Part shown: piece by piece, positions 1 through 63,873 of the stretch
Layout of the letters: every line of letters begins with the position of its first letter
How positions within the stretch are numbered: the first letter of the stretch is position 1
Assembly: GCA_963662665.2 (NCBI GenBank)
Contig: CAXXJS010000034.1
Span: 1-63,873 of the forward strand
DNA length: 63,873 nucleotides
DNA from: Candidatus Latescibacterota bacterium
GTDB lineage: Bacteria > Latescibacterota > UBA2968 > GCA-2709665
Reading direction: 5' to 3'
Made by a program: the position numbers and the translations under genes
The notes under the pieces: model-generated
Database searches by the model: none
What the model was told of the DNA's origin: nothing
The model's input: the letters and a program-made list of their open reading frames with translations, nothing else

Positions 1-801
1 GCGCACCAGTTTGCCGCCGAGAGAAATAGCGTGTGTGGACAGATCGCTCCGGGCTCCCTGGCGGGTTTGCATGGTGGCAATGTGAAACGCTTCCGGGCTC
101 TCCAATTCCAGTTTGTAGTGGTCCACAACCGCACTGTCGTCGGCGATGACTTCGGTAACGGCGTTCGTGAAATAGGTTCCGTCTCCCGTATATGTTTCGA
201 TAATTGTGGCCCTGGTGTTTTCTTCGGCCAGAACAAGCGTACGGGGGTGTGAGATGGAAGGGACGCCTGAGGGTGTTGTAATATACACGACGTGAACGGG
301 AGACTCGAAGACGGTACCTCGTGGGATGTAAACGAAGGCGCCGTCCTGCAGGAAGGCGGTGTTGAGCGCAACGAAGGCGTGCTCCTGGTAAGCTGCGTGC
401 CGCGCAATATGGCTTTCCACCCAATCGGGATCGGAGGCAATCAGTTCGGAAAGACTGCACGCCCGTACGCCGCGCGGGAGGTTCGCCGTTCGGGAATTCT
501 CGGCGCTGAAGAAGCCATTGACGAAAACCAGGCGTGTGGCAGCCAGTTCCAGCATGGCGTCTTCCATTTTCCAGGCCTGATGTACATCGGCCGCCGTTGT
601 TGTGCGAAACGATGTACGGACAAGCGGTGCGACGTTCGTATGAAACCAGGCTTCGTCTCTCGTGCCCGGAAACCCGAGTTCCGCGAATCGTCCGATTGCC
701 GACTTGCGAATTGCGTGCAGGGGCGAGGCGGACCGCCCGTTCAGGCTCTCTTCGAGAGTGGAAAATGCCGACAGATAGGCGTGAGTGCCCTTGTTCTCCA
801 T
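1..801 (-). CDS. sufD: Fe-S cluster assembly protein SufD (5' part; runs off window edge)
   Basis: Not in the ORF track because there is no stop in the window. ATG at 801 follows an AGGAGG RBS just after the sufC stop. Manual translation gives MENKGTHAYLSAF...FVALNTAFLQDGAFVYIPRG...HPRTLVLAEEN...YFTNAVTEVIA...AISLGGKLVR, typical SufD. Synteny is sufB-sufC-sufD. Confidence 0.92.
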   Translation of the reverse strand, partial: MENKGTHAYLSAFSTLEESLNGRSASPLHAIRKSAIGRFAELGFPGTRDEAWFHTNVAPLVRTSFRTTTAADVHQAWKMEDAMLELAATRLVFVNGFFSAENSRTANLPRGVRACSLSELIASDPDWVESHIARHAAYQEHAFVALNTAFLQDGAFVYIPRGTVFESPVHVVYITTPSGVPSISHPRTLVLAEENTRATIIETYTGDGTYFTNAVTEVIADDSAVVDHYKLELESPEAFHIATMQTRQGARSDLSTHAISLGGKLVR

Positions 802-817
802 GTTGCGGCTACCTCCT

Positions 818-1591
818 CTAATTCCTGGCAAATCGGGCCGTCGATTCTTCGCGAATCCAATCGTACCCTTCCGCTTCCAGCTTCTGGGCGAGTTCCTTGC
901 CGCCCGATTTAACGATCCTGCCCTGCAGAAGCACGTGTACGAAGTCCGGCACTATGTAGGTCAGCAGCCGCTGGTAGTGGGTAACCACCAGTACTGCGCT
1001 CTCGGGGTTTTTCCGGAGGAGCGCGTTAACGCCGTTGGCCACGATTTTCAGGGCATCGATATCCAATCCGGAGTCCGTTTCGTCCATGATCGCCAGCCTG
1101 GGTTCGAGCATTGCCATCTGAAAAATCTCGTTTCGCTTCTTTTCGCCCCCGGAAAAGCCCTCGTTGACCGCCCGGTTCAGAAAGGACTCGTCCATTTCCA
1201 CCAGATTGAGTTTCTCGCGGGAAAGGGCGAGAAAATCCATGGCATCGAGTTCGTCCTGTCCGCGCGCCTTGCGGAGTTCATTGAGCGCCGTACGGAGAAA
1301 ATAAGCGCTGTTGACGCCGGGAATCTCCACCGGGTATTGAAAGGCCATGAATACGCCGGCCTGGGCGCGTTCTTCCGGATCCAATTCCAACAGGTCTTCG
1401 CCTTCGTAGTGGACGTCGCCCCGGGTCACTTCGTACTCTTCCCGCCCCGCCAATACCTGGGCAAGTGTGCTCTTGCCGGACCCGTTGGGACCCATAATCG
1501 CGTGAATTTCGCCGGCATTGACCCTGAGGTCGATCCCGGACAGGATGCGAGTGCCCTCGACGCTTGCGTGGAGGTCGTTGATTTCGAGCAT
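818..1591 (-). CDS. sufC: Fe-S cluster assembly ATPase SufC
   Basis: Walker [55 protein letters not shown]. Confidence 0.98.
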
Positions 1592-1711
1592 GCGTGTTCC
1601 TCTTGGAAAACTGTCCCTGCTGCGGTGATGATGCCCTTTGCGAAAGGGCGCCTGTTCAGGCCTCCGTTGAAGCCCTGAATGTGTTCGCGGCCGCCCGGTG
1701 TCCCATGAGCG

Positions 1712-3179
1712 CTATCCCACGCTGCCTTCCAGACTGATGCCAAGCAGTTTCTGCGCTTCGACGGCGAATTCCATCGGTAGTTCGGCCAGTACCTCCTTGC
1801 AAAAAACCGTTGACAATCATGGATACGGCGTCTTCCGTGGATATTCCGCGCTGGTTGCAGTAGAAAATCTGATCTTCGCCGATCTTTGAGGTGGAGGCCT
1901 CGTGCTCTACCTGCGAACTGGTGTTTCTCACGTCGATGTACGGGAACGTGTGCGCCCCGCAACGGTCGCCGATGAGCATGGAATCGCACTGGGTAAAGTT
2001 TCGGGCGTTCGCCGCGCCTTTCAGGACCTGCACCCGGCCCCGATAGGTGTTCTGCCCGTTCTTCGCTGATATGCCTTTCGATACGATGGTGCTGCGGGTG
2101 TTTTTGCCAAGATGAATCATCTTGGTTCCCGTATCGGCCTGCTGCCGCCCGCTGGTAACGGCCACGGAGTAGAATTCTCCTATAGAGTTGTCGCCCTGGA
2201 GTATGCAACTGGGATATTTCCAGGTGATTGCCGATCCGGTTTCAACCTGTGTCCAGGAGATCTTGGCATTGGCGCCGCGGCAGGCGCCGCGTTTGGTGAC
2301 GAAGTTGTAGATCCCGCCCACACCGTTTTCGTCGCCGGGGTACCAGTTCTGAACGGTCGAGTATTTGATTTGCGCATTGTCGAGCGCAACCAGTTCCACG
2401 ACAGCGGCGTGAAGCTGATTCTCGTCTCTCTGGGGGGCGGTGCAACCTTCGAGATACGAAACGTGAGAGCCTTCTTCCGCGACGATGAGCGTCCGCTCGA
2501 ACTGGCCTGTATTGGCCGCGTTGATGCGGAAGTAAGTGGACAGTTCCATGGGGCATCGTACGCCGCGGGGGATGTAGCAGAAGGAGCCGTCCGTAAATAC
2601 CGCTGAGTTGAGTGCGGCAAAGAAGTTGTCATTGTAAGGCACAACCGAACCGAGGTACTTCTTCACCATATCTGGATGTTCCTGCACGGCTTCCGAGAAC
2701 GAACAGAAAACAATGCCCAGTTCCGAAAGCTTGTCCTTGAAAGTCGTGGCAACGGAAACGCTGTCGAAAACGGCGTCCACCGCGACGCCTGAAAGTATTT
2801 TCTGCTCCTCGAGCGGGATGCCCAGTTTTTCGTAGGTGCGGAGGATTTCAGGGTCAACCTCGTCGAGGCTCTCGAGTGTTTCCGCCTTCCTGGGCGCCGA
2901 GTAGTAGATGATTTTCTGATAGTCGATGTCCGGATAATCGACCATTGCCCACTGCCGGCTACGCTTGCGGCGGGTCGGGTCATCCATTTTGAGCCAGTTG
3001 TGAAAGGCTCTAAGGCGCCATTGCAAGAGCCAGTCCGGTTCGTTTTTCTTCCGGGAAATGAAGGCGATGGTTTCTTCATCCAGACCCGGAGGCGCTGCGT
3101 CCTGTTCAACGTCCGTTATGAATCCGTATTTGTATTCTCTGGTCGCCAGTTCTTCAATTTCCTGCACTTCTTCGCTCAT
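1712..3179 (-). CDS. sufB: Fe-S cluster assembly protein SufB (+1 frameshift in T-run at 1801-1806)
   Basis: [59 protein letters not shown]. The canonical C-terminus [29 protein letters not shown] continues in another frame after ...IVNGF, with TAG at 1712-1714. Confidence 0.95.
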
Positions 3180-3264
3180 TGGGCGCTCCTTCCATCGCTT
3201 GAAAGGGCATTAGTTTTGTTGTTGTTTGTGCAACGCAACGATAACGTTTCCTGAACGCAAGCTT

Positions 3265-3293
3265 AACATACCCAATCCGTATCCATGTGTCAA
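3265..3293 (-). promoter_or_regulatory. sigma70-type promoter of suf operon
   Basis: Minus strand TTGACA (3293-3288), 17 nt spacer, TATGTT (3270-3265), upstream of sufB. Confidence 0.6.
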
Positions 3294-3387
3294 GATCAAA
3301 AATGTACGAAAAAGTCAAGTTTCATGGATTTGGTGTCAGGGTGGCGGGCTGAACGTGAGGAATGGACGCGCGAGGGGTGCTTTTCTC

Positions 3388-3417
3388 TTGACAGACGTGC
3401 TTGGATTTCGCTAATTT
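3388..3417 (+). promoter_or_regulatory. Putative sigma70-type promoter of nuo operon
   Basis: TTGACA 3388-3393, 18 nt spacer, TAATTT 3412-3417; about 100 nt before nuoA. Confidence 0.45.
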
Positions 3418-3516
3418 ATCGCGGTCTTTACAGAATGCATGAAACCGTGGAATTTGCGTCTGCCCCCTGTTGTCGTTCCCGTCCAATAGTGCTGCTGCCA
3501 TGGAGGCTTTTGCCAG

Positions 3517-3936
3517 ATGCTGGACCAATATGCCAACGTTTTGATTTTCCTGGGGATCGGCGCGCTCTTTGTGGTGGTCAATCTGTTCATCGGCAGTCTG
3601 ATACGTCCCAGGAATCCCAGCGCGGAGAAACTGAGTACGTACGAGTGCGGTGAAGAGCCCGTGGGCGGATCGTGGATTCAATTCAATATTCGATTTTATG
3701 TGATCGCCCTGGACTTCATCATCTTCGACGTTGAAGTGGTCCTGCTGTATCCCTGGGCGGTGGTGGCCAACGATTTTGGCTGGTACGGCTTCGGGGCGAT
3801 GTCCATTTTTGTGGTCGTACTATTGCTCGGCCTCGCGTATGCGTGGCGCAAGGGCGCCCTGGAATGGGTGCGCCCCAAGCTGTCAGGGCGGCAGGCGCCT
3901 GCGCCTTCTCCCGCTGCCGGGCCTCGTGTTGCCTGA
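3517..3936 (+). CDS. nuoA: NADH-quinone oxidoreductase subunit A
   Basis: KLSTYECGEEP, FNIRFY, FDVEVVLLYPWAV, YAWRKGALEW. Confidence 0.97.
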   Translation: MLDQYANVLIFLGIGALFVVVNLFIGSLIRPRNPSAEKLSTYECGEEPVGGSWIQFNIRFYVIALDFIIFDVEVVLLYPWAVVANDFGWYGFGAMSIFVVVLLLGLAYAWRKGALEWVRPKLSGRQAPAPSPAAGPRVA

Positions 3937-4080
3937 CCCGCTCTTTGGTATCCGGCCGCGCGGCAGGCGCGTGAACCGGCTCGCGCCACGTTCGTATTGC
4001 TTGCCCGGTTTCAATTCGCGGCCTTTCACAGTGATCGAATTCAATCGTCCGTATGGACGTTTCAGGAGGCATGCCCGTCC

Positions 4081-4566
4081 ATGGGAAAACTCACAGGTCG
4101 TTTCCAGGATAACGTCATTGTAACGTCGGTCGATTATTTCGTCAATTGGGCGCGGCTGTCCTCGCTCTGGCCGATGACGTTCGGATTGGCGTGTTGCGCC
4201 ATAGAAATGATGGCCACGGGGGCGTCGAGGTACGATTGGTCGCGGTTGGGCATGGTCCCGCGCGCGACGCCGCGTCAGTCCGATCTGATGATTGTGGCTG
4301 GTACTGTCACCCTGAAAATGGCTACCCGCGTGAAGAAACTGTACGACCAGATGGCTGAGCCGAGGTACGTGATGTCTATGGGTTGCTGCGCCACGTCCGG
4401 CGGTCCATACTGGCAGCACGGATACCATGTATTGAAGGGTGTCGACCGGGTTGTACCGGTTGACGTGTACGTCCCGGGCTGCCCTCCGAGGCCCGAGGCC
4501 TTGCTGGAGGGCGTACTGAAACTGCAGGACAAGATCCGTATCGATTCCATCGCGAAAGTGAGTTGA
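4081..4566 (+). CDS. nuoB: NADH-quinone oxidoreductase subunit B
   Basis: [35 protein letters not shown]. Start moved to ATG 4081 (AGGAGG upstream). Confidence 0.97.
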
Positions 4567-4597
4567 GCAGCGCCGGCCCGGACGTGGGGGAGACCTG

Positions 4598-5068
4598 ATG
4601 ACACCGCAGGAGATATACGACCGGATGAAGGAAGCGTTCGACGACCGCGTCCTGGATCTCACCGAAAACGTGGATCCGTTCATTCGGGTACGGGCCGACG
4701 CAATCGCGGAAATCGGCCAGTTTCTGCGGGACGACGACGCAATGCGGTTCGAGTCGCTGATGTGTCTGAGCGGGGTGGATTATCCGGAACACCTGACGCT
4801 GGTCTACCACCTGTTCTCAACGTCACGTCGTCACACGATAACGCTCAAGGCGGAAGTGGGAAGAGACGATCCCCGGGTTCCAACTGTGGAGGGGATATGG
4901 CGTGTGGCGAACTGGCACGAACGCGAGACGTACGATATGTTCGGGGTTGTCTTCGACGGACACAGCGATCTGCGGCGGATTCTTTGTCCCGACGACTGGG
5001 AAGGGTGGCCGTTGCGCAAGGATTACCAGGTTCAGGAATATTATCGCGGCATCAGGGTTGAGGTATAA
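4598..5068 (+). CDS. nuoC: NADH-quinone oxidoreductase subunit C
   Basis: ANWHERETYDMFGVVFDGHSDLRRIL...GWPLRKDY. Confidence 0.97.
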   Translation: MTPQEIYDRMKEAFDDRVLDLTENVDPFIRVRADAIAEIGQFLRDDDAMRFESLMCLSGVDYPEHLTLVYHLFSTSRRHTITLKAEVGRDDPRVPTVEGIWRVANWHERETYDMFGVVFDGHSDLRRILCPDDWEGWPLRKDYQVQEYYRGIRVEV

Positions 5069-5071
5069 ACT

Positions 5072-6271
5072 ATGGCAGAGATTCCACGTGTGGCTGCAGA
5101 GGTGACGGTGGAACGGCCGGGACTGCCGCCGGCAGCGGACGCGATGGGCGATAATCTGAACAGCGAGATGATGACAATCAATATGGGACCCCAGCACCCC
5201 AGTACGCACGGGGTGCTGCGTTTGGAGATCAGGACAGACGGAGAAATCGTTGAATCGGCAATACCCCATATAGGTTATCTGCATCGTTGTTTCGAAAAAC
5301 ACGCCGAGAATCTTCCGTATCCTCAGGTGATTCCGTTCACGGACCGAATGGATTACCTGGCGGCAATGAACAATAATATGGGGTACGTTCTGGCCGTGGA
5401 GAAGCTTCTCGGACTTGAAATCCCGGAACGCGTGGAATATATCCGGGTCATCATGTGCGAGTTGAACCGTATTGCCAGTCACCTGGTTTCTTTCGGGACC
5501 TATGGAATGGATATCGGGGCGTTTACGCCCTTTTTGTTTGCCTTCCGGGAACGGGAGGATATTTTCGACCTGTTTGAAATGACGTGCGGAGCCCGGATGC
5601 TATACAATTACATCTGGGTGGGTGGCGTTTCTCACGACCTGCCGCCTGGCTTCGCAGAACGTTGCCGGCATTTCCTGTCCGAGTTCAAAAGCAAATTGAA
5701 CGAGTACAACGACCTCCTGACGTACAATAAGATCTTCATTGAACGCACCGCCAGGGTCGGCGTTCTGTCGCGGGAGTCTGCGTACAGTCACAACATTACC
5801 GGGCCGAATCTTCGAGGCTGCGGCGTGAAATGGGACCTCCGTCGGGACGAACCCTATTCGATTTACGACCGCTTCGAGTTCGACGTGCCCGTCGGCATGG
5901 GAGAGATGGGGACCCTGGGAGATTGCTGGGATCGCTACATGGTGCGGATTCGCGAGATGGAGGAAAGCGCGGGTATCGTGTCTCAGGCGCTCGATCAGTT
6001 GCCCGATGGCGGAGACGTACAGGCGGCGGTCCCCCGAAACGTACGGCCCCCCAAAGACGCGGAATGTTACGTTCGCAGCGAAAATCCCAGGGGTGAACTG
6101 GGAGTATATGTTATCAGCGACGGTTCAAACGTACCGTACCGGGTGCGGGTGAAGTCGCCCTGTTTTACCGTGATGAGTGTATTTGACGAACTCGCCAGGG
6201 GCCATTACCTGGCCGATATTATCGCCATTATTGGAAGCATCGATATCGTACTGGGCGAGATAGACCGGTAG
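5072..6271 (+). CDS. nuoD: NADH-quinone oxidoreductase subunit D
   Basis: NMGPQHPSTHGVLRL, GYLHRCFEK, ELNRIASHL, IDIVLGEIDR. No NiFe CxxC motifs, so not a hydrogenase large subunit. Confidence 0.97.
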   Translation: MAEIPRVAAEVTVERPGLPPAADAMGDNLNSEMMTINMGPQHPSTHGVLRLEIRTDGEIVESAIPHIGYLHRCFEKHAENLPYPQVIPFTDRMDYLAAMNNNMGYVLAVEKLLGLEIPERVEYIRVIMCELNRIASHLVSFGTYGMDIGAFTPFLFAFREREDIFDLFEMTCGARMLYNYIWVGGVSHDLPPGFAERCRHFLSEFKSKLNEYNDLLTYNKIFIERTARVGVLSRESAYSHNITGPNLRGCGVKWDLRRDEPYSIYDRFEFDVPVGMGEMGTLGDCWDRYMVRIREMEESAGIVSQALDQLPDGGDVQAAVPRNVRPPKDAECYVRSENPRGELGVYVISDGSNVPYRVRVKSPCFTVMSVFDELARGHYLADIIAIIGSIDIVLGEIDR

Positions 6272-6410
6272 CGTTCCGGCCGGAATACAGGTTGCGGAAC
6301 TTCGACCGCCGAGTCGCCTGCCCGGCAACGCGGCAAGACGGAATGGGTCGCCGGAAGAAAGGCGGCATTTTCCCCGAACGGGGCATGATGTGTCGTCCGA
6401 GGAGTAACCT

Positions 6411-7583
6411 ATGCTCGAATTGGCGGAGGCTCTTGTAAGTCAGGTGGGGATTCTGAGCGCCGTGCCGATCGGCCTGGTGTCACTTGCACTGGGGCTGCTC
6501 GCAGGGATTGTCATCGTAACGCTCGTTGCAGTTCTGGGCCTCATTATGGTTTACATGGAAATGAAAATATCCGCCCATATCCAGGACCGACTGGGGCCGA
6601 TGCGGACCGGCGGGTGGCACGGGTGGGCTCAGCCGATTGCAGACGGCGTCAAACTCCTTCTTAAGGAGGACATCATTCCTGCGGCGGCGGATAAGGGACT
6701 TTTCATTCTGGCGCCCCTGCTGGTCTTTTCCGGTGCTCTCGCGGTCTTCGTGTGCATTCCGTTCGGCGGCAGCCTCATCGTGAGCGATCTCGACATCGGT
6801 ATTTTCTATATCCTGGCCATTTCGTCGTTGGGGGTACTGGGCATTCTCATGGCCGGTTGGGCGTCCAATAACAAGTGGTCGCTCCTGGGCGCGATGCGCT
6901 CTGCAGCGCAGGTCGTGAGCTATGAAATTCCCGTCGCCATGGCGTTTCTTAGCGTGATCCCTCTCGTGGGCACTTTGAGCACGCAGGCCCTCGTCGAAGC
7001 GCAATCGGGGTCTTTGTATCACTGGTTTGTTTTTCGGAATCCGTTTACGTTTCTCGCATTCATCCTATACTTTATCGCGGCTCTTGCAGAGGTAAACCGT
7101 ACGCCGTTCGACATACCGGAAGCCGAATCCGAACTGGTCGCGGGTTATCATACCGAATACAGCGGCATGCGGTTTTCGTTCTTTTTCGTGGCGGAATACG
7201 CTGCGATGGTTGCCGTAAGCATGGTCGGCGCGGTGGTATTTCTGGGTGGCTGGCAGGCGCCCTGGGGCGGTTCGTTTCCGGCCGGCCCCATCTGGATGAT
7301 CGGGAAGGGGCTGCTGCTGGTCGCGGTGCAGATCTGGATTCGTTGGACGCTTCCCCGGTTGCGTGTCGATCAATTGATGTTCGTGGGCTGGAAGGTACTG
7401 ACGCCGGGGGCGTTCCTGTGCCTGTTGGGATCGGTCGTGTGGCATTTCGCCGCACCGGGATGGCTGCAGGAACTCGCCAAGGTAGGATTGATGGGTGTGA
7501 TGGCCGTGGTTCTTTTCTTCCTTTTGCGTTCCGCCGCTCGCGGATTGATGCACGGGCGGACACAGCGGGCACAGACGGCATAA
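6411..7583 (+). CDS. nuoH: NADH-quinone oxidoreductase subunit H
   Basis: QPIADGVKLLLKEDIIP, RSAAQVVSYEIP, NRTPFDIPEAESELVAGYHTEYSG, RWTLPRLRVDQLM. Confidence 0.97.
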   Translation: MLELAEALVSQVGILSAVPIGLVSLALGLLAGIVIVTLVAVLGLIMVYMEMKISAHIQDRLGPMRTGGWHGWAQPIADGVKLLLKEDIIPAAADKGLFILAPLLVFSGALAVFVCIPFGGSLIVSDLDIGIFYILAISSLGVLGILMAGWASNNKWSLLGAMRSAAQVVSYEIPVAMAFLSVIPLVGTLSTQALVEAQSGSLYHWFVFRNPFTFLAFILYFIAALAEVNRTPFDIPEAESELVAGYHTEYSGMRFSFFFVAEYAAMVAVSMVGAVVFLGGWQAPWGGSFPAGPIWMIGKGLLLVAVQIWIRWTLPRLRVDQLMFVGWKVLTPGAFLCLLGSVVWHFAAPGWLQELAKVGLMGVMAVVLFFLLRSAARGLMHGRTQRAQTA

Positions 7584-7653
7584 CGTTCGCGCACGGGGCG
7601 CGCAATCGAGCCACGGGAAGGATCAACCGGACGACTCCTCGAGAGGTGATGCA

Positions 7654-8142
7654 ATGGGATCGTATTTCAGGAATATCTACCAGTCGGCTTCTTCCATCTG
7701 GGTGGGTTTGAACATCACGTTAAAGCATATGTTTACGCCTTCGATTACCCTGCAGTACCCCGACGAACGCTGGCAGATGCCGGAGCGGGCGAGGAACCAG
7801 CTATTCAACGATATCGACGATTGCATCGGTTGCGATCAGTGCGCAAGAGCCTGTCCGGTCGATTGCATTTATATCGAATGCGAAAAGGCCGGTCCCGACG
7901 AGGATCTGGGCCTGACTTCCAAGGGCACCAAGAAGCGGCTCAAAGTTCTGCGTTTTGATATCGACATGGGGCTTTGCTGTTATTGTGGTCTTTGTACGTA
8001 TCCCTGCCCCACCGAATGTCTTGTCATGACCCCCAATTACGAATCATCCGTTTACGATCGGACAGACCTGATCTACCGCTACGCACGCCCCTGGGACTAC
8101 GAACAGAAACCCGCAGACGCGGAGCCGGCCCAGCGTCAATAA
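7654..8142 (+). CDS. nuoI: NADH-quinone oxidoreductase subunit I
   Basis: Two 4Fe-4S motifs, CIGCDQCARACP and CCYCGLCTYPCP; TLQYPDER. Confidence 0.96.
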   Translation: MGSYFRNIYQSASSIWVGLNITLKHMFTPSITLQYPDERWQMPERARNQLFNDIDDCIGCDQCARACPVDCIYIECEKAGPDEDLGLTSKGTKKRLKVLRFDIDMGLCCYCGLCTYPCPTECLVMTPNYESSVYDRTDLIYRYARPWDYEQKPADAEPAQRQ

Positions 8143-8236
8143 ACCGCGGCGACCCAATCGCGTCAGGGTGCCGCTCCCGATGCAGACCAGGCCGGACGTC
8201 TATTGAATGCCTGGGGCTTCCAGGATTGATTGACAT

Positions 8237-8755
8237 ATGGAACTCTCAACGATTGTGTTTTACGTGTTTGCCGCCGTGACCGTGGGCTCGGCGGCAGCGG
8301 TCGTGTTTGTGAGCCGGTTGATCTATGCCGTATTTGCCCTGCTGTTTACGTTTTTCGGCGTTGCCGGACTGTACGTGTTTCTCGACGCCGATTTCCTGGC
8401 GGGCGCACAGGTATTGATCTATGTCGGTGGCATCCTCATTCTGTTGCTCTTCGGTGTGATGTTGACCAATCGGATCTACGATTTGAATCTGCTGGCTGAA
8501 AGGGTGCAGTTTCTGCCCAGCGTGATTGTCGTCGGCGCAGGTTTCGCGTTGCTGGTAATGGTAATCGTGAAGACCTCGTGGCCGCTGTCCGGGGGTCCGC
8601 CGCCGGCTTCCAGTACAGAGGAAATCGGCAAGTCGCTCATGACAACCTACGTGCTTCCGTTCGAGGTCGCCGGGATGCTGTTGCTGGCGGCACTCCTCGG
8701 GGCCTCCATGCTTGCCGGAACGGGGAAGGGGAAGGAAGACGAGGGAGAGTTATGA
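8237..8755 (+). CDS. nuoJ: NADH-quinone oxidoreductase subunit J
   Basis: QVLIYVGGILILLLFGVML, YVLPFEVA; hydrophobic. Confidence 0.96.
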   Translation: MELSTIVFYVFAAVTVGSAAAVVFVSRLIYAVFALLFTFFGVAGLYVFLDADFLAGAQVLIYVGGILILLLFGVMLTNRIYDLNLLAERVQFLPSVIVVGAGFALLVMVIVKTSWPLSGGPPPASSTEEIGKSLMTTYVLPFEVAGMLLLAALLGASMLAGTGKGKEDEGEL

Positions 8756-9057
8756 TTGCACTGGAGCACTATCTCGTCGTCGCCGCCACTCTCTTTTGTC
8801 TGGGTATTCTGGCAGTTGCCACGCGCCGCAATGCAATCAGCATCCTGATGGGCGTGGAACTCATACTGAATGCCGCGAATCTGAATCTTGTCGCGTTTGC
8901 ACGGTTCTCGGATTCGGGGTTGCAGGGGCAGGTTTTCGCCGTATTCGTCATTGTCCTTGCGGCCGCGGAAGCGGCGGTTGCGCTGGCGATCGTCTTGAAT
9001 ATCTACCGGAATTATCAGATGGTCAATATCGATAGACTGGACTCATTGAGCGGTTGA
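8752..9057 (+). CDS. nuoK: NADH-quinone oxidoreductase subunit K
   Basis: ATG 8752 overlaps the nuoJ stop; RRNAISILMGVELILNAANLNLVAF, AAAEAAVALAI. Confidence 0.96.
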   Translation: MIALEHYLVVAATLFCLGILAVATRRNAISILMGVELILNAANLNLVAFARFSDSGLQGQVFAVFVIVLAAAEAAVALAIVLNIYRNYQMVNIDRLDSLSG

Positions 9058-9073
9058 CGTCCCGGGGGAGTGA

Positions 9074-11152
9074 ATGCCCTTAGACCTGTTACTGATTCCT
9101 GTTTTGCCGCTTGTGGCCTTTGCTTTACAGACGTTCTGGGGGCGGCGCCTGCCCCGTGGGGGCGATTGGGTACCCCTGGCCGCCATTTCCATCGCATTTC
9201 TTCTTTCTCTCCGTTATTTCGTCCAGGCGCTTTCGGCCTACGATCCGGGCTGGCGCCTCGAGCTCGATTCGTGGGTCTGGCTCGATCTCGGCGCCGCGAA
9301 GATCACCGTTGGCCTGCTTGTCGACAATATAACCGCCGTGATGTTGATGGTTGTAACGGTCGTGAGTGGACTGGTGCACCTGTATTCTGTTGGTTATATG
9401 CATGGAGACCCGCGTTATTCCCGGTTTTTCGGGTTTCTGGCGATTTTTTCGTTTTCGATGCTGGGTCTGGTTCTGGTCGACAACTTCCTGCTACTCTACG
9501 TGTTCTGGGAACTCGTGGGGCTTTCTTCCTATCTGCTGATCGGATTCTGGTACGAAAAACCTTCCGCGGCGGCGGCGTGCAAGAAAGCATTTCTGGTGAA
9601 CCGCGTAGGCGACCTGGGCTTTTTCGTGGGTATAATGATCGTGTTCTGGAAGGTCGGCGCGTTCGACTTCGCAAGTGTATACGACGGGGTTGCCGGCGGG
9701 AGGCTCAGCGGGGGACTGCTGACGGTTGCGGGCCTTTGTCTGTTCTGCGGCGCGGTTGGCAAGTCGGCGCAGTTTCCGCTGCACGTCTGGTTGCCGGACG
9801 CTATGGAAGGGCCAACGCCCGTCAGCGCGCTGATCCATGCGGCAACCATGGTTGCCGCCGGTGTGTATATGGTCACGAGGATGTTTCCGATCCTGACGCC
9901 CGACGCGCTGGTCGTAATCGCCTACATCGGAGCAATTACCGCAATCCTGGGCGCAACCATCGCCGTGGCCCAGTATGACATCAAGCGCGTCCTGGCCTAT
10001 TCGACCATCAGCCAGTTGGGTTATATGATCATGGGTTTGGGCGTTGGCGCATACGTGGCGGGATTTTTTCACCTGATGACGCACGCGGCTTTCAAGGCAT
10101 GCCTTTTTCTCGGATCGGGCAGCGTCATCCACGCGGTGGAGCACGCGTTCCACAGGACGCATAACGGCAACGACCCGCAGGATATGAGAAATATGGGCGG
10201 GTTGCGGTCCAAGATGCCGCTGACCTTCTGGACTTTTCTTATCGCGACCGTGGCTCTGGCAGGTGTACCGTTTACGTCGGGGTTTCTCAGCAAAGACGCA
10301 ATACTGGCGGGGGCGCTGGGATTCGGCGGATTTTCCCGTCCGGTGCATTTCCTGCTGCCCCTGTTCGGGTTTGCCGCCGCCGGTCTGACGGCCTTCTACA
10401 TGTTCCGGCTGATCTTTCTTACATTCTACGGAAAGCCGAGGGAGAAGTCTCTCGTGGAACACGCCCACGAATCTCCTGGCGTGATGACCGTTCCGTTGAT
10501 TGTGCTGGCGGTGCTGAGTATCTGGATCTTCTATGCCTGGAACCCGCTGGGAGGAGAGGGCTGGTTTCACCGTCTCGTGAAGGCGCCTGAAGCCGGGCTG
10601 CTTGCGGCCCGCGGCGAGCCGTTGCCCATTGGAACCGAGGTTGAGGTTTACGCGGCCGGCTCCGGAAACGACGCGGCGCACGCGGCGCACTACCCTGCGA
10701 TGATCCTGTCTATACTGGTTGCCGGCGCGGGGATTTACACGGCCTATCGGAAGTACTACAATCGGCGGGAGGAAATGATCGCGCTGGAGGAAGCATCGCT
10801 TCAGTCGGGCGGGTTCTTCCGCACGTTGAACCGGAAGTGGTATTTCGATGAAATCTACGAAGCCAGTTTTGTCCGCGCCATAATGGTCGGGCGAACGGCG
10901 TTGAACTGGTTCGACGCCCACGTCGTGGACGGCCTCGTGAATCTGTCGGCCACGGTGACCAGGGGTATTTCATTCATTGATCGATTGTTTGACGAATGGG
11001 TGGTCGACGGGCTTGTGAACGCCGTTGCCGGGGTGATCAGGTGGGCAGGTGCAGGGCTGAGACACATTCAGACCGGCCGCCTTCAGACCTATATTGTTCT
11101 GGTGATGGCGGGCATTCTCGTCCTCATGTTGATCCGATTGATGGCTGCTTGA
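9074..11152 (+). CDS. nuoL: NADH-quinone oxidoreductase subunit L
   Basis: WELVGLSSYLLIGFW, KSAQFPLHVWLPDAMEGPTPVSALIHAATMVAAG, long amphipathic C-terminal helix. Confidence 0.97.
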   Translation: MPLDLLLIPVLPLVAFALQTFWGRRLPRGGDWVPLAAISIAFLLSLRYFVQALSAYDPGWRLELDSWVWLDLGAAKITVGLLVDNITAVMLMVVTVVSGLVHLYSVGYMHGDPRYSRFFGFLAIFSFSMLGLVLVDNFLLLYVFWELVGLSSYLLIGFWYEKPSAAAACKKAFLVNRVGDLGFFVGIMIVFWKVGAFDFASVYDGVAGGRLSGGLLTVAGLCLFCGAVGKSAQFPLHVWLPDAMEGPTPVSALIHAATMVAAGVYMVTRMFPILTPDALVVIAYIGAITAILGATIAVAQYDIKRVLAYSTISQLGYMIMGLGVGAYVAGFFHLMTHAAFKACLFLGSGSVIHAVEHAFHRTHNGNDPQDMRNMGGLRSKMPLTFWTFLIATVALAGVPFTSGFLSKDAILAGALGFGGFSRPVHFLLPLFGFAAAGLTAFYMFRLIFLTFYGKPREKSLVEHAHESPGVMTVPLIVLAVLSIWIFYAWNPLGGEGWFHRLVKAPEAGLLAARGEPLPIGTEVEVYAAGSGNDAAHAAHYPAMILSILVAGAGIYTAYRKYYNRREEMIALEEASLQSGGFFRTLNRKWYFDEIYEASFVRAIMVGRTALNWFDAHVVDGLVNLSATVTRGISFIDRLFDEWVVDGLVNAVAGVIRWAGAGLRHIQTGRLQTYIVLVMAGILVLMLIRLMAA

Positions 11153-11232
11153 AATCCCGCAATTGGCCAAAGGCGGGGCGGTCCGCCTGACGCCTCGTGA
11201 CGAACGACACTGATGAGGGAGGTAGCCGACAG

Positions 11233-12810
11233 ATGGCTCAATGGATTCTGACGCTTTTAACGTTTATTCCAGTACTGGGTGCGGTGGTAATCCTGCTGAT
11301 ACCCGGGCGGGCGGTCGATGCGATTCGCCGGGTTGCGCTGGCTGCGACCGGGCTCTGCCTTCTGCTGGCGATCTGGTTGTTTCAGGATTTCGATCGGTCC
11401 ATACCCGATATGCAATACGAAGTGCGCCTGCCCTGGATCGAGTCGTTCAATATTCAATATTATATGGGCATAGACGGTCTGAGCGTTTCGATGGTGCTGT
11501 TGACGGCGCTGCTGGGTTTCCTGTGCGTTCCCGCCTCCTGGGCCATCAACCGCGGGGCGAAGGGATATTTCGCGCTGTTTCTGCTGCTTGAAACCGGCAT
11601 GCAGGGTGTGTTCGTGTCGCTCGATTTCTTTCTGTTCTACGTTTTCTGGGAAGTGATGCTGTTGCCGATGTATTTCCTGATCGGGATCTGGGGAGGTCCA
11701 AGAAAGGAATATGCCGCAATTAAGTTCTTTCTGTACACATTGGCCGGGAGCGTATTGTTATTGCTGGTGATGCTGGCGTTTTACTTTAATGTCACCGATC
11801 CCGAAACCGGGAAACATACGTTCAATATGCTGGTGATGATGGATCAGGCCAATCATTCGGAATGGCTTCGCGCAGGGATGATTTTCGGTTATTCGGCCCC
11901 GGTAATGATCTGGTTTGCCATGTTTATCGGTTTCGCCATAAAGGTGCCGCTGTTTCCATTTCACACGTGGCTTCCCGACGCCCACGTGGAAGCGCCTACG
12001 GCCATCAGCGTGATTCTGGCAGGGGTACTGCTGAAAATGGGTACGTACGGTATTCTGAGGTTCAACTACCCGATGTTGCCCGATGTTACACGCGACTTCA
12101 GCTATTTTCTGGCCGTGATCGGGGTCATTAACATTATCTATGGCGCGCTCGTGGCACTGGCGCAGTCAGATCTAAAGAAACTGGTGGCGTATTCCAGCAT
12201 CAGTCATATGGGATTTGTGATGCTCGGTATGTCGTCGTTTACGCCCCACGGCATCAACGGGGCGGTATTTCAGATGTTCAACCACGGAACCATCACGGCG
12301 ATGTTGTTTCTGCTCGTGGGCGTCATTTACGATCGGGCTCACCACCGGTATATTGTTTATCCCAACGATTATGAAGATCCGGACCTGCGCGGCAAACCGG
12401 GGTTCGGCGGGCTGTGGTCGCACATGCCCGTGTATGGCAGTCTGACGATGGTGGCATACTTCGCCGCGCTGGGACTGCCGGGTCTCTCAGGGTTTATCAG
12501 CGAAGCCCTATGCTTTCTGGGTGCATTCCAGGTCCATCGTACGATGACAATCCTGGGCACGCTGGGGGTGCTTCTGGGTGCGGCGTACATGCTCTGGGCT
12601 TTTCAGCGTCTGTTCATGGGGCCGTTTAACGAACGGTGGAAAGATCTGCCGGAGATCAACGGCCGCGAGATTTTCAGCCTTGCGCCACTGGCGGTCATCG
12701 TCATTGTTCTCGGTATCTATCCCGCACCCGTGCTGGACCTGCTGGCCCAATCTCTTGGAGAACTCGTTAAGGATCTTAACGTACCGGTTATGTCTGCAAT
12801 GCAGCGATAG
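11233..12810 (+). CDS. nuoM: NADH-quinone oxidoreductase subunit M
   Basis: FYVFWEVMLLPMYFLIGIWGG, KVPLFPFHTWLPDAHVEAPT, LLKMGTYG. Start at ATG 11233 (GGAGG RBS) preferred over GTG 11197. Confidence 0.96.
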   Translation: MAQWILTLLTFIPVLGAVVILLIPGRAVDAIRRVALAATGLCLLLAIWLFQDFDRSIPDMQYEVRLPWIESFNIQYYMGIDGLSVSMVLLTALLGFLCVPASWAINRGAKGYFALFLLLETGMQGVFVSLDFFLFYVFWEVMLLPMYFLIGIWGGPRKEYAAIKFFLYTLAGSVLLLLVMLAFYFNVTDPETGKHTFNMLVMMDQANHSEWLRAGMIFGYSAPVMIWFAMFIGFAIKVPLFPFHTWLPDAHVEAPTAISVILAGVLLKMGTYGILRFNYPMLPDVTRDFSYFLAVIGVINIIYGALVALAQSDLKKLVAYSSISHMGFVMLGMSSFTPHGINGAVFQMFNHGTITAMLFLLVGVIYDRAHHRYIVYPNDYEDPDLRGKPGFGGLWSHMPVYGSLTMVAYFAALGLPGLSGFISEALCFLGAFQVHRTMTILGTLGVLLGAAYMLWAFQRLFMGPFNERWKDLPEINGREIFSLAPLAVIVIVLGIYPAPVLDLLAQSLGELVKDLNVPVMSAMQR

Positions 12811-12882
12811 GCGCCTGACAGACAGTCCGATTCCCCGGCCTTCGGTGGGACCGGGTCCGTCACCGATGGGAGGAACGACCTT

Positions 12883-14412
12883 TTGACCGAGGTCATAAGA
12901 AACGCGGTCGCAGTGAATCTCGACGGCCTGCAGTATATCTGGCCGGAGATCATCATCACGGTTGCAATTATAGGAATTGTGACCGCCGATCTGATCCTGA
13001 CCGGAAAGAAGAAGGCAATATTGACGGGTCTGTCGCTTCTGGCACTTGTGGTATGCCTGATTTCGATCGCCGATTTGTACGACGTGGCGCCCAGATCGTT
13101 GTTTATGGGCATGATCGCTCTGGATGGTTTTGCCCTGTTCTTCAAGCTTCTGATTGTGATTACAACCCTCGTGGTCACACTGTTCGGATTGCAGTCGCGG
13201 GACATCGACGCCGACAGGATCGGTGAATTCTATGCGCTCTTTCTCTCGGTCGCCCTGGGCGGCTTCCTGATGGCCGGCGCCACGAATCTGCTAATGATGT
13301 ACCTCGCGCTCGAACTGGTCAGTCTGCCGTCCTATGTGCTTGCCGGCTATCAGAAAAGGGTGCGGCGATCCAACGAGGCGGCGCTGAAATACGTCGTATA
13401 CGGCGGGGTGTCATCGGGCATCATGCTGTATGGATTTTCCCTGATCTACGGATTGACGGGAACGCTGGACATCTACGGGATTGCGGCTCGTCTGGGAACC
13501 ACGGAGCCGTACGAGCTGACGTTGTTTCTGGGTGCGACGCTCGCGATGGCAGGGTTCGGCTACAAGGTGGCTTCGGTCCCGTTTCACTTCTGGTGCCCCG
13601 ACGTATACGAGGGTGCGCCAACACCCGTGACGGCGTTTTTCTCGGTTGCTCCCAAGGCGGTTGGTTTCGCCATGCTGGCGCGGTTTTTTTACGTAGGACT
13701 GTCCGCTTACGATGGCACTTCGGGTACCGGAACCACGCTGGGTGTGGCATGGCCGCAGCTGCTCGCCCTCATTTCGGCCTTTACGATGACGCTGGGCAAT
13801 CTAACGGCCATTTGGCAGCGAAACCTGAAGAGGCTGCTGGCGTACTCCAGTATTGCCCACGCGGGATATATGATGATGGGCGTGGTAATGTTGTCGTCGG
13901 CGGGACTCAAGGCAGTGATGTTCTATGCGGGTGCGTATCTGTTCATGAATCTTGGCGCGTTTCTGGTTGTTTTGCTGCTGGCCGAGACAATTGGAAGTGA
14001 GGATATCGAGGATTACAGGGGAATGGGGTGGCGATCACCCTGGATCGCGCTGACAATGTCCGCGTTTCTGTTTTCGCTCACCGGATTGCCCCCAACGGCA
14101 GGGTTTGTAGGAAAGGTGTATCTGTTCGCCGCCGTGGTCGATGGCGGGCTCTACTGGCTGGCTGTGGTAGGTGCGTTAAACAGCGCGGTTTCCTTGTATT
14201 ATTATGCGAGGGTCGTGCGCGCAATGTACCTTGAGAGGCCCACCTCAGATGCGCCGGTCAAGATTTCCCGGTTCGCTACCGCGACCCTTGCGGTATTGTT
14301 TGCCGGAACCCTTTTGTTCGGCGTCTACTGGGCGCCGCTGGCCGATTTGGCCGAAGCGTCAACGGCGATCTTTTTGAACGGAGATGGCGCAGTTCAGGCA
14401 TTGTTGCGGTAA
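12883..14412 (+). CDS. nuoN: NADH-quinone oxidoreductase subunit N
   Basis: EAALKY, KVASVPFHFWCPDVYEGAPTPVT, KRLLAYSSIAHAGY; TTG start with GGAGG RBS. Confidence 0.96.
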   Translation: MTEVIRNAVAVNLDGLQYIWPEIIITVAIIGIVTADLILTGKKKAILTGLSLLALVVCLISIADLYDVAPRSLFMGMIALDGFALFFKLLIVITTLVVTLFGLQSRDIDADRIGEFYALFLSVALGGFLMAGATNLLMMYLALELVSLPSYVLAGYQKRVRRSNEAALKYVVYGGVSSGIMLYGFSLIYGLTGTLDIYGIAARLGTTEPYELTLFLGATLAMAGFGYKVASVPFHFWCPDVYEGAPTPVTAFFSVAPKAVGFAMLARFFYVGLSAYDGTSGTGTTLGVAWPQLLALISAFTMTLGNLTAIWQRNLKRLLAYSSIAHAGYMMMGVVMLSSAGLKAVMFYAGAYLFMNLGAFLVVLLLAETIGSEDIEDYRGMGWRSPWIALTMSAFLFSLTGLPPTAGFVGKVYLFAAVVDGGLYWLAVVGALNSAVSLYYYARVVRAMYLERPTSDAPVKISRFATATLAVLFAGTLLFGVYWAPLADLAEASTAIFLNGDGAVQALLR

Positions 14413-14491
14413 ACGCATGCGTGGGTCTGATGAATGGCGCCAGTGTGCGCCGGACGGCAGGGGACCCCATGCGGATTTCCCGAAAAACACG

Positions 14492-14528
14492 ATAAGGGCC
14501 CCGCGGCGTTGTATCGCGGGGCCCTTAT
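14492..14528. terminator. Hairpin between convergent nuoN and PqqD-like gene (probable terminator)
   Basis: 14-bp perfect inverted repeat ATAAGGGCCCCGCG / CGCGGGGCCCTTAT. Confidence 0.7.
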
Positions 14529-14551
14529 TCATTGGGTCGTGAATTGGAACT

Positions 14552-14977
14552 CTAACCCCATGCTTTTCCGCTGGCGCGTCTCTTCTTTTTCCGAAGGTCG
14601 CTTTTCTCAACCAGAAACCCGAGGAGATTCTTGCGTCCGAGGGTTCTCAGATAGCTTAAGAGAGAAATTTCGGCTTCTTTTGCATTGAGCTTGTGGGTTT
14701 CGCACAGGCGTTTTATCATTGCAGCCACCGTTGTGCGTCCGTCGCACATCTTCCATACCTGAGAGCCGATTTCATCCAGTACCAACGTCCGTTTTTCCGG
14801 TACCCAGAAGATCTTGGAAATGATCTTGACTTTGGTGGTATCTGCGCGCCTTAGCGTGATGGCCACTTCGTCGTCCTTGTTCGTTTTCCATTCCAACTGG
14901 CTGTTCCGCGTTGGTTTGGAGTTGAACATCGCCTCTCGGCTGATCTTGGGCTGTCTCTTTTTTGAAAACAACGCCAT
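14552..14977 (-). CDS. PqqD-family / RiPP recognition element-like protein
   Basis: LVLDEIGSQVWKMCDGRTTVAAMIKRLCETHKL...LLSYLRTLGRKNLL matches the PqqD pattern (LDxxGxxVWxxCDGxxTV...L); AGGA RBS. Confidence 0.8.
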   Translation of the reverse strand: MALFSKKRQPKISREAMFNSKPTRNSQLEWKTNKDDEVAITLRRADTTKVKIISKIFWVPEKRTLVLDEIGSQVWKMCDGRTTVAAMIKRLCETHKLNAKEAEISLLSYLRTLGRKNLLGFLVEKSDLRKKKRRASGKAWG

Positions 14978-15034
14978 TTAGCTTCCTGAGGTTATCAGTC
15001 CGTTGATAGAGTCGCTCTGCAGGCGGGCCGACGG

Positions 15035-16003
15035 TCAGGCAATTCCACTATCCGCGGCGGATTCACGGTGGCAGACAACGGCGCGCCGGGCATTTTCGAT
15101 ATCCGGCGCGTCCTTCTGCTTTTTGTAGAAGGTGTGGACTGCGTATATTTTGTTCACGTCGTCACAGGTCCAGACACGGGCTTCCATATTCAAACGCGGT
15201 CTGGTATTCCAGAAGGGGAGGGGCATCAGCAACCCCCGCCAGCGGCTCTTGGGTTTTCCACGGACGGTCAGACCAACGTGTTCCCCGATCTTTGTCTCGT
15301 GAGCATCCAGATTGACGTGCCGCAGATTCTTACGAAAGAATTCCTGGTACCAGTCCAGCAGGGTGCGCTTCTTCAGGAGCACTTTGGCGAGGCTAAGCCG
15401 GTCGAACTGCAGAATATCCCGGCCGTGTTGAAAACAGAGCCGAAGGTGTCCGGATTTCAGGTCGTAGGTTTCAAGAAAGTACTGCGGGGGCGATGAACAT
15501 ACGAGATCGTATAACGACCACGTCCGGTCCCGGTCCGGTGCCGTATCCCGGATTGAATTCAGAATTCTGCGGATATTGTCTCCGGCGTCCTCGTCAAGCC
15601 TTGTCCGTATCTTAAAGAAGAAAAGCCGGTCTGACGCTGCGCTGTAGAACGCCAACGAGTGGATTCGGTACTCGGCTTGCCACGCGAAAAAGACTGGTGA
15701 ACAGACATCGGGCAATTCAAGCCATGCCGCGTCGAGAGCGCGTTCGACGTTAAGGCCTTTCTTTTCCTTGCGGGCGCTCTCGGCGAGTCCGTTCACGAAG
15801 CGGTCCACAATTGGGGCGACCCGCGTGTCGCCGCGGGCATCCTTCCACTCGATGTCCAGCCTGGCGAGCGTGGGATCGTCCAGACGTACGCTGCCGGTTT
15901 TGAAGTCGCCGACAATCTTGCCGGGATTCCACTCCAGGGGCACCTCGAGGGTCAGGCCGTGCCATCCGAACAGGGACCAGTCTGAATAACGCAAAGATTT
16001 CAC
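15035..16003 (-). CDS. Hypothetical protein with internal two-domain repeat, co-transcribed with the PqqD-like gene
   Basis: GTG 16003 with AAGGGGT RBS; the track start 16075 lies on the -35 box. The halves begin WSLFGWHGLTLEVP...GSVRL and WSLYDLVCSSP...GHLRL. Confidence 0.75.
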   Translation of the reverse strand: MKSLRYSDWSLFGWHGLTLEVPLEWNPGKIVGDFKTGSVRLDDPTLARLDIEWKDARGDTRVAPIVDRFVNGLAESARKEKKGLNVERALDAAWLELPDVCSPVFFAWQAEYRIHSLAFYSAASDRLFFFKIRTRLDEDAGDNIRRILNSIRDTAPDRDRTWSLYDLVCSSPPQYFLETYDLKSGHLRLCFQHGRDILQFDRLSLAKVLLKKRTLLDWYQEFFRKNLRHVNLDAHETKIGEHVGLTVRGKPKSRWRGLLMPLPFWNTRPRLNMEARVWTCDDVNKIYAVHTFYKKQKDAPDIENARRAVVCHRESAADSGIA

Positions 16004-16047
16004 GTAACGCCACCCCTTACCCAATTGTACGATGCGCCGAATGGATA

Positions 16048-16075
16048 AATATACGTAACCCGTCACACCTGTCAA
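16048..16075 (-). promoter_or_regulatory. Putative sigma70 promoter for hypothetical/PqqD pair
   Basis: TTGACA (16075-16070), 16 nt spacer, TATATT (16053-16048). Confidence 0.55.
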
Positions 16076-16232
16076 GCACTTTGTCGTTCAACTAAGTATA
16101 GGTTTTGCAGGTAGTTGCAATAGGTCTTCGTGGGAGGATCGCGTGAATTTCCAATTTGGGGGCGGTTCGTGTTCAGTGACGTATTTAACTTTTCGGCGGC
16201 CGGGCATCGGGCTGAACCATACAAAACATGTA

Positions 16233-16261
16233 TTGACGAATGAACTAATGTTCACTATATT
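16233..16261 (+). promoter_or_regulatory. lexA promoter with embedded SOS box (TGAAC-TAAT-GTTCA, 16241-16254)
   Basis: TTGACG, 17 nt spacer, TATATT; a perfect GAAC-N4-GTTC palindrome sits in the spacer. Confidence 0.8.
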
Positions 16262-16360
16262 CAAATGAGCACGTACCGTCGTTTAAAGCCTTTCTGTTAG
16301 GGAACACGACGGGTTCGTTTTGTGCATGAGGGAGGCGGTTGGCATTTCAGGAGGTGCGTG

Positions 16361-16990
16361 ATGCGTCAGAGACTGACGGACAGACAGAGGGAAATTTACG
16401 AATTTATCGCCCGGACGATCCGAGATGGCGGCGCTCCCCCAACAATTCGGGAAACCATGGACGCGTTCAACATCGCTTCCACCAACGGCGTGCGAACCAC
16501 GCTGGCCGCGCTGGAGAAAAAGGGATACATCCGGAGGCGCCCAATGGTCTCCCGTGGAATAGAGCTTACGGACTATGTCGAACGCGACATTCCCGGGGTA
16601 ACCGAGTCACGAGAGGTACCCGTTATTGGCAGGGTGGCTGCCGGTGAGCCCGTCCTGGCAACCGAAAACGTTGAGAGCACGGTGGCTGTAGACCGTTCCT
16701 TTTTGCCGTCCGAAGACGTTTTCTTACTCCGCGTCAACGGCGAGAGCATGCGAGATGCGGGCATTCTCGACGGTGACTACGTGCTGGCGCGGCAGCAGGA
16801 AACGGCGAATCCGGGTGAGATTGTGGTGGCGGTGATTGGAGAGGAGGCGACCGTGAAGCGGTATTTCCCGGAGGCGGGGCGGGTAAGGCTTACACCGGAA
16901 AACGATGCGTTCGAAGCCATCGTGGTGCATCCGGGCAGGGAAGAGTTCCGAATTGCAGGCAAAATTGTGGGTCTGATGCGTCGGTTCTGA
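16361..16990 (+). CDS. lexA: SOS repressor LexA
   Basis: LTDRQREIYEFI...PPTIRE HTH, GRVAAGEP cleavage site, GESM catalytic Ser, TVKR catalytic Lys; AGGAGG RBS. Confidence 0.97.
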   Translation: MRQRLTDRQREIYEFIARTIRDGGAPPTIRETMDAFNIASTNGVRTTLAALEKKGYIRRRPMVSRGIELTDYVERDIPGVTESREVPVIGRVAAGEPVLATENVESTVAVDRSFLPSEDVFLLRVNGESMRDAGILDGDYVLARQQETANPGEIVVAVIGEEATVKRYFPEAGRVRLTPENDAFEAIVVHPGREEFRIAGKIVGLMRRF

Positions 16991-17018
16991 GGAAATAGGC
17001 TAGGTTCCGAATATTCCG

Positions 17019-17046
17019 CCCCCTTGATCCTCAAGGGGGTTTTTTT
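17019..17046 (+). terminator. Rho-independent terminator of lexA
   Basis: CCCCCTTGA-TCC-TCAAGGGGG followed by T7. Confidence 0.85.
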
Positions 17047-17165
17047 GCGTCTGCCCGATTCCTCTCGCGTGGCGCGTATGGTCCAATGCGCTCACCTTTT
17101 CACCTGCGGGATGCAACCCGGGCGATCAGACAACCTGGTGTCTCGGGCTGTTTTTGCCAATTTCC

Positions 17166-18287
17166 TCATCCGGATTGAACCAGCTTCTGGATGAAGCGTT
17201 TGCCAGACAACTGCGCCACCAGTCCCGCCAGTTCCAGACCCAACAGTACCGAAAGCGCGCTCGCGGCCGGCATTTCGGAACGCTCGGAAATGGCGTCGAT
17301 GTGGGACGGCACGTCGGCAGACAGGCTGTCAAAGACTTGGCGTTCCGTTTTCGACAGTTCTACCTGGGCTGCCGCCGTGTGCGTGCGGGGATATTTCAAC
17401 TGAAGTTGCGTCAGGTGTGGACGAAGTTCATCCAGAATGTCGTCGACCGATTGTACCAGAACGGCGCCCTGCCTGATCAGCCGGTTTGTGCCGCGGCTTC
17501 GGCCCGAATGAACCGGTCCGGGAATGGCGAAGACCTCCCGATTCTGCTCAAGAGCCAGCCGGGCGGTTATTAACGCGCCGCTGCGGTCACCCGCTTCGAT
17601 GACCACAACGCCGAGGCTTAGTCCGCTGATAATTCTGTTTCGCCGCGGAAAGTTATGGGCTTGCGCGGATGCGCCCATAGGGAATTCGGATAGGGTGGCG
17701 CCTGTCTCATTGATGACATGAAACAACTCTTTGTTTTGGGGAGGATACGGCCTGTCCAACCCGCTGCCCAGTACAGCCACGGTGAATCCGCGTTCGGCAA
17801 GCGCACCCCGGTGGGCGTGGGTATCGATGCCCGTGGCCAGCCCGCTGACCACGGTAATGCCGCGTCTGACCAGTTCTCCCGAGATCTGATAGGCGATATC
17901 TCGCCCGTAGGTGGTGAAAGATCGGGACCCGACGATCGCCACGGTAGGAAACGCACACGTGTTAATGTCTCCAAGCACATACAGGATGGGCGGCGGGGCA
18001 TAGGTCTGCAGGAGATAAGCGGGATAGTCGGGGCTCTGCAGAGTTAACAGGTGAACGCGCGCTTCCCCGGCGCGTCGCAACTGCTCTTCGGCCCAGGACG
18101 GGTCGGTCGCCGCATGGATGGCACCCGCGAGTTCGGGACCGATTCCTGGCACGGCGCACAGACGTGTGCGTTTTGCCTTCAAGACGGCTCCCGGGCTGCA
18201 GAAATGGCGTAACAGTTCGGCAAACGCAACGGGTCCCAGTCCCGAGACCGAATGAAGTGTCAACCAGTCCAGTATATCGTTGGGCAT
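17166..18287 (-). CDS. dprA: DNA-processing protein DprA
   Basis: VAIVGSR, VVSGLATGIDTHAHRGAL, NFPRRNRIISGLS, SGALITARLALEQNREVFAIPG, C-terminal wHTH. True start is MPNDILDW at 18287; the 625-aa track ORF is over-extended. Confidence 0.96.
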   Translation of the reverse strand: MPNDILDWLTLHSVSGLGPVAFAELLRHFCSPGAVLKAKRTRLCAVPGIGPELAGAIHAATDPSWAEEQLRRAGEARVHLLTLQSPDYPAYLLQTYAPPPILYVLGDINTCAFPTVAIVGSRSFTTYGRDIAYQISGELVRRGITVVSGLATGIDTHAHRGALAERGFTVAVLGSGLDRPYPPQNKELFHVINETGATLSEFPMGASAQAHNFPRRNRIISGLSLGVVVIEAGDRSGALITARLALEQNREVFAIPGPVHSGRSRGTNRLIRQGAVLVQSVDDILDELRPHLTQLQLKYPRTHTAAAQVELSKTERQVFDSLSADVPSHIDAISERSEMPAASALSVLLGLELAGLVAQLSGKRFIQKLVQSG

Positions 18288-18365
18288 CGTATCCGGAAAA
18301 GTTCGGCGCACCGCAATGGGTCGACGGCAGCCGTGTGTGTGTTTGACAGTTTCTCTGAGTCGGTA

Positions 18366-18381
18366 CGCAAAACAAGTACCA
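18366..18381 (-). promoter_or_regulatory. Putative sigma54 (-24/-12) promoter upstream of dprA
   Basis: Minus strand TGGTAC-TTGTT-TTGCG with GG-N10-GC spacing, about 80 nt before the dprA ATG. Confidence 0.45.
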
Positions 18382-18383
18382 GC

Positions 18384-18407
18384 AAAAAAAACTCCGGTTT
18401 TGCCGGA
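18384..18407 (-). terminator. Putative terminator after obgE
   Basis: Minus strand TCCGG-CAAAA-CCGGA-G-T8. Confidence 0.5.
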
Positions 18408-18531
18408 CCAGGGACACCGTGGGGTGAAAGGGGCTTTCAGATGCGGTTTGCAGCTCGAAAGGAAATTGCAGCAACGATGGACCGAGGAAGTGTAATGATT
18501 GCGGGGGCCGGACAGGTTTGTCAGCGTTGGA

Positions 18532-19527
<996 letters not shown>

Positions 19528-19718
19528 CTAAGGTGCGGCACTCGCGAGAATGGGGTTCAGAGGTTTCGGGCGCCTGTTCCTGTCTTTCGAAGTCCGGATG
19601 GCCCTGGTTTCCCGCCTCATGACAGCCCGTTAAAAGAGCCTATCCGGGCTGCGTCCGGCCCTGCCTGCAGAGCGATATTATTTACGGTCTGCTAATGTCC
19701 GCGTGGAGAATGGAATGG

Positions 19719-20195
19719 TTACCGGAACTTCGCTTTCAGCCGGTTTTCAACCGCAGGAGGCACGAACGCGGATACATCGCCACCAAAACGGGCGATCTCA
19801 CGAACAAGGGTGGAATTGAGATACGCATAGTTCAGGCTGGGCATCAAAAAGAGGACCTCCAACCGGGGTTCCATCCGACGGTTGGCAACGGCCATTGAGA
19901 TTTCCAATTCATATTCGGTTGTCGTACGCAGACTGCGCACAACGGTGAAGACGCCGCTCCTTCTGGCAAAGTCAACCAGCAAACCGCTGTACTTCATGAC
20001 TTCCACGTTGGGGCAATGGGAGGAGACTTCCTGAATCATACTGACGCGTTCATCCGGTGAAAACAGCGGATGCTTCTCAGGATTCAGGCCCACGGCGACG
20101 ATCAGCCGTCTGCAGATATTCGCCGTTCGCTCGATCAGGTCCAGGTGGCCGTATGTCACAGGATCGAAGGTGCCAGGATAGATCGCCGTGGTCAT
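19719..20195 (-). CDS. coaD: Phosphopantetheine adenylyltransferase
   Basis: MTTAIYPGTFDPVTYGHLDLIER; start 20195 overlaps the upstream stop (ATGA). Confidence 0.97.
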   Translation of the reverse strand: MTTAIYPGTFDPVTYGHLDLIERTANICRRLIVAVGLNPEKHPLFSPDERVSMIQEVSSHCPNVEVMKYSGLLVDFARRSGVFTVVRSLRTTTEYELEISMAVANRRMEPRLEVLFLMPSLNYAYLNSTLVREIARFGGDVSAFVPPAVENRLKAKFR

Positions 20196-21148
20196 ATTTG
20201 CTCCTTTGCGAGTTCCATGTAGGCCAACCCGGCAGCAATGCTGAACACAGACTGGCTGACCAGGAGACACCGCTGTGAATCAGGGAGAGTCTCTGTCGTG
20301 CAGTTGGAAAAAGGCACGAGGGTTTCGACTTCGGGTCCCTGAAACATCTTAACTTGCTGTGCAAGGGTCGCAATCCGGTGATCCTCGCCACATAACAGAA
20401 CCCGCGGAAAACCGGACCTGCTTTGGTTGGCGTGGGGGCGTCCATCAAGCCAGCGACGCAGGGTGGCCTGGGTTTTTTCTGCTATCGTGTTTTGGTTTGA
20501 GCGCTCTGGCGGTAGTCCGTTAGCCACGTTGGGGCGTTCGAGGCATACTGCCTCGGCCGAGATCAAATTCCCCGACTCGGCCGCAGCAAAATAAAGCCAA
20601 GGATGTCCGGCCATGATGGCAGCAACCCGGGATCCGTTTTCACTCTTCGCCAGCAGACAGGCATGAAACAGGCCCAGGGGCTCGACTTCCAACCGAAACT
20701 GGTTCACGCGAAGGGGAAGCAATAACTCCGAACAGAATTCCAAGACCTCCTTGCGGATAGCAGTCCAGAATGCGGTTCGCCCGGCAGCAACGTAATCGAC
20801 GATGTACCGGTTGGCGGGGTCGACCATGGTCTGCATTGCCTCCCAGGTAACGTGTTCCTGTCGGTCCTCGGACAGAGCCAGTTCCAGCGGTGTCCTTTGC
20901 AAGTGGAAGAAACCACCTCCCAGAGACAGCACGATCGCTCCCGGCGTCCCCCGTAGTTGGGCAAGTCCGTGTTGAAAGCCCTCACGTAGCGATCGCTGAA
21001 CCCCGGGCTGAACAGGCCACTGTGGATGAATGGGCGAGGTCAGCCGGCATTCGAAGAGGGCGCGGAGGCGGTACCTGGCCGACGTGCGTTCCAGACAGGC
21101 CAACCGCAGCACGTCGCCATCGATGTGGATCCCGGTAGCCCGATTCAT
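20192..21148 (-). CDS. Hypothetical protein, weakly PilM/actin-like fold
   Basis: N-terminus ATGIHIDGDVLRLACL, central LEVEPLGL, VLLCG and C-terminal FSIAAGLAY resemble degenerate PilM motifs. Translationally coupled to comEA and coaD. Confidence 0.55.
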   Translation of the reverse strand: MNRATGIHIDGDVLRLACLERTSARYRLRALFECRLTSPIHPQWPVQPGVQRSLREGFQHGLAQLRGTPGAIVLSLGGGFFHLQRTPLELALSEDRQEHVTWEAMQTMVDPANRYIVDYVAAGRTAFWTAIRKEVLEFCSELLLPLRVNQFRLEVEPLGLFHACLLAKSENGSRVAAIMAGHPWLYFAAAESGNLISAEAVCLERPNVANGLPPERSNQNTIAEKTQATLRRWLDGRPHANQSRSGFPRVLLCGEDHRIATLAQQVKMFQGPEVETLVPFSNCTTETLPDSQRCLLVSQSVFSIAAGLAYMELAKEQI

Positions 21149-21552
21149 GGGCCCTTCACCGTTATCCTGGAACGCAGTCTTTCGAGTGTCTTTTGCCCGA
21201 TCCCCTTTACTCTGGTCAGTTCATCCACGGACTTGAAGGGCCCGCGCTGATTGCGGTCGTCCACAATTCGCCGGGCGATTTTGGGCCCGATTCCCGGTAG
21301 GCGCGTCAGTTGTCCGGCCGAGGCCCGGTTCAGATCGATGGGACCGGTGTCCTGCTGTGCAATTTCGGTTTTCACCGGATTGTCGGGCACGGGCACCGCG
21401 CCTTTTTGAACGTGGAAGTCGGGGAGGTCGCGGTCGCCAAACCGTTCAATCAGATTCACTGCCCCGCCGATCAACAATGCAGCAGCCAGACCCAGCAACA
21501 CAAACCGTTCTTTTCGATTGAAGGAAAACATACGAATACCGATTTTCTTCAC
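21145..21552 (-). CDS. comEA: ComEA-family helix-hairpin-helix DNA-binding protein
   Basis: N-terminal TM, IDLNRAS...LTRLPGIGPKIARRIV...GPFKSVDELTRVKGIGQKTLERL. Start is GTG 21552 or ATG 21531. Confidence 0.9.
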   Translation of the reverse strand: MKKIGIRMFSFNRKERFVLLGLAAALLIGGAVNLIERFGDRDLPDFHVQKGAVPVPDNPVKTEIAQQDTGPIDLNRASAGQLTRLPGIGPKIARRIVDDRNQRGPFKSVDELTRVKGIGQKTLERLRSRITVKGP

Positions 21553-21588
21553 GGACCGCAGGCGAGTTTGGACGTTGGTTCAGTAATA

Positions 21589-24500
21589 TCAGTTAAATCG
21601 AATTTCTCCCCATACTCGGAATTCCCATACTCTGTTGTTCACGTCGCGGAGCTTGTCCTTGCGATTTTCGTGCCTGAATCGGGTCCCGCCCGTGAATTTG
21701 CTGCTGAACTCGTATTGACCCGCCAGACTTGCGTGCCAGCGATCGTCGCTCTGGCGAACAACGGCCTGATCGGTTTCTGTGGCTTCCGCGTTTCGGGGGA
21801 TTTCTCTTTTGAGGCTGGTGTTTGTTCCGTACTCGACCGTAAGGTCCAGATTGCTCTGCAATTTCGTGAAAAATTTCGAACTCAGCGAATATCTGAGGGA
21901 AGCGGTGAATTGAGACTGTTCCGTTATGGTCGTTCCGATCAGCCGTTCCTCCAGCGTCGGCTGTGTGACGGTGCTGTCGGTGGCCACGTTGCGCTGGTAA
22001 CGCAGGTCGTTCTGTCGGCTGCGGTTTGTACTGACGTTCGTTGTCATTTTGTTCTTCCAGCGTGCCTGCCACCTGATCAGCGGCCGGAACTCCGTTCTCC
22101 GAGTATCGCTGGTCAGAACGTTGTCTTCCAGGCCGCCGTCGCCCCGAAAGATACGATTTGACTTGTAATTGAGGCTGAGATTGGAACTGGCGAAAATCCA
22201 CCTGAAGACCGGCAGTTCCCCGAGTCCCCGCCACTGCGCGGACAAATTCGGGAACTCCAGTTTCTGTTCTTCCGTATTGGCGTTGCCAAAGCTCCTGGCA
22301 TGGTTAAAGGTCAATCCCGAAGAGCCGCGAAAGCCCGCCGGCAGGCGCACGGCGCTGCTGAGTGTGGCATTATCGGTAATGTTCCGGGTGTTTACGCGCG
22401 TAACGCCACCGGACCCGTAACGTGGCGACATCGTGGTGTCGGTAAGGCCAAGTTGAAACTTGAACGCTGGTCGACGTCTCAGTCCGAAGAGATTAAACGC
22501 CCGATTGCGAAATGCGTTGACTTGAACGGCTTCCAGTGCTCCGCCCAACCTGCCGACCAGCCGGATTACCGAAAACCCTGTCTGTTCTTTCGACGGCCGT
22601 GCGAGAGAGCGAAAAATAGCCGGCAGGTTCAGGCTGAAGCGGGCGCCAACGCGGCTGTTGTTGCCAACGGTAAGTCCTCTGCGCTCGTTACCTATGGAAG
22701 TACGCTGTCCTCCGGTTTCGAGGCGCTCACGATAGCGGGACGAGTAGTCGGTGTTGATGTTGAGCAACCTGGAAACGCGGGGTGTGAAGTTGAAGCTCAC
22801 TTCCTGATTTCGCGTTGTTTCACGGCCGAATTGCAGCCTGGCGAAATCGAATGAATTCCGTAGATCGCGGTTTACTGCAAGGGAATAGTTCGCTTTCAGG
22901 CTTCGAAAGGGGGCCAGTTTTATGACGAAACTCTCGTTGAGGTTGAAGGTTTCATTCAACGCGGCGATGACGTCCGACGTATCGCCCTCAACGGCGGAAA
23001 AGGAGCGCCTGTTGATGTTCTTGCGATCAAAACGCAGGTTGTACCGAAGGGTTGACGGTAGGTAGAAGAATTGGACTTCCTGAAAAAGGGAACCCACACG
23101 CGGAACCCAGGTGAGGATTTTCAATCCCGTTTGTCTGGGCCAACTCACGTCATAGCTGAAGCTTCCGTTGAAATTCTGTTCGTCGTTGGATCGCCGCCGC
23201 GTAATGGCGCCGCTGACCGCGTTATTCGTCAGAAAGTTCAGAGACGCATTGATCCTGTCGAAAAAGAGCCGGGCGATCCAGCGAGGGTCTCTCGTGGCCG
23301 GACGTTTCCGCAGGGAGACGTTAAACCTGGACGACGCTCGTACCGCGCTCTCCCTGGCCTTCTGCTCGTCGGTCAGTACAATGTCCGAACCCTGTCGAAT
23401 CCGGGGCACGGACCCGTTCCGGAGGTAATTGAACCGAACCGGAATGACGGTGTTCCACCGATCGGGCAGGAATTTATTCAGATTGAACGAACCGTTCAGG
23501 CTGACCTGGGTCGTCGAATTACCCGTGGAACGTCCCTGAAGGTCCTGGAAGTCGCCGCTCCGGCGTTCCAGATTCAGGCTCACGTTGCCCAGATCGGCCA
23601 CTGTTGTCTGGACGTTCAATAACATGGATACGGCGTTTTTCTTTCGGATTCGATCGACCCGGAGTTCATCCAGCCAGATTTCGTTTTCGCCCTCCAGAGG
23701 AAATTCTCCCATGTTTCTTACGCCGATCACGAATGACTTGATTTTTGAAAGCGCGGGGTTGCCTCGCACTGTATACGTGGCGCCATCCAGTTCTGCGCGG
23801 ACCTGCTCGGATTCGCTGTCGAAATCGGCCAGGATCTCGCCTGTTGGAAGGGAAAGCCGCAGCGTGTCGGACACCTGGCCGATGGCCTTCAGGTCTGTCA
23901 GTTTGCCTTTGATCTGCGACAGGACGTCGAGTTCGATCTTAAACGTGTTTGTCTCGGGAGACCAGCCCCGATAGATGGGCTTCCTGTACTCGTAGAAGTT
24001 GAGCGTATCTTCACCGATGGGCGAGAATCTTACGAAGAGTTCGATCGGACTGAAGTTGCCGGTAACGGAATCGGGTCCGGCGGGAAAGTTGGCCTCGTAA
24101 GTGGATTGAGTGGGATTGCCGCCGTGCACGAACATGGTCATCAGACCGTAGCGCGTGTAATTCTGTCCCTCGGTAAAAGTTCGCGAAGCCGAAACGCTCT
24201 CGCCGGGAAACAGGTCTTCGAATCGAAGAACCAGCGACCGCTCAAGGAGTTGCCTTCCCGTTTGCGGATCGGTCTCCCGCTCAAGTCCCGGCGGAAGTTC
24301 ATATACCTGATTGTCGGTTCCTATCGTCGCCACTCTGAAGTCCCCCGATTGTTGTCCTTCCAGGGGTTCATCTTCGAGCCAGTCGCTGCCAACTGCTGCA
24401 AGGGTGTAAATGTCGAGGGACGTCGTGTCGTCGTGTTCTATCCAGATTCGCGCAAAATCAAATACACCGGCGAAGGTCGTGTCGGGATTGCCCTCGACGG

Positions 24501-27500
24501 CTCGCGGGGCATTATTGCCGCGCAGCGGGATGCGCAACAGCCTCCAGGGACGGTCTGAAGGATCCGACTGGCTGCCAACAACCAGTACGGATGGTCCATC
24601 GTACTCGCCTGAAAACGCGTTCCAGCCCCGATCTGATGCCAGGTCGACGCTATAGTGCAGGTAGTGGTTCCGGTTGTCCAGGATTCCGTTCTGGTTCAAA
24701 TCTTCGGAATCCGGTCTTTGTTCCCGTTCGGGATTGTTATTCTGGGTGCCGTTTACGCCCGGCGGATACCGGAAACGGTTATTTTCCTGGTCGAGGTCCA
24801 CGTCCGCAAAGTTGTCGTCCGACGGGTCGTCGGGGACGGTGACGCCAGGGTATATCAGGCGGTAGACCGAGTCTTCCTGAGCGTCGGTAAGGCCGTCCAG
24901 ACCGATGTCTTCTTCCGGTATGGCCACGTCATCGCCCGTAGGAAAGCCGGGCAGGGGGCGGTCTTCGGTGCGGAACTGTCCCGGCGGCGGCGGATTGAAC
25001 GTCGCGTGGTCCAGTAGCAGAGTGGCCCGCTCGGAAATTTCACCCAGGTCGATATGGAGCCGGCCCGAATTCCCCCGGATCCAGAGCTCGATGAACTTGG
25101 ACCGCGAGAAGTCCATGCCAAAGAGATAACTGGATATGCCCGCCCATGATATTTGCGGGAGGCCGCCCGCGGGGTTCCGCGAGGTTTCGGGAAAGCCGTT
25201 TGTGCGATGCGGTTCGAATCGGATGCTGAGCACGTCGTCGATGATGCTGTTCTCAACGGGTATATCGTCTCGCCCGGGCTGTATTTCGTAGATGGAAATG
25301 CGGTCGCGGTCCACCCGGTTGTACCATGTAAGGCGTCCCCTTGGCATCGAGAGTTGGAGGCCGTTCCGGGTAGGGGAGCTGCTGGTGGACCAGTCGAACT
25401 TGAAAGTGGAAAACGACTTTCTGCTTTCTGCGCCTTCAAAATCGTCGATGTAGGCTACATTTTTCGTATTCGGGTTGGGCAGGCTCTGCGCGATCTCCAT
25501 GTCGACGTTAAATGCCGAGGGCGCCTGAGTTGAAATAAATGGCAGCTTGTTGGCGAAGTCGGTGAGGATCTGTGGCTTGAAACGGAACCGGCCGTTCATA
25601 TCCCAGATGAGGGTCCTTGCCGGCTCATCTCCCACGCGAACCCGTTGAGTGGTGGCGCTTTCGCTACCGTAGAGCAGGCTCATTCCCAGCATTGAGACGT
25701 TATCCTTGAACGGGCGCTCCGCCCGGATGCCAAGAAGGCTTCTTTGCCCGCCACCGAATCCGAACTGGCTCTTGGATCCGTAATTGATCACGAGATTGGC
25801 CGACGGGTCGGCCGCAAGGTCCGCAGCCTCGCCTACCAGCTCGATTGAGCCGAATTCATAGTCGATGTTGTAGTCTCGTCCGCGGGTCAGCCGACGGTTG
25901 TTCAGCAGCACCTCTTCGCTGTTTTCGATCAGACCAAAACCCAGGTTGAATTTGGTGGACCGGCTCTTTGACCGGATTCGCAGGAAATATTGCCCTTTCT
26001 GGGCGCGTGTTGTGTTATTCGTGGTGTTGTAGATTTCAGGCACCCGGGCGTCGTCGGACAACCCCTCGGCCCCGGCGCCCCGCTCACCGAACGGCTCCAG
26101 ATCGTGAAAAACCAGGTGGCCGGTGCGCAGATCAAGCCCGGGCAGATTCGTGCCCCCGTCGATATCGATGAGGTTGTCCGGCGGAGAGGATTCGGAGGCG
26201 CCGTTGGTATGCCTGTCCAGGCCGAAGATCCGGAGGTACGGCGTGCCGCGCTGGTTGTCCACCGCCTCCTGTCCCGGCACGTCCCTGAGGATTTCCAGTT
26301 CAAAGCCCTCCGGCTCGATGTCGCGGCTTCCCAGGGAATACACGTTTCGCCACGCCAGATCCCACGTTGGAAATTCCGGGCGCTGCTGCCGGGCGTGAAT
26401 GAGTTTCAGTCTGACTCTGGCATCCGGATCTGAGGGGTCCTGGATAAAATTCAGGTCGCCGAACACACGCCCGTCGGCAGTACGGTATGCGACCGCCAGG
26501 GTCTGACCTCGGGCGATTCTCCGGCGGGTCATAATTAAATAGCCTCTTGCGTCGACCAGAAACTCGGAGCGGTCCAGTTCGTGGAAGAAGCCCTCTTCAA
26601 TTTCTCCGCTCTGCGCGCCGTCGGCGCTGCCACCGGGCTCCGGGACGGGTCCATCGGTCCAGAACGCAAATGCGACGCCGCGGCCGGCGCGCTGCTCGAT
26701 GTCGTTGCGATCGTTGAAGTCATTCAGAAAGACCCGGACCGAGCCAATGTCCACGAGGTCCGGTCGGGTGGGTTCGCCGGGAAAACGCTCACGATACACG
26801 AGGTCGAGGAAGAAGTAGGTGTTCTCTTCGTAGTCATAGTCTCGTATTCTATGTGCGATCTCCTCTGCCTGCCCCTGGAACGATTTCCGGTTGCTGGCGC
26901 CTCTGTCGTGGCTGGTAACTACCGTCACGTCCAAACCGCCCAGGCGTCCACGGCCTTTAATGCCGAACAGACCGCTTCGGTTGGATGAACTGAAGCCAAC
27001 CAGGCGGGTGCCGGACAGGCTGAGGGAGGTCCTGCCCGCTTCAATCTCCTGTATAATGTCGTCTTCGTCTCCGTCGTATCGAAACTGGAGCGATTCGCTG
27101 ATATCGGCTTGGCCGTGGCTGTCCTGCTGGAGGTTCAGCGTTATCCGGTCACCGATGGTGCCCTGCACGTTCAATTGGGATTCCTGCTCGAAATTGACGG
27201 TGAAGCCCTCGGCTGCGCGTGCCCGAACCGTCTGAGCCTGGCCGCCCACGGTGGTATTTACGCCGGACAGATCGATGCGCCGGGAACCGGTAATCTTGAT
27301 ATTGGTGTCGCCTTCGCCGGTAATAACACTCAGCGCTTTGGGAACCTTGACGGGTATCTTGATATCCACAAGGGCGCCTCCAGCGCCCCGGCGTACCTGC
27401 GCCGGGAGGCTGAGCTTTTCTGCGGCGACGCGATTGAAATCCGCATCGAATTTATAGGCGGACAGGCCCTTTATGGTGATAACCGCCGGTATGCCGTGGA

Positions 27501-27813
27501 CAACGTCGCCAGCGGCTTGATAAACCATCAGCGTACCGGTATCCGTGTCGAGCAGGCGGGTGACGGTCCGGGTGAACTCGCGCCGTTGTCTGAAGAGAGG
27601 TTGAAAGGCCGTGGAACTGGAGTAGGTTAGCTTGACGGGAGAGCGATGGAATACGTGTGCGGGTGTCTTTCCGAAAGAGAGTTGAAGACCCGGTTCGGCG
27701 CACAGTGTGTCCGAATCGGCCAGAAGGCACGCGATGAGAAAGCAAGCGATGACCCAGGGCAGTGGGACTGTCACTCCCCTCTGTGATTTGTCTAAGCTGT
27801 ATGGGGTATTCAT
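21589..27813 (-). CDS. sprA: SprA/Sov-like giant outer-membrane protein (T9SS translocon homolog), about 2075 aa
   Basis: LNVQGTIGDRI, YDGDEDDIIQEIEAG, GLFGIK, EIAQSLPNPN, AYIDDFEG, LHIDLGEISE, EIWLDELRV; amphipathic beta-strand-rich C-terminal third ending EIRFN. Start uncertain (ATG 27813). Confidence 0.82.
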   Translation of the reverse strand: MNTPYSLDKSQRGVTVPLPWVIACFLIACLLADSDTLCAEPGLQLSFGKTPAHVFHRSPVKLTYSSSTAFQPLFRQRREFTRTVTRLLDTDTGTLMVYQAAGDVVHGIPAVITIKGLSAYKFDADFNRVAAEKLSLPAQVRRGAGGALVDIKIPVKVPKALSVITGEGDTNIKITGSRRIDLSGVNTTVGGQAQTVRARAAEGFTVNFEQESQLNVQGTIGDRITLNLQQDSHGQADISESLQFRYDGDEDDIIQEIEAGRTSLSLSGTRLVGFSSSNRSGLFGIKGRGRLGGLDVTVVTSHDRGASNRKSFQGQAEEIAHRIRDYDYEENTYFFLDLVYRERFPGEPTRPDLVDIGSVRVFLNDFNDRNDIEQRAGRGVAFAFWTDGPVPEPGGSADGAQSGEIEEGFFHELDRSEFLVDARGYLIMTRRRIARGQTLAVAYRTADGRVFGDLNFIQDPSDPDARVRLKLIHARQQRPEFPTWDLAWRNVYSLGSRDIEPEGFELEILRDVPGQEAVDNQRGTPYLRIFGLDRHTNGASESSPPDNLIDIDGGTNLPGLDLRTGHLVFHDLEPFGERGAGAEGLSDDARVPEIYNTTNNTTRAQKGQYFLRIRSKSRSTKFNLGFGLIENSEEVLLNNRRLTRGRDYNIDYEFGSIELVGEAADLAADPSANLVINYGSKSQFGFGGGQRSLLGIRAERPFKDNVSMLGMSLLYGSESATTQRVRVGDEPARTLIWDMNGRFRFKPQILTDFANKLPFISTQAPSAFNVDMEIAQSLPNPNTKNVAYIDDFEGAESRKSFSTFKFDWSTSSSPTRNGLQLSMPRGRLTWYNRVDRDRISIYEIQPGRDDIPVENSIIDDVLSIRFEPHRTNGFPETSRNPAGGLPQISWAGISSYLFGMDFSRSKFIELWIRGNSGRLHIDLGEISERATLLLDHATFNPPPPGQFRTEDRPLPGFPTGDDVAIPEEDIGLDGLTDAQEDSVYRLIYPGVTVPDDPSDDNFADVDLDQENNRFRYPPGVNGTQNNNPEREQRPDSEDLNQNGILDNRNHYLHYSVDLASDRGWNAFSGEYDGPSVLVVGSQSDPSDRPWRLLRIPLRGNNAPRAVEGNPDTTFAGVFDFARIWIEHDDTTSLDIYTLAAVGSDWLEDEPLEGQQSGDFRVATIGTDNQVYELPPGLERETDPQTGRQLLERSLVLRFEDLFPGESVSASRTFTEGQNYTRYGLMTMFVHGGNPTQSTYEANFPAGPDSVTGNFSPIELFVRFSPIGEDTLNFYEYRKPIYRGWSPETNTFKIELDVLSQIKGKLTDLKAIGQVSDTLRLSLPTGEILADFDSESEQVRAELDGATYTVRGNPALSKIKSFVIGVRNMGEFPLEGENEIWLDELRVDRIRKKNAVSMLLNVQTTVADLGNVSLNLERRSGDFQDLQGRSTGNSTTQVSLNGSFNLNKFLPDRWNTVIPVRFNYLRNGSVPRIRQGSDIVLTDEQKARESAVRASSRFNVSLRKRPATRDPRWIARLFFDRINASLNFLTNNAVSGAITRRRSNDEQNFNGSFSYDVSWPRQTGLKILTWVPRVGSLFQEVQFFYLPSTLRYNLRFDRKNINRRSFSAVEGDTSDVIAALNETFNLNESFVIKLAPFRSLKANYSLAVNRDLRNSFDFARLQFGRETTRNQEVSFNFTPRVSRLLNINTDYSSRYRERLETGGQRTSIGNERRGLTVGNNSRVGARFSLNLPAIFRSLARPSKEQTGFSVIRLVGRLGGALEAVQVNAFRNRAFNLFGLRRRPAFKFQLGLTDTTMSPRYGSGGVTRVNTRNITDNATLSSAVRLPAGFRGSSGLTFNHARSFGNANTEEQKLEFPNLSAQWRGLGELPVFRWIFASSNLSLNYKSNRIFRGDGGLEDNVLTSDTRRTEFRPLIRWQARWKNKMTTNVSTNRSRQNDLRYQRNVATDSTVTQPTLEERLIGTTITEQSQFTASLRYSLSSKFFTKLQSNLDLTVEYGTNTSLKREIPRNAEATETDQAVVRQSDDRWHASLAGQYEFSSKFTGGTRFRHENRKDKLRDVNNRVWEFRVWGEIRFN

Positions 27814-28097
27814 GCGTGAGTTGGAACGTCTTTTTCGGGGACGGGCATGCGCGTGGAGGTTGAGAGTCAGACTAATAATACCGAACCCGGTGCTAAAGAT
27901 CAAGGGAAAACCCGAACCGGATGATCTACATATAAAACAATTAGAAACAGTAAGTTATAAAGAATAATCCACATCCCGGATCCTGTGATGGGTCAAGAAA
28001 GGGCTTCCGTCGAAAAAAAAATCCCGTATATTCTGGCGTCTTCCGGCGCCAGTATCTTTAACTCTTTTGAAAACACGCGGTTCCACGGAGACGTAGT

Positions 28098-29396
28098 ATG
28101 GTGCTTTCCAGATATGTTCTCAAAGAGCATGTCGCGCCGTTTGTGTTCGGCTTCTCCGTCATCATGTTCCTCCTGGTGGTTGACCTGATTCTGCAGAAGA
28201 TGGATCTGATGCTGGGTAAGGGAATTGCGCCGGGTGTTGTTCTTGAGCTGTTTCTGTTGAATACCGCGTGGATGATTGCCCTGGCAGTACCTATGGCGGT
28301 GCTCGTTGCCACCCTGATGGCCTTCGGACGGCTGAGCGCCGACGGGGAAATTGCGGCCATTCAATCGCTTGGTATCGGTGTCTTCCGCGTGATCCTTCCC
28401 GTTGTGTTGGCTGGTATCACCCTGGCATTCGGGCTGGTTTTCTTCAATGACCGGATTTTGCCCGAATTCAACTATCGGGCCCGCTTGCTGATGGGAGACA
28501 TTCAGCGAAAGCGCCCCGCAGTCGCACTTGAGGATCGGAGCGGTGTCTTTATTCAGGATTTCGCCAACTACAGGATTCTGATAGGCGATATCGACAGGCG
28601 GTCTTCGATTCTAAGGGACGTCCTGATTTACAAATACGAACCGGGTGGATATCCCGTTTCCATAGCCGCCGAAACCGGCCGGATTCGTATTGACGCTGAA
28701 AGTGACGAAGCGCTGGTGACGCTGGAGAATGGAGAGTGGCATCGGGTGGATAAGGCAGATCCGGATGTATATTTCAGAGCCCGTTTCAAGAAAAAGAACC
28801 TGCGCCTGGGAGAAGCCGGCCGGCACCTGGTACGCACCATGTCTCGCTACCGCACGGACAGAGAGATGGGACTGGGTGAGATGATGGACCGGGTGAACGC
28901 CTATCAGGGGGAAGCGGCCGCCCTGCAGGTCCAATCCGCGGACAGTGCGGGTGCCGCACTCGGACGTCTGCTCTTTGTGCCCGACACGGTATCCCGGCCG
29001 TTTCGTACGTTCGCGGATCTGGCCATGCAAGTCCGGACCGACACGGAAATTCGACGTCACAAACTCAGACAGGCCGACCGGTACCGGGTTGAGATCCACA
29101 AGAAGCTCTCAATTCCTGTTGCGTGTATCGTCTTCGTTCTGATTGGCGCACCGCTCGGAATCCGCGTGCGTGGGAGCAGCCCCGCCCTCGGGGCTGGAAT
29201 CAGCATCGGGTTTTTTCTCCTGTGGTGGCTCTGTCTGATCAGCGGGGAGACGCTGGCCGATCGTGGATATATTCCGCCGTGGGTTGCCATGTGGAGCCCC
29301 AACTTTATCGTTCTCTCATGCGGTTCGTGGCTGGTATACGGAACCCTGCTCGAGTGGCATTTCGGTCTGCGGAGGAGGCGTCCGTGCGTATCTTGA
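28098..29396 (+). CDS. lptF: LPS export permease LptF
   Basis: LSRYVLKE, LAVPMAVLVATLMAFGRLSADGEIAA, VEIHKKLSIPVAC, PWVAMWSPN. Confidence 0.92.
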   Translation: MVLSRYVLKEHVAPFVFGFSVIMFLLVVDLILQKMDLMLGKGIAPGVVLELFLLNTAWMIALAVPMAVLVATLMAFGRLSADGEIAAIQSLGIGVFRVILPVVLAGITLAFGLVFFNDRILPEFNYRARLLMGDIQRKRPAVALEDRSGVFIQDFANYRILIGDIDRRSSILRDVLIYKYEPGGYPVSIAAETGRIRIDAESDEALVTLENGEWHRVDKADPDVYFRARFKKKNLRLGEAGRHLVRTMSRYRTDREMGLGEMMDRVNAYQGEAAALQVQSADSAGAALGRLLFVPDTVSRPFRTFADLAMQVRTDTEIRRHKLRQADRYRVEIHKKLSIPVACIVFVLIGAPLGIRVRGSSPALGAGISIGFFLLWWLCLISGETLADRGYIPPWVAMWSPNFIVLSCGSWLVYGTLLEWHFGLRRRRPCVS

Positions 29397-30454
29397 GCCG
29401 ATACGTAGAGAAACAGTTTCTCGTATATCTGGCGCTGTGTTTTGCAGGGTTTCTGGCCGTTTTTGTCGTCGTGGACCTGGCCGGCCGACTCAGTGGCTTC
29501 ATAGACAGAGGTGCGAGTGGCGGCACCATTCTGTTGTATTACACGCTCTCCATTCCCTATATGGGAATCCTGATCTTGCCCATGGCGATGTTGTTGGCCA
29601 GTCTCTTCTGTTTCGGCAGTCTCGCACGCTTCGGTGAGCTTTCAGCAATGAAGTCCGCTGGAATCTCGCTGAACAGAATTGCGGCGCCGGTCCTGGCGGC
29701 CGCTCTGATGGTCTGTGCGGCATCGTTCTTCCTGACCGACCGGGTGATGCCGGGTGCAAACCGGAAACGTGCGGCTGTTGTCAGGGGAAAACGTCAAACC
29801 GCCATCGCACCGATGGTTTCCCAGGTCGTCCTGCAGGACGTACACGGGCAAATCCTCTCGGTGGGTACCTACTCTCGCATCGAAGAGCGTGGGACGCGGG
29901 TCACGCTGGACAAATATGACGGAATGCGTCTGGTCGAAAAATTGCGTGCCGAGGAGATGGAGTGGCAGAATGGGGTATGGACGTTTCGCAGGGGCGAAGT
30001 GCGGAGGTTTTCAATCGACGGCGAAGAACTCGTGACCCGGTTTGGGGCGATGCCTGCGCGCAGTATCACACTGAGGCCGGAAGACCTGGGACGGGAGGTC
30101 CGCTTAGCGGATGAGATGAGTTTTTCCGAACTCACCGCGCTAATTGTGCGGAAGCAGCGAATGGGGGATGACCCTGTTCGGGTACAGGTCGCGCGATATA
30201 TGCGCCTTTCGTTTCCGTTTACCGGATTCGTAATGGTGTTATTTGGTATTTCCCTTTCGTCCCGAACCCAACGGGCGGGGAAGCCACTTCTGGTAGGAAT
30301 CTGCCTCTTGATCTCGTTTGTGTATTATGGGTGCATTCAGGCGGGGCGGGTGATGGGATGGAACGGCATACTGCCACCCTTGTGGAGCGCATGGGCGGCC
30401 AATATCCTCTTCCTGTTTCTGGGCGCCGGCCTACTGGCCGGAACCCGGAGGTAG
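29384..30454 (+). CDS. lptG: LPS export permease LptG
   Basis: GTG 29384 after GGAGGAGG; MRILSRYV, LPMAMLLASL...GELSAMKSAGISL, LPPLWSAWAAN. Confidence 0.9.
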   Translation: MRILSRYVEKQFLVYLALCFAGFLAVFVVVDLAGRLSGFIDRGASGGTILLYYTLSIPYMGILILPMAMLLASLFCFGSLARFGELSAMKSAGISLNRIAAPVLAAALMVCAASFFLTDRVMPGANRKRAAVVRGKRQTAIAPMVSQVVLQDVHGQILSVGTYSRIEERGTRVTLDKYDGMRLVEKLRAEEMEWQNGVWTFRRGEVRRFSIDGEELVTRFGAMPARSITLRPEDLGREVRLADEMSFSELTALIVRKQRMGDDPVRVQVARYMRLSFPFTGFVMVLFGISLSSRTQRAGKPLLVGICLLISFVYYGCIQAGRVMGWNGILPPLWSAWAANILFLFLGAGLLAGTRR

Positions 30455-30536
30455 AGAATTAAGGCCACTGGGCTCACAAATACAAAAGGCGCACGGTGGA
30501 TGCGCCCAAATGAGAGATTTCTGTCCGGGAAAGCCA

Positions 30537-31511
30537 CTAAAAACGCGAAACGCGATTCTTCCTGCTTTTTTGATTGTGAATGAACTTGCGAGGATTTACC
30601 GAAAGTTCCTTCTCCCCGTTTTTTTTCGTAACTGCATAGTGCAGATGTGGCGCCGTCGCACGCCCCGACCTGCCCATTCTGCCGATCACCTGCCCGCGTT
30701 TGACAACTTGGCCCTCTCCAAGCGATGGTTTCTTCAATAAATGGGCGTACAGTGTCCGATAGTGCGGGGCGTGGTCGATGGATATAAACCACCCGAGGTG
30801 CCTGTCTCTGCCGACCGACTCCACCCGACCGTTGGCCGTGGCGAGAATCTTCGTGCCGGTCCGGCCGGCGATGTCTATGCCTTTATGAAACTGCCTTGCG
30901 CCGGAAAAAGGATTGGTTCGAAACCCGAAGCCGGATGAAATCCAGCAACCGGACTCTGTTGGTACCGGAAGTATGGATGGGGTATGAAGGCGGGCGATTT
31001 CGTTCTGGTTGAAGACGGACGAGATATGCTCGTAACTTGCCTCAAGAAAACGGGCCTCTCGTAAGAGCTGGTCCACGTCCGTATGTGCTCTGGTAAGCCG
31101 GTCGTCTATATCGGGGGTAACCCGACCCTTCCACTCGGGTTCACCTGTATAGATTCCACCCACGCCCGCTTTCCTAACGTCATCCCCGGGTTCAGCCAGA
31201 TTGACCCAGGTTCGGAACATGCGGTCCATTTCCGTAAGGCTGTTTACGTTTTCACGCAACCCTTCCACTTTTTGCTGCAGCTGGCCCACCTGGTGTTTAA
31301 GCTCGGAATTTTCAGACGTAAGTGCCAGTAGTTTCATCACCTGATTGCGGTTTACAAAATACCCCAATGCGTAAAAGACAACAGCGAGTGCAAGGCAACC
31401 GAACAGCAACGCGGCCCCAAGCCCCCAGACCGTGGGGCGTGAGGCCCTGACCTGGCGCATCTGATCTCTATTGTGGGGTATGACCATCAGCGTCAGGTTT
31501 CTCTTCCACAT
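30537..31511 (-). CDS. M23 family metallopeptidase with TM and coiled coil
   Basis: ISSGFGFR.NPF, HKGIDIA (HxxxD), YAHL, GRATAPHLHY (HxH). Confidence 0.93.
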   Translation of the reverse strand: MWKRNLTLMVIPHNRDQMRQVRASRPTVWGLGAALLFGCLALAVVFYALGYFVNRNQVMKLLALTSENSELKHQVGQLQQKVEGLRENVNSLTEMDRMFRTWVNLAEPGDDVRKAGVGGIYTGEPEWKGRVTPDIDDRLTRAHTDVDQLLREARFLEASYEHISSVFNQNEIARLHTPSILPVPTESGCWISSGFGFRTNPFSGARQFHKGIDIAGRTGTKILATANGRVESVGRDRHLGWFISIDHAPHYRTLYAHLLKKPSLGEGQVVKRGQVIGRMGRSGRATAPHLHYAVTKKNGEKELSVNPRKFIHNQKSRKNRVSRF

Positions 31512-31845
31512 GGAAGGTGCCTTTCGTCAGTGGTTCTTACGGCAAAAATGACTGTTACCGACATGCACTCGGACAGTTCCCAAATTAAGGTCTTTTTTGA
31601 GTTTATGTCAAGGCAAAACTCAACTGAACGGAACCATACGGGAAATCCGCACCCGTGACTTCATATGCCAATAGGGGATGTCGCGTTGCGGCCTGGAACG
31701 GCAAAATCCGGGTTGCATCATCGACATTTCGGATTTCTCTTTTGCCGGAAGCGAAACCCGGGTCGGCAACGTCACGCGCAAAATTCGAATCCGCCAATAA
31801 ACAGATCGGCCGGCAGTCGGGTGGAAGACACCGCATTGTCTTTCG

Positions 31846-33195
31846 CTACGCTGACTTGATGTGGTCGATTACCTCTGCCTTAAGCGCGTCTCTGAGATTG
31901 GGGTCGTCAATGCAGAAGACACGTACGACCTTGGCTTGCGTTTCGAAATTCCCTATCAGATACTCCTTGAGCATGGAGACTTCCGGGTCATCGAACCGGA
32001 GAGGGTCGGCCTTGTCGACCGGAATGTGGGAACCAAAGTAGACATTCAGATTGACGTCGGGGCTTTTCCCAAGGCGTGGAATATCGATGAGAATGTCGTC
32101 GCAGTTAAGTTCAAGCCCGGTCTTTGCGCTGAATGTCTCGCACAATTCGACTTCGAGTTTCCGCCGTTCGGCCGGATGGTAATACAGCTTTTCAAGTCTG
32201 GCAGTCAGGCCCGTTTCCCGTTCGTGCGGAAAGAAGATCCGCGCGACCTTGTGGAGTTTACGGCGTTTCAGGCGCCCTATCATACTGTTTCGTCGATCGA
32301 TACCCAACCGGTCCATTTCCAGCTCCAGGCGATGGATCAGGTCGGCTTCCGTCGCTCGATTGAAGTCGTCTTCACCCAGACTGGAAGCGGGGTGGTGCAG
32401 CAGATCCTGGACGCCACGTTTGAACATTGCGTTGGCCGCCCTGACGGCGTGGTGCCAATAGACGTTGCGATACATCAGGTAACTGGTGAAAATGAGGGCT
32501 TCCACCGCCGAGACCCCCTTGTATGTGATTGCCGGCCGCTGTCCGTCGCGATCGCAAGTGATCGAGCCCAGAAGGCGGTCGCGGTTCACAGATTCGCCAA
32601 AGGGCACGCCGCAATAGCGCGCGTCTCTCAGAAGGTAGTCGATTTTGTCCGGGTCGAGTGTGCCGCTCAGGATGTGCGCCAGGCGCAGGTCTCTGTCCGG
32701 GATGGCCACGTTCCTGTTGCGATAGTCGATCACGTTGGCTACCCGAAGAGGGTCCGTCTCCGACCGCGCAAGGGCGCTGTTTACCTCGGTAGCGGGGTCC
32801 AGAATGATCTGGCGGCCCCGTTCTTCGTGGTCGGCGAAAAACATCTGCATTTCTTCGAGGACATGGCAGAACGGGTAATGGCCGACGTCGTGTAGCAGGC
32901 TGGCTGCCAGCAGGACTCGGGCGTCTTCGATCGTGATGTCCAGCGGCGGGTCGGCCTGAACCAGCTGGCGAAGAAACTGCCCGGCAATATGAAAGACGCC
33001 CAAAGAGTGTTCAAAACGGGAATGGCGCGCGCCGGGGTACACCAGAAGGACGTGGCCTAGCTGGGAGATGTCGCGCAGGCGTTGGAATTCCTCCGCGTCA
33101 ACCAGCGGAACCAGAAATCGGGGGACGTGGATATGCCCCCAAATGGGATCCCGGATGACCTTGCCCGTTTCCAGAAACCGCAGGTCGATACGCAT
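31846..33195 (-). CDS. HD-domain phosphohydrolase (SAMHD1/dNTP triphosphohydrolase-like)
   Basis: IRDPIWGHI, FQRLRDISQLG, YPGARHSRFEHSLG, LLHDVGH, DPDKIDYLLRD, MYRNVYWHH. Start MRIDLR at 33195. Confidence 0.9.
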   Translation of the reverse strand: MRIDLRFLETGKVIRDPIWGHIHVPRFLVPLVDAEEFQRLRDISQLGHVLLVYPGARHSRFEHSLGVFHIAGQFLRQLVQADPPLDITIEDARVLLAASLLHDVGHYPFCHVLEEMQMFFADHEERGRQIILDPATEVNSALARSETDPLRVANVIDYRNRNVAIPDRDLRLAHILSGTLDPDKIDYLLRDARYCGVPFGESVNRDRLLGSITCDRDGQRPAITYKGVSAVEALIFTSYLMYRNVYWHHAVRAANAMFKRGVQDLLHHPASSLGEDDFNRATEADLIHRLELEMDRLGIDRRNSMIGRLKRRKLHKVARIFFPHERETGLTARLEKLYYHPAERRKLEVELCETFSAKTGLELNCDDILIDIPRLGKSPDVNLNVYFGSHIPVDKADPLRFDDPEVSMLKEYLIGNFETQAKVVRVFCIDDPNLRDALKAEVIDHIKSA

Positions 33196-33337
33196 AAAAA
33201 AAAACCCGTTGGGAGGCCGATCGGTGGAAGGGGGATCGTCTTTTGCGATGTATGCGGGAGCGTTTCCGCTTGCAGGGTTGCGGCCGTCCCTGCGGCGCAC
33301 GAAAGCCCGGCGGTCCGTGGAACGACGAATTGATCCT

Positions 33338-33973
33338 TTACCGTTGCCGGGTCGCCGCGGGCGGCCGCAGGGTCAAGGCATCCATAAAGATCTGCACCAG
33401 GTTGTCGACCATTTTACGATCTTCCGCCCTGTCGACGTTCTCGTGGCTCGCGATAAACCTGTTAATACAATGGTGGAGCAGAGCCCAGAAAAATGACCGC
33501 AGTGTCAGTTGTGCGTCCACTTTTCTGAAACGACCGCAGGAGATGCCTTCTTCAATCGTCCGCCGGATCGCTCTCATGCTTGGAGATGTGTAAATGGCGA
33601 AGAACTTCTCACGAAATTTGTGGTCTTCCAGCGCGCTGTACATCATCAGGCGGATAAACGTGGGATCACGCCGGTTCCGCTGAATGTAGGAACAGGCGAA
33701 ATGGCGTAGCATGGTTTCGAGATCGTCTGAATCGCCAGGGCTGTCTTCCTGTTCCCATAAGTGCCGCCATCTTGCGACCGAATTGTTGATTATGGCGTCA
33801 TAGAGGTCTTCCTTCGTGGCGAAGTGCCGGAATATAATCGCTTCCGAGACACCGGCGGCGCGGGCAATTGCCCGTGTCGTGGCGCCCTTGAAACCCATGG
33901 ATGCAAAATGGGAAATTGCGACGTCGATAATCTGGTGGCGTCTTTCTTGCTGAGACAGTCGTTTTTTGGGCAT
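33338..33973 (-). CDS. TetR/AcrR family transcriptional regulator
   Basis: RRHQIIDVA...GFKGATTRAIARAAGVSEAIIFRHFATKEDLY. Confidence 0.95.
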   Translation of the reverse strand: MPKKRLSQQERRHQIIDVAISHFASMGFKGATTRAIARAAGVSEAIIFRHFATKEDLYDAIINNSVARWRHLWEQEDSPGDSDDLETMLRHFACSYIQRNRRDPTFIRLMMYSALEDHKFREKFFAIYTSPSMRAIRRTIEEGISCGRFRKVDAQLTLRSFFWALLHHCINRFIASHENVDRAEDRKMVDNLVQIFMDALTLRPPAATRQR

Positions 33974-34205
33974 GGATGAATGAAGCGTTCCGGGATATGT
34001 TATTGGTATTTAATCCGGTGCCGTTATCGAAACCTGCCGAAAAATACCGGCACAATGACGGGAGTAGCACGTTTTATTCTTGTTAGGATTTTCCGAAATA
34101 TCGGTATCATGGGTTCGGATGTCAAGGCTCATGCAGGGAACGGTTTTTTACCTGACATGGGCTTCCGAATCGTAAGACGGTACGAGCCGAACGACACGAG
34201 CCGGA

Positions 34206-35042
34206 GTGAACGCGTCCTTTGCAGTCCGGATGGACTTTTTCAACGGGCTGTCAGGTTGTTGCAACCCGCGCGCAACGCAGATCCCGAATCTTCCGGATGT
34301 CTGCCGCGTAACCGGGAGGCTGCCAATGTGCTGTTTGAAGGCCTGGTGGAAGAGCCCGGCACGGAGGACACGTGTTGCGGTGATCGCTGAAATGTCAGGT
34401 GTGCTCGACGGAACGTTCGGCGGCGCAGCCTGGGACCGTAAACGTGTTCGGCCTGATGGTCTCGATGCACTGATGCGGACCATCCTGTCCCAGAATACGA
34501 ATGACGAAAACAGAGACAGGGCTTACGACAGGATGCGCGCCCGGTTTCCTGATTGGAACGACGTGATGGCCGCAGACGCGGCGCAGCTGAAGGAAGCTAT
34601 CCGGGTGGCAGGGCTGGCGAATACGAAAGCCCCGAATATGCAGGCGTTCCTACGTTGGCTGAAGCGCGATCGGGGTAACTTGAACCTGGATTTCCTGCGT
34701 TGTCTGTCGAATCAGACCGCGATTGCCCGGTTGATACAGCATCGTGGTATCGGAATAAAAACCGCTTATATCGTGCTGGCCTTTGCTTATGATCGCGATC
34801 TTTGCGCGGTGGATACGCATGTGTATCGCATCCTGCGTCGGGTGGGCATTGTTTCATCGCGATGCGGCCGGGAGAAAGCACACCTGGAACTCGCGCCACT
34901 GATTCCAGAGGGACAGGCCAGGATCTTTCATATGAATATGGTTGATTTTGGCAAGACCGTGTGCACGGCCAGGAATCCGTCGTGTGGCGTTTGTCCGATT
35001 TCCCATCTGTGCAGATTCTATAGCGAAACACACAGCGTGTGA
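34206..35042 (+). CDS. nth: Endonuclease III / HhH-GPD DNA glycosylase (true start probably further downstream)
   Basis: TILSQNTND, GIGIKTA, AVDTHVYRI, 4Fe-4S motif CTARNPSCGVCPISHLC. Confidence 0.85.
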   Translation: MNASFAVRMDFFNGLSGCCNPRATQIPNLPDVCRVTGRLPMCCLKAWWKSPARRTRVAVIAEMSGVLDGTFGGAAWDRKRVRPDGLDALMRTILSQNTNDENRDRAYDRMRARFPDWNDVMAADAAQLKEAIRVAGLANTKAPNMQAFLRWLKRDRGNLNLDFLRCLSNQTAIARLIQHRGIGIKTAYIVLAFAYDRDLCAVDTHVYRILRRVGIVSSRCGREKAHLELAPLIPEGQARIFHMNMVDFGKTVCTARNPSCGVCPISHLCRFYSETHSV

Positions 35043-35114
35043 GTCTCAAATTGGAACCGGCCCGGATGTTGCGTCGGGCATCCGGTTTCTCGGGATGGGG
35101 CCGGCAGGTTCGTT

Positions 35115-36191
35115 TCAGTCGATTCTGATTCGCTGAAGATCGTACGAATTGACATTGTAGGGTTCGAAGGTATCCTCGTCGCCGGGCGTATACACGGCGA
35201 CATAGAGGAATTGATCGTTTTTGTCAATTGCGATGCCGCGTTCCTTAAGATTTCCTGCCGCAAGGAAATAGTTTTTCTCCAACTTGGTCCGGGTATCGAA
35301 TTCAACGATGAAGACACCCGCTTCATCAGCGTCTGTTGGCGCAACGAACAAACGACGGCCGTCCCGGCTCAGCGCAAGCCCCAGAGCGGGAGATTTGATT
35401 TCGTATTTCCCCGTAAGCGTCAAATCGTTGGCACTGAATGCCCAGAGATCCTTTACCTGGCCACGGTCCTCAGGATTCGCCAGGCCCAAATAGAGGCGGT
35501 CGTTGAGAGGGCCCAATACAAAATCGTTGATCCTTGCTGAGAAACTGAATCGGGTGGAAGTGGTTTCAGTCGTTGGGAATTGATCTGAGGCGTCGTATTT
35601 CAGGACGTTGTTCCTGCCGGCAACAAAGAGCTTACGCTCGCCCTGATTCATCACAAGTGCACCAGATCGCACATTACCGCTGGTTTCGAAGTTGTCCGCA
35701 ATCGATACGGCAATCAGCAGCGGTTCGTCCAGCGAGGATACGTAGACAATTGAGTCGGTTCCACAGGCGATGTGGGATATATCGTTCAGCGAGAACGGAA
35801 CCGTCTTCACGATCTCGAACGTACCCAGATCGATTACCTTCAGGTTCGATTCACCGTTCAAACCCACCACGAGGTGGCGTTCGTCCGGCGTGATGTCGAG
35901 GTCGATGGGGTGGGAACCCACATGAAGGTTCCCTTCGACGACCATCGGCCTGCCCAGGTGGATGCGGAGAATGCGGTTGTTCCCGTAGTCGGCGAGGTAA
36001 AGAAACGGCTGGTGCGGATCCATTACCATATCCGAGATATTTACGCCGAGTTTCAGGACTTCAAAATCCTCGATCTTGTAAAATTGATCCGGCTCTTCGT
36101 CGTCCAGATACAGCGAGCAGCCCGCCGCACAAAGCAACACGCAAAGGGTAAAAACGACAAACCGGCCGCGGTTTATTCCTGCATTGTTCAT
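35115..36191 (-). CDS. YncE/YVTN-like beta-propeller lipoprotein
   Basis: Lipobox LCAAG-C; repeats LYLAD, VGSHPIDLDITPD, LGLALSRDGRRLFV, GIAIDKNDQFLYV; 10 bp downstream of the barrel gene. Confidence 0.8.
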   Translation of the reverse strand: MNNAGINRGRFVVFTLCVLLCAAGCSLYLDDEEPDQFYKIEDFEVLKLGVNISDMVMDPHQPFLYLADYGNNRILRIHLGRPMVVEGNLHVGSHPIDLDITPDERHLVVGLNGESNLKVIDLGTFEIVKTVPFSLNDISHIACGTDSIVYVSSLDEPLLIAVSIADNFETSGNVRSGALVMNQGERKLFVAGRNNVLKYDASDQFPTTETTSTRFSFSARINDFVLGPLNDRLYLGLANPEDRGQVKDLWAFSANDLTLTGKYEIKSPALGLALSRDGRRLFVAPTDADEAGVFIVEFDTRTKLEKNYFLAAGNLKERGIAIDKNDQFLYVAVYTPGDEDTFEPYNVNSYDLQRIRID

Positions 36192-36201
36192 GCCGGATCG
36201 C

Positions 36202-37173
36202 CTAGAGCGGGAAGACGTACGACGTGCTCAGCTCAATCAGATAATCCGATGTCAGCTGGCTCTCGTTCACGTTTTGAAGAATGACAATGGGCACACGGAA
36301 TTCAACGCTGAGATTTTCCAGGATGTTGACCCCCAATTCAGGAGAGAGATACAGCCATTTCCCGCCCCGTTCTCTTGTAATTTGACCGAACTGGTATCGG
36401 TCCCGTGATGTAATCAGGTTCTTCAGACTCAGCCCGCCGTGGAACGAGCTCTCCCCGGTATACTCTATAGAGAGGGTGGCGTGCAGTTCGTTTCCGTATT
36501 TGTAGCCGTAGATGTTCTGCCGCGAGGTAATGCGGGTGAAGACACCGCCTGAGACCGTAAGGCTTTCAATTCGATGGAACATACCGATTGCGAGAATCGG
36601 GTCGACGCTTCCCGACCCGATCTGCAGATTGTCTGAGAAACGCTCGCCGTATTGATCTTTGGAATTTACAGATCCGTTTGCCAGTTTCAATCCGATGCCG
36701 AGATTGAGGCCGGAAAAGCCCGCTCCAAGCGGTACCCCGTAATTCAACACTGCCACGATGTCGCCCAGGCCGGAGGACTGTCGAACATACTTCCCACCCT
36801 CATACTGGTTGTCGTTCTGTCCGCGCAACAGTACCTTTTCGTTGGTTACTGAACGGAAGGGCAGGGCGAGGGTCAGGCTGAAGCGTTCGGTAATGCCGTG
36901 CGAGGCGATAACGGTGGTTGTGGCATTATCCGTCCGCTCTCGATTGACGTTTGGTATGGCGCGGGAACCATAGTGGGGATCAGACAGGAATTCGTAGTCG
37001 TAGTGTACGCTGAGCCTCAGTTGATCCTTAACGGCCAGGCTATTCTTCATCAGACTCCCGCCCGGGAGCACGGGGCGCCGTCAGCTGACGCCGCCTTGTG
37101 ACCCGGCGTCGGGCGCCGTGACGACTTGCACCAGAAGGAACAGGAAAAGACACCGTGCTGAGTACGGTCGCAT
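36202..37173 (-). CDS. Outer-membrane beta-barrel 'transporter' (COG4313/phenol-MetA-like) with in-frame TGA at codon 31; candidate selenoprotein
   Basis: AAAGGAA RBS and ATG 37173 give MRPYSARCLFLFLLVQVVTAPDAGSQGGVS-TGA-RRPVLPGGSLMKN, in frame with the 289-aa track ORF. Family-like motifs SGLGDI, LQIGSGSVDP, YKYGNE; C-terminal beta strand STSYVF. Confidence 0.75.
37054..37069 (-). promoter_or_regulatory. Candidate bacterial SECIS hairpin
   Basis: GCUCCC-GGGC-GGGAGU begins 11 nt after the UGA; the apical loop starts with G, 17 nt from the UGA. Confidence 0.55.
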
Positions 37174-37342
37174 GAGGGATTTCCTTTATCCACAATAGTT
37201 GGTCGTGAGGCTGGAGTTAGCGATTTCAGCGTTGAAATATACCTCACATGCGTCCGGATAGCAAGACGGTTTTTGTTTCGAGAGACTACATAGAGCCCAA
37301 ATTTACAGATCTTTACATAACCCGCTGTCGAGCCGTTTTTGC

Positions 37343-37371
37343 TTGACACCACGGGGAGATTGGGCTATCTT
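37343..37371 (+). promoter_or_regulatory. sigma70 promoter of tRNA pair
   Basis: TTGACA, 17 nt spacer, TATCTT; 45 nt before tRNA-Arg. Confidence 0.7.
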
Positions 37372-37415
37372 TTACGTTCGGATTCCAGTAGAAAGCTTCG
37401 TGCGCCGGACTTGAG

Positions 37416-37489
37416 GCTCCCGTAGCTCAGGTGGATAGAGCAACTGCCTTCTAAGCAGTAGGTCGCAGGTTCGAGTCCTGCCGGGAGTG
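37416..37489 (+). tRNA. tRNA-Arg(TCT), CCA not encoded
   Basis: Cloverleaf GCTCCCG/CGGGAGT, anticodon arm ACTGC-CTTCTAA-GCAGT, T-arm GCAGG-TTCGAGT-CCTGC. Confidence 0.96.
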
Positions 37490-37505
37490 TATTACGGCAG
37501 CTTGT

Positions 37506-37583
37506 GGTGGGTGTAGCTCAGATGGTTAGAGCGCCTGGTTGTGGCCCAGGAGGTCGGGGGTTCAAGTCCCCTCACTCACCCCA
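37506..37583 (+). tRNA. tRNA-His(GTG) with G-1 and encoded CCA
   Basis: G-GTGGGTG/CACTCAC-C-CCA, anticodon loop TTGTGGC, TTCAAGT T-loop. Confidence 0.96.
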
Positions 37584-37658
37584 TTTTTCTTCCTTTGTCT
37601 CTCGCCTTTGGCGCCAGATGGAATATGGGCCAAGGGTTTTTTCACGTCCGAATTTTCC

Positions 37659-39020
37659 ATGATCGCAGTTGATTTCCCTCGAAACAGGACGTTACGGGCC
37701 ATCGTTATCGGCCTGGATGGAACCCCCTGCAGTCTGATTGATCGGTTCGTCTCCGAGGGCCGTATGCCCAATTTCGCCGCCCTGATGCGCAGCGGGAGCC
37801 TGGGACGAATGGATTCTGTCCTGCCTACCGTATCGTCGGTGGCCTGGGCGTCGCTGGTAACCGGGTGCAATCCCGGCAGGCACAATATCTATGGTTTCAT
37901 CGATCGCGTGCCGAAGACCCATGAAATGTACATCCCCACGTCCAGAACCATGCGCGCCAGAACCTGGACGGATATTTTCAGCGGGATGGGTAGACGTGTC
38001 TTTTCCATGGGCGTCCCGACTACCTATCCGCCCAGAGCGGTTAACGGCATTCTGATTTCCGGGTTTCTTGCGCCGGATCTGAACAGGGGAACCTATCCCG
38101 CCGCAGTGGCGCGTCAACTGTCTTCAATGGGGTATCGGATTGACATCGACGCCTGGCAGGCCCGCAGGGACAGGGAGCGATTTCTGGACGACGTCTTCCA
38201 GGCCATGGAACGGCGGTTCGACGTGATGTTTCATTATCTGGATCAGGAACCGTGGGACCTCTTTGTCGCCCACGTTATCGACACGGACAGATTACACCAT
38301 TTCTTGTGGGGTCTCGCTGAAGACGGCAACGACGCGTATCTGCCCTGGTTCCACCGGTTTTATGAACGGGTGGACCGAGCCATCGGAGACCTGGCCGACC
38401 GGCTTCATGACGATGTCCTGCTTATGGTTATATCCGACCATGGTTTCTGTAAGTTGAAGTACGAAGTACACTTGAATTACTGGTTGCGTCAGGCTGGTTA
38501 TTTGCGCTTTTCGGGCAGAACGGCCAGGGGGCTGCGCGACCTGGCGCCGGACACGCGGTGTTATTCGCTCTTACCCGGGCGTATTTATCTTGGCGTGCGA
38601 GGTCGTGAGCGTGGGGGTTGTGTGGAGCCGGGGGCTGAATACGAGACGCTGAGACGGGACGTCGCCGACGGTCTGATGGAAATCCGGAATCCGGCAACGG
38701 GTGAACCGGTTATTCACAGGATCTTCAGGCGTGAGGAACTCTATGCCGGCGATGCCTTTGAGCAGGCGCCGGATCTCGTGGCCATGCCGGCGGAAGGATA
38801 CGATTTGAAGGGGGTCTTTGATACGGAGGAACTGATGGAACGCGGTCCCCTTAATGGCGCTCATACGTTCTCAGACGCAATGTTTTTCATCAATCGCAAG
38901 GCGGATTTGTCAAAAAGGATTCGACTGATCGACGTGTTTCCAACGCTCTTCAACGCCGTCGGTCTGGATGTTCCCGACGGTGTCGACGGGCGGTCTGTCA
39001 TTGCCGGCCCGGTCGACTGA
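37659..39020 (+). CDS. Alkaline phosphatase superfamily (nucleotide pyrophosphatase/phosphodiesterase-like) protein
   Basis: IVIGLDG, MPNF, PTVSSVAWASLVTGCNPGRHNIYGF, TDRLHH, VISDHGF, GAH. Start 37659; the track start lies inside tRNA-His. Confidence 0.9.
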   Translation: MIAVDFPRNRTLRAIVIGLDGTPCSLIDRFVSEGRMPNFAALMRSGSLGRMDSVLPTVSSVAWASLVTGCNPGRHNIYGFIDRVPKTHEMYIPTSRTMRARTWTDIFSGMGRRVFSMGVPTTYPPRAVNGILISGFLAPDLNRGTYPAAVARQLSSMGYRIDIDAWQARRDRERFLDDVFQAMERRFDVMFHYLDQEPWDLFVAHVIDTDRLHHFLWGLAEDGNDAYLPWFHRFYERVDRAIGDLADRLHDDVLLMVISDHGFCKLKYEVHLNYWLRQAGYLRFSGRTARGLRDLAPDTRCYSLLPGRIYLGVRGRERGGCVEPGAEYETLRRDVADGLMEIRNPATGEPVIHRIFRREELYAGDAFEQAPDLVAMPAEGYDLKGVFDTEELMERGPLNGAHTFSDAMFFINRKADLSKRIRLIDVFPTLFNAVGLDVPDGVDGRSVIAGPVD

Positions 39021-39125
39021 GGCGCGAGAGCCAACAACAGCGGCGCACTTTGAATTGACGGAACCGTGAAAGCGGCGCGAAGCAACTGGTCCTGTCCGCG
39101 CCGGCGATTTTCTTTGGGAGGAGTT

Positions 39126-39725
39126 TTGACCAGGATATTCCTGATTGCACTTGGAATGGGCGCCACGGCGGTTGTCGCCCACGCCGCCGAGCGCCAGGTA
39201 CTGGACACGAGCGAAGAGAACATGAAACAGATCGCCAGATCTCTCGGCGTACGGTGTACTCATTGCCACACTGCGCTGAGACCGGATGGAAAACCCGATT
39301 TCGAGGCGCCTTCTTTGTTCAAGCAAACAGCCGTCCATATGAAGGTTCACTTTGTGGACGGGCTGAAAACGGCGGAAGGCAAAACGCTGGACTGCATGTT
39401 CTGCCACCAGGGCAAAACCCGGTTTATACCGCGCGATCATGAAGACGCCGAGCCGTCCAATTTATCCGAGCGTTTGCCCCGGCGGGAGATTTTCCGGAAA
39501 ATGAAAGCCATTGAAAAAGCGCTTGGCGTTAACTGTGAATTCTGCCACGTAAGGCGTGAAGACGGTCGCCTTGCGCCCAAGCAGCCGACCAAATACAAGC
39601 TGATGGCCAAATTTATGATGGACCACTATGAGGGATCGTTGGTCACGTCGGGCGGGACGCCGGTCACGTGCGCGACCTGTCACGCGGGTGCGGCTGAGTT
39701 TCTGCCGCGCTCGACCGGTGAATAG
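39126..39725 (+). CDS. Secreted tetraheme c-type cytochrome (PufC-like diheme repeat x2)
   Basis: TTG 39126 after GGAGGAG; signal peptide ending AHA; CTHCH, CMFCH, CEFCH, CATCH. Confidence 0.88.
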   Translation: MTRIFLIALGMGATAVVAHAAERQVLDTSEENMKQIARSLGVRCTHCHTALRPDGKPDFEAPSLFKQTAVHMKVHFVDGLKTAEGKTLDCMFCHQGKTRFIPRDHEDAEPSNLSERLPRREIFRKMKAIEKALGVNCEFCHVRREDGRLAPKQPTKYKLMAKFMMDHYEGSLVTSGGTPVTCATCHAGAAEFLPRSTGE

Positions 39726-39749
39726 ACGCTTCAGGCGGGGCAATGAAAG

Positions 39750-39785
39750 CAGAAGGGCCGGACGGATTGCCGTCCGGCCCTTCTG
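39750..39785. terminator. Bidirectional terminator hairpin between cytochrome and nrdJ
   Basis: 16-bp perfect stem CAGAAGGGCCGGACGG-ATTG-CCGTCCGGCCCTTCTG. Confidence 0.85.
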
Positions 39786-39805
39786 TATATTGTCACACGG
39801 CCCTG

Positions 39806-42800
39806 CTATGAGCAGCCCACTGAATTCCCGCAATTCAGGCAGCGATAGCACGAACCGTTGCGAACGGTAATATGACCGCAGGTGTCGCAGAATGGAGCAT
39901 CTCCCATCATCTGCGAGAGCTGGCCGTCCAGAACCACCGTTTGAGGATGCGCGTGCGCTTCCGTACGGGATGACGAGCCATTGGACGCGGTATGCTGTGA
40001 ACCGGCGCCATTGGACACCGGATTGGCTTTCGGGGCCGGATCCGGGGGCGGAGAAGCCCCCTGCGCTTCGCCGGGGGACTCCGAATTCCGTGCAGAGAGC
40101 GAGACCATTTCGTTTTCCAGATCTTGATGATCGTTGATATCGGAAGCGATATCCTCCGGCTTAACCTGCAGGAAATCGGTCCGCCCGAGATATTCGTAGC
40201 CCAAGACACGGAAGATGTAATCGACAACGGAGGTGGCGAATTTGATATTGGGATGATCGACGGCTCCCCAGGGTTCGAAACGGGTGAACGTTAACCGGTC
40301 CACAAAATCTTCGAGAGGTACGCCATGTTGCAGGCCCCAGGAGATGGCAATGGCGAAGCAGTCCAGCATGGCCCGAAAAGACGCTCCTTCCTTGCTCATA
40401 TCGATAAAGATTTCCCCGAGGGTGCCGTCCTCATATTCACCCGTACGCAGGAAGACCTTCTGATTGGCCACCCGCGCTTCCTGCGTGAATCCGCTTCGTT
40501 TTTGCGGCAGCCGGCGCCTTGTGGGCCGGCTCGCCAGCGTGACCGGCGCCGGAGTAGACCTGCCCTGGCCGTCTTCCGGCGACTGCTCCTGCGATGCTTC
40601 GGCTTCGGCGGTTTCTGCTTCAGCGTCGGTTTTGGTTCCTGTGCTGAGCGGCTGAGACAGCTTCGAGCCGTCTCGATATATTGCCACGGCCTTCAAGCCC
40701 AGATTCCACCCCTTGACGTACAGATTTTCAATCTCCCCGGCGGTGGTTTCTCCGGGGACATTCACGGTTTTGGAAATAGCGCCACAGATGAACTTCTGTG
40801 CGGCGGACATCATACCGAGGTGCGCCATGGGTGCTATAAAGCGTTTGCCATGCCTGCCGCATTTGTTGGCGCAGTCGAATATTGACAGATGCTCGTCTTT
40901 GAGATGTGGCGCGCCCTCCACGGTCATTCGGCCGCAGATGAATTCGTTGGCTTCGTTGATTTGTGTTTCGGTAAAGCCGAGTTCGACGAGCAGACTGAAT
41001 CCGGGCGTGCTGTATTGTTCGGGGGAGAAGCCCAGTCGTTCCATCAGGCCCCTTCCCAGAGTCCATGGCGTGAAGGCAAATTCGAGCTCCAGGACGCCGG
41101 GCAGCGCGGTTTCCGCTTTTTCCAGATCCTCGGATCGGAAACCTTTCGCAGCTAAGGATCCGGCGTTGACGTGTGGTGCATCCTGCAGAGAGAGCCCGCC
41201 GCAGAGGTAGGTGAGTATTTCCGAGATTTCGCCGGGAGAATAGCCGAGGCGCTTCAGGGCCCTGGGTACGGCGTGGTTGACGATCTTAAAATAACCACCG
41301 CCTGCAAGCTTCTTGAATTTGACCAGGGCGAAGTCCGGTTCGATACCGGTAGTGTCACAGTCCATCAGAAGGCCAATGGTTCCGGTAGGCGCGATCACCG
41401 TGGCCTGTGCATTTCGATAGCCGTACATTTCGCCCAATTTAACTGCCAGATCCCAATCTTCCCGGGCGGCGCGAAGAAGGTCGGGCGGACATGAGTGAGC
41501 ATCGATATTGTGAGCGGCATCCCGGTGCATATTCATGACGTTGAGCATGGGATCACGGTTTTTCCCGAAGCCCGGAAACGGACTCATGTCGGCAGCCATC
41601 CGGGCCGACGTGACGTAGGCCTGCCCACACATAATGGCAGTGATCGCGGCGCATATTGCCCTTGCTCCGGCGCTGTCGTAGGGTAATCCCTGTACCATCA
41701 GGAGAGTACCCAGGTTGGCATAGCCGAGGCCCAGCGGGCGGTAATCATGGCTGTTCTGCGCGATCTCTCGGGTGGGATAGGATGCGAAATCGACCAGAAT
41801 TTCCTGGGCTATGAAAAAGATTCTGCATGCGTGACGGAAACCTTCGATGTCGAAGGTACCTTCGTTATTGAGGAATTTCATGAGGTTGATTGACGCGAGA
41901 TTACACGCAGTGTCGTCGAGGAACATAAACTCGGAACACGGGTTGGATCCGTAGATGCGGTCGGTGTTGGCGCAGGTGTGCCATTGATTGATGGTGGTGT
42001 CGTACTGCATCCCGGGGTCGGCGCAAGCCCACGCGGCCGCACCTATCTGGTGCAGGAGATCACGGGCTTTGTGCGTCTGGTAGACTTCGCCTGTAGTGCG
42101 CAGCCGGGTGTGCCATTCGCCGTCGTGTTCGCATGCCTGCATAAACGCGTCGGTAACGCGAACCGAGTTGTTGGAGTTCTGGCCGGAAACGGTCTGGTAG
42201 GCTTCTCCGTTGAAGTCGGAACTGTAGCCGGCGGCCATGAGCGCGGCCACCTTCTTTTCTTCCTTTACTTTCCAATTGATGAAGTCGAGTATTTCCGGGT
42301 GGTCCATGTCCAGGCTGACCATTTTGGCGGCTCGCCGCGTCGTCCCGCCGGACTTGATGGCCCCTGCGCCCTTGTCCAGGACTTCGAGAAAGGACATCAG
42401 GCCCGATGAGACGCCTCCTCCGGAGAGCTTCTCCATTTTTCCCCGGATTTTGGAGAAGTTGGTGCCGGTGCCGGATCCATATTTGAAGAGTCGAACTTCG
42501 CTCTTCAGCAATTCGAAAATGTCCATTGTGTCGTCCTGGACGGACTGGATGTAGCAGGCCGAACACTGGGGATGGGAGTACGAGTCTTCGGTCTCCGATA
42601 CACATTCCCGCCCCCAATCCCAGTGCCAGTTGCCACCGCTGCCTTGAATTCCATATTCGTGGAACAGTCCGCAGTTGAACCACACGGGCGAGTTGAAGGC
42701 GCCCATTTGATGTACGAGATGGTAGGCAAGTTCCGCTTCGAATGTGTCCGCGTCTTCGGTCGAGTCGAAGTACCCGCCCTGTTCCTCTCCCGCCTTGCGG

Positions 42801-43054
42801 ATGGTATGGGCCACCCGGTGCATCACCTGGCGTACGGAGGTCTCGTGTCCGGTTTCGGGTACGCCTCGTTTTCTGAAATATTTGGACACGACGATATCCG
42901 TAGCCAGTTGAGACCATTCCGCCGGGACTTCCGCGTGGTCCATGCGAAAGACTTCTGACCCGTCGGGATTGGTGATAACGGATGTTTTCCTGACGTATTC
43001 AACCTGGTCCAACGGATTTTGGCCGGGTGTGGTGTACCTGCGTTCAAGCTTCAT
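39806..43054 (-). CDS. nrdJ: Class II (adenosylcobalamin-dependent) ribonucleotide reductase
   Basis: FNSPVWFN, QCSACYI, KSGGTTRRAAKM, SNPCSEF, CNLASINL, IAPTGTIG, AIYRDGSK, TSCPD-like domain and terminal CDTCG...CLNCG...GCS. Confidence 0.97.
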   Translation of the reverse strand: MKLERRYTTPGQNPLDQVEYVRKTSVITNPDGSEVFRMDHAEVPAEWSQLATDIVVSKYFRKRGVPETGHETSVRQVMHRVAHTIRKAGEEQGGYFDSTEDADTFEAELAYHLVHQMGAFNSPVWFNCGLFHEYGIQGSGGNWHWDWGRECVSETEDSYSHPQCSACYIQSVQDDTMDIFELLKSEVRLFKYGSGTGTNFSKIRGKMEKLSGGGVSSGLMSFLEVLDKGAGAIKSGGTTRRAAKMVSLDMDHPEILDFINWKVKEEKKVAALMAAGYSSDFNGEAYQTVSGQNSNNSVRVTDAFMQACEHDGEWHTRLRTTGEVYQTHKARDLLHQIGAAAWACADPGMQYDTTINQWHTCANTDRIYGSNPCSEFMFLDDTACNLASINLMKFLNNEGTFDIEGFRHACRIFFIAQEILVDFASYPTREIAQNSHDYRPLGLGYANLGTLLMVQGLPYDSAGARAICAAITAIMCGQAYVTSARMAADMSPFPGFGKNRDPMLNVMNMHRDAAHNIDAHSCPPDLLRAAREDWDLAVKLGEMYGYRNAQATVIAPTGTIGLLMDCDTTGIEPDFALVKFKKLAGGGYFKIVNHAVPRALKRLGYSPGEISEILTYLCGGLSLQDAPHVNAGSLAAKGFRSEDLEKAETALPGVLELEFAFTPWTLGRGLMERLGFSPEQYSTPGFSLLVELGFTETQINEANEFICGRMTVEGAPHLKDEHLSIFDCANKCGRHGKRFIAPMAHLGMMSAAQKFICGAISKTVNVPGETTAGEIENLYVKGWNLGLKAVAIYRDGSKLSQPLSTGTKTDAEAETAEAEASQEQSPEDGQGRSTPAPVTLASRPTRRRLPQKRSGFTQEARVANQKVFLRTGEYEDGTLGEIFIDMSKEGASFRAMLDCFAIAISWGLQHGVPLEDFVDRLTFTRFEPWGAVDHPNIKFATSVVDYIFRVLGYEYLGRTDFLQVKPEDIASDINDHQDLENEMVSLSARNSESPGEAQGASPPPDPAPKANPVSNGAGSQHTASNGSSSRTEAHAHPQTVVLDGQLSQMMGDAPFCDTCGHITVRNGSCYRCLNCGNSVGCS

Positions 43055-43228
43055 CGGGAACTTCCTCCGGATTTCTGCAATGTGTCTGAAATGACAAGAC
43101 GATAGGAAACCTGTCTGAATGAATTAAAGTGCCGTTTCGGGCCGTATTTTTCCTTCGCGGCCGATACACGAATGTTTTGTCCAGGAAATAGATCGCCGAA
43201 ATTCGACCGACGAGTCGCCGCCTCGCAT

Positions 43229-43247
43229 CCCTTCGACAAGCTCAGGG
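43229..43247 (+). repeat. REP-like CCCTTCGACAAGCTCAGGG element, single copy
   Basis: Motif recalled as a widespread intergenic palindromic repeat; a nearby hairpin GACCT-CGGCA-AGGTC lies at 43283-43297. Confidence 0.45.
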
Positions 43248-43456
43248 CAGCGCCATCGAAAAACCAGGGAGCCGGCGTCATCGACCTCGGCAAGGTCGGA
43301 CCAGTGTGACGAAACGGGATAAACCGGCGGAAGAATGGTGACATCGTACGGGGACGGCACACCAGATACCGCCGGCTGAAAATTCGAATGTTGAAGACGC
43401 ATCTGAAGGGGAATGGCGCGTCCGGGTGACTGCGGTTATTGGGGAGGATATCTGGT

Positions 43457-43921
43457 TCAGTCGCCTGCTTGAGGGGAAGCCAGGTGCCGGAGTTCCTTTT
43501 CAAAGTCGCTCAGGTCCTTAAACTGTCTGTAGACAGAGGCGAATCGGACGTAAGCGACCTGGTCGAGGTCTTTTAACTCGTTAATAACCAGTTCGCCGAT
43601 GTCGTTGGCCTCAACCTCCCGTTCGCCGGTTCCGCTCAGACTCGCTTCAATCCGGTCTGCGATCTCTTCGAGCCGGTCCATTGAGATGGGGCGTTTGTTG
43701 CAGGCGAGATGCAACTTGGAAAACAGCTTGTTTTTGTCGAAAGGTTCACGTCGCCCATCGGATTTAACGACCATAAGCGGTGCGTCTTCGATGGATTCGT
43801 AGGTTGTAAACCGCCGACTGCAACTCAGACATTCCCGGCGTCTGCGGATGGCCGTTGCCTCCTTGCTGGATCTGGTGTCTACGACCTTGTCCTCCACTGT
43901 GCCACAGTAGGGACACCTCAT
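43457..43921 (-). CDS. nrdR: Transcriptional repressor NrdR
   Basis: MRCPYCG...KVVDTR...IRRRRECLSCSRRFTTYE, ATP cone, LDQVAYVRFASVYRQF. Confidence 0.98.
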   Translation of the reverse strand: MRCPYCGTVEDKVVDTRSSKEATAIRRRRECLSCSRRFTTYESIEDAPLMVVKSDGRREPFDKNKLFSKLHLACNKRPISMDRLEEIADRIEASLSGTGEREVEANDIGELVINELKDLDQVAYVRFASVYRQFKDLSDFEKELRHLASPQAGD

Positions 43922-43985
43922 GTGAGTTCTCCCGACAGCCTCCGGAGAGCGGGGATAAGGACAGATATAGGGTCCTCGTGTTGAA

Positions 43986-44038
43986 GGACCCTATATTGTG
44001 GGGTAATGTTATTATAATACAAAATATTGAGTTGTCAA
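43986..44038 (-). promoter_or_regulatory. nrdR-nrdJ promoter with tandem NrdR boxes
   Basis: TTGACA (44038-44033), 16 nt spacer, TATAAT (44016-44011). Boxes ACTCAATATTTTGTAT (44017-44032) and CCACAATATAGGGTCC (43986-44001) are 31 bp apart. Confidence 0.8.
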
Positions 44039-44146
44039 GTGAAAATATGCGGTTTGTGGTTAATTGTACACCTGGCTTCCATAGCCTGAGTTTCTAGTCT
44101 GAAACGGGCACTTCGACCCTACGCGGTGCGGCTGCCGACTGACGAG

Positions 44147-46552
44147 TTAAGGCAAAGACGCGTTGAGACTTTGATCCCTGAACGTCAGCCTCGTGGCTGA
44201 TACGGCCGAGTGCGAAAGATAGGTGCCGTCGGATCCCGTTCTGACGACCGCGCAAATCGCATCCGTGCCGACGTCGTCCGCCCCGAACTTCCGGTAGGCT
44301 CCGTCGGAGATGACGATGTGGTCCGTAATGTCGCCATGATCCACCACCAGGTAGGCCGTGCCGGCCGGCCCTTCGCTTTCTCCACGGCGAATCCGCGCTT
44401 TGGGAAGCGGCATGCTCCGGGAGGGATAAAGCAACACCGCGAGGTCGTCCACAAGGCCGTCGCCCGAAGTCGTCAGGTCCAGGGAAGCCCATCGGATGAG
44501 TTGCCGGGCGGGCCGATGGCCCGGGATGCCCCCGAGATGTGCCATTCCCGTGCCGAGCCGAATGGCCGGGCTATCGGGCGTGCCCACGAGCAGGCCAGGC
44601 GCCTCGGTGGAAAATACGGCGGTTCCGCCTCGCTGCAGCGGCGTGGGGGAATGCAACATGAACGACGCCTTTCTGCCACCGGTGGCGGAGGAGAATGCGT
44701 CAAATATAACGAAATAGGGATTGCTCTCCGGAGTGGGTTCCAACGGTTTAACAAACAGAAAATGCCGGCGATGGAAGACGCCCCGTGATTGGTAGCCTTC
44801 GTGCTGAGCGGAAAAGTAGTCGAGCCCGGCCTGGCTGCTCCATACCGGCTTCTGACCTACGGCAATCCTGCGGTCGAGGTTCGCGTCGTCTATCACCAGC
44901 ATATTGTGCGCCCTGGACGTCTTGTACCACGGTCCGTGGAGCGGGTCGTCGTAACTGACGCCGATGCCTGCGTCGACGGCCAGCGCATTCCCGTAGGCGA
45001 AGAGTTCGAAACTGAGGATATCGGGGTGTGAATGGCCTCCGCCATACTCCCCGTAGTTGATGACCATAAAGGGACTCTCGCGGGTCCAGTCCCCGCGCAT
45101 TACGGCGAAACCCGACGGTCTGAAATCGATTGACGTCCCGGCCGGCGGTTCCACTACGTCGTCGACGTCGGCGCCGAGCAGGTTCCTTGCCACCCAGAGC
45201 ATGTCCGGTCGATTGAAGGCGCGTCCGCCATCGATGAAAATATCGCGGTTGAAACGGCCGCGTCCGCCGTCGTTAACCGCAGGTTGTGTGCCCAGCGGAC
45301 TGATCAGGTACATCCAGTGGTTCAACGTGCGCTCGAGTGGGGGGCGAAGGGCGGCCGCGCGGTCTTTGTTGTCGCCGAATCGCTCGAGAAGAAAGGCCAG
45401 ATTCCTGGGATCGCGATATACGATGGTCGAGTAGCTGGACGGGCAGCGCTCCGAGTGGCAGCCGTCTTCATAAAAGTCTTTCTGAAGATGTTCTTCAATC
45501 CGGTAAACGCCCAGTGAGACCCACCGTTCCGCCTCCTTCATCTCAGGCAGGTTGATGCCCAGTTCGGCCAGGGCGTAGGAACCCATCACCTGCCAGTTGC
45601 CCGACCGGTACCCCTGTTTTTCCAGCTCGTACAGCCAGCGCGCGGAACCCAGGAAGTTTTTGAGCATCCGCTCGTGAGTCTGTACCGAAAGCCGGCCGCG
45701 GTTCAGCTTGTAGAATTCCAGGAAGACTCGGTTCCTGCGCGACCCGAGCCCGAGTTCATACCAGATCGGATCCAGGTGCGTGTAAGCGCCCACGACGTCG
45801 TCCCGCTGTTCGTACCACTGGTTGAAGAGTTCGTCGAAGGCGTCCAGATACTTCGTGTCTCGTGTGCCCATATACGCCCAGAGAAGAGGCCCTGACCAAC
45901 CCCAGTAGTGAAATCCGTATTTGCCGCTTCTACCGTAATCCGCATTGAAATCCACAACCGGGCCGTGCTGGATGTTGACCCCGCCCCAGCCGGTGATGTT
46001 GTGTGCGACCACGCGTTCCGCAGCCGCCGTATAGTCTCTGCTGCCGAAGTATTCGTATGCCTGATCGATCGTGCGGTAGGGGATGCCGACGTTGATATAG
46101 TCGAATCCCGTTTGGGCGTCCCGGTAAGTGCCCCACGCTTTGTAGGCTGCGGCGTAGTCCCCCCTGTCGACGGCGCGCTTCACGTCCTCGAGCCCGGCGC
46201 GGCCAAGGTCCATCGCGGCGAAAAGATCGGGATCGCTGATATGCTTGATCTGCTGGTCCAGGTAGACTGGATCTTCGCGGAGGTCCGTACTCGCCTCACC
46301 GAAAGCGGTTGCAAACAGAATGAAGTCACTGAAACCGACCCGTCCGTCCAGGTCCATATCGAAACGGTCGTCGAATGTGTCGTCGGTCCGGGAGGTTCCG
46401 AAGTTCCGTGCAAAGGCGACAAAGTCTTCGAAGCCAACGTGGCCGTCGCCGGTGAAGTCCCCCGGCACGCCGCACCAGGCGGCGGAAAACGCCAGAATGA
46501 CGACCAGAAACGACCCAAAGTACTTCCTGATCAGGACTCGAGGGGAAATCAT
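44147..46552 (-). CDS. Heparinase II/III-family polysaccharide lyase with N-terminal dockerin/EF-hand duplicate
   Basis: Start MISPRV at 46552 (GGAG RBS); signal-like segment; GDFTGDGHVGFEDF and DMDLDGRVGFSDF; GNWQV, DGCHSERCPSSY, GHSHPDILSFEL, AVDAG, AHNMLVID. Confidence 0.85.
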   Translation of the reverse strand: MISPRVLIRKYFGSFLVVILAFSAAWCGVPGDFTGDGHVGFEDFVAFARNFGTSRTDDTFDDRFDMDLDGRVGFSDFILFATAFGEASTDLREDPVYLDQQIKHISDPDLFAAMDLGRAGLEDVKRAVDRGDYAAAYKAWGTYRDAQTGFDYINVGIPYRTIDQAYEYFGSRDYTAAAERVVAHNITGWGGVNIQHGPVVDFNADYGRSGKYGFHYWGWSGPLLWAYMGTRDTKYLDAFDELFNQWYEQRDDVVGAYTHLDPIWYELGLGSRRNRVFLEFYKLNRGRLSVQTHERMLKNFLGSARWLYELEKQGYRSGNWQVMGSYALAELGINLPEMKEAERWVSLGVYRIEEHLQKDFYEDGCHSERCPSSYSTIVYRDPRNLAFLLERFGDNKDRAAALRPPLERTLNHWMYLISPLGTQPAVNDGGRGRFNRDIFIDGGRAFNRPDMLWVARNLLGADVDDVVEPPAGTSIDFRPSGFAVMRGDWTRESPFMVINYGEYGGGHSHPDILSFELFAYGNALAVDAGIGVSYDDPLHGPWYKTSRAHNMLVIDDANLDRRIAVGQKPVWSSQAGLDYFSAQHEGYQSRGVFHRRHFLFVKPLEPTPESNPYFVIFDAFSSATGGRKASFMLHSPTPLQRGGTAVFSTEAPGLLVGTPDSPAIRLGTGMAHLGGIPGHRPARQLIRWASLDLTTSGDGLVDDLAVLLYPSRSMPLPKARIRRGESEGPAGTAYLVVDHGDITDHIVISDGAYRKFGADDVGTDAICAVVRTGSDGTYLSHSAVSATRLTFRDQSLNASLP

Positions 46553-46631
46553 GTACTCCACACAAGAGAGAAGAGGGATTGTAAGACTCTCCAACGTCCG
46601 AAGCTGGACAGGGGAGTGTACGTGGTCCCCG

Positions 46632-47864
46632 TCAAGTCGACCGGGCGGCTTCCCTGTCGAATACCGCGTTCCAATCCGCGCGTCCGGTGAACTGCATTGC
46701 CGCGAACAGGGTAGCGATGCACAACATGGTAATGGCCAGGCCGGTATAGCCGGAAAAGAAAAACGTGTAGGAGAAAAGCACCAGGTAGATGAACTGCCCG
46801 GCGCCGATTTCGACGAAGGCCAGGCGCGTGCCCACGACCAGGCGCATGTACGATGTAACGAGGAATATTGAGACCGCGGAGGCGAAGGCAAAGGCGTAGT
46901 GGATAAGCATGTGGTCAACGAGGTAGGCCAGCAGCAGGTGGAAGCTGAAGTAGGCGGCTCCGATGAAGAAGTAGTGCATCGGGTGCAGGTCGATGTGGCG
47001 CACGGTGGTGAAAATGAAGAGCAGGAAGAAGAACAGAAAAAGCGATATGGGGGCGGCGAATACGACCTGCCTGACCCAGGGACCGGGGTTGAGGCGGCCA
47101 GGCATGATCATCCCCAGATCCACACCTGTAAGGAGATGTTCGTATCGCCACTTCAACGTCCAGGCGTCACCCGTCCGGGTCTTGGAAGTGGGGGATACGC
47201 TGTCGGAGGGAAAGTCGATCGCGGCGAAGTCTGTTTGTATCACCAGTTCGAAGTCCGTCACCTGGTTGACATCTTCTCCAAAACTGTATCGCCACTGTTC
47301 CAGGCCACGGGAGCGATAGGACACGTGGACGGGAAGCGCCTGGCCGGGCGCGAGATCGATCGGATGGACCAGATGGCCGGCGCGGATAGGGACGTCCGCG
47401 ATGCGCAGGCTGTCAACACTCAGGGCGAAATCATCGTACACTGCGCGATGGGCCGGCAGTCCCAGATCAAAGTACAGGGTCAGGTACTCGCCGGTAGGGT
47501 TGGACACGGTATATGAAGCGGCAAACCGGACATGGTAAGTGGAATACCACAGCAGGCCCTTGCGGCGGTGCTCGAGAAACAGGTCGACGTCGATTCGGCT
47601 GGACTTGAGGCTCAGGAAGCGTTTTTCGTCTACAGATCGGGAAATCGACTCACCCTGAGCGCCGGTTTCAATTCGCGTAACGCGATTCAAACGGTAGATC
47701 TGAGGGGCCCGCTGTGTCTGGGCCGTACCCCAGAGTTGCCCCACGGCGTCTTTGAGCTTGTCGTCCTGTTCCAGCGTGCGCAGGTGGATGGTCTGCCCCA
47801 GAATGAGCCAGGCGACCGATATGCACGAGTAGATCAAGCCGATGGCGATGATGCGTTGGACCAT
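46632..47864 (-). CDS. CreD-like inner membrane protein
   Basis: N-terminal TM, soluble domain (RRKGLLWYSTY), six C-terminal TMs with LHPMHYFFIGAAYFSFHLLLAYL. Confidence 0.75.
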   Translation of the reverse strand: MVQRIIAIGLIYSCISVAWLILGQTIHLRTLEQDDKLKDAVGQLWGTAQTQRAPQIYRLNRVTRIETGAQGESISRSVDEKRFLSLKSSRIDVDLFLEHRRKGLLWYSTYHVRFAASYTVSNPTGEYLTLYFDLGLPAHRAVYDDFALSVDSLRIADVPIRAGHLVHPIDLAPGQALPVHVSYRSRGLEQWRYSFGEDVNQVTDFELVIQTDFAAIDFPSDSVSPTSKTRTGDAWTLKWRYEHLLTGVDLGMIMPGRLNPGPWVRQVVFAAPISLFLFFFLLFIFTTVRHIDLHPMHYFFIGAAYFSFHLLLAYLVDHMLIHYAFAFASAVSIFLVTSYMRLVVGTRLAFVEIGAGQFIYLVLFSYTFFFSGYTGLAITMLCIATLFAAMQFTGRADWNAVFDREAARST

Positions 47865-48029
47865 TGAAATTCCGGGGTTTCGAGACGGCTGGGTACCTTA
47901 ATTTGAACGCATCGTCTGAAACGGGGTTCCATCGACACCTGCAGTGTTCTTGCGGCCGGCCATTATGTCACTATTGGTACATGCACAAGTTCAGTATCGT
48001 CGCCACGCGCCGATACTGCGTGTCCATCG

Positions 48030-50873
48030 CTAAAGGTAATGCGAAAGACGCATATATAGATACCTGCCCATGAAATCATAGGTACTGGCATCCGACGTGC
48101 CGAGAAAGCCGTTGAATATCACCGACGGCCGCTGATTGAAGACGTTGTTGATTCCAACGCTCAACACGGATGCCCCCGCGCGAGTACCCAGTCTATACGT
48201 TCCGTATACACCCAGAGTGCTGTTTGGGCTGACCTTGCGGCTCACGGGCGTTTCCGATACGTCCTCGCGGTACAGGCCCTTGCAATCGTCGTCTTCACAT
48301 TCCAGGAACCCACCGACGTACTTCAGATTCAGGCCGAAGGAGACCCTTGGCTGACTCAGTCCCGCCGTTAGCGCATGACGCCATCTGGGGAAGACACCCA
48401 GATCGTAGTAACCCGTGCCCTTGACCAGTTCGAGGCCCCCTGGCGCGGGAACGAGTTGCTCGTATTTGAAAAGCAAATTGCTCTCCGTGCGGGTCGTTAG
48501 CATTCCAAACGGCGTGTCAACCCTGTAATCCAGTTCGATGTCCAGTCCGCTGGTTTCGGTTTCGCCCACGTTGGCGCCTTGAGAAAAGATCGTCGTAATC
48601 AGCTTCGTGTTTGGGTCCCGTACGATCTGATCACAGTAGGATGGGGTTTCCTGCGAATAGCAGTTGCTCAGAAGTAGGCCTGCAGGAAGCGCTCCGATCA
48701 CATCCTCTATTTTATTGGTATAGTAGCTGATGGCAATATCCAGGTTTTCAGCGTATTCAGGCTGGTAAACCAGCCCGGCTGTAATCATCGCGGCGGTTTC
48801 CGGTTCGAGGTCGGTAGAGCCGCCGACTTTGGCCCGCAGTTGCGCGCGCGAGTCCTGGAAATCAGCCGGCACGCCAGCGGCCGCGCAATTTCTCTGTTGC
48901 TCGGCAGTCAGCGACCGGGTGCTGCCCGCTTCGTCGACCACGCTGCAGGGATCGCTTACCAGCGGGAAGGCATCGCTCTGGCCGAGGAACATCTCGGAGA
49001 TGCCGGGCGCGCGAAACGCGTTGGATATCGTGGCCCGGAGCGACAGCCCTCGGGGAAGCTCGCAGCGGGCGCCCGCCTCGTACGTGAAGCCGCTACCGAA
49101 GGAGTCGTAATCGAATGCCCTGCCTGCCGCCGTCAGGTCCAGGCCTGTGGCTTCTGCCCGAAAAAGGGGCACGGAGGCCTCGCCGTAGAGAGCCCTCACC
49201 GAATACGCGCCTTCGGTCGACTCCTGCTTGCTGCCGGTCGTATTTCCCGATTTCGTTACCGGGTCGGGAAGATAGGCGCCCGCCTCCCAGCGGGAAGATA
49301 CGCCCGCGGCCACACCCAGAGGCCCGGCCGGCAGTTCGGCAATCGTTCCGGTCAGGTTCCACTGCAGAATCTTCTGCTTGGTATATCCCGTGGCGATGCC
49401 CGTATACTGGATATAGTCCAGCATATCCTGAGTGATCGTGCCGGCGCCGTGCAGCAGGTCCAGCGGGACGCAGTCGGCGATGGCGGCGCATTCCTCCGCC
49501 GGCCCAAGCGCGTGTGCGAGATTGCTGCGGATGAATCGACCTTCGTTGATATTCGTACCCTCACTGCGGCCGTAAGTATACGACAAATCGGTGTTGAAAC
49601 CCATCAGCGGGTATTCCAGGCCCAGCACGATGCGGTACGTGTTGATATCCTGGATGTAATTGCGGTTCCCTGCCTCCACGAACCGGCGGCGGACGTCGTT
49701 AAACTCGCGGCCGAATACATTATAGACATTCATGGAAGATATGGAGAGGCCTTCACTGATGATGAATAAAGGTGTCGGGGCGAGCTTCTGGTCGGACTGC
49801 CGGTTGGTATACGAGACCTCGAAGAAGCTCTTCGCCTCCGGTGCGAATTCATAGGAGCCGCCGAGAAAGGTGGTGTATCGGGTCTGGGGCGTGTAAAGGT
49901 AATTTTCCGGCTGGTAATTGTACAGGTCTCCGCTGCCGTCGGAAGAGTTGCCCGCCCAGTTGAACGGGCGCCATCCCTTGTCGGGGTCGCGGTGGTAGTC
50001 GCCGTCTCCTTCGCCGGCTGCCGAAACCACGGCCTGCCACGCCTCGTTGCCGGGGTCGCCGGACCGGTCGATGATGTGTCCTTCAGGCGTTGCGGAACTG
50101 CCGCTTGCGGCATAGGTGCCGTCGTTTGATTCCCAGTCGTAGGACTTGTCCTCGGTGCTGAAGGACCGGTCGCCGGTCCATACGGGGCCCTGGTTGTGGT
50201 AGCCGGCCGAAAACAGGACGCTGCCTTTTTCGCTCTTCAGTCCGGCGGTCACGCTGATATCCAGCGTTTCGCCGTCGCCCTCACCCGACGTCCCCTGATA
50301 GAATTCGAACTCAAGTCCCTCGGTCCCGGACCTCGTAATGACATTTACGACACCCCCTATCGCGTCCGAACCGTACACCGCCGACGCGCCGTCCTTGAGC
50401 ACTTCCACCCGTTCGACGGCGGAGGCGGGAATGGCATTGAGGTCCACCGAGGAATTCGCGCCGGTGCCGCCCGGCACGAAGCGGCGGCCGTTGAGCAGAA
50501 CCAGCGTTCGATGAGCGCCCAGCCCGCGGAGGCTGATTCGCGTGGAGCCGTCTCCCCCGTTGTTGGCCTGTGTATTGATGGCATTGGACTGAACGGTAAG
50601 GGTCTGCAGCACGTCTCCGATTGACGCCAGGCCCCGCACCTTGATTTCGTCTCTGGTAAGGACAATTACCGGGGCCGGCGTAAGGAGTTCATCGCCCTTG
50701 ATCCGCGAGCCGGTAACGGTAATGGCGTCCATTTCATAGACGATGACTTCCTCTTCGACCTCTTCAACTTCCTCGGCATTCTCGACCTCTTCGGCCGACG
50801 TCGGGGTAAAGGAGGCTGCACTAATGCACAAGACAGCCAGCACGAGCCGCGAGACCGTGAGTTGGAACTGCAT
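48030..50873 (-). CDS. TonB-dependent receptor
   Basis: Signal peptide, TonB box DAITVTGSR, plug motifs ISLRGLG..RTLVLLNGRR and VERVEVLKDGASAVYGSDAIGGVVNVIT, FRAP, terminal YDFMGRYLYMRLSHYL. Confidence 0.95.
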   Translation of the reverse strand: MQFQLTVSRLVLAVLCISAASFTPTSAEEVENAEEVEEVEEEVIVYEMDAITVTGSRIKGDELLTPAPVIVLTRDEIKVRGLASIGDVLQTLTVQSNAINTQANNGGDGSTRISLRGLGAHRTLVLLNGRRFVPGGTGANSSVDLNAIPASAVERVEVLKDGASAVYGSDAIGGVVNVITRSGTEGLEFEFYQGTSGEGDGETLDISVTAGLKSEKGSVLFSAGYHNQGPVWTGDRSFSTEDKSYDWESNDGTYAASGSSATPEGHIIDRSGDPGNEAWQAVVSAAGEGDGDYHRDPDKGWRPFNWAGNSSDGSGDLYNYQPENYLYTPQTRYTTFLGGSYEFAPEAKSFFEVSYTNRQSDQKLAPTPLFIISEGLSISSMNVYNVFGREFNDVRRRFVEAGNRNYIQDINTYRIVLGLEYPLMGFNTDLSYTYGRSEGTNINEGRFIRSNLAHALGPAEECAAIADCVPLDLLHGAGTITQDMLDYIQYTGIATGYTKQKILQWNLTGTIAELPAGPLGVAAGVSSRWEAGAYLPDPVTKSGNTTGSKQESTEGAYSVRALYGEASVPLFRAEATGLDLTAAGRAFDYDSFGSGFTYEAGARCELPRGLSLRATISNAFRAPGISEMFLGQSDAFPLVSDPCSVVDEAGSTRSLTAEQQRNCAAAGVPADFQDSRAQLRAKVGGSTDLEPETAAMITAGLVYQPEYAENLDIAISYYTNKIEDVIGALPAGLLLSNCYSQETPSYCDQIVRDPNTKLITTIFSQGANVGETETSGLDIELDYRVDTPFGMLTTRTESNLLFKYEQLVPAPGGLELVKGTGYYDLGVFPRWRHALTAGLSQPRVSFGLNLKYVGGFLECEDDDCKGLYREDVSETPVSRKVSPNSTLGVYGTYRLGTRAGASVLSVGINNVFNQRPSVIFNGFLGTSDASTYDFMGRYLYMRLSHYL

Positions 50874-51400
50874 GACGGGAATCTCCTGTAGTTAGCGCCG
50901 GTTTGGATCTACAACCATTGGCGTTCGCTTGTTCAGTTTACGCGAAGGTTTTTCATTCGGCAACCAGCTCTATGGGGGAGGGTGTGCGCGGACACGACAG
51001 GGAAAACGGCCGTGTGTTCAGTGGGGGAGTCAGGGTCGGGTCTCCTTACAACGACGCCCCGTGAGAAGACATCACGTGGTTGTCCCGAAAACGTATTCTA
51101 TAAAATATAACGTCGAAGGAGATCGCGGCAAGGTGTTTGGCCGGTTATATTTCTAATCGTTACATTCCACGGGGTCCACTTCCCGGCACGATAGTAATCG
51201 AGACGCGTCACCCCCACCCGCTGATCAGCCGGGGAGAGACCGTCATAGACGAGCGTGAACGGCTCAGGCGGGACTTTCGGTCATTGCCGGGGTGGGAAGG
51301 GGGGAGGGGAGATTCTGTGCGAAAGATCCCGCTGGACGAAACGGCGGGTACAGAAAAGCGGTAAACGGCTGATCCGAACGACGGCCGGGACACACAAGAC

Positions 51401-51430
51401 AAAGGAGGCCGAAGCGACTCGGCCTCCTTT
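51401..51430 (-). terminator. Terminator after tRNA-fMet
   Basis: AAAGGAGGCCGA-AGCGAC-TCGGCCTCCTTT 12-bp stem. Confidence 0.85.
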
Positions 51431-51439
51431 TCGTTTTCT

Positions 51440-51516
<77 letters not shown>

Positions 51517-51561
51517 ACCATGATGTCACTACACTGAAATCTATCAATTCCGGGTGTTTTG

Positions 51562-52851
51562 TCAAGCGATTTCTTGAGTTTTGTCCTGCTTGTTCCGATC
51601 GGGTTCCTGTTTGACGATCCGGACCGTGGTAATGCGTTGGCCGACCACTTCCTCGACCCAGAGCGTCAGGTTTTCGAACACAAACGTCTCCTCGGGACCC
51701 GGAACGCGCCCCAGGTGGTTGTAAATGAAGCCCCCCAGGGTCTCGTACCCGTCTCGGGGGAGTTCGATATTCAGGATCAGGTTGAGATCGTCTATATCGA
51801 GGCGCGCATCGGCAACCAGCACGTGCCCGTCTTCGTCCCAGCGGAACAGCTGTTCTTCCTCGTCGTATTCGTCGTGAATCTCGCCGACGATCTCCTCAAT
51901 CAGGTCTTCGAGTGTGACCAGACCGGACGTGCCGCCGAATTCGTTGATGACAATCGCCATATGTACCTTGTTGGTCTTGAACTCTCTCATCAACTCCGCG
52001 ATTTTCTTGTTTTCAGGCGCAAAATACGGTTTTCGCATGGCGTTTTCGGGTGTCCACGCCTGTCCCGTGCTTAGAAGCTCGAGCAGATCCTTGGCGTAAA
52101 CCACACCTTCGATATGGTCCACGCGTTCGCGGTAAATGGGAATGCGGGAGTGCCGTTTCTCCTGAATCAGGGCCAGGATTTCCGCCGGTTCGGAGGAGAT
52201 CTCGGCGCACACCATGTCAATACGCGGCACCATCACTTCCTTTACGGTCGTGTCGCCGAATTCGAATATGCCCGCGATCATGTCCCGCTCTTCCTCTTCG
52301 ATGGTCCCTTCCTCGGTCTCGGTTTCCACGATTTGCCGCAGTTCTTCCTCCTTGATGGCCCTGGTATCGGTTTCGCTGACAAAAAGGCTCCGCGTTTTCT
52401 GCAAGAGCAGCGTCGGGGCCAGAAGCAGCACATATAGCGGGTAGTAAACGGCAATCAGGTGGGGCAGCGGGCGGTCGGACCCTTCTTCGCGCCTGTAAAA
52501 CGAGATTGCATTGTCAATCAGCAGCGATATCAACACGAATACGGTGATGCCAAGCAGGTCTCTGAGAAATGGCCAGGCGAAATCGTCCAGCACGGATCGG
52601 GCGAGGAAAGCGAACGCCAGGCCGCCCATCGCGATTGACAGTGATTGGCCGAACGTGACCGTCAGGCCCAGAGCGTATCTTGGTTTGTACATCGAAAGCA
52701 GCAGGTTCGCGCGGGGTACGGCTTCGTCGCGGAGGCGTTCAAGCGTCGCCCGGGATATTGTACTGCCGATTGCGCCCACACGGGCGATCAAAGCGGTGAC
52801 GACCAGAGACCCGCCAACGACCAGTGCTGCCAACCACTCGGAGTCATCCAA
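51562..52851 (-). CDS. Hemolysin/CorC-family (CNNM-CBS-CorC) protein
   Basis: N-terminal TMs, VKEVMVPRIDM, HSRIPIY, VHMAIVINEFGGTSGLVTLEDLIEEIVGEIHDEYD, YETLGGF. Confidence 0.92.
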   Translation of the reverse strand: MDDSEWLAALVVGGSLVVTALIARVGAIGSTISRATLERLRDEAVPRANLLLSMYKPRYALGLTVTFGQSLSIAMGGLAFAFLARSVLDDFAWPFLRDLLGITVFVLISLLIDNAISFYRREEGSDRPLPHLIAVYYPLYVLLLAPTLLLQKTRSLFVSETDTRAIKEEELRQIVETETEEGTIEEEERDMIAGIFEFGDTTVKEVMVPRIDMVCAEISSEPAEILALIQEKRHSRIPIYRERVDHIEGVVYAKDLLELLSTGQAWTPENAMRKPYFAPENKKIAELMREFKTNKVHMAIVINEFGGTSGLVTLEDLIEEIVGEIHDEYDEEEQLFRWDEDGHVLVADARLDIDDLNLILNIELPRDGYETLGGFIYNHLGRVPGPEETFVFENLTLWVEEVVGQRITTVRIVKQEPDRNKQDKTQEIA

Positions 52852-52858
52852 AATGGAT

Positions 52859-53311
52859 TCACGCTCCTTTCACGTGTATGCATTCCCGAAACCGCGCCAG
52901 ATATTCGCGTTCCCTGCAACGCATGGAAGCACTGGACCGGGGAGAGTCGTGGCGGTACCCTAGCAGGTGAAGGGTGCCGTGAATCGCAAGCCACGCTATT
53001 TCGTCCGAAAGGCGCCGGGAAGCTTCGAGGGCCTGTACTTCGGCTCGATCCACGGAAATGTAGATTTCACCCAGATCGTCGCATTCGGGGTGGATCGGAT
53101 CCGCCAGATCGAAGGAAAGAACATCCGTCGGCACAGGTTTTCCCTTAAACTCCCCGTTCAGGCGGGAGAGCGCCGCGTCGTCAGCCAGAACCAGAGTGAG
53201 AGTGCCGGCGGCACGATGATCCTCGAGGACCCTGTCGAGAAGGACGCCGAGGTTCGTCAGGTCGGACGTTACCGTAAGCGGTGTCGCCTGTTCAATGCGG
53301 ATCCGGTTCAA
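52859..53311 (-). CDS. ybeY: rRNA maturation endoribonuclease YbeY
   Basis: PTDVLSF, LGEIYIS, HGTLHLLGYRH; TTG 53311 overlaps the upstream stop. Confidence 0.92.
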   Translation of the reverse strand: MNRIRIEQATPLTVTSDLTNLGVLLDRVLEDHRAAGTLTLVLADDAALSRLNGEFKGKPVPTDVLSFDLADPIHPECDDLGEIYISVDRAEVQALEASRRLSDEIAWLAIHGTLHLLGYRHDSPRSSASMRCREREYLARFRECIHVKGA

Positions 53312-55629
53312 AGGACTTCCTTCCTGCGCCTGGATTGAACCCGTGTCTGTTCGTGCTGCCACGGATAGGCAACGCGGCTGTGCCACGTGGCCTCGAGAAT
53401 GGGTAGAAATGCCTCCTGAATTTGCGTGAGGTCTCTAAGCGTCAGGTCGCATTCGTCCAATTCTCCGGCGGTAAACCTCCCCTTCACGAGCGTTTGAACC
53501 ATGTCACGCGTTTCTTCGGGCGATATGGCGTTGAGGCTGCGAATTGCGGATTCGACCGCGTCGGCCAGGCTGACGATGCCGGCCTCCCTGGTCTGAGGCC
53601 GCGGACCAGGGTACCGGAAATCGGCGTCGAGTACCTCGTGCGGGGCGCTGCGTTCCAGGGCACTTTTTTTGAAACTCGCGATTTCGCTGGTGCCGTGATG
53701 CTGGGATATCATGTCGACAATGACGCGCGGCAGACCTTCCTCTTCGGCCATTCTGACTCCGTCCTTCACGTGGGAGATCAGAATAAGTGCGCTTAGACGA
53801 GGCTGGAGTTCATCGTGCGGATTCACGCCTTTCTGATTCTCGATGAAGTAGTGGGGCCGGATCATCTTGCCGATGTCATGGTAGTAGCAGCCCACTCGAG
53901 CCAGCAGGGCGTTGGCTCCGATAACTTCGGCGGCCGCCTCCGAGAGCCTGGCCATAATGATACTGTGACTGTAAGTACCGGGCGCCCGAATGGCCAGGTT
54001 TCGCAACAGCGGCCGGTTCAGATCCGAGAGTTCCAGCAGTGTATAGGTTGTGACAACGCTGAATGCGCTTTCGAATATGGGGAGCAGGCCGATGGTCAGA
54101 ACCGAAGATGCACAGGCCGTGAAGGTACCCAGCACAAGATCCCACCTGACCTTCTGGAAAAATTCTCCGAAACTGGAATAGCTGAACAACAGGGTGGCCG
54201 TGGCGAGCGTGGAGATAAGATAAGCACCGACGAGAAAGGCGATGGAACGGTAGAAAAAGTCGCTTCGACGGTGGACCGGGCGCACGGAGTACGCTCCTGC
54301 GGCCCCCGTTATCATGTAGATCAGTCCGAAGGATAGGCTTCCCACGATGCTTGCACACAGTGTGGCGCACACGAACGATACGACCAGGCCGACTTCGGTG
54401 TCGAAGAGTACGGTAGCCAGCATCACCGATAGCACAACCGGCACCAACAGGGGCGTGACCGACGACACGGTCGCCGCGTACGAGGCGACGAGGCACGGCA
54501 TGATGACCAGGATGCCAAAGAGGACAAGATTGGCTGTTGACGCGAAGATCGAGGGTCGGGAGACGTGAAGAAACATAAACAGAATGGCAACCAGCAAGGC
54601 GCTGACCGCGGCCTGCGCGCCAACCTGGAGATGGTATAGATAGGGGACCCTGTCGATCGCCCTGTTCATGTGTACAGCCAGAGAACGAAGCTGGTCCATG
54701 TGTTCGGAGGTCACCCGGTCGTGTTTGTCTATGATGCGCTCGCCTCCCAGAACGGAACCCTTATAGGGTGAGACCCTCGCCGCCGCCTCGTCCTTTCGCA
54801 GTTCGGTTTCATCCGCACTGTAGGTGAGATTGGGCGCTAGAAATACCACGACTAGCTCGTAGACGGCCTTTATTTCCGCGGGCGTTCCCTGGGGAAACCG
54901 CGTGTCTATTTCATCCTGCAGGCTCCGTTCATACCACTCCACGCCGCGGATCGGCGCTGCCGAAACGCGGCGCTCCAAATCACCATGGACGAGGAGCACT
55001 TCCTTGATATCTTTACCGAGGACTTCCGAGTCCCGGTTCAATACGCCATCCGTATAACTGGAAACGAGAAGCTCGCGAACCGTCGTGCGAAGCTTTTCGA
55101 ATCCGGTGGGGTAGTTGATCGCCTGATTGATGAGAAAGCGAAGGCTGGTCTGAGATACGGATCCGATTTCCGAATGCGACTGTTGAAGTTGGTAAACCAC
55201 CGAATCCGGGACGGCGAAAACGCTCAACGCATCCAGATCTTCGAAGAATCCGTCCATGGCGCGTCGACGATCGGACGCCACTTCCGCGTTCAGGGTCAGG
55301 ATTGGAAGAACGTCGCTGCGTGCTACCTCCACTTCACGGCCATATTCGGTCTCGTTCTTGAGTACTTTGAAGTTTTCCGGCGCAATAACCTCATAGGGTG
55401 CGATCGTGCCCTCACTGAAGGCACTGTGTTCATAGTTTCTTCTTGCAATCGGGAAGAAATACGTCAACAGGGCAACCAGGGTGAACATCAACCCCGCCCG
55501 CAGCAGAACCCTTATACGCAACCGCAGCTTGCGCCGGGATGGCGCCTCGCCCGCTGCACTGTCGGCGTGGGTTCCTACGAGCCCGGTATGCAATAATATT
55601 CGTCGGAGACTACGTATCATCGCTTGCAT
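53308..55629 (-). CDS. 7TM-HD (HDIG) membrane phosphohydrolase, PgpH-like
   Basis: Extracytoplasmic domain plus about 7 TMs; APGTYSHS, YYHDIGK, YFIENQ, QHHGT, FRYPGPRPQTRE, LADAVESA. Confidence 0.9.
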   Translation of the reverse strand: MQAMIRSLRRILLHTGLVGTHADSAAGEAPSRRKLRLRIRVLLRAGLMFTLVALLTYFFPIARRNYEHSAFSEGTIAPYEVIAPENFKVLKNETEYGREVEVARSDVLPILTLNAEVASDRRRAMDGFFEDLDALSVFAVPDSVVYQLQQSHSEIGSVSQTSLRFLINQAINYPTGFEKLRTTVRELLVSSYTDGVLNRDSEVLGKDIKEVLLVHGDLERRVSAAPIRGVEWYERSLQDEIDTRFPQGTPAEIKAVYELVVVFLAPNLTYSADETELRKDEAAARVSPYKGSVLGGERIIDKHDRVTSEHMDQLRSLAVHMNRAIDRVPYLYHLQVGAQAAVSALLVAILFMFLHVSRPSIFASTANLVLFGILVIMPCLVASYAATVSSVTPLLVPVVLSVMLATVLFDTEVGLVVSFVCATLCASIVGSLSFGLIYMITGAAGAYSVRPVHRRSDFFYRSIAFLVGAYLISTLATATLLFSYSSFGEFFQKVRWDLVLGTFTACASSVLTIGLLPIFESAFSVVTTYTLLELSDLNRPLLRNLAIRAPGTYSHSIIMARLSEAAAEVIGANALLARVGCYYHDIGKMIRPHYFIENQKGVNPHDELQPRLSALILISHVKDGVRMAEEEGLPRVIVDMISQHHGTSEIASFKKSALERSAPHEVLDADFRYPGPRPQTREAGIVSLADAVESAIRSLNAISPEETRDMVQTLVKGRFTAGELDECDLTLRDLTQIQEAFLPILEATWHSRVAYPWQHEQTRVQSRRRKEVL

Positions 55630-56638
55630 CGCCCTTTACGTTTTCCTGATGTCCCTCGTCGTCGTTCAGCCCGGGAGTATCCGTTGCCTGGGTGCGTACT
55701 TCGCTTTCAAAACGGTCGTAGGCAGAGATAATCTTCCGGACCAACGCGTGGCGCACGACGTCCTGTTCGGTGAAATGGACGAACCGGACCGCCTCGATAT
55801 GGGAAAGTATCTGTTGGCCGTGGACCAGCCCTGACACATGGTCGGGCGGCAGGTCGATCTGGGTGACATCGCCATTGACAACGGCCTTGGAGTTGGCCCC
55901 CAGTCGTGTGAGAAACATCTTCATCTGGCTGATGGTCGTGTTCTGAGCCTCATCCAGAATGACAAAGGCGTTGTTGAGCGTACGACCTCGCATGAATGCA
56001 AGCGGTGCGATTTCCAGCGTCCGATTTTCAAGGAGGTGCTGCAACTGCTCACCGGGAATCATGTCTCTCAGTGCATCGTATAGCGGTCGAAGATACGGGT
56101 CGACCTTTTCCTGAATGTCGCCCGGTAGAAAACCCAGATTCTCTCCTGCTTCCACCGCCGGACGGGTCAGAATAATCCTCGAAACCTCCTTGCGCTTCAG
56201 AGCGGCGGCGGCGCAGGCGACAGCCAGGTAGGTCTTGCCGGTCCCGGCTGGGCCGATACCGAAGACAATATCGAAATTCTCGATTCCGTTCACATATTGT
56301 TGCTGTGCCGCCGAACGTGGCCGAATCACGCATTTCTGGGTGACGAGAACGATTTTTTCGGATTCGGACGCCGCGATGCGGGGGGTCTTGCCGTCTGACA
56401 GGTGTGGTCGCTCGGGCGTGTCCCCGCGTCGAAGGCACGAGACCATCTCTTGCAGCAGGCCTGAAACATGCCGGACTTTGTAGGCGGGGCCTGTGATTGT
56501 AATGGTTTCGCCCCGGGCCGTGACGTCAACGCCGTATCGGGCCTCAAGCGCCAGGAGGTTGACGTCGTTGTGGCCATACAGGGTAAGGGGATCGACGCCC
56601 TGGATGGATAGCTGATGAGATAAGGTTGGATTTCTCAA
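55610..56638 (-). CDS. phoH: PhoH-like ATPase (YbeZ)
   Basis: GPAGTGKTYLA, RPAVEAGENLGFLPGD, PLAFMRGRTL, LDEAQN, GDVTQIDLP. Confidence 0.96.
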   Translation of the reverse strand: MRNPTLSHQLSIQGVDPLTLYGHNDVNLLALEARYGVDVTARGETITITGPAYKVRHVSGLLQEMVSCLRRGDTPERPHLSDGKTPRIAASESEKIVLVTQKCVIRPRSAAQQQYVNGIENFDIVFGIGPAGTGKTYLAVACAAAALKRKEVSRIILTRPAVEAGENLGFLPGDIQEKVDPYLRPLYDALRDMIPGEQLQHLLENRTLEIAPLAFMRGRTLNNAFVILDEAQNTTISQMKMFLTRLGANSKAVVNGDVTQIDLPPDHVSGLVHGQQILSHIEAVRFVHFTEQDVVRHALVRKIISAYDRFESEVRTQATDTPGLNDDEGHQENVKGDASDDT

Positions 56639-56661
56639 TAGGTTAAGTCATTTCACCAAAT

Positions 56662-56706
56662 AAAAAAAGCCCTCGTTCCGGCCAGACTCCGGAAACGAGA
56701 GCTTTT
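56662..56706 (-). terminator. Terminator after LysM gene
   Basis: Minus strand AAAAGCTCTCGTTTCCGG...CCGGAACGAGGGCTTTTTT imperfect stem with U-tract. Confidence 0.75.
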
Positions 56707-56793
56707 CAGTAGTCTTATTCGTGGTGTGAGTCGCTTTCCATTTTCTGAGGACGAAAATCTCCGTCGTTCGAAACCGTGGAGTCCGGTGATCGA

Positions 56794-57645
56794 TCAGTTT
56801 TCCGGAACGTCTATAACCTGTGCCGGGAAGATCAGGTTCGGGTCTCTGATCTGAGATTTGTTCGCCCGAAAAATGCGGTGCCATTTCGTCGGGTCGTTGT
56901 AAATCATACCCGCAATGCTCGTAAGGGTATGTCCCTGGAGGACGAGATGCCGCCCTCTGTCTACGCCAAACGGAATCTGAAGGACCCAATCGGGGTAGAT
57001 GAGATCGGGATTCTTGATCTTGTCCCGGTTTTCGAGATAGATGCGGGGCCAGAGGTAGGCGTTGTCGTAAATTTCCTCACTCCTGGCGATCCTCCAGAGG
57101 CTGTCGTTCCGGAGTACCGTGTAGTCTTTGATTTTCTTCGCGGGCATCCGTGCGGCGATTCTCTCGACAAGCTGCGCAATCGACTTCAGCTTCATCTTGG
57201 CTTTCGGAATATGGCGGATGTTGTTCTGTTTGAGTCCCTCGACCTCTTCGGAAATCCCGTCGAAATGATCTCGCTGGTCGAATAAATCGGCGTCGGGAAG
57301 ATTCATAAGGGCTCTCAACTGGCCTTCGATACGATCCAACGTGGCCAGATAGGCGTCGATACAAGCCTGATCCGGACACCCGACAAGGTCCAGGAGTTCC
57401 TGCGTCGTACTCGCAATCTGCGCTTCCACGCCGGCGATCTGCTGGGAGACCCCGTCTCCCGCGTCTTTACACTCCTGAACTTTCTGTTTGATTTCCTGGA
57501 TGTTCTGCTGAACGCTCGCAAGCTGCATTTCGTATTCTTCGTACGTCATTCCGTCTTCCGACTGGGCAAAGGCGGCCAACGGTACCAAAACAATCGCTAG
57601 CGCGGTGCAGACGAGCGAAAACCCGATGTGTCTACGATTCTTCAC
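56794..57645 (-). CDS. Secreted coiled-coil protein with two C-terminal LysM domains
   Basis: Signal peptide (AFA-Q); YTVLRNDSLWRIA...IYPDWVLQIP and HLVLQGHTLTSIA...LIFPAQVIDVP. Confidence 0.9.
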   Translation of the reverse strand: MKNRRHIGFSLVCTALAIVLVPLAAFAQSEDGMTYEEYEMQLASVQQNIQEIKQKVQECKDAGDGVSQQIAGVEAQIASTTQELLDLVGCPDQACIDAYLATLDRIEGQLRALMNLPDADLFDQRDHFDGISEEVEGLKQNNIRHIPKAKMKLKSIAQLVERIAARMPAKKIKDYTVLRNDSLWRIARSEEIYDNAYLWPRIYLENRDKIKNPDLIYPDWVLQIPFGVDRGRHLVLQGHTLTSIAGMIYNDPTKWHRIFRANKSQIRDPNLIFPAQVIDVPEN

Positions 57646-57661
57646 TGGAAACTCCTTTCCA

Positions 57662-57937
57662 TTACGGATTCAGGGCGTTCTGCACGGCGTCCCTATCGGC
57701 GGTCACTCTTTGAAGTTCTTCTTTCTTTTCGGCCAGCGTGCGTTCCAGTTCAGCCCGCTTCTGCCGGCAGGCATCCAGTTCCGCTTCGGCAGCCCGCGCA
57801 TTGTTTCTGGCCTCTTCCAGCATCTGCAGATCTTCATCCGAGGCCATTGCAATACAGCCCGAGAGAAGAGGAAGCAAGAACAGCGCCAGCACGACGCCAA
57901 ATCCCGTGAAACGATCCATCAAATTGCGCTTAGCCAT
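57662..57937 (-). CDS. Small coiled-coil lipoprotein
   Basis: AAGGAG RBS, lipobox LLSG-C, about 60-aa heptad-rich helix. Confidence 0.85.
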   Translation of the reverse strand: MAKRNLMDRFTGFGVVLALFLLPLLSGCIAMASDEDLQMLEEARNNARAAEAELDACRQKRAELERTLAEKKEELQRVTADRDAVQNALNP

Positions 57938-58149
57938 CGATGTCTCCTTGGGGACACGTGTTCATGCGTTGGACTAACGTTGAATTGACAGACAATCTGA
58001 ATCCGACGACTATGTTGACGAATTCTGAAAAACGCGCGAAAACACCGTCTTTCCGAGTTGCAATTAGTGCCTCCAAATTACTACAAGAATGGGCTAAAGT
58101 CAAGAAAAAAATCTGCGTGATCGCTTGTGGGACAGCGTATATACGGGGG

Positions 58150-59946
58150 TCAGGGATGGAGCGATTCGGCGCCTAGCAATCGGATGCCGAGTTCTTTCAT
58201 CTGGTCCGCGTCGACCGCCGACGGAGCGCCGTCCATCAGGGAGGCGGCATTATTGGTTTTCGGGAAGGCGATCACGTCGCGGATGAAATCCCGGCCTGCC
58301 ATAAGGGCGACCAGGCGATCGTACCCGAAGGCGATCCCCCCGTGGGGAGGCGCGCCATAGCGGAAAGCATCCAGGAGAAACCCGAATTTTTCTTCCGCTT
58401 CCGCCGGAGAAATGTCCAGAACGTCGAACATTTTTTCCTGTATTTCCCGGCTGTGAATACGAATGCTGCCGCCTGCAATTTCATTCCCGTTAAGCACCAG
58501 GTCGTATGCCCGCGCACGTACGCCGGACGGATCGGTGGACATTTTCTGCAGGTCTTCGTCCACGGGGGAGGTGAACGGGTGGTGGCACGCCGCGTACCGC
58601 TTCTCACGGGCATCCCACTCCACAAGGGGGAAATGAGTTACCCACCCGAAGCTGAATCGATTGCGGTCAGGCAGGTTCAGGAGTCTGGCCAACCTCAGGC
58701 GCAGATTGCCGAGTACGTCGGCCACGATCGCGGGCTGGTCTGCCGCGAAAAGCAGCAGATCGCCGGGCTTCGCTTGAAGCGCCTGCCGAAGCAGGACCCT
58801 CGCCTGTTCCGGAAAGTATTTGACAATCGCTGACTCCATCCCCCTGTCGGTGACCCTGATCCATGCGAGCCCCTTGGCGCCCAAGCCGCTCACGAAAACG
58901 CCCAGGTCGTCTATCTGTTTGCGCGAGAAAGTACCACAACCCTTGGCATTGATGCCGCGGACCTGACCCCCGGCGGTAAGGACACGCTTGAATACCTGGA
59001 ACTCCGAGGCTTCGGCGGCCGCGGCCAGGTCGACGATCTCGAACCCGAAACGTGTGTCCGGTTTGTCGGAACCGTACCGGTCGATCGCCTCTTTGTGGGT
59101 GATGCGGGGAAAAGGTCGTGGCAGGTCGATGTCCAGAATTTCCTTGAACAGGTTGGCGGTAAGCCGTTCGGCCGCAATCATTACGTCCTCTTCATCGACA
59201 AACGACATCTCAATGTCGATCTGGGTGAATTCCGGTTGCCGGTCCCCGCGGAGGTCTTCATCTCTGAAACAACGCACGATCTGGAAATAACGGTCGAACC
59301 CGGCCACCATGATGAGTTGTTTATAGGTCTGGGGCGATTGCGGCAAAGCGTAGAAACGCCCGGGGTTGACCCGGCTGGGCACCAGGTAATCCCGTGCGCC
59401 TTCCGGCGTGCTTTTCATCAGAAACGGGGTTTCGACTTCGATGAAGCCGTTGTCGGAGAGCAATCGCCGCGTGGCTTGTGATATGCGGTGTCGCAGCAGG
59501 ATGTCGGATTGCAGATCGGGCCGGCGGAGATCGAGGTAACGATGGCGCAGACGGACTTCCTCGTTGGCATCCGACTCCGCTTCAATGAGAAAGGGCGGAG
59601 TTTCGGACTCGTTCAGGATTTTCAGTTCGGATGCCTCGATGTCTATTTCGCCCGTTGGCAGGTTGGGATTCGCCATGCCTTCCGGTCGCGATTCCACCTT
59701 CCCTTTTACTGCCACGACGAATTCATTCCTGATGGCTTCCGCCTTGCCGTGTACCTCCGGGTTCAAATCGGGACGGAAGACAACCTGTGTGAGACCGTTT
59801 CGATCGCGCAAATCCGTAAAAATCACACCGCCGTGATCTCTGCGTTTGGCGACCCAGCCCATCAGGGTGACCTGCGTGCCGATGTCCGGCGCGCGAAGGT
59901 CGCCGCAGGTGTGCGTGCGTTTCCAGCCGCCGAGGGATTCCGCCAT
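58150..59946 (-). CDS. aspS: Aspartate--tRNA ligase
   Basis: RTHTCGDLR, RRDHGGVIFTDLRD, STPEGARDYLVPSR, LPQSPQ, CFRDEDLRGDRQPEFTQIDIE, YGAPPHGG. Start 59946. Confidence 0.98.
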   Translation of the reverse strand: MAESLGGWKRTHTCGDLRAPDIGTQVTLMGWVAKRRDHGGVIFTDLRDRNGLTQVVFRPDLNPEVHGKAEAIRNEFVVAVKGKVESRPEGMANPNLPTGEIDIEASELKILNESETPPFLIEAESDANEEVRLRHRYLDLRRPDLQSDILLRHRISQATRRLLSDNGFIEVETPFLMKSTPEGARDYLVPSRVNPGRFYALPQSPQTYKQLIMVAGFDRYFQIVRCFRDEDLRGDRQPEFTQIDIEMSFVDEEDVMIAAERLTANLFKEILDIDLPRPFPRITHKEAIDRYGSDKPDTRFGFEIVDLAAAAEASEFQVFKRVLTAGGQVRGINAKGCGTFSRKQIDDLGVFVSGLGAKGLAWIRVTDRGMESAIVKYFPEQARVLLRQALQAKPGDLLLFAADQPAIVADVLGNLRLRLARLLNLPDRNRFSFGWVTHFPLVEWDAREKRYAACHHPFTSPVDEDLQKMSTDPSGVRARAYDLVLNGNEIAGGSIRIHSREIQEKMFDVLDISPAEAEEKFGFLLDAFRYGAPPHGGIAFGYDRLVALMAGRDFIRDVIAFPKTNNAASLMDGAPSAVDADQMKELGIRLLGAESLHP

Positions 59947-60024
59947 AGTCAGGGCTCCGGAAAGGGGGGCGAATGGAGATGCGGGAATGCCGTAAGGGCA
60001 TCGCCGCATACCGGATCTTGGGTG

Positions 60025-61308
60025 TTAACGCTTTGTTTTTATGTGTTCCACAAGCTTATTGACGTTGCCCGACGGCAGGACGGACTGTGCGCCTGTCTTC
60101 AGGTTTTTCAGCACAACGGTTTCCGACCGCACTTCGTCGGGCCCAATGATGGTTACGAACGGAATGCCTTTACGGTCGGCGTATTTAAGCTGGCGGTCAA
60201 GGCGCTGGCCGGGCTTCAGACCGAGTTCGACGGCAAGTCCCAGGGATCGGGCCGAACGCGCAAATCCGGCAGCTTGCTCGGCCGTGTCTTCGGAAAAGAC
60301 CGTAACCAGCAGGTCGGCGACTGGAGCGGATGCTTCGGCGAGCAAATCCGATGCTTTCAGCAGTTCCATGATTGCCATATCGCCAACCGCGAAGCCCACG
60401 CCGGGGACCTGCCTTTTGCCGCCAACCTGCAGGGTCAGGTTGTCGTACCGGCCGCCGCCGAACAAGGCGCGTTTGAGCGCATCTTTCGCCCAGGCTTCAA
60501 ATACGATTCCGGTGTAGTAATCGAACCCGCGCACGATTCTCAAATCGGGTTCCACGTATTCGGATACGTTGTTCTTTTCAAGCAGTCTGAGGACGCGCTC
60601 AAGCCACGGCGAGAATCCGGGGTCTTTGCTTTGGAGTGTCTTTACCAGCCCTTCGATCTGATCCGAGTTCAAACCGAGGCTTTCCACGCCCGCGCAGAAT
60701 TTTTCGAAGGGCATCTTGTCAATCCGGTCCACAATGGAGAACAGTGGGCGGATCTGCTCCGAGGAGAGGCCCAGGGAGCGGATAAGGTGACATTCGAGAC
60801 CCCTGCGGTCATTGAGTCTCACCGTTGCCTGATCTGGCGAAAGCCCCAGGATTCTGAACAACTCACAGGCGATCGTGACGATTTCAACGTCGGCATGGAG
60901 GGAATCGCTTCCGAGCAGATCGATGTTCCACTGGAAAAACGACCGTCCCCTGCCGCGCTGCGGACGTTCGTACCGGTAGAAACGTCCGTAGGACTGCCAG
61001 CGTAGAGGAAATATGAGCCGACCTTCCAGTTGGGCTACCATGCGCGCGAGCGTGGGTGTGAGTTCGGGTCGAAGTACCAGCGTTTTTTCGTCGCGGCCGG
61101 ACAACGAGAACGTCTGCCGTCCCACGATTTCTTCGCTGGTCTTTCCCAGGTAGAGGTCCATATATTCCAGGATCGGGCCCTCGTATTCCTGGTAGCCGAA
61201 ACCGGCGCCAAGCGCGATGCACTTTTCACCGAGCCACTTCAGACGTGCCCAGTCGTCAGGGTAGAAATCCCTGACTCCTTTAACGCGAGGGATGAGTTCA
61301 GTCGCCAT
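60025..61308 (-). CDS. hisS: Histidine--tRNA ligase
   Basis: LRPELT, YERPQRGRGR, IVRGFDYYTG, GGGRYDNL, GVGFAVG. Confidence 0.97.
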   Translation of the reverse strand: MATELIPRVKGVRDFYPDDWARLKWLGEKCIALGAGFGYQEYEGPILEYMDLYLGKTSEEIVGRQTFSLSGRDEKTLVLRPELTPTLARMVAQLEGRLIFPLRWQSYGRFYRYERPQRGRGRSFFQWNIDLLGSDSLHADVEIVTIACELFRILGLSPDQATVRLNDRRGLECHLIRSLGLSSEQIRPLFSIVDRIDKMPFEKFCAGVESLGLNSDQIEGLVKTLQSKDPGFSPWLERVLRLLEKNNVSEYVEPDLRIVRGFDYYTGIVFEAWAKDALKRALFGGGRYDNLTLQVGGKRQVPGVGFAVGDMAIMELLKASDLLAEASAPVADLLVTVFSEDTAEQAAGFARSARSLGLAVELGLKPGQRLDRQLKYADRKGIPFVTIIGPDEVRSETVVLKNLKTGAQSVLPSGNVNKLVEHIKTKR

Positions 61309-61393
61309 GGTTTACCGATTTCAGGTGGATAAGCCCTTGATTTTCAGACAAATCGACAAATATACACACAAGATGACGCGATGTCAAGATTTA

Positions 61394-62683
61394 TCAGGAT
61401 TCCGGACGAAATGCCGCTTTGAGATGCCGAATCTGAGGCGGCGCGCTCTTAAAATCCACGGCGACCACGTCGAATCTCGGCGCCATATCAGGGGCAGGGT
61501 GGCGTTGGAGATACGCCCTTGCGACCCGAACGATCTGACGCTGTTTTTGGACGGTCACGCGGGTCTCAGGCGGGCCGAAGCCCTGTACGGCGGCGGTTTT
61601 CACCTCGACAAACGCAAGGGTGTGGCCCGTGGATACGATCAGGTCGATTTCTCCTCCCGCCGCCCGGTAATTCCGGCGCAGGATACGGTAGCCTGTTCTT
61701 GCGAGCAGGGCGGCGGCCGCGTTCTCCCCTTTCTTTCCGGACCATGACAGGCCAGTCTGTGCATTTTCGATACGACGGGTACGTCCGCCCACGCGCGCCT
61801 TCGGTGACCCGCCTCGGGACCGGCGGGTCGTGCCGGTCCCGTATATCGGATCAACAGGATCCCGCACAACATCGTTTCCTGTATCGAAGTCGCCGGGACT
61901 CCCGGCACGGTCGGCCGATTGCACCCCGTTGAAGGATCTGCGATGGATTCGACAGGGTCCATGGATTCGGAGGGCCCGCCGGTGGTCCGCGCTTCCATAT
62001 CCCTTGTGACCGGCGAAACCGTATTGCGGGAATTCACTTTCAAAGGCCACCATTTTGCGGTCTCTGGTGACTTTGGCGAGGATGGACGCGGCCGCAATGG
62101 AGTGCGAGGCTGCGTCGCCGTCGATCACGGCGGATTCGGGATAGGGACTTCCCGGTACGCCGGGGCCGTCCACAAGAACGCGGTCGGGAGGGACGCCAAG
62201 CCGCTCAATGGCGCGGCGCATGGCAAGATAAGTGGCCTGCAGGATATTGATGCGGTCGATTTCCTGGGCCGATGCCTCGCCGATGCCATGTGCGACAGCG
62301 GCTTCTTTGATGCACTCATAGAGGCTCTCACGCTTGCTCGGAGTGAGCACTTTGGAATCATTCACACCCGGGATCAGGGTCTCCGGCGGGAAGATCACCG
62401 CGGCGGCAACGACCGGACCGGCCAACGGCCCCCGCCCGGCTTCGTCGACGCCGGCAATTCGGGAAAGGCCCCGCGCGTATAACCGGTTTTCCAGAGCCTG
62501 CATTTTCTCCTGGCGTGCGCGTTCGGCTGCAATTGATTTCAGGCGTCGACGTTCTTTGAGAGCCAGGCTGCGCACACCGGCGCGAGGATCGGCATCCAGT
62601 ATATCCAGGAGGACCGCGTCAATATCTCCCGGATGACGCAGGAGATCGCGGACCTGTGAGATGGTGAGGCTGGAAACGTCCAT
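61394..62683 (-). CDS. rnhB: Ribonuclease HII fused to YraN (UPF0102) nuclease domain
   Basis: IAGVDEAGRGPLAGPVVAAAV, NDSK, SIAAASILAKVTRD, HKGYG, HRRSF; then GKKGE..AA..L...GYRILRRNYR...GEIDLI...FVEVKT, RFDVV in one frame. Start 62683. Confidence 0.92.
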   Translation of the reverse strand: MDVSSLTISQVRDLLRHPGDIDAVLLDILDADPRAGVRSLALKERRRLKSIAAERARQEKMQALENRLYARGLSRIAGVDEAGRGPLAGPVVAAAVIFPPETLIPGVNDSKVLTPSKRESLYECIKEAAVAHGIGEASAQEIDRINILQATYLAMRRAIERLGVPPDRVLVDGPGVPGSPYPESAVIDGDAASHSIAAASILAKVTRDRKMVAFESEFPQYGFAGHKGYGSADHRRALRIHGPCRIHRRSFNGVQSADRAGSPGDFDTGNDVVRDPVDPIYGTGTTRRSRGGSPKARVGGRTRRIENAQTGLSWSGKKGENAAAALLARTGYRILRRNYRAAGGEIDLIVSTGHTLAFVEVKTAAVQGFGPPETRVTVQKQRQIVRVARAYLQRHPAPDMAPRFDVVAVDFKSAPPQIRHLKAAFRPES

Positions 62684-63052
62684 GGGGGCGAGTATCCGAC
62701 GGGCGGTCGAGAAAGATAAAGCTCTTCTCTGGCGAATTTTTTCGCGGGCGAACACATTACGTCAGAATAAACGCGTTCGTCCGCTAAATCATGGCTGAAC
62801 ACACGTGAACATGCAAGAGAAAGCGGCCTGCCCGCAGGCGGTGGAAGGAAGAATCCGAAGGTTCTCTCGACCGGATCAGGCGGTTTTTCGGTTCGCGCCT
62901 TCCCTGGACGCACGTAGACATCCTCGGAAGGCGTGGACATCGTTCGATAGCCGAAAGTTGAAATCCCGTTTTTTTGTGTTTATATTTATCAAGCTGTCTT
63001 GTGGTCGGCTTCGATCACGTAAATTCCTGCGCGCAGGGTGGGAGCATGTACG

Positions 63053-63873
63053 GTGGAACCGGATTCGAAATCTGAAAACTTTCGAAAGTTGCTGCAATTC
63101 GTGCGTCCCTACGCACCGCGTCTGTCGGCCGCGCTGGGACTGATCGTTCTGCTTGCGTTTCTGGAAATGGCGCCACCGCTGATTACCATGTATATCGTGG
63201 ACGAGGTTATCGTGGTGGGCAGATGGGAAATGCTGGAGGTGGCACTGGCGCTGCTTATCCTCGTGCCGGTACTCGCCGCCGGCTTGCGCGTGGTGAACGC
63301 ATTTACGTTTTCCTACATATCCAGCCGCCTGATCATGAAGGTCCGGCTGACATTATATGAGCACATATTCAGGCTTTCGCTGGGATACCATGACGAAATG
63401 GGTACCGGCAAAGTCATGTCACGGATGATGGGGGACGTTGCGACGGTGGGGCAGATGGTCTCTATGCAGATGCTGCGCGTGATAACGGATTTCGTATCGG
63501 TCGTCGCAGCCATGGGTATCTGCTACGGGCTGAACTGGAAGCTGGCACTGCTGATGACCGTTCTGATTCCCCTGTACGTGGTCAATTACAGAATCTTCGT
63601 AGGGCCCATACGTGTAACGAGCCGGCGCTGGCGGCGGCAAATGGACGATGTGTCCGTGGGGCTGCAGGAGCGGCTCAGCGGGGCAAGGCTGGTAAAGGCC
63701 TATGGGCGGGAAAGACGCGGGGACAGGGCGTTCGCGGCAGAAACCAGGGAAGGCCTTTCGTTCGCGATGCAGACTCAGACGCACCGTGCGTCGGCCAGCG
63801 CCGGCTTCTGGGTGGTCTCGGGGTTGCGAAATACCCTGATTTTCTGCCTGGGATGTTATTTCGTCATTCAGGG
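63053..63873 (+). CDS. ABC exporter permease/ATP-binding protein (5' part; runs off window edge)
   Basis: GTG 63053 after GGGAG. Manual translation gives MEPDSKSENFRKLLQFVRPY...LYEHIFRLSLGYHDEMGTGKVMSRMMGDV...LQERLSGARLVKAYGRE, typical of an ABC membrane domain. Confidence 0.88.
   Translation, partial: MEPDSKSENFRKLLQFVRPYAPRLSAALGLIVLLAFLEMAPPLITMYIVDEVIVVGRWEMLEVALALLILVPVLAAGLRVVNAFTFSYISSRLIMKVRLTLYEHIFRLSLGYHDEMGTGKVMSRMMGDVATVGQMVSMQMLRVITDFVSVVAAMGICYGLNWKLALLMTVLIPLYVVNYRIFVGPIRVTSRRWRRQMDDVSVGLQERLSGARLVKAYGRERRGDRAFAAETREGLSFAMQTQTHRASASAGFWVVSGLRNTLIFCLGCYFVIQ

What the first reader, a model, noticed from the sequence alone, without database searches (positions are those of the whole stretch)
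36202..37173. Candidate new selenoprotein: outer-membrane beta-barrel with in-frame UGA and SECIS-like hairpin
Seen: the called 289-aa ORF looks like an outer-membrane barrel but has no signal peptide. An ATG 102 nt upstream (37173), in the same frame and with an AAAGGAA RBS, encodes a signal-peptide-like N-terminus (MRPYSARCLFLFLLVQVVTAPDAGS|QGGVS). The two parts are separated only by one TGA at 37081-37083 (codon 31). A hairpin GCUCCC-GGGC-GGGAGU starts 11 nt after the UGA and has a G-first apical loop. The predicted mature chain has no Cys at all. Established: SelB-dependent recoding uses a stem-loop just 3' of UGA (11 nt in E. coli fdhF), and COG4313-type channels have an N-terminal segment that plugs the barrel lumen. 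Inference: a 323-aa precursor with Sec at about residue 6 of the mature protein, placed in the pore plug, possibly for metal or thiol binding or redox gating. I do not know of a characterised selenoprotein that is an outer-membrane channel.
Basis: partly seen in the sequence, partly recalled or inferred. Interest (0 to 1): 0.88.

Follow-up and report, generated by a model that had tools for sequence, protein, structure and literature searches.

The report
Selenocysteine-bearing outer-membrane barrel protein family
The gene is very probably a real selenoprotein: an outer-membrane barrel channel whose first few mature residues include a selenocysteine, conserved across several little-studied bacterial phyla and missed by routine annotation.

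Summary
ATG 37173, an in-frame TGA at 37081-37083 (codon 31) and a hairpin 11 nt after it are all present.

- **TGA conservation.** The TGA sits in the same column in 34 of 38 matches in the window's phylum. It is also there in 47 of 48 loci from records labelled Latescibacterota, KSB1, Calditrichaceae and Marinimicrobia/Fidelibacterota. Both flanks stay coding.
- **Recoding signal.** The hairpin keeps pairing through synonymous double changes, CG:30 UA:16 UG:2. Its four codons use only two synonymous codons each.
- **Machinery.** The genome has selA, selB, tRNA-Sec and a Sec-containing selD whose own signal has the same shape.
- **Fold.** The protein models as a 12-stranded barrel like COG4313 channels and FapF.
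- **Relatives.** Close relatives never have Cys at the column. Distant ones carry a Cys pair in the same N-terminal segment.
- **Neighbours.** A beta-propeller lipoprotein follows the gene in 37 of 48 loci. A TlpA-like periplasmic redoxin precedes it in 23 of 48.

The family is absent from a 2026 inventory of 119 selenoprotein families. Its function is inferred only.

The parts
36202..37173 (-). Whole selenoprotein gene: 323 codons with UGA(Sec) at codon 31, plus the terminal TAG (36202-36204)
   Evidence: Full-length readthrough match with exactly one TGA in 34 of 38 matches in the phylum and 47 of 48 genome-contig loci.
37181..37187 (-). AAAGGAA ribosome-binding-site-like motif, 7 nt before the ATG
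   Evidence: Read from the sequence. Not tested further.
37099..37173 (-). Signal-peptide-like N-terminus (25 codons, MRPYSARCLFLFLLVQVVTAPDAGS). Cleavage before the conserved Gln is inferred.
   Evidence: Basic start, hydrophobic core, then small residues before an invariant Q in homologues (AHA|Q, ALA|Q, AYA|Q). An ATG lies 24-36 codons upstream of the TGA in 47 of 50 loci. No SignalP tool was available.
37081..37083 (-). In-frame UGA read as selenocysteine (precursor residue 31, about residue 6 of the mature chain)
   Evidence: No change in contigs of 4 runs. TGA is also the ordinary terminal stop of 17 of 50 family genes, so the code itself is standard.
37054..37069 (-). SECIS-like hairpin GCUCCC-GGGC-GGGAGU, starting 11 nt after the UGA and overlapping the codons for (V)LPGGS
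   Evidence: 93.4% of cells paired against 27-70% when slid. Pair 39-48 is CG:30 UA:16 UG:2. Pair 36-51 is GC:13 AU:11 GU:4 UA:2 other:18; synonymous codons are restricted in exactly these four codons; the genome's own selD has a hairpin of the same build.
36205..37098 (-). Predicted mature chain (298 residues): a 25-residue N-terminal segment Q-G-G-V-S-U-R-R-P-V-L-P-G-G..., then a 12-stranded beta-barrel
   Evidence: AlphaFold2 on a 39-sequence alignment: pLDDT 82.9, pTM 0.82. Foldseek: FapF 5o65 E 8.5e-13; COG4313 channel 4rl8_C TMq 0.70, TMt 0.77.
35115..36191 (-). Co-conserved downstream gene: a 7-bladed YVTN-type beta-propeller lipoprotein (lipobox LCAAG|C, conserved mature start CSLYLDDEEP)
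   Evidence: Directly downstream on the same strand in 37 of 48 loci across the phyla. Lipobox and conserved N-terminus. Model pLDDT 89.2, best matches YVTN propeller 1l0q and YncE 3vgz. Weak Pfam Lactonase and SGL hits.

Best explanation
The gene encodes a genuine selenoprotein.

**Shown by comparison.** The mRNA carries a minimal bacterial SECIS: a 5-6 bp G+C-rich stem with an R-G-G-Y tetraloop, beginning 11 nt after the UGA. The genome encodes SelB, tRNA-Sec, SelA and SelD, which would insert selenocysteine at codon 31 instead of terminating. The barrel fold is predicted with good confidence.

**Inferred.** The 323-residue precursor is exported through the Sec translocon. It is cut before the invariant Gln and inserted into the outer membrane as a 12-stranded COG4313/FapF-type barrel. 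The mature chain starts Q-G-G-V-S-U-R-R-P-x-L-P-G-G, so the only chalcogen-ol in the protein lies on the roughly 25-residue N-terminal segment. In the solved COG4313 channel, the equivalent segment folds into the periplasmic mouth of the barrel.

**Inferred function (about 35%).** That selenol is a reactive nucleophile or soft ligand. It would act at the channel mouth on what passes: a soft metal, a sulfur or selenium species, or an oxidant. A dedicated periplasmic TlpA/redoxin-like CxxC protein encoded next to the barrel would keep it reduced. The YVTN beta-propeller lipoprotein encoded downstream would be a partner of the barrel. In this genome the module is split. Paralogue A, in the window, keeps the lipoprotein. 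Paralogue B, on contig C19, keeps the redoxin.
For: **TGA conservation.** In the phylum search of 168 genomes, 34 of 38 matches have exactly one TGA. This covers two paralogues in each of 15 of 15 genomes of the genus, plus G043, G044 and G008. In genome contigs, 47 of 48 loci have TGA at the column; the 48th lacks its 5' part. The and one search sets overlap in genomes.

**Coding on both sides.**
- A signal peptide ending in AxA|Q, then (G/P)G(V/I)S-U-RRPxLPGG, is conserved down to 37% identity.
- An ATG lies 24-36 codons upstream of the TGA in 47 of 50 loci.
- The first possible restart after the TGA is 32-112 codons away in many loci, and there is none within 120 codons in L102.
- The R-R-P codons vary freely (third-position entropy 1.7-2.0 bits), so that peptide is selected as protein.

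**TGA is otherwise a stop.** It ends 17 of 50 family genes.

**SECIS.**
- 93.4% of cells are paired against 27-70% for slid controls, and 0 of 500 shuffles reach the observed covariation score.
- Leu11 uses only CTC/CTT and Gly14 only GGG/GGA, and the two covary. Other conserved Leu and Gly columns use 4-6 codons.
- The hairpin survives in a shifted register where the peptide changes (L095, L026).
- The genome's own selD has UGA, 10 nt, a 7-bp stem and a GGUC loop.

**Machinery.**
- In the own genome: tRNA-Sec 73.6 bits, selB 372 bits and selA 560 bits adjacent on C16; selD 356 bits with one TGA.
- selA is found in 17 of 18 genomes of the phylum that hold the gene.
- selA is found in 5 of 5 tested holders from other phyla.

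**Fold.**

**Cys relatives.** Distant full-length homologues carry CC, CxC, CxxC, CxxxC or CxxxxC right after the signal peptide. HMMER put profile position 6 (Sec) on a Cys of the CC pair in P0087, P0110 and P0125.

**Redox context.** A Redoxin/AhpC-TSA protein with a signal peptide and Y[FL]WATWCxxC lies directly upstream on the same strand in 23 of 48 loci. It also lies beside paralogue B of this genome (L103).
Against: - There is no direct evidence of selenium in the protein or of expression.
- The stem is short. The window's copy alone does not fold better than shuffles, z -0.40.
- The hairpin overlaps a conserved LPGG peptide, so part of its conservation could be protein-level. The synonymous-site result argues against that being all of it.
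- No close homologue has Cys at the column. Two database proteins have Ser (P0013, P0017). Two more distant ones have Glu or Lys there (P0079, P0081). The barrel can evidently exist without the residue. The match of Sec to the CC pair of distant relatives is only to within about 3 residues, and the profile itself carried C at that position.
- AlphaFold does not place the N-terminal 20 residues, pLDDT 51-55.
- The redoxin gene is not next to the window's own copy and is absent from 25 of 48 loci.
- The lipoprotein has no universally conserved free Cys.
Confidence: 0.85

Rival explanations
1. Nonsense pseudogene or assembly/sequencing error: the TGA is an accident, and the gene is dead or really has a sense codon there.
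For: A single in-frame stop in one MAG-type assembly is the commonest cause of such a pattern. Public annotation calls only the 282-289 aa downstream part.
Against: The TGA is in the same column in 34 of 38 matches in the phylum and 47 of 48 loci from other records, down to 30-37% identity. Contigs of 4 runs from 3 studies show no difference at 37081-37083. Both flanks stay under protein-level conservation.
Confidence: 0.01
2. Two cistrons: a 30-codon leader peptide ending at the UGA, with the barrel translated separately from a downstream start (GTG at codon 35 or ATG at codon 41). The hairpin would act in coupling or attenuation.
For: In this genus a GTG lies 4 codons after the TGA and an ATG 10 codons after it. 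Gene callers pick these starts.
Against: - A barrel made this way would lack a signal peptide and could not reach the outer membrane.
- The residues between the TGA and those starts (RRPxLPGG) are invariant as protein, with freely varying Arg and Pro codons.
- In many Marinimicrobia loci the first ATG/GTG/TTG is 32-112 codons downstream, inside conserved barrel strands, and there is none within 120 codons in L102.
Confidence: 0.03
3. Sec-independent readthrough: the UGA is decoded by a near-cognate or suppressor tRNA (Trp, Cys, Gly or Arg), helped by the hairpin, or these organisms read UGA as sense.
For: Several database proteins show W at the column (P0026-28, P0030, P0033, P0067). UGA followed by C or A is, from recall, a leaky context.
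Against: - Three of the W proteins (P0026, P0030, P0033) each have a near-identical genome locus with TGA at the column (L084, L086, L088). The W is most simply a gene caller using table 4. That cause is an inference.
- TGA is the terminal stop of 17 of 50 family genes.
- Each gene has exactly one internal TGA.
- The full Sec machinery is present.
- The hairpin matches the build of the genome's own selD SECIS.
Confidence: 0.04
4. It is a true selenoprotein, but the Sec has no catalytic or ligand role at the channel. For example, it could form a covalent selenylsulfide tether to a partner protein, or act as a selenium-status sensor in which UGA decoding efficiency sets how much barrel is made.
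For: Ser, Glu and Lys variants exist at the column. A conserved partner lipoprotein with an unusually conserved N-terminus follows the gene. The residue lies on a segment that AlphaFold predicts as flexible.
Against: The lipoprotein has no universally conserved free Cys; L095 has none. Distant relatives conserve a Cys pair rather than one Cys, which suits ligand or redox chemistry better than a tether. A dedicated CxxC redoxin is encoded beside the barrel in 23 of 48 loci.
Confidence: 0.15

Closest known systems
COG4313 outer-membrane channels (Pfam PF13557 Phenol_MetA_deg), solved example Pput2725 of Pseudomonas putida F1 (PDB 4RL8)
   Same: Predicted 12-stranded barrel, TMq 0.70 / TMt 0.77 to 4rl8_C. 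An N-terminal segment precedes strand 1. An 85%-identical orthologue passes the PF13557 threshold, 27.6 against 22 bits. In Pput2725 the first ~14 residues occlude the periplasmic side of the lumen (PMC4493636, passages read).
   Different: The window's own protein gets no Pfam or NCBIfam hit, and there is no sequence match to any PDB chain. It carries Sec in the N-terminal segment. The passages I read of the Pput2725 paper contain no mention of cysteine (0 occurrences). Gene context differs: a TlpA-like redoxin, a YVTN lipoprotein and an FG-GAP/ASPIC protein rather than aromatic-degradation genes.
FapF, the Pseudomonas functional-amyloid secretion channel (PDB 5O65)
   Same: Best Foldseek match, E 8.5e-13, TMq 0.67. 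It is a 12-stranded barrel and, from recall, is gated by an N-terminal element.
   Different: 13-14% identity. I saw no fap genes in the neighbourhood, and FapF has no Sec. The resemblance is of fold only.
Previously predicted outer-membrane selenoproteins: GSU2204-family MtrB/PioB-like barrel (NF041027) and FCYXU-type TonB-dependent receptor (NF049945)
   Same: Outer-membrane beta-barrels predicted to contain one Sec (PMC13188914, Table 1, read).
   Different: They are different barrel families, large porin-cytochrome or 22-strand receptor types. P0001 matches no NCBIfam model at E <= 0.1, so it belongs to neither. Here Sec lies at the extreme mature N-terminus.
Bacterial SECIS / SelB recoding as in E. 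coli fdhF
   Same: A stem-loop immediately 3' of the UGA with G in the apical loop and an 11-nt spacer. The 11-nt spacing and the loop-G rule for fdhF and for the bSECISearch model are recalled, not checked here. selA, selB, selC and selD are present.
   Different: The element is very small: a 5-6 bp stem with a 4-nt R-G-G-Y loop. No lower stem or bulged base is conserved. Rfam holds no matching family.
Di-cysteine relatives of the same barrel superfamily (mature N-terminus Q-x-C-C-S-x-G-x-P)
   Same: Homologous barrel: 2626 proteins at E <= 1e-3 with the family profile. They share the invariant Gln after the signal peptide, Cys within about 3 residues of the Sec position, and a Pro 8 residues after the Gln.
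   Different: They have two Cys and no Sec; none of 80 loci has a TGA in the motif. Neighbours differ:
- DUF3179 lipoprotein in 28 of 80 loci.
- A small PKD/Big_9 lipoprotein (the example printed contains its own CC) in 39 of 80.
- TlpA-like redoxin in about 10 of 80.

One of the two search patterns was the CC motif itself, so its frequency in that set is biased.
TlpA-type periplasmic thiol-disulfide reductases acting on metal-site proteins (TlpA with ScoI/CoxB in Bradyrhizobium). Recalled, as an analogy for the mechanism.
   Same: An exported thioredoxin-fold protein with WCxxC is encoded beside a target that has a reactive Cys or Sec motif.
   Different: No interaction has been tested here. 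The target would be an outer-membrane barrel tail with a single Sec rather than a CxxxC copper chaperone.

Membership tests
Bacterial selenoprotein (SelB/SECIS-dependent UGA recoding) | In-frame TGA at the same alignment column in homologues from different genomes | tested here: met
   34 of 38 matches in 168 genomes of the phylum. 47 of 48 genome-contig loci, with the codon checked as TGA.
Bacterial selenoprotein (SelB/SECIS-dependent UGA recoding) | Protein-level conservation on both sides of the TGA in one frame | tested here: met
   Signal peptide plus Q(G/P)G(V/I)S upstream and RRPxLPGG downstream. Arg and Pro codons vary freely. No usable restart in many loci.
Bacterial selenoprotein (SelB/SECIS-dependent UGA recoding) | Stem-loop just 3' of the UGA with G in the apical loop, conserved as structure | tested here: met
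   93.4% of cells paired against 27-70% when slid. Pair 39-48 is CG:30 UA:16 UG:2. Loop is R-G-G-Y, and synonymous codons are restricted only in the hairpin. Same build as the genome's own selD SECIS. The consensus criteria themselves are recalled; bSECISearch was not available.
Bacterial selenoprotein (SelB/SECIS-dependent UGA recoding) | selA, selB, selC (tRNA-Sec) and selD in the same genome | tested here: met
   all over the curated cut-offs. selA in 17 of 18 holders in the phylum and in 5 of 5 holders tested from other phyla.
Bacterial selenoprotein (SelB/SECIS-dependent UGA recoding) | Cys-containing homologues aligned with the Sec | tested here: inconclusive
   No Cys at the column in any close homologue; Ser in P0013 and P0017. 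Distant homologues have a CC, CxC or CxnC motif in the same N-terminal segment, and HMMER aligned it to the Sec position in P0087, P0110 and P0125. The profile carried C there, and the register is uncertain by about 3 residues.
Bacterial selenoprotein (SelB/SECIS-dependent UGA recoding) | Selenium shown in the polypeptide (75Se labelling or mass spectrometry) | not testable with these tools
COG4313 / PF13557 outer-membrane channel | Match to the PF13557 profile above the gathering score | tested here: inconclusive
   Window protein: 0 Pfam families at E <= 10. The 85%-identical orthologue P0003 scores 27.6 bits against a 22-bit cut-off, and distant P0062 scores 27.5 bits.
COG4313 / PF13557 outer-membrane channel | Monomeric 12-stranded beta-barrel | tested here: met
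   AlphaFold2 pLDDT 82.9, pTM 0.82. Foldseek 4rl8_C TMq 0.70, TMt 0.77. This is a prediction, not a solved structure, and the oligomeric state was not addressed.
COG4313 / PF13557 outer-membrane channel | N-terminal segment folded into the barrel lumen on the periplasmic side | tested here: inconclusive
   A 25-residue segment precedes strand 1, but its pLDDT is 51-55, so its position is not predicted.
FapF-type amyloid secretion channel | Barrel encoded in a fap operon, with an N-terminal coiled coil and plug helix (features recalled) | tested here: not met
   Fold match only. The neighbours are a lipoprotein, endonuclease III, a TetR regulator and tRNAs. The N-terminal segment is 25 residues with no helix in the model.

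The most novel reading that the evidence does not exclude
This would be a redox-active outer-membrane channel. A single selenocysteine on the plug segment of a COG4313-type barrel would covalently capture, or gate the passage of, a soft substrate. Candidates are a polysulfide or elemental sulfur or selenium species, a thiophilic metal, or a lipid-soluble oxidant. A dedicated periplasmic TlpA-like reductase would reset the selenol. A beta-propeller lipoprotein would sit on the barrel as a substrate-handling partner. The Cys-pair relatives with DUF3179 neighbours would be the sulfur version of the same chalcogen relay across the outer membrane. Because the module occurs in Marinimicrobia, it could matter for sulfur or trace-metal cycling in the ocean.
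Probability: 0.3. Interest if true: 0.85.

Novelty: new variant of a known kind. Interest (0 to 1): 0.72.

Why it matters
**Annotation.** The gene is truncated in public annotation to a signal-less 282-289 aa 'transporter' or hypothetical protein. Where a gene caller switched to table 4, it is read with Trp at the site. The true product is therefore invisible to most surveys.

**Selenoprotein biology.** Almost all known bacterial selenoproteins are soluble redox enzymes, and Cys forms usually outnumber Sec forms. Here the whole close clade uses Sec, on a few N-terminal residues of an outer-membrane barrel. The recoding signal is very small and is written into the next four codons. That makes it a compact natural example of a minimal SECIS embedded in a coding sequence.

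**Physiology.** The conserved pairing with a periplasmic redoxin and a lipoprotein points to chemistry at the outer membrane that has no characterised precedent. Testing it is straightforward with labelling, mass spectrometry and reporter assays. The Marinimicrobia copies make metaproteomic confirmation realistic.

Tried and rejected
**Led nowhere**
- Pfam and NCBIfam give no hit for the window's barrel.
- There is no sequence match in the PDB.
- Rfam has only chance hits below threshold at the hairpin.
- RNAalifold's extra small helices around the TGA rest on few pairs, so I dropped them.
- A 12-nt palindrome CGTCAG|CTGACG spans the UGA in the Latescibacterota paralogue-A copies. It is not conserved in the Marinimicrobia copies, so I do not count it as part of the signal.
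- Foldseek on the lipoprotein model returned generic 7-bladed propellers: YVTN S-layer domain, YncE, G-beta. That gives no functional lead.
- I looked for a conserved free Cys in the lipoprotein as a selenylsulfide partner. There is none; L095 has no Cys at all.
- I looked for Sec variants (CU, UC, UU) inside the CC motif of 80 loci of distant relatives. The four regex hits were in non-coding frames.
- No RNA holder is listed among the sequencing runs, so expression is untested.
- The runs I laid are contigs, not raw reads. They show presence of the TGA in assemblies, not a read pileup.

**Literature**
- 'selenoprotein' with 'PF13557' found 0 papers.
- A search on selenocysteine with the phylum names gave nothing on this family (passages only).
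- The 2026 inventory does not list the family (PMC13188914, section 7, parts 1-2 read).
- 'Hypothetical protein GOS_A' of PMC2398784 (2 Sec sequences, 155 Cys homologues; passages) could not be identified. Its sequences are in a figure and in supplements that I could not see. I cannot exclude that it is this superfamily.

**Tool failures**
Full report
**1. The observation**

On the minus strand the sequence reads AAAGGAA (37187-37181), 7 nt, then ATG (37173). Thirty sense codons follow, encoding MRPYSARCLFLFLLVQVVTAPDAGSQGGVS, then TGA (37083-37081). After the TGA come 11 nt and GCTCCC-GGGC-GGGAGT (37069-37054). The frame stays open to TAG at 36204-36202. The ORF list shows only the 289-aa GTG-started piece, which has no signal peptide. 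The one Cys of the 323-residue readthrough product is residue 8, in the leader.

**2. The TGA is conserved, not accidental**

A six-frame search of the 168 genomes of the window's phylum with the readthrough protein gave 38 matches in 21 genomes.
- 34 of the 38 have exactly one internal stop, and it is always TGA.
- These include two paralogues in each of the 15 genomes of the genus. Paralogue A is 76-100% identical to the window copy and paralogue B 50-54%.
- They also include copies in a second genus (G043, G044) and in another family (G008, 30% identity).
- The four matches without a stop are a C-terminal fragment and three 25-30% relatives.

A scan of one genome per species of all prokaryotes found 48 loci. 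Their record titles name Latescibacterota (some same-genus records are titled Gemmatimonadota), KSB1, Calditrichaceae, Fidelibacterota/Marinimicrobia/Neomarinimicrobiota and 'FCB group'.
- 47 of the 48 have TGA at the same column.
- The 48th (L101) lacks its 5' part.
- The two sets overlap in genomes, so they are not independent counts.

Contigs of four sequencing runs from three studies carry 36900-37300 with no change at the TGA. Some of these may be the window's own source.

**3. The frame is read through**

- Upstream of the TGA every locus has a typical leader ending in small residues before an invariant Gln, then (G/P)-G-(V/I)-S. Downstream comes R-R-P-x-L-P-G-G.
- An ATG lies 24-36 codons upstream of the TGA in 47 of 50 loci.
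- In many Marinimicrobia loci the first ATG, GTG or TTG after the TGA is 32-112 codons away, inside conserved strands. There is none within 120 codons in L102.
- The Arg-Arg-Pro codons after the TGA use 4-6 synonymous codons each, so that peptide is selected as protein.
- TGA is the ordinary terminal stop of 17 of the 50 family genes, so the organisms use the standard code.
- Database proteins that show Trp at the column (P0026, P0030, P0033) each have a near-identical genome locus with TGA (L084, L086, L088). The simplest reading is a gene caller that chose table 4. That cause is an inference.

**4. The recoding signal**

I aligned 49 copies (48 distinct).
- The hairpin is paired in 93.4% of cells, against 27-70% when the 3' arm is slid by 1-3 columns.
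- 0 of 500 shuffles reach the observed covariation score.
- The middle pair is C-G in 30 copies, U-A in 16, U-G in 2, and never unpaired. The closing pair is G-C 13, A-U 11, G-U 4, U-A 2, unpaired 18.
- The covarying bases are third codon positions of Leu and Gly.

One search shows that the four codons inside the hairpin (L-P-G-G) each use only two synonymous codons: CTC/CTT, CCG/CCA (one CCC), GGC/GGT and GGG/GGA, with entropy 0.93-1.12 bits. Conserved Leu, Pro, Gly and Arg columns elsewhere in the gene mostly use four to six codons (entropy 1.6-2.0 bits; Arg242 is lower, 1.17).

The loop is therefore R-G-G-Y. Where the peptide differs (L095 with LPGGN, L026 with LPGE), a hairpin is kept in a shifted register.

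As an internal control, the genome's own selD has an in-frame TGA followed by 10 nt, a 7-bp stem and a GGUC loop. That is the same build.

Against this, the window's hairpin alone is no more stable than shuffled sequence, z -0.40. Rfam has no bacterial SECIS family to match.

**5. The machinery**

- tRNA-Sec (73.6 bits), selB (372 bits) and selA (560 bits) lie side by side on contig C16. selD (356 bits) is on C40.
- selA passes its cut-off in 131 of 168 genomes of the phylum.
- It is found in 17 of the 18 genomes that hold a TGA-bearing copy. The exception, G044, is 80% complete in 820 contigs.
- It is present in 5 of 5 holders tested from other phyla.

**6. The protein**

AlphaFold2 on 39 mature readthrough sequences gives pLDDT 82.9 and pTM 0.82. 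The model has a 25-residue N-terminal segment and then a barrel. Foldseek finds FapF (E 8.5e-13) and the COG4313 channel Pput2725 (4rl8_C, TMq 0.70, TMt 0.77). In Pput2725 the first ~14 residues occlude the periplasmic side of the lumen (PMC4493636, passages). Here the first 20 residues have pLDDT 51-55, so placing Sec in the plug is analogy and not a result.

**7. Relatives**

Among close homologues none has Cys at the column. Two have Ser (P0013, P0017).

A profile search of 1.84 billion representatives found 2626 relatives at E <= 1e-3.
- The full-length distant ones typically begin, right after the signal peptide, with Q-x-C-C-S-x-G-x-P, or with CxC, CxxC, CxxxC or CxxxxC.
- The Gln and a Pro eight residues later line up with the Sec family.
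- HMMER placed the Sec position on one of the two Cys in P0087, P0110 and P0125.
- A few nearer relatives have Glu or Lys at the column (P0079, P0081).

So the N-terminal segment is a conserved chalcogen-bearing motif of the superfamily. In this clade a single Sec replaces the Cys pair, and the exact register is uncertain by about 3 residues.

**8. Neighbourhood**

- A lipoprotein follows the barrel on the same strand in 37 of 48 loci. This covers the A-type copies in all the phyla. It models as a 7-bladed YVTN-type propeller, pLDDT 89.2. Its mature N-terminus, C-S-L-Y-x-D-(D/E)-E-x-P, is strikingly conserved.
- A Redoxin/AhpC-TSA-fold protein with a signal peptide and Y[FL]WATWCxxC lies directly upstream on the same strand in 23 of 48 loci. 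These include all paralogue-B loci, KSB1, Calditrichaceae and part of the Marinimicrobia.
- An FG-GAP/ASPIC-UnbV protein with a T9SS sorting domain lies nearby in 29 of 48 (26 by ORF clustering).
- In this genome paralogue B (C19, L103) sits between an NHL-propeller lipoprotein plus the redoxin on one side and a methyltransferase on the other.
- The Cys-pair relatives have other neighbours: DUF3179 in 28 of 80 loci, a small PKD/Big_9 lipoprotein (the example printed contains its own CC) in 39 of 80, and a TlpA-like redoxin in about 10 of 80. DUF3179 is itself on the list of selenoprotein families.

**9. How it most likely works**

Shown by comparison: UGA-31 is decoded as Sec through a minimal hairpin read by the organism's SelB.

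Inferred: the precursor is exported, cleaved before Gln and folded into the outer membrane. The selenol on the N-terminal segment acts at the periplasmic mouth of the channel as a nucleophile or soft ligand, and is kept reduced by the neighbouring TlpA-like protein. I put about 35% on this functional picture. The substrate is unknown.

**10. Novelty**

The family is not among the 119 families in the 2026 inventory (PMC13188914, Table 1). It matches no NCBIfam model. A full-text search for 'selenoprotein' with 'PF13557' found nothing. Two other outer-membrane selenoprotein families are predicted in that table, so the location alone is not new. One old unnamed candidate, GOS_A, could not be checked.

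I rate it a new variant of a known kind. It is a new selenoprotein family in a known barrel superfamily. It is unusual in having no close Cys form, in the position of the Sec at the mature N-terminus, and in the very small SECIS written into the next four codons.

Noticed in passing
G000:C40:300099-301019 (L052, TGA at locus position 1528): The genome's selD is itself a selenoprotein (…TCG-U-AAK…). Its SECIS is UGA, 10 nt, a 7-bp stem and a GGUC loop. It is a useful template for finding the organism's other selenoprotein genes.
   Followed up: partly
G000:C16:126253-129770: selA, selB and tRNA-Sec lie head to tail on one strand, as a compact Sec-decoding cluster.
   Followed up: no
G000:C19 (L103: 3126-8377): A second, 53%-identical TGA-bearing barrel (paralogue B, TGA at L103:5025). 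It is preceded by an NHL-repeat lipoprotein and a TlpA-like redoxin. It is followed by a SAM methyltransferase (weak TehB-like hit in the orthologue L068) and a glutamate-synthase-like FMN protein. This order is conserved in the 10 paralogue-B loci of genome contigs (L068-L075, L078, L094).
   Followed up: partly
window 37416-37489 and 37507-37583 (+): tRNA-Arg(TCT) and tRNA-His(GTG) lie just upstream of the gene on the opposite strand. The promoter region of the selenoprotein gene is therefore confined to about 240 nt.
   Followed up: no
window 37076-37087 (-): A perfect 12-nt palindrome CGTCAG|CTGACG is centred on the UGA. It is present in the Latescibacterota paralogue-A copies but not in the Marinimicrobia copies. 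Its meaning, if any, is unknown.
   Followed up: partly
window 35115-36191 (-), mature residues 1-10: The lipoprotein's N-terminus just after the lipidated Cys (CSLYxD[DE]ExP) is conserved across the phyla. Lipoprotein tethers are usually variable. From recall, acidic residues there resemble the surface-export signal of Bacteroidota lipoproteins, so the propeller may be surface-exposed.
   Followed up: no
P0026-P0028, P0030, P0033, P0067 (protein database entries): Public gene calls of this family show Trp at the Sec column. Three of them (P0026, P0030, P0033) have near-identical genome loci with TGA there. This is probably short contigs called with translation table 4, a systematic way in which selenoproteins get hidden as Trp proteins.
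   Followed up: partly
L104-L183 (metagenome loci of Cys-pair relatives); L028:369-1478: Barrels with the Q-x-C-C N-terminus are flanked by DUF3179 lipoproteins (28 of 80 loci) and by a ~120-aa PKD/Big_9 lipoprotein whose printed example contains its own CC (39 of 80). DUF3179 is a known selenoprotein family, which hints at a wider extracytoplasmic Cys/Sec relay.
   Followed up: partly
window 33338-33973 (-), 34206-35042 (+): The other neighbours look unrelated: a TetR-family regulator and an endonuclease III-like HhH-GPD protein. Further on are an HD-domain protein, an M23 peptidase and LptF/G.
   Followed up: no
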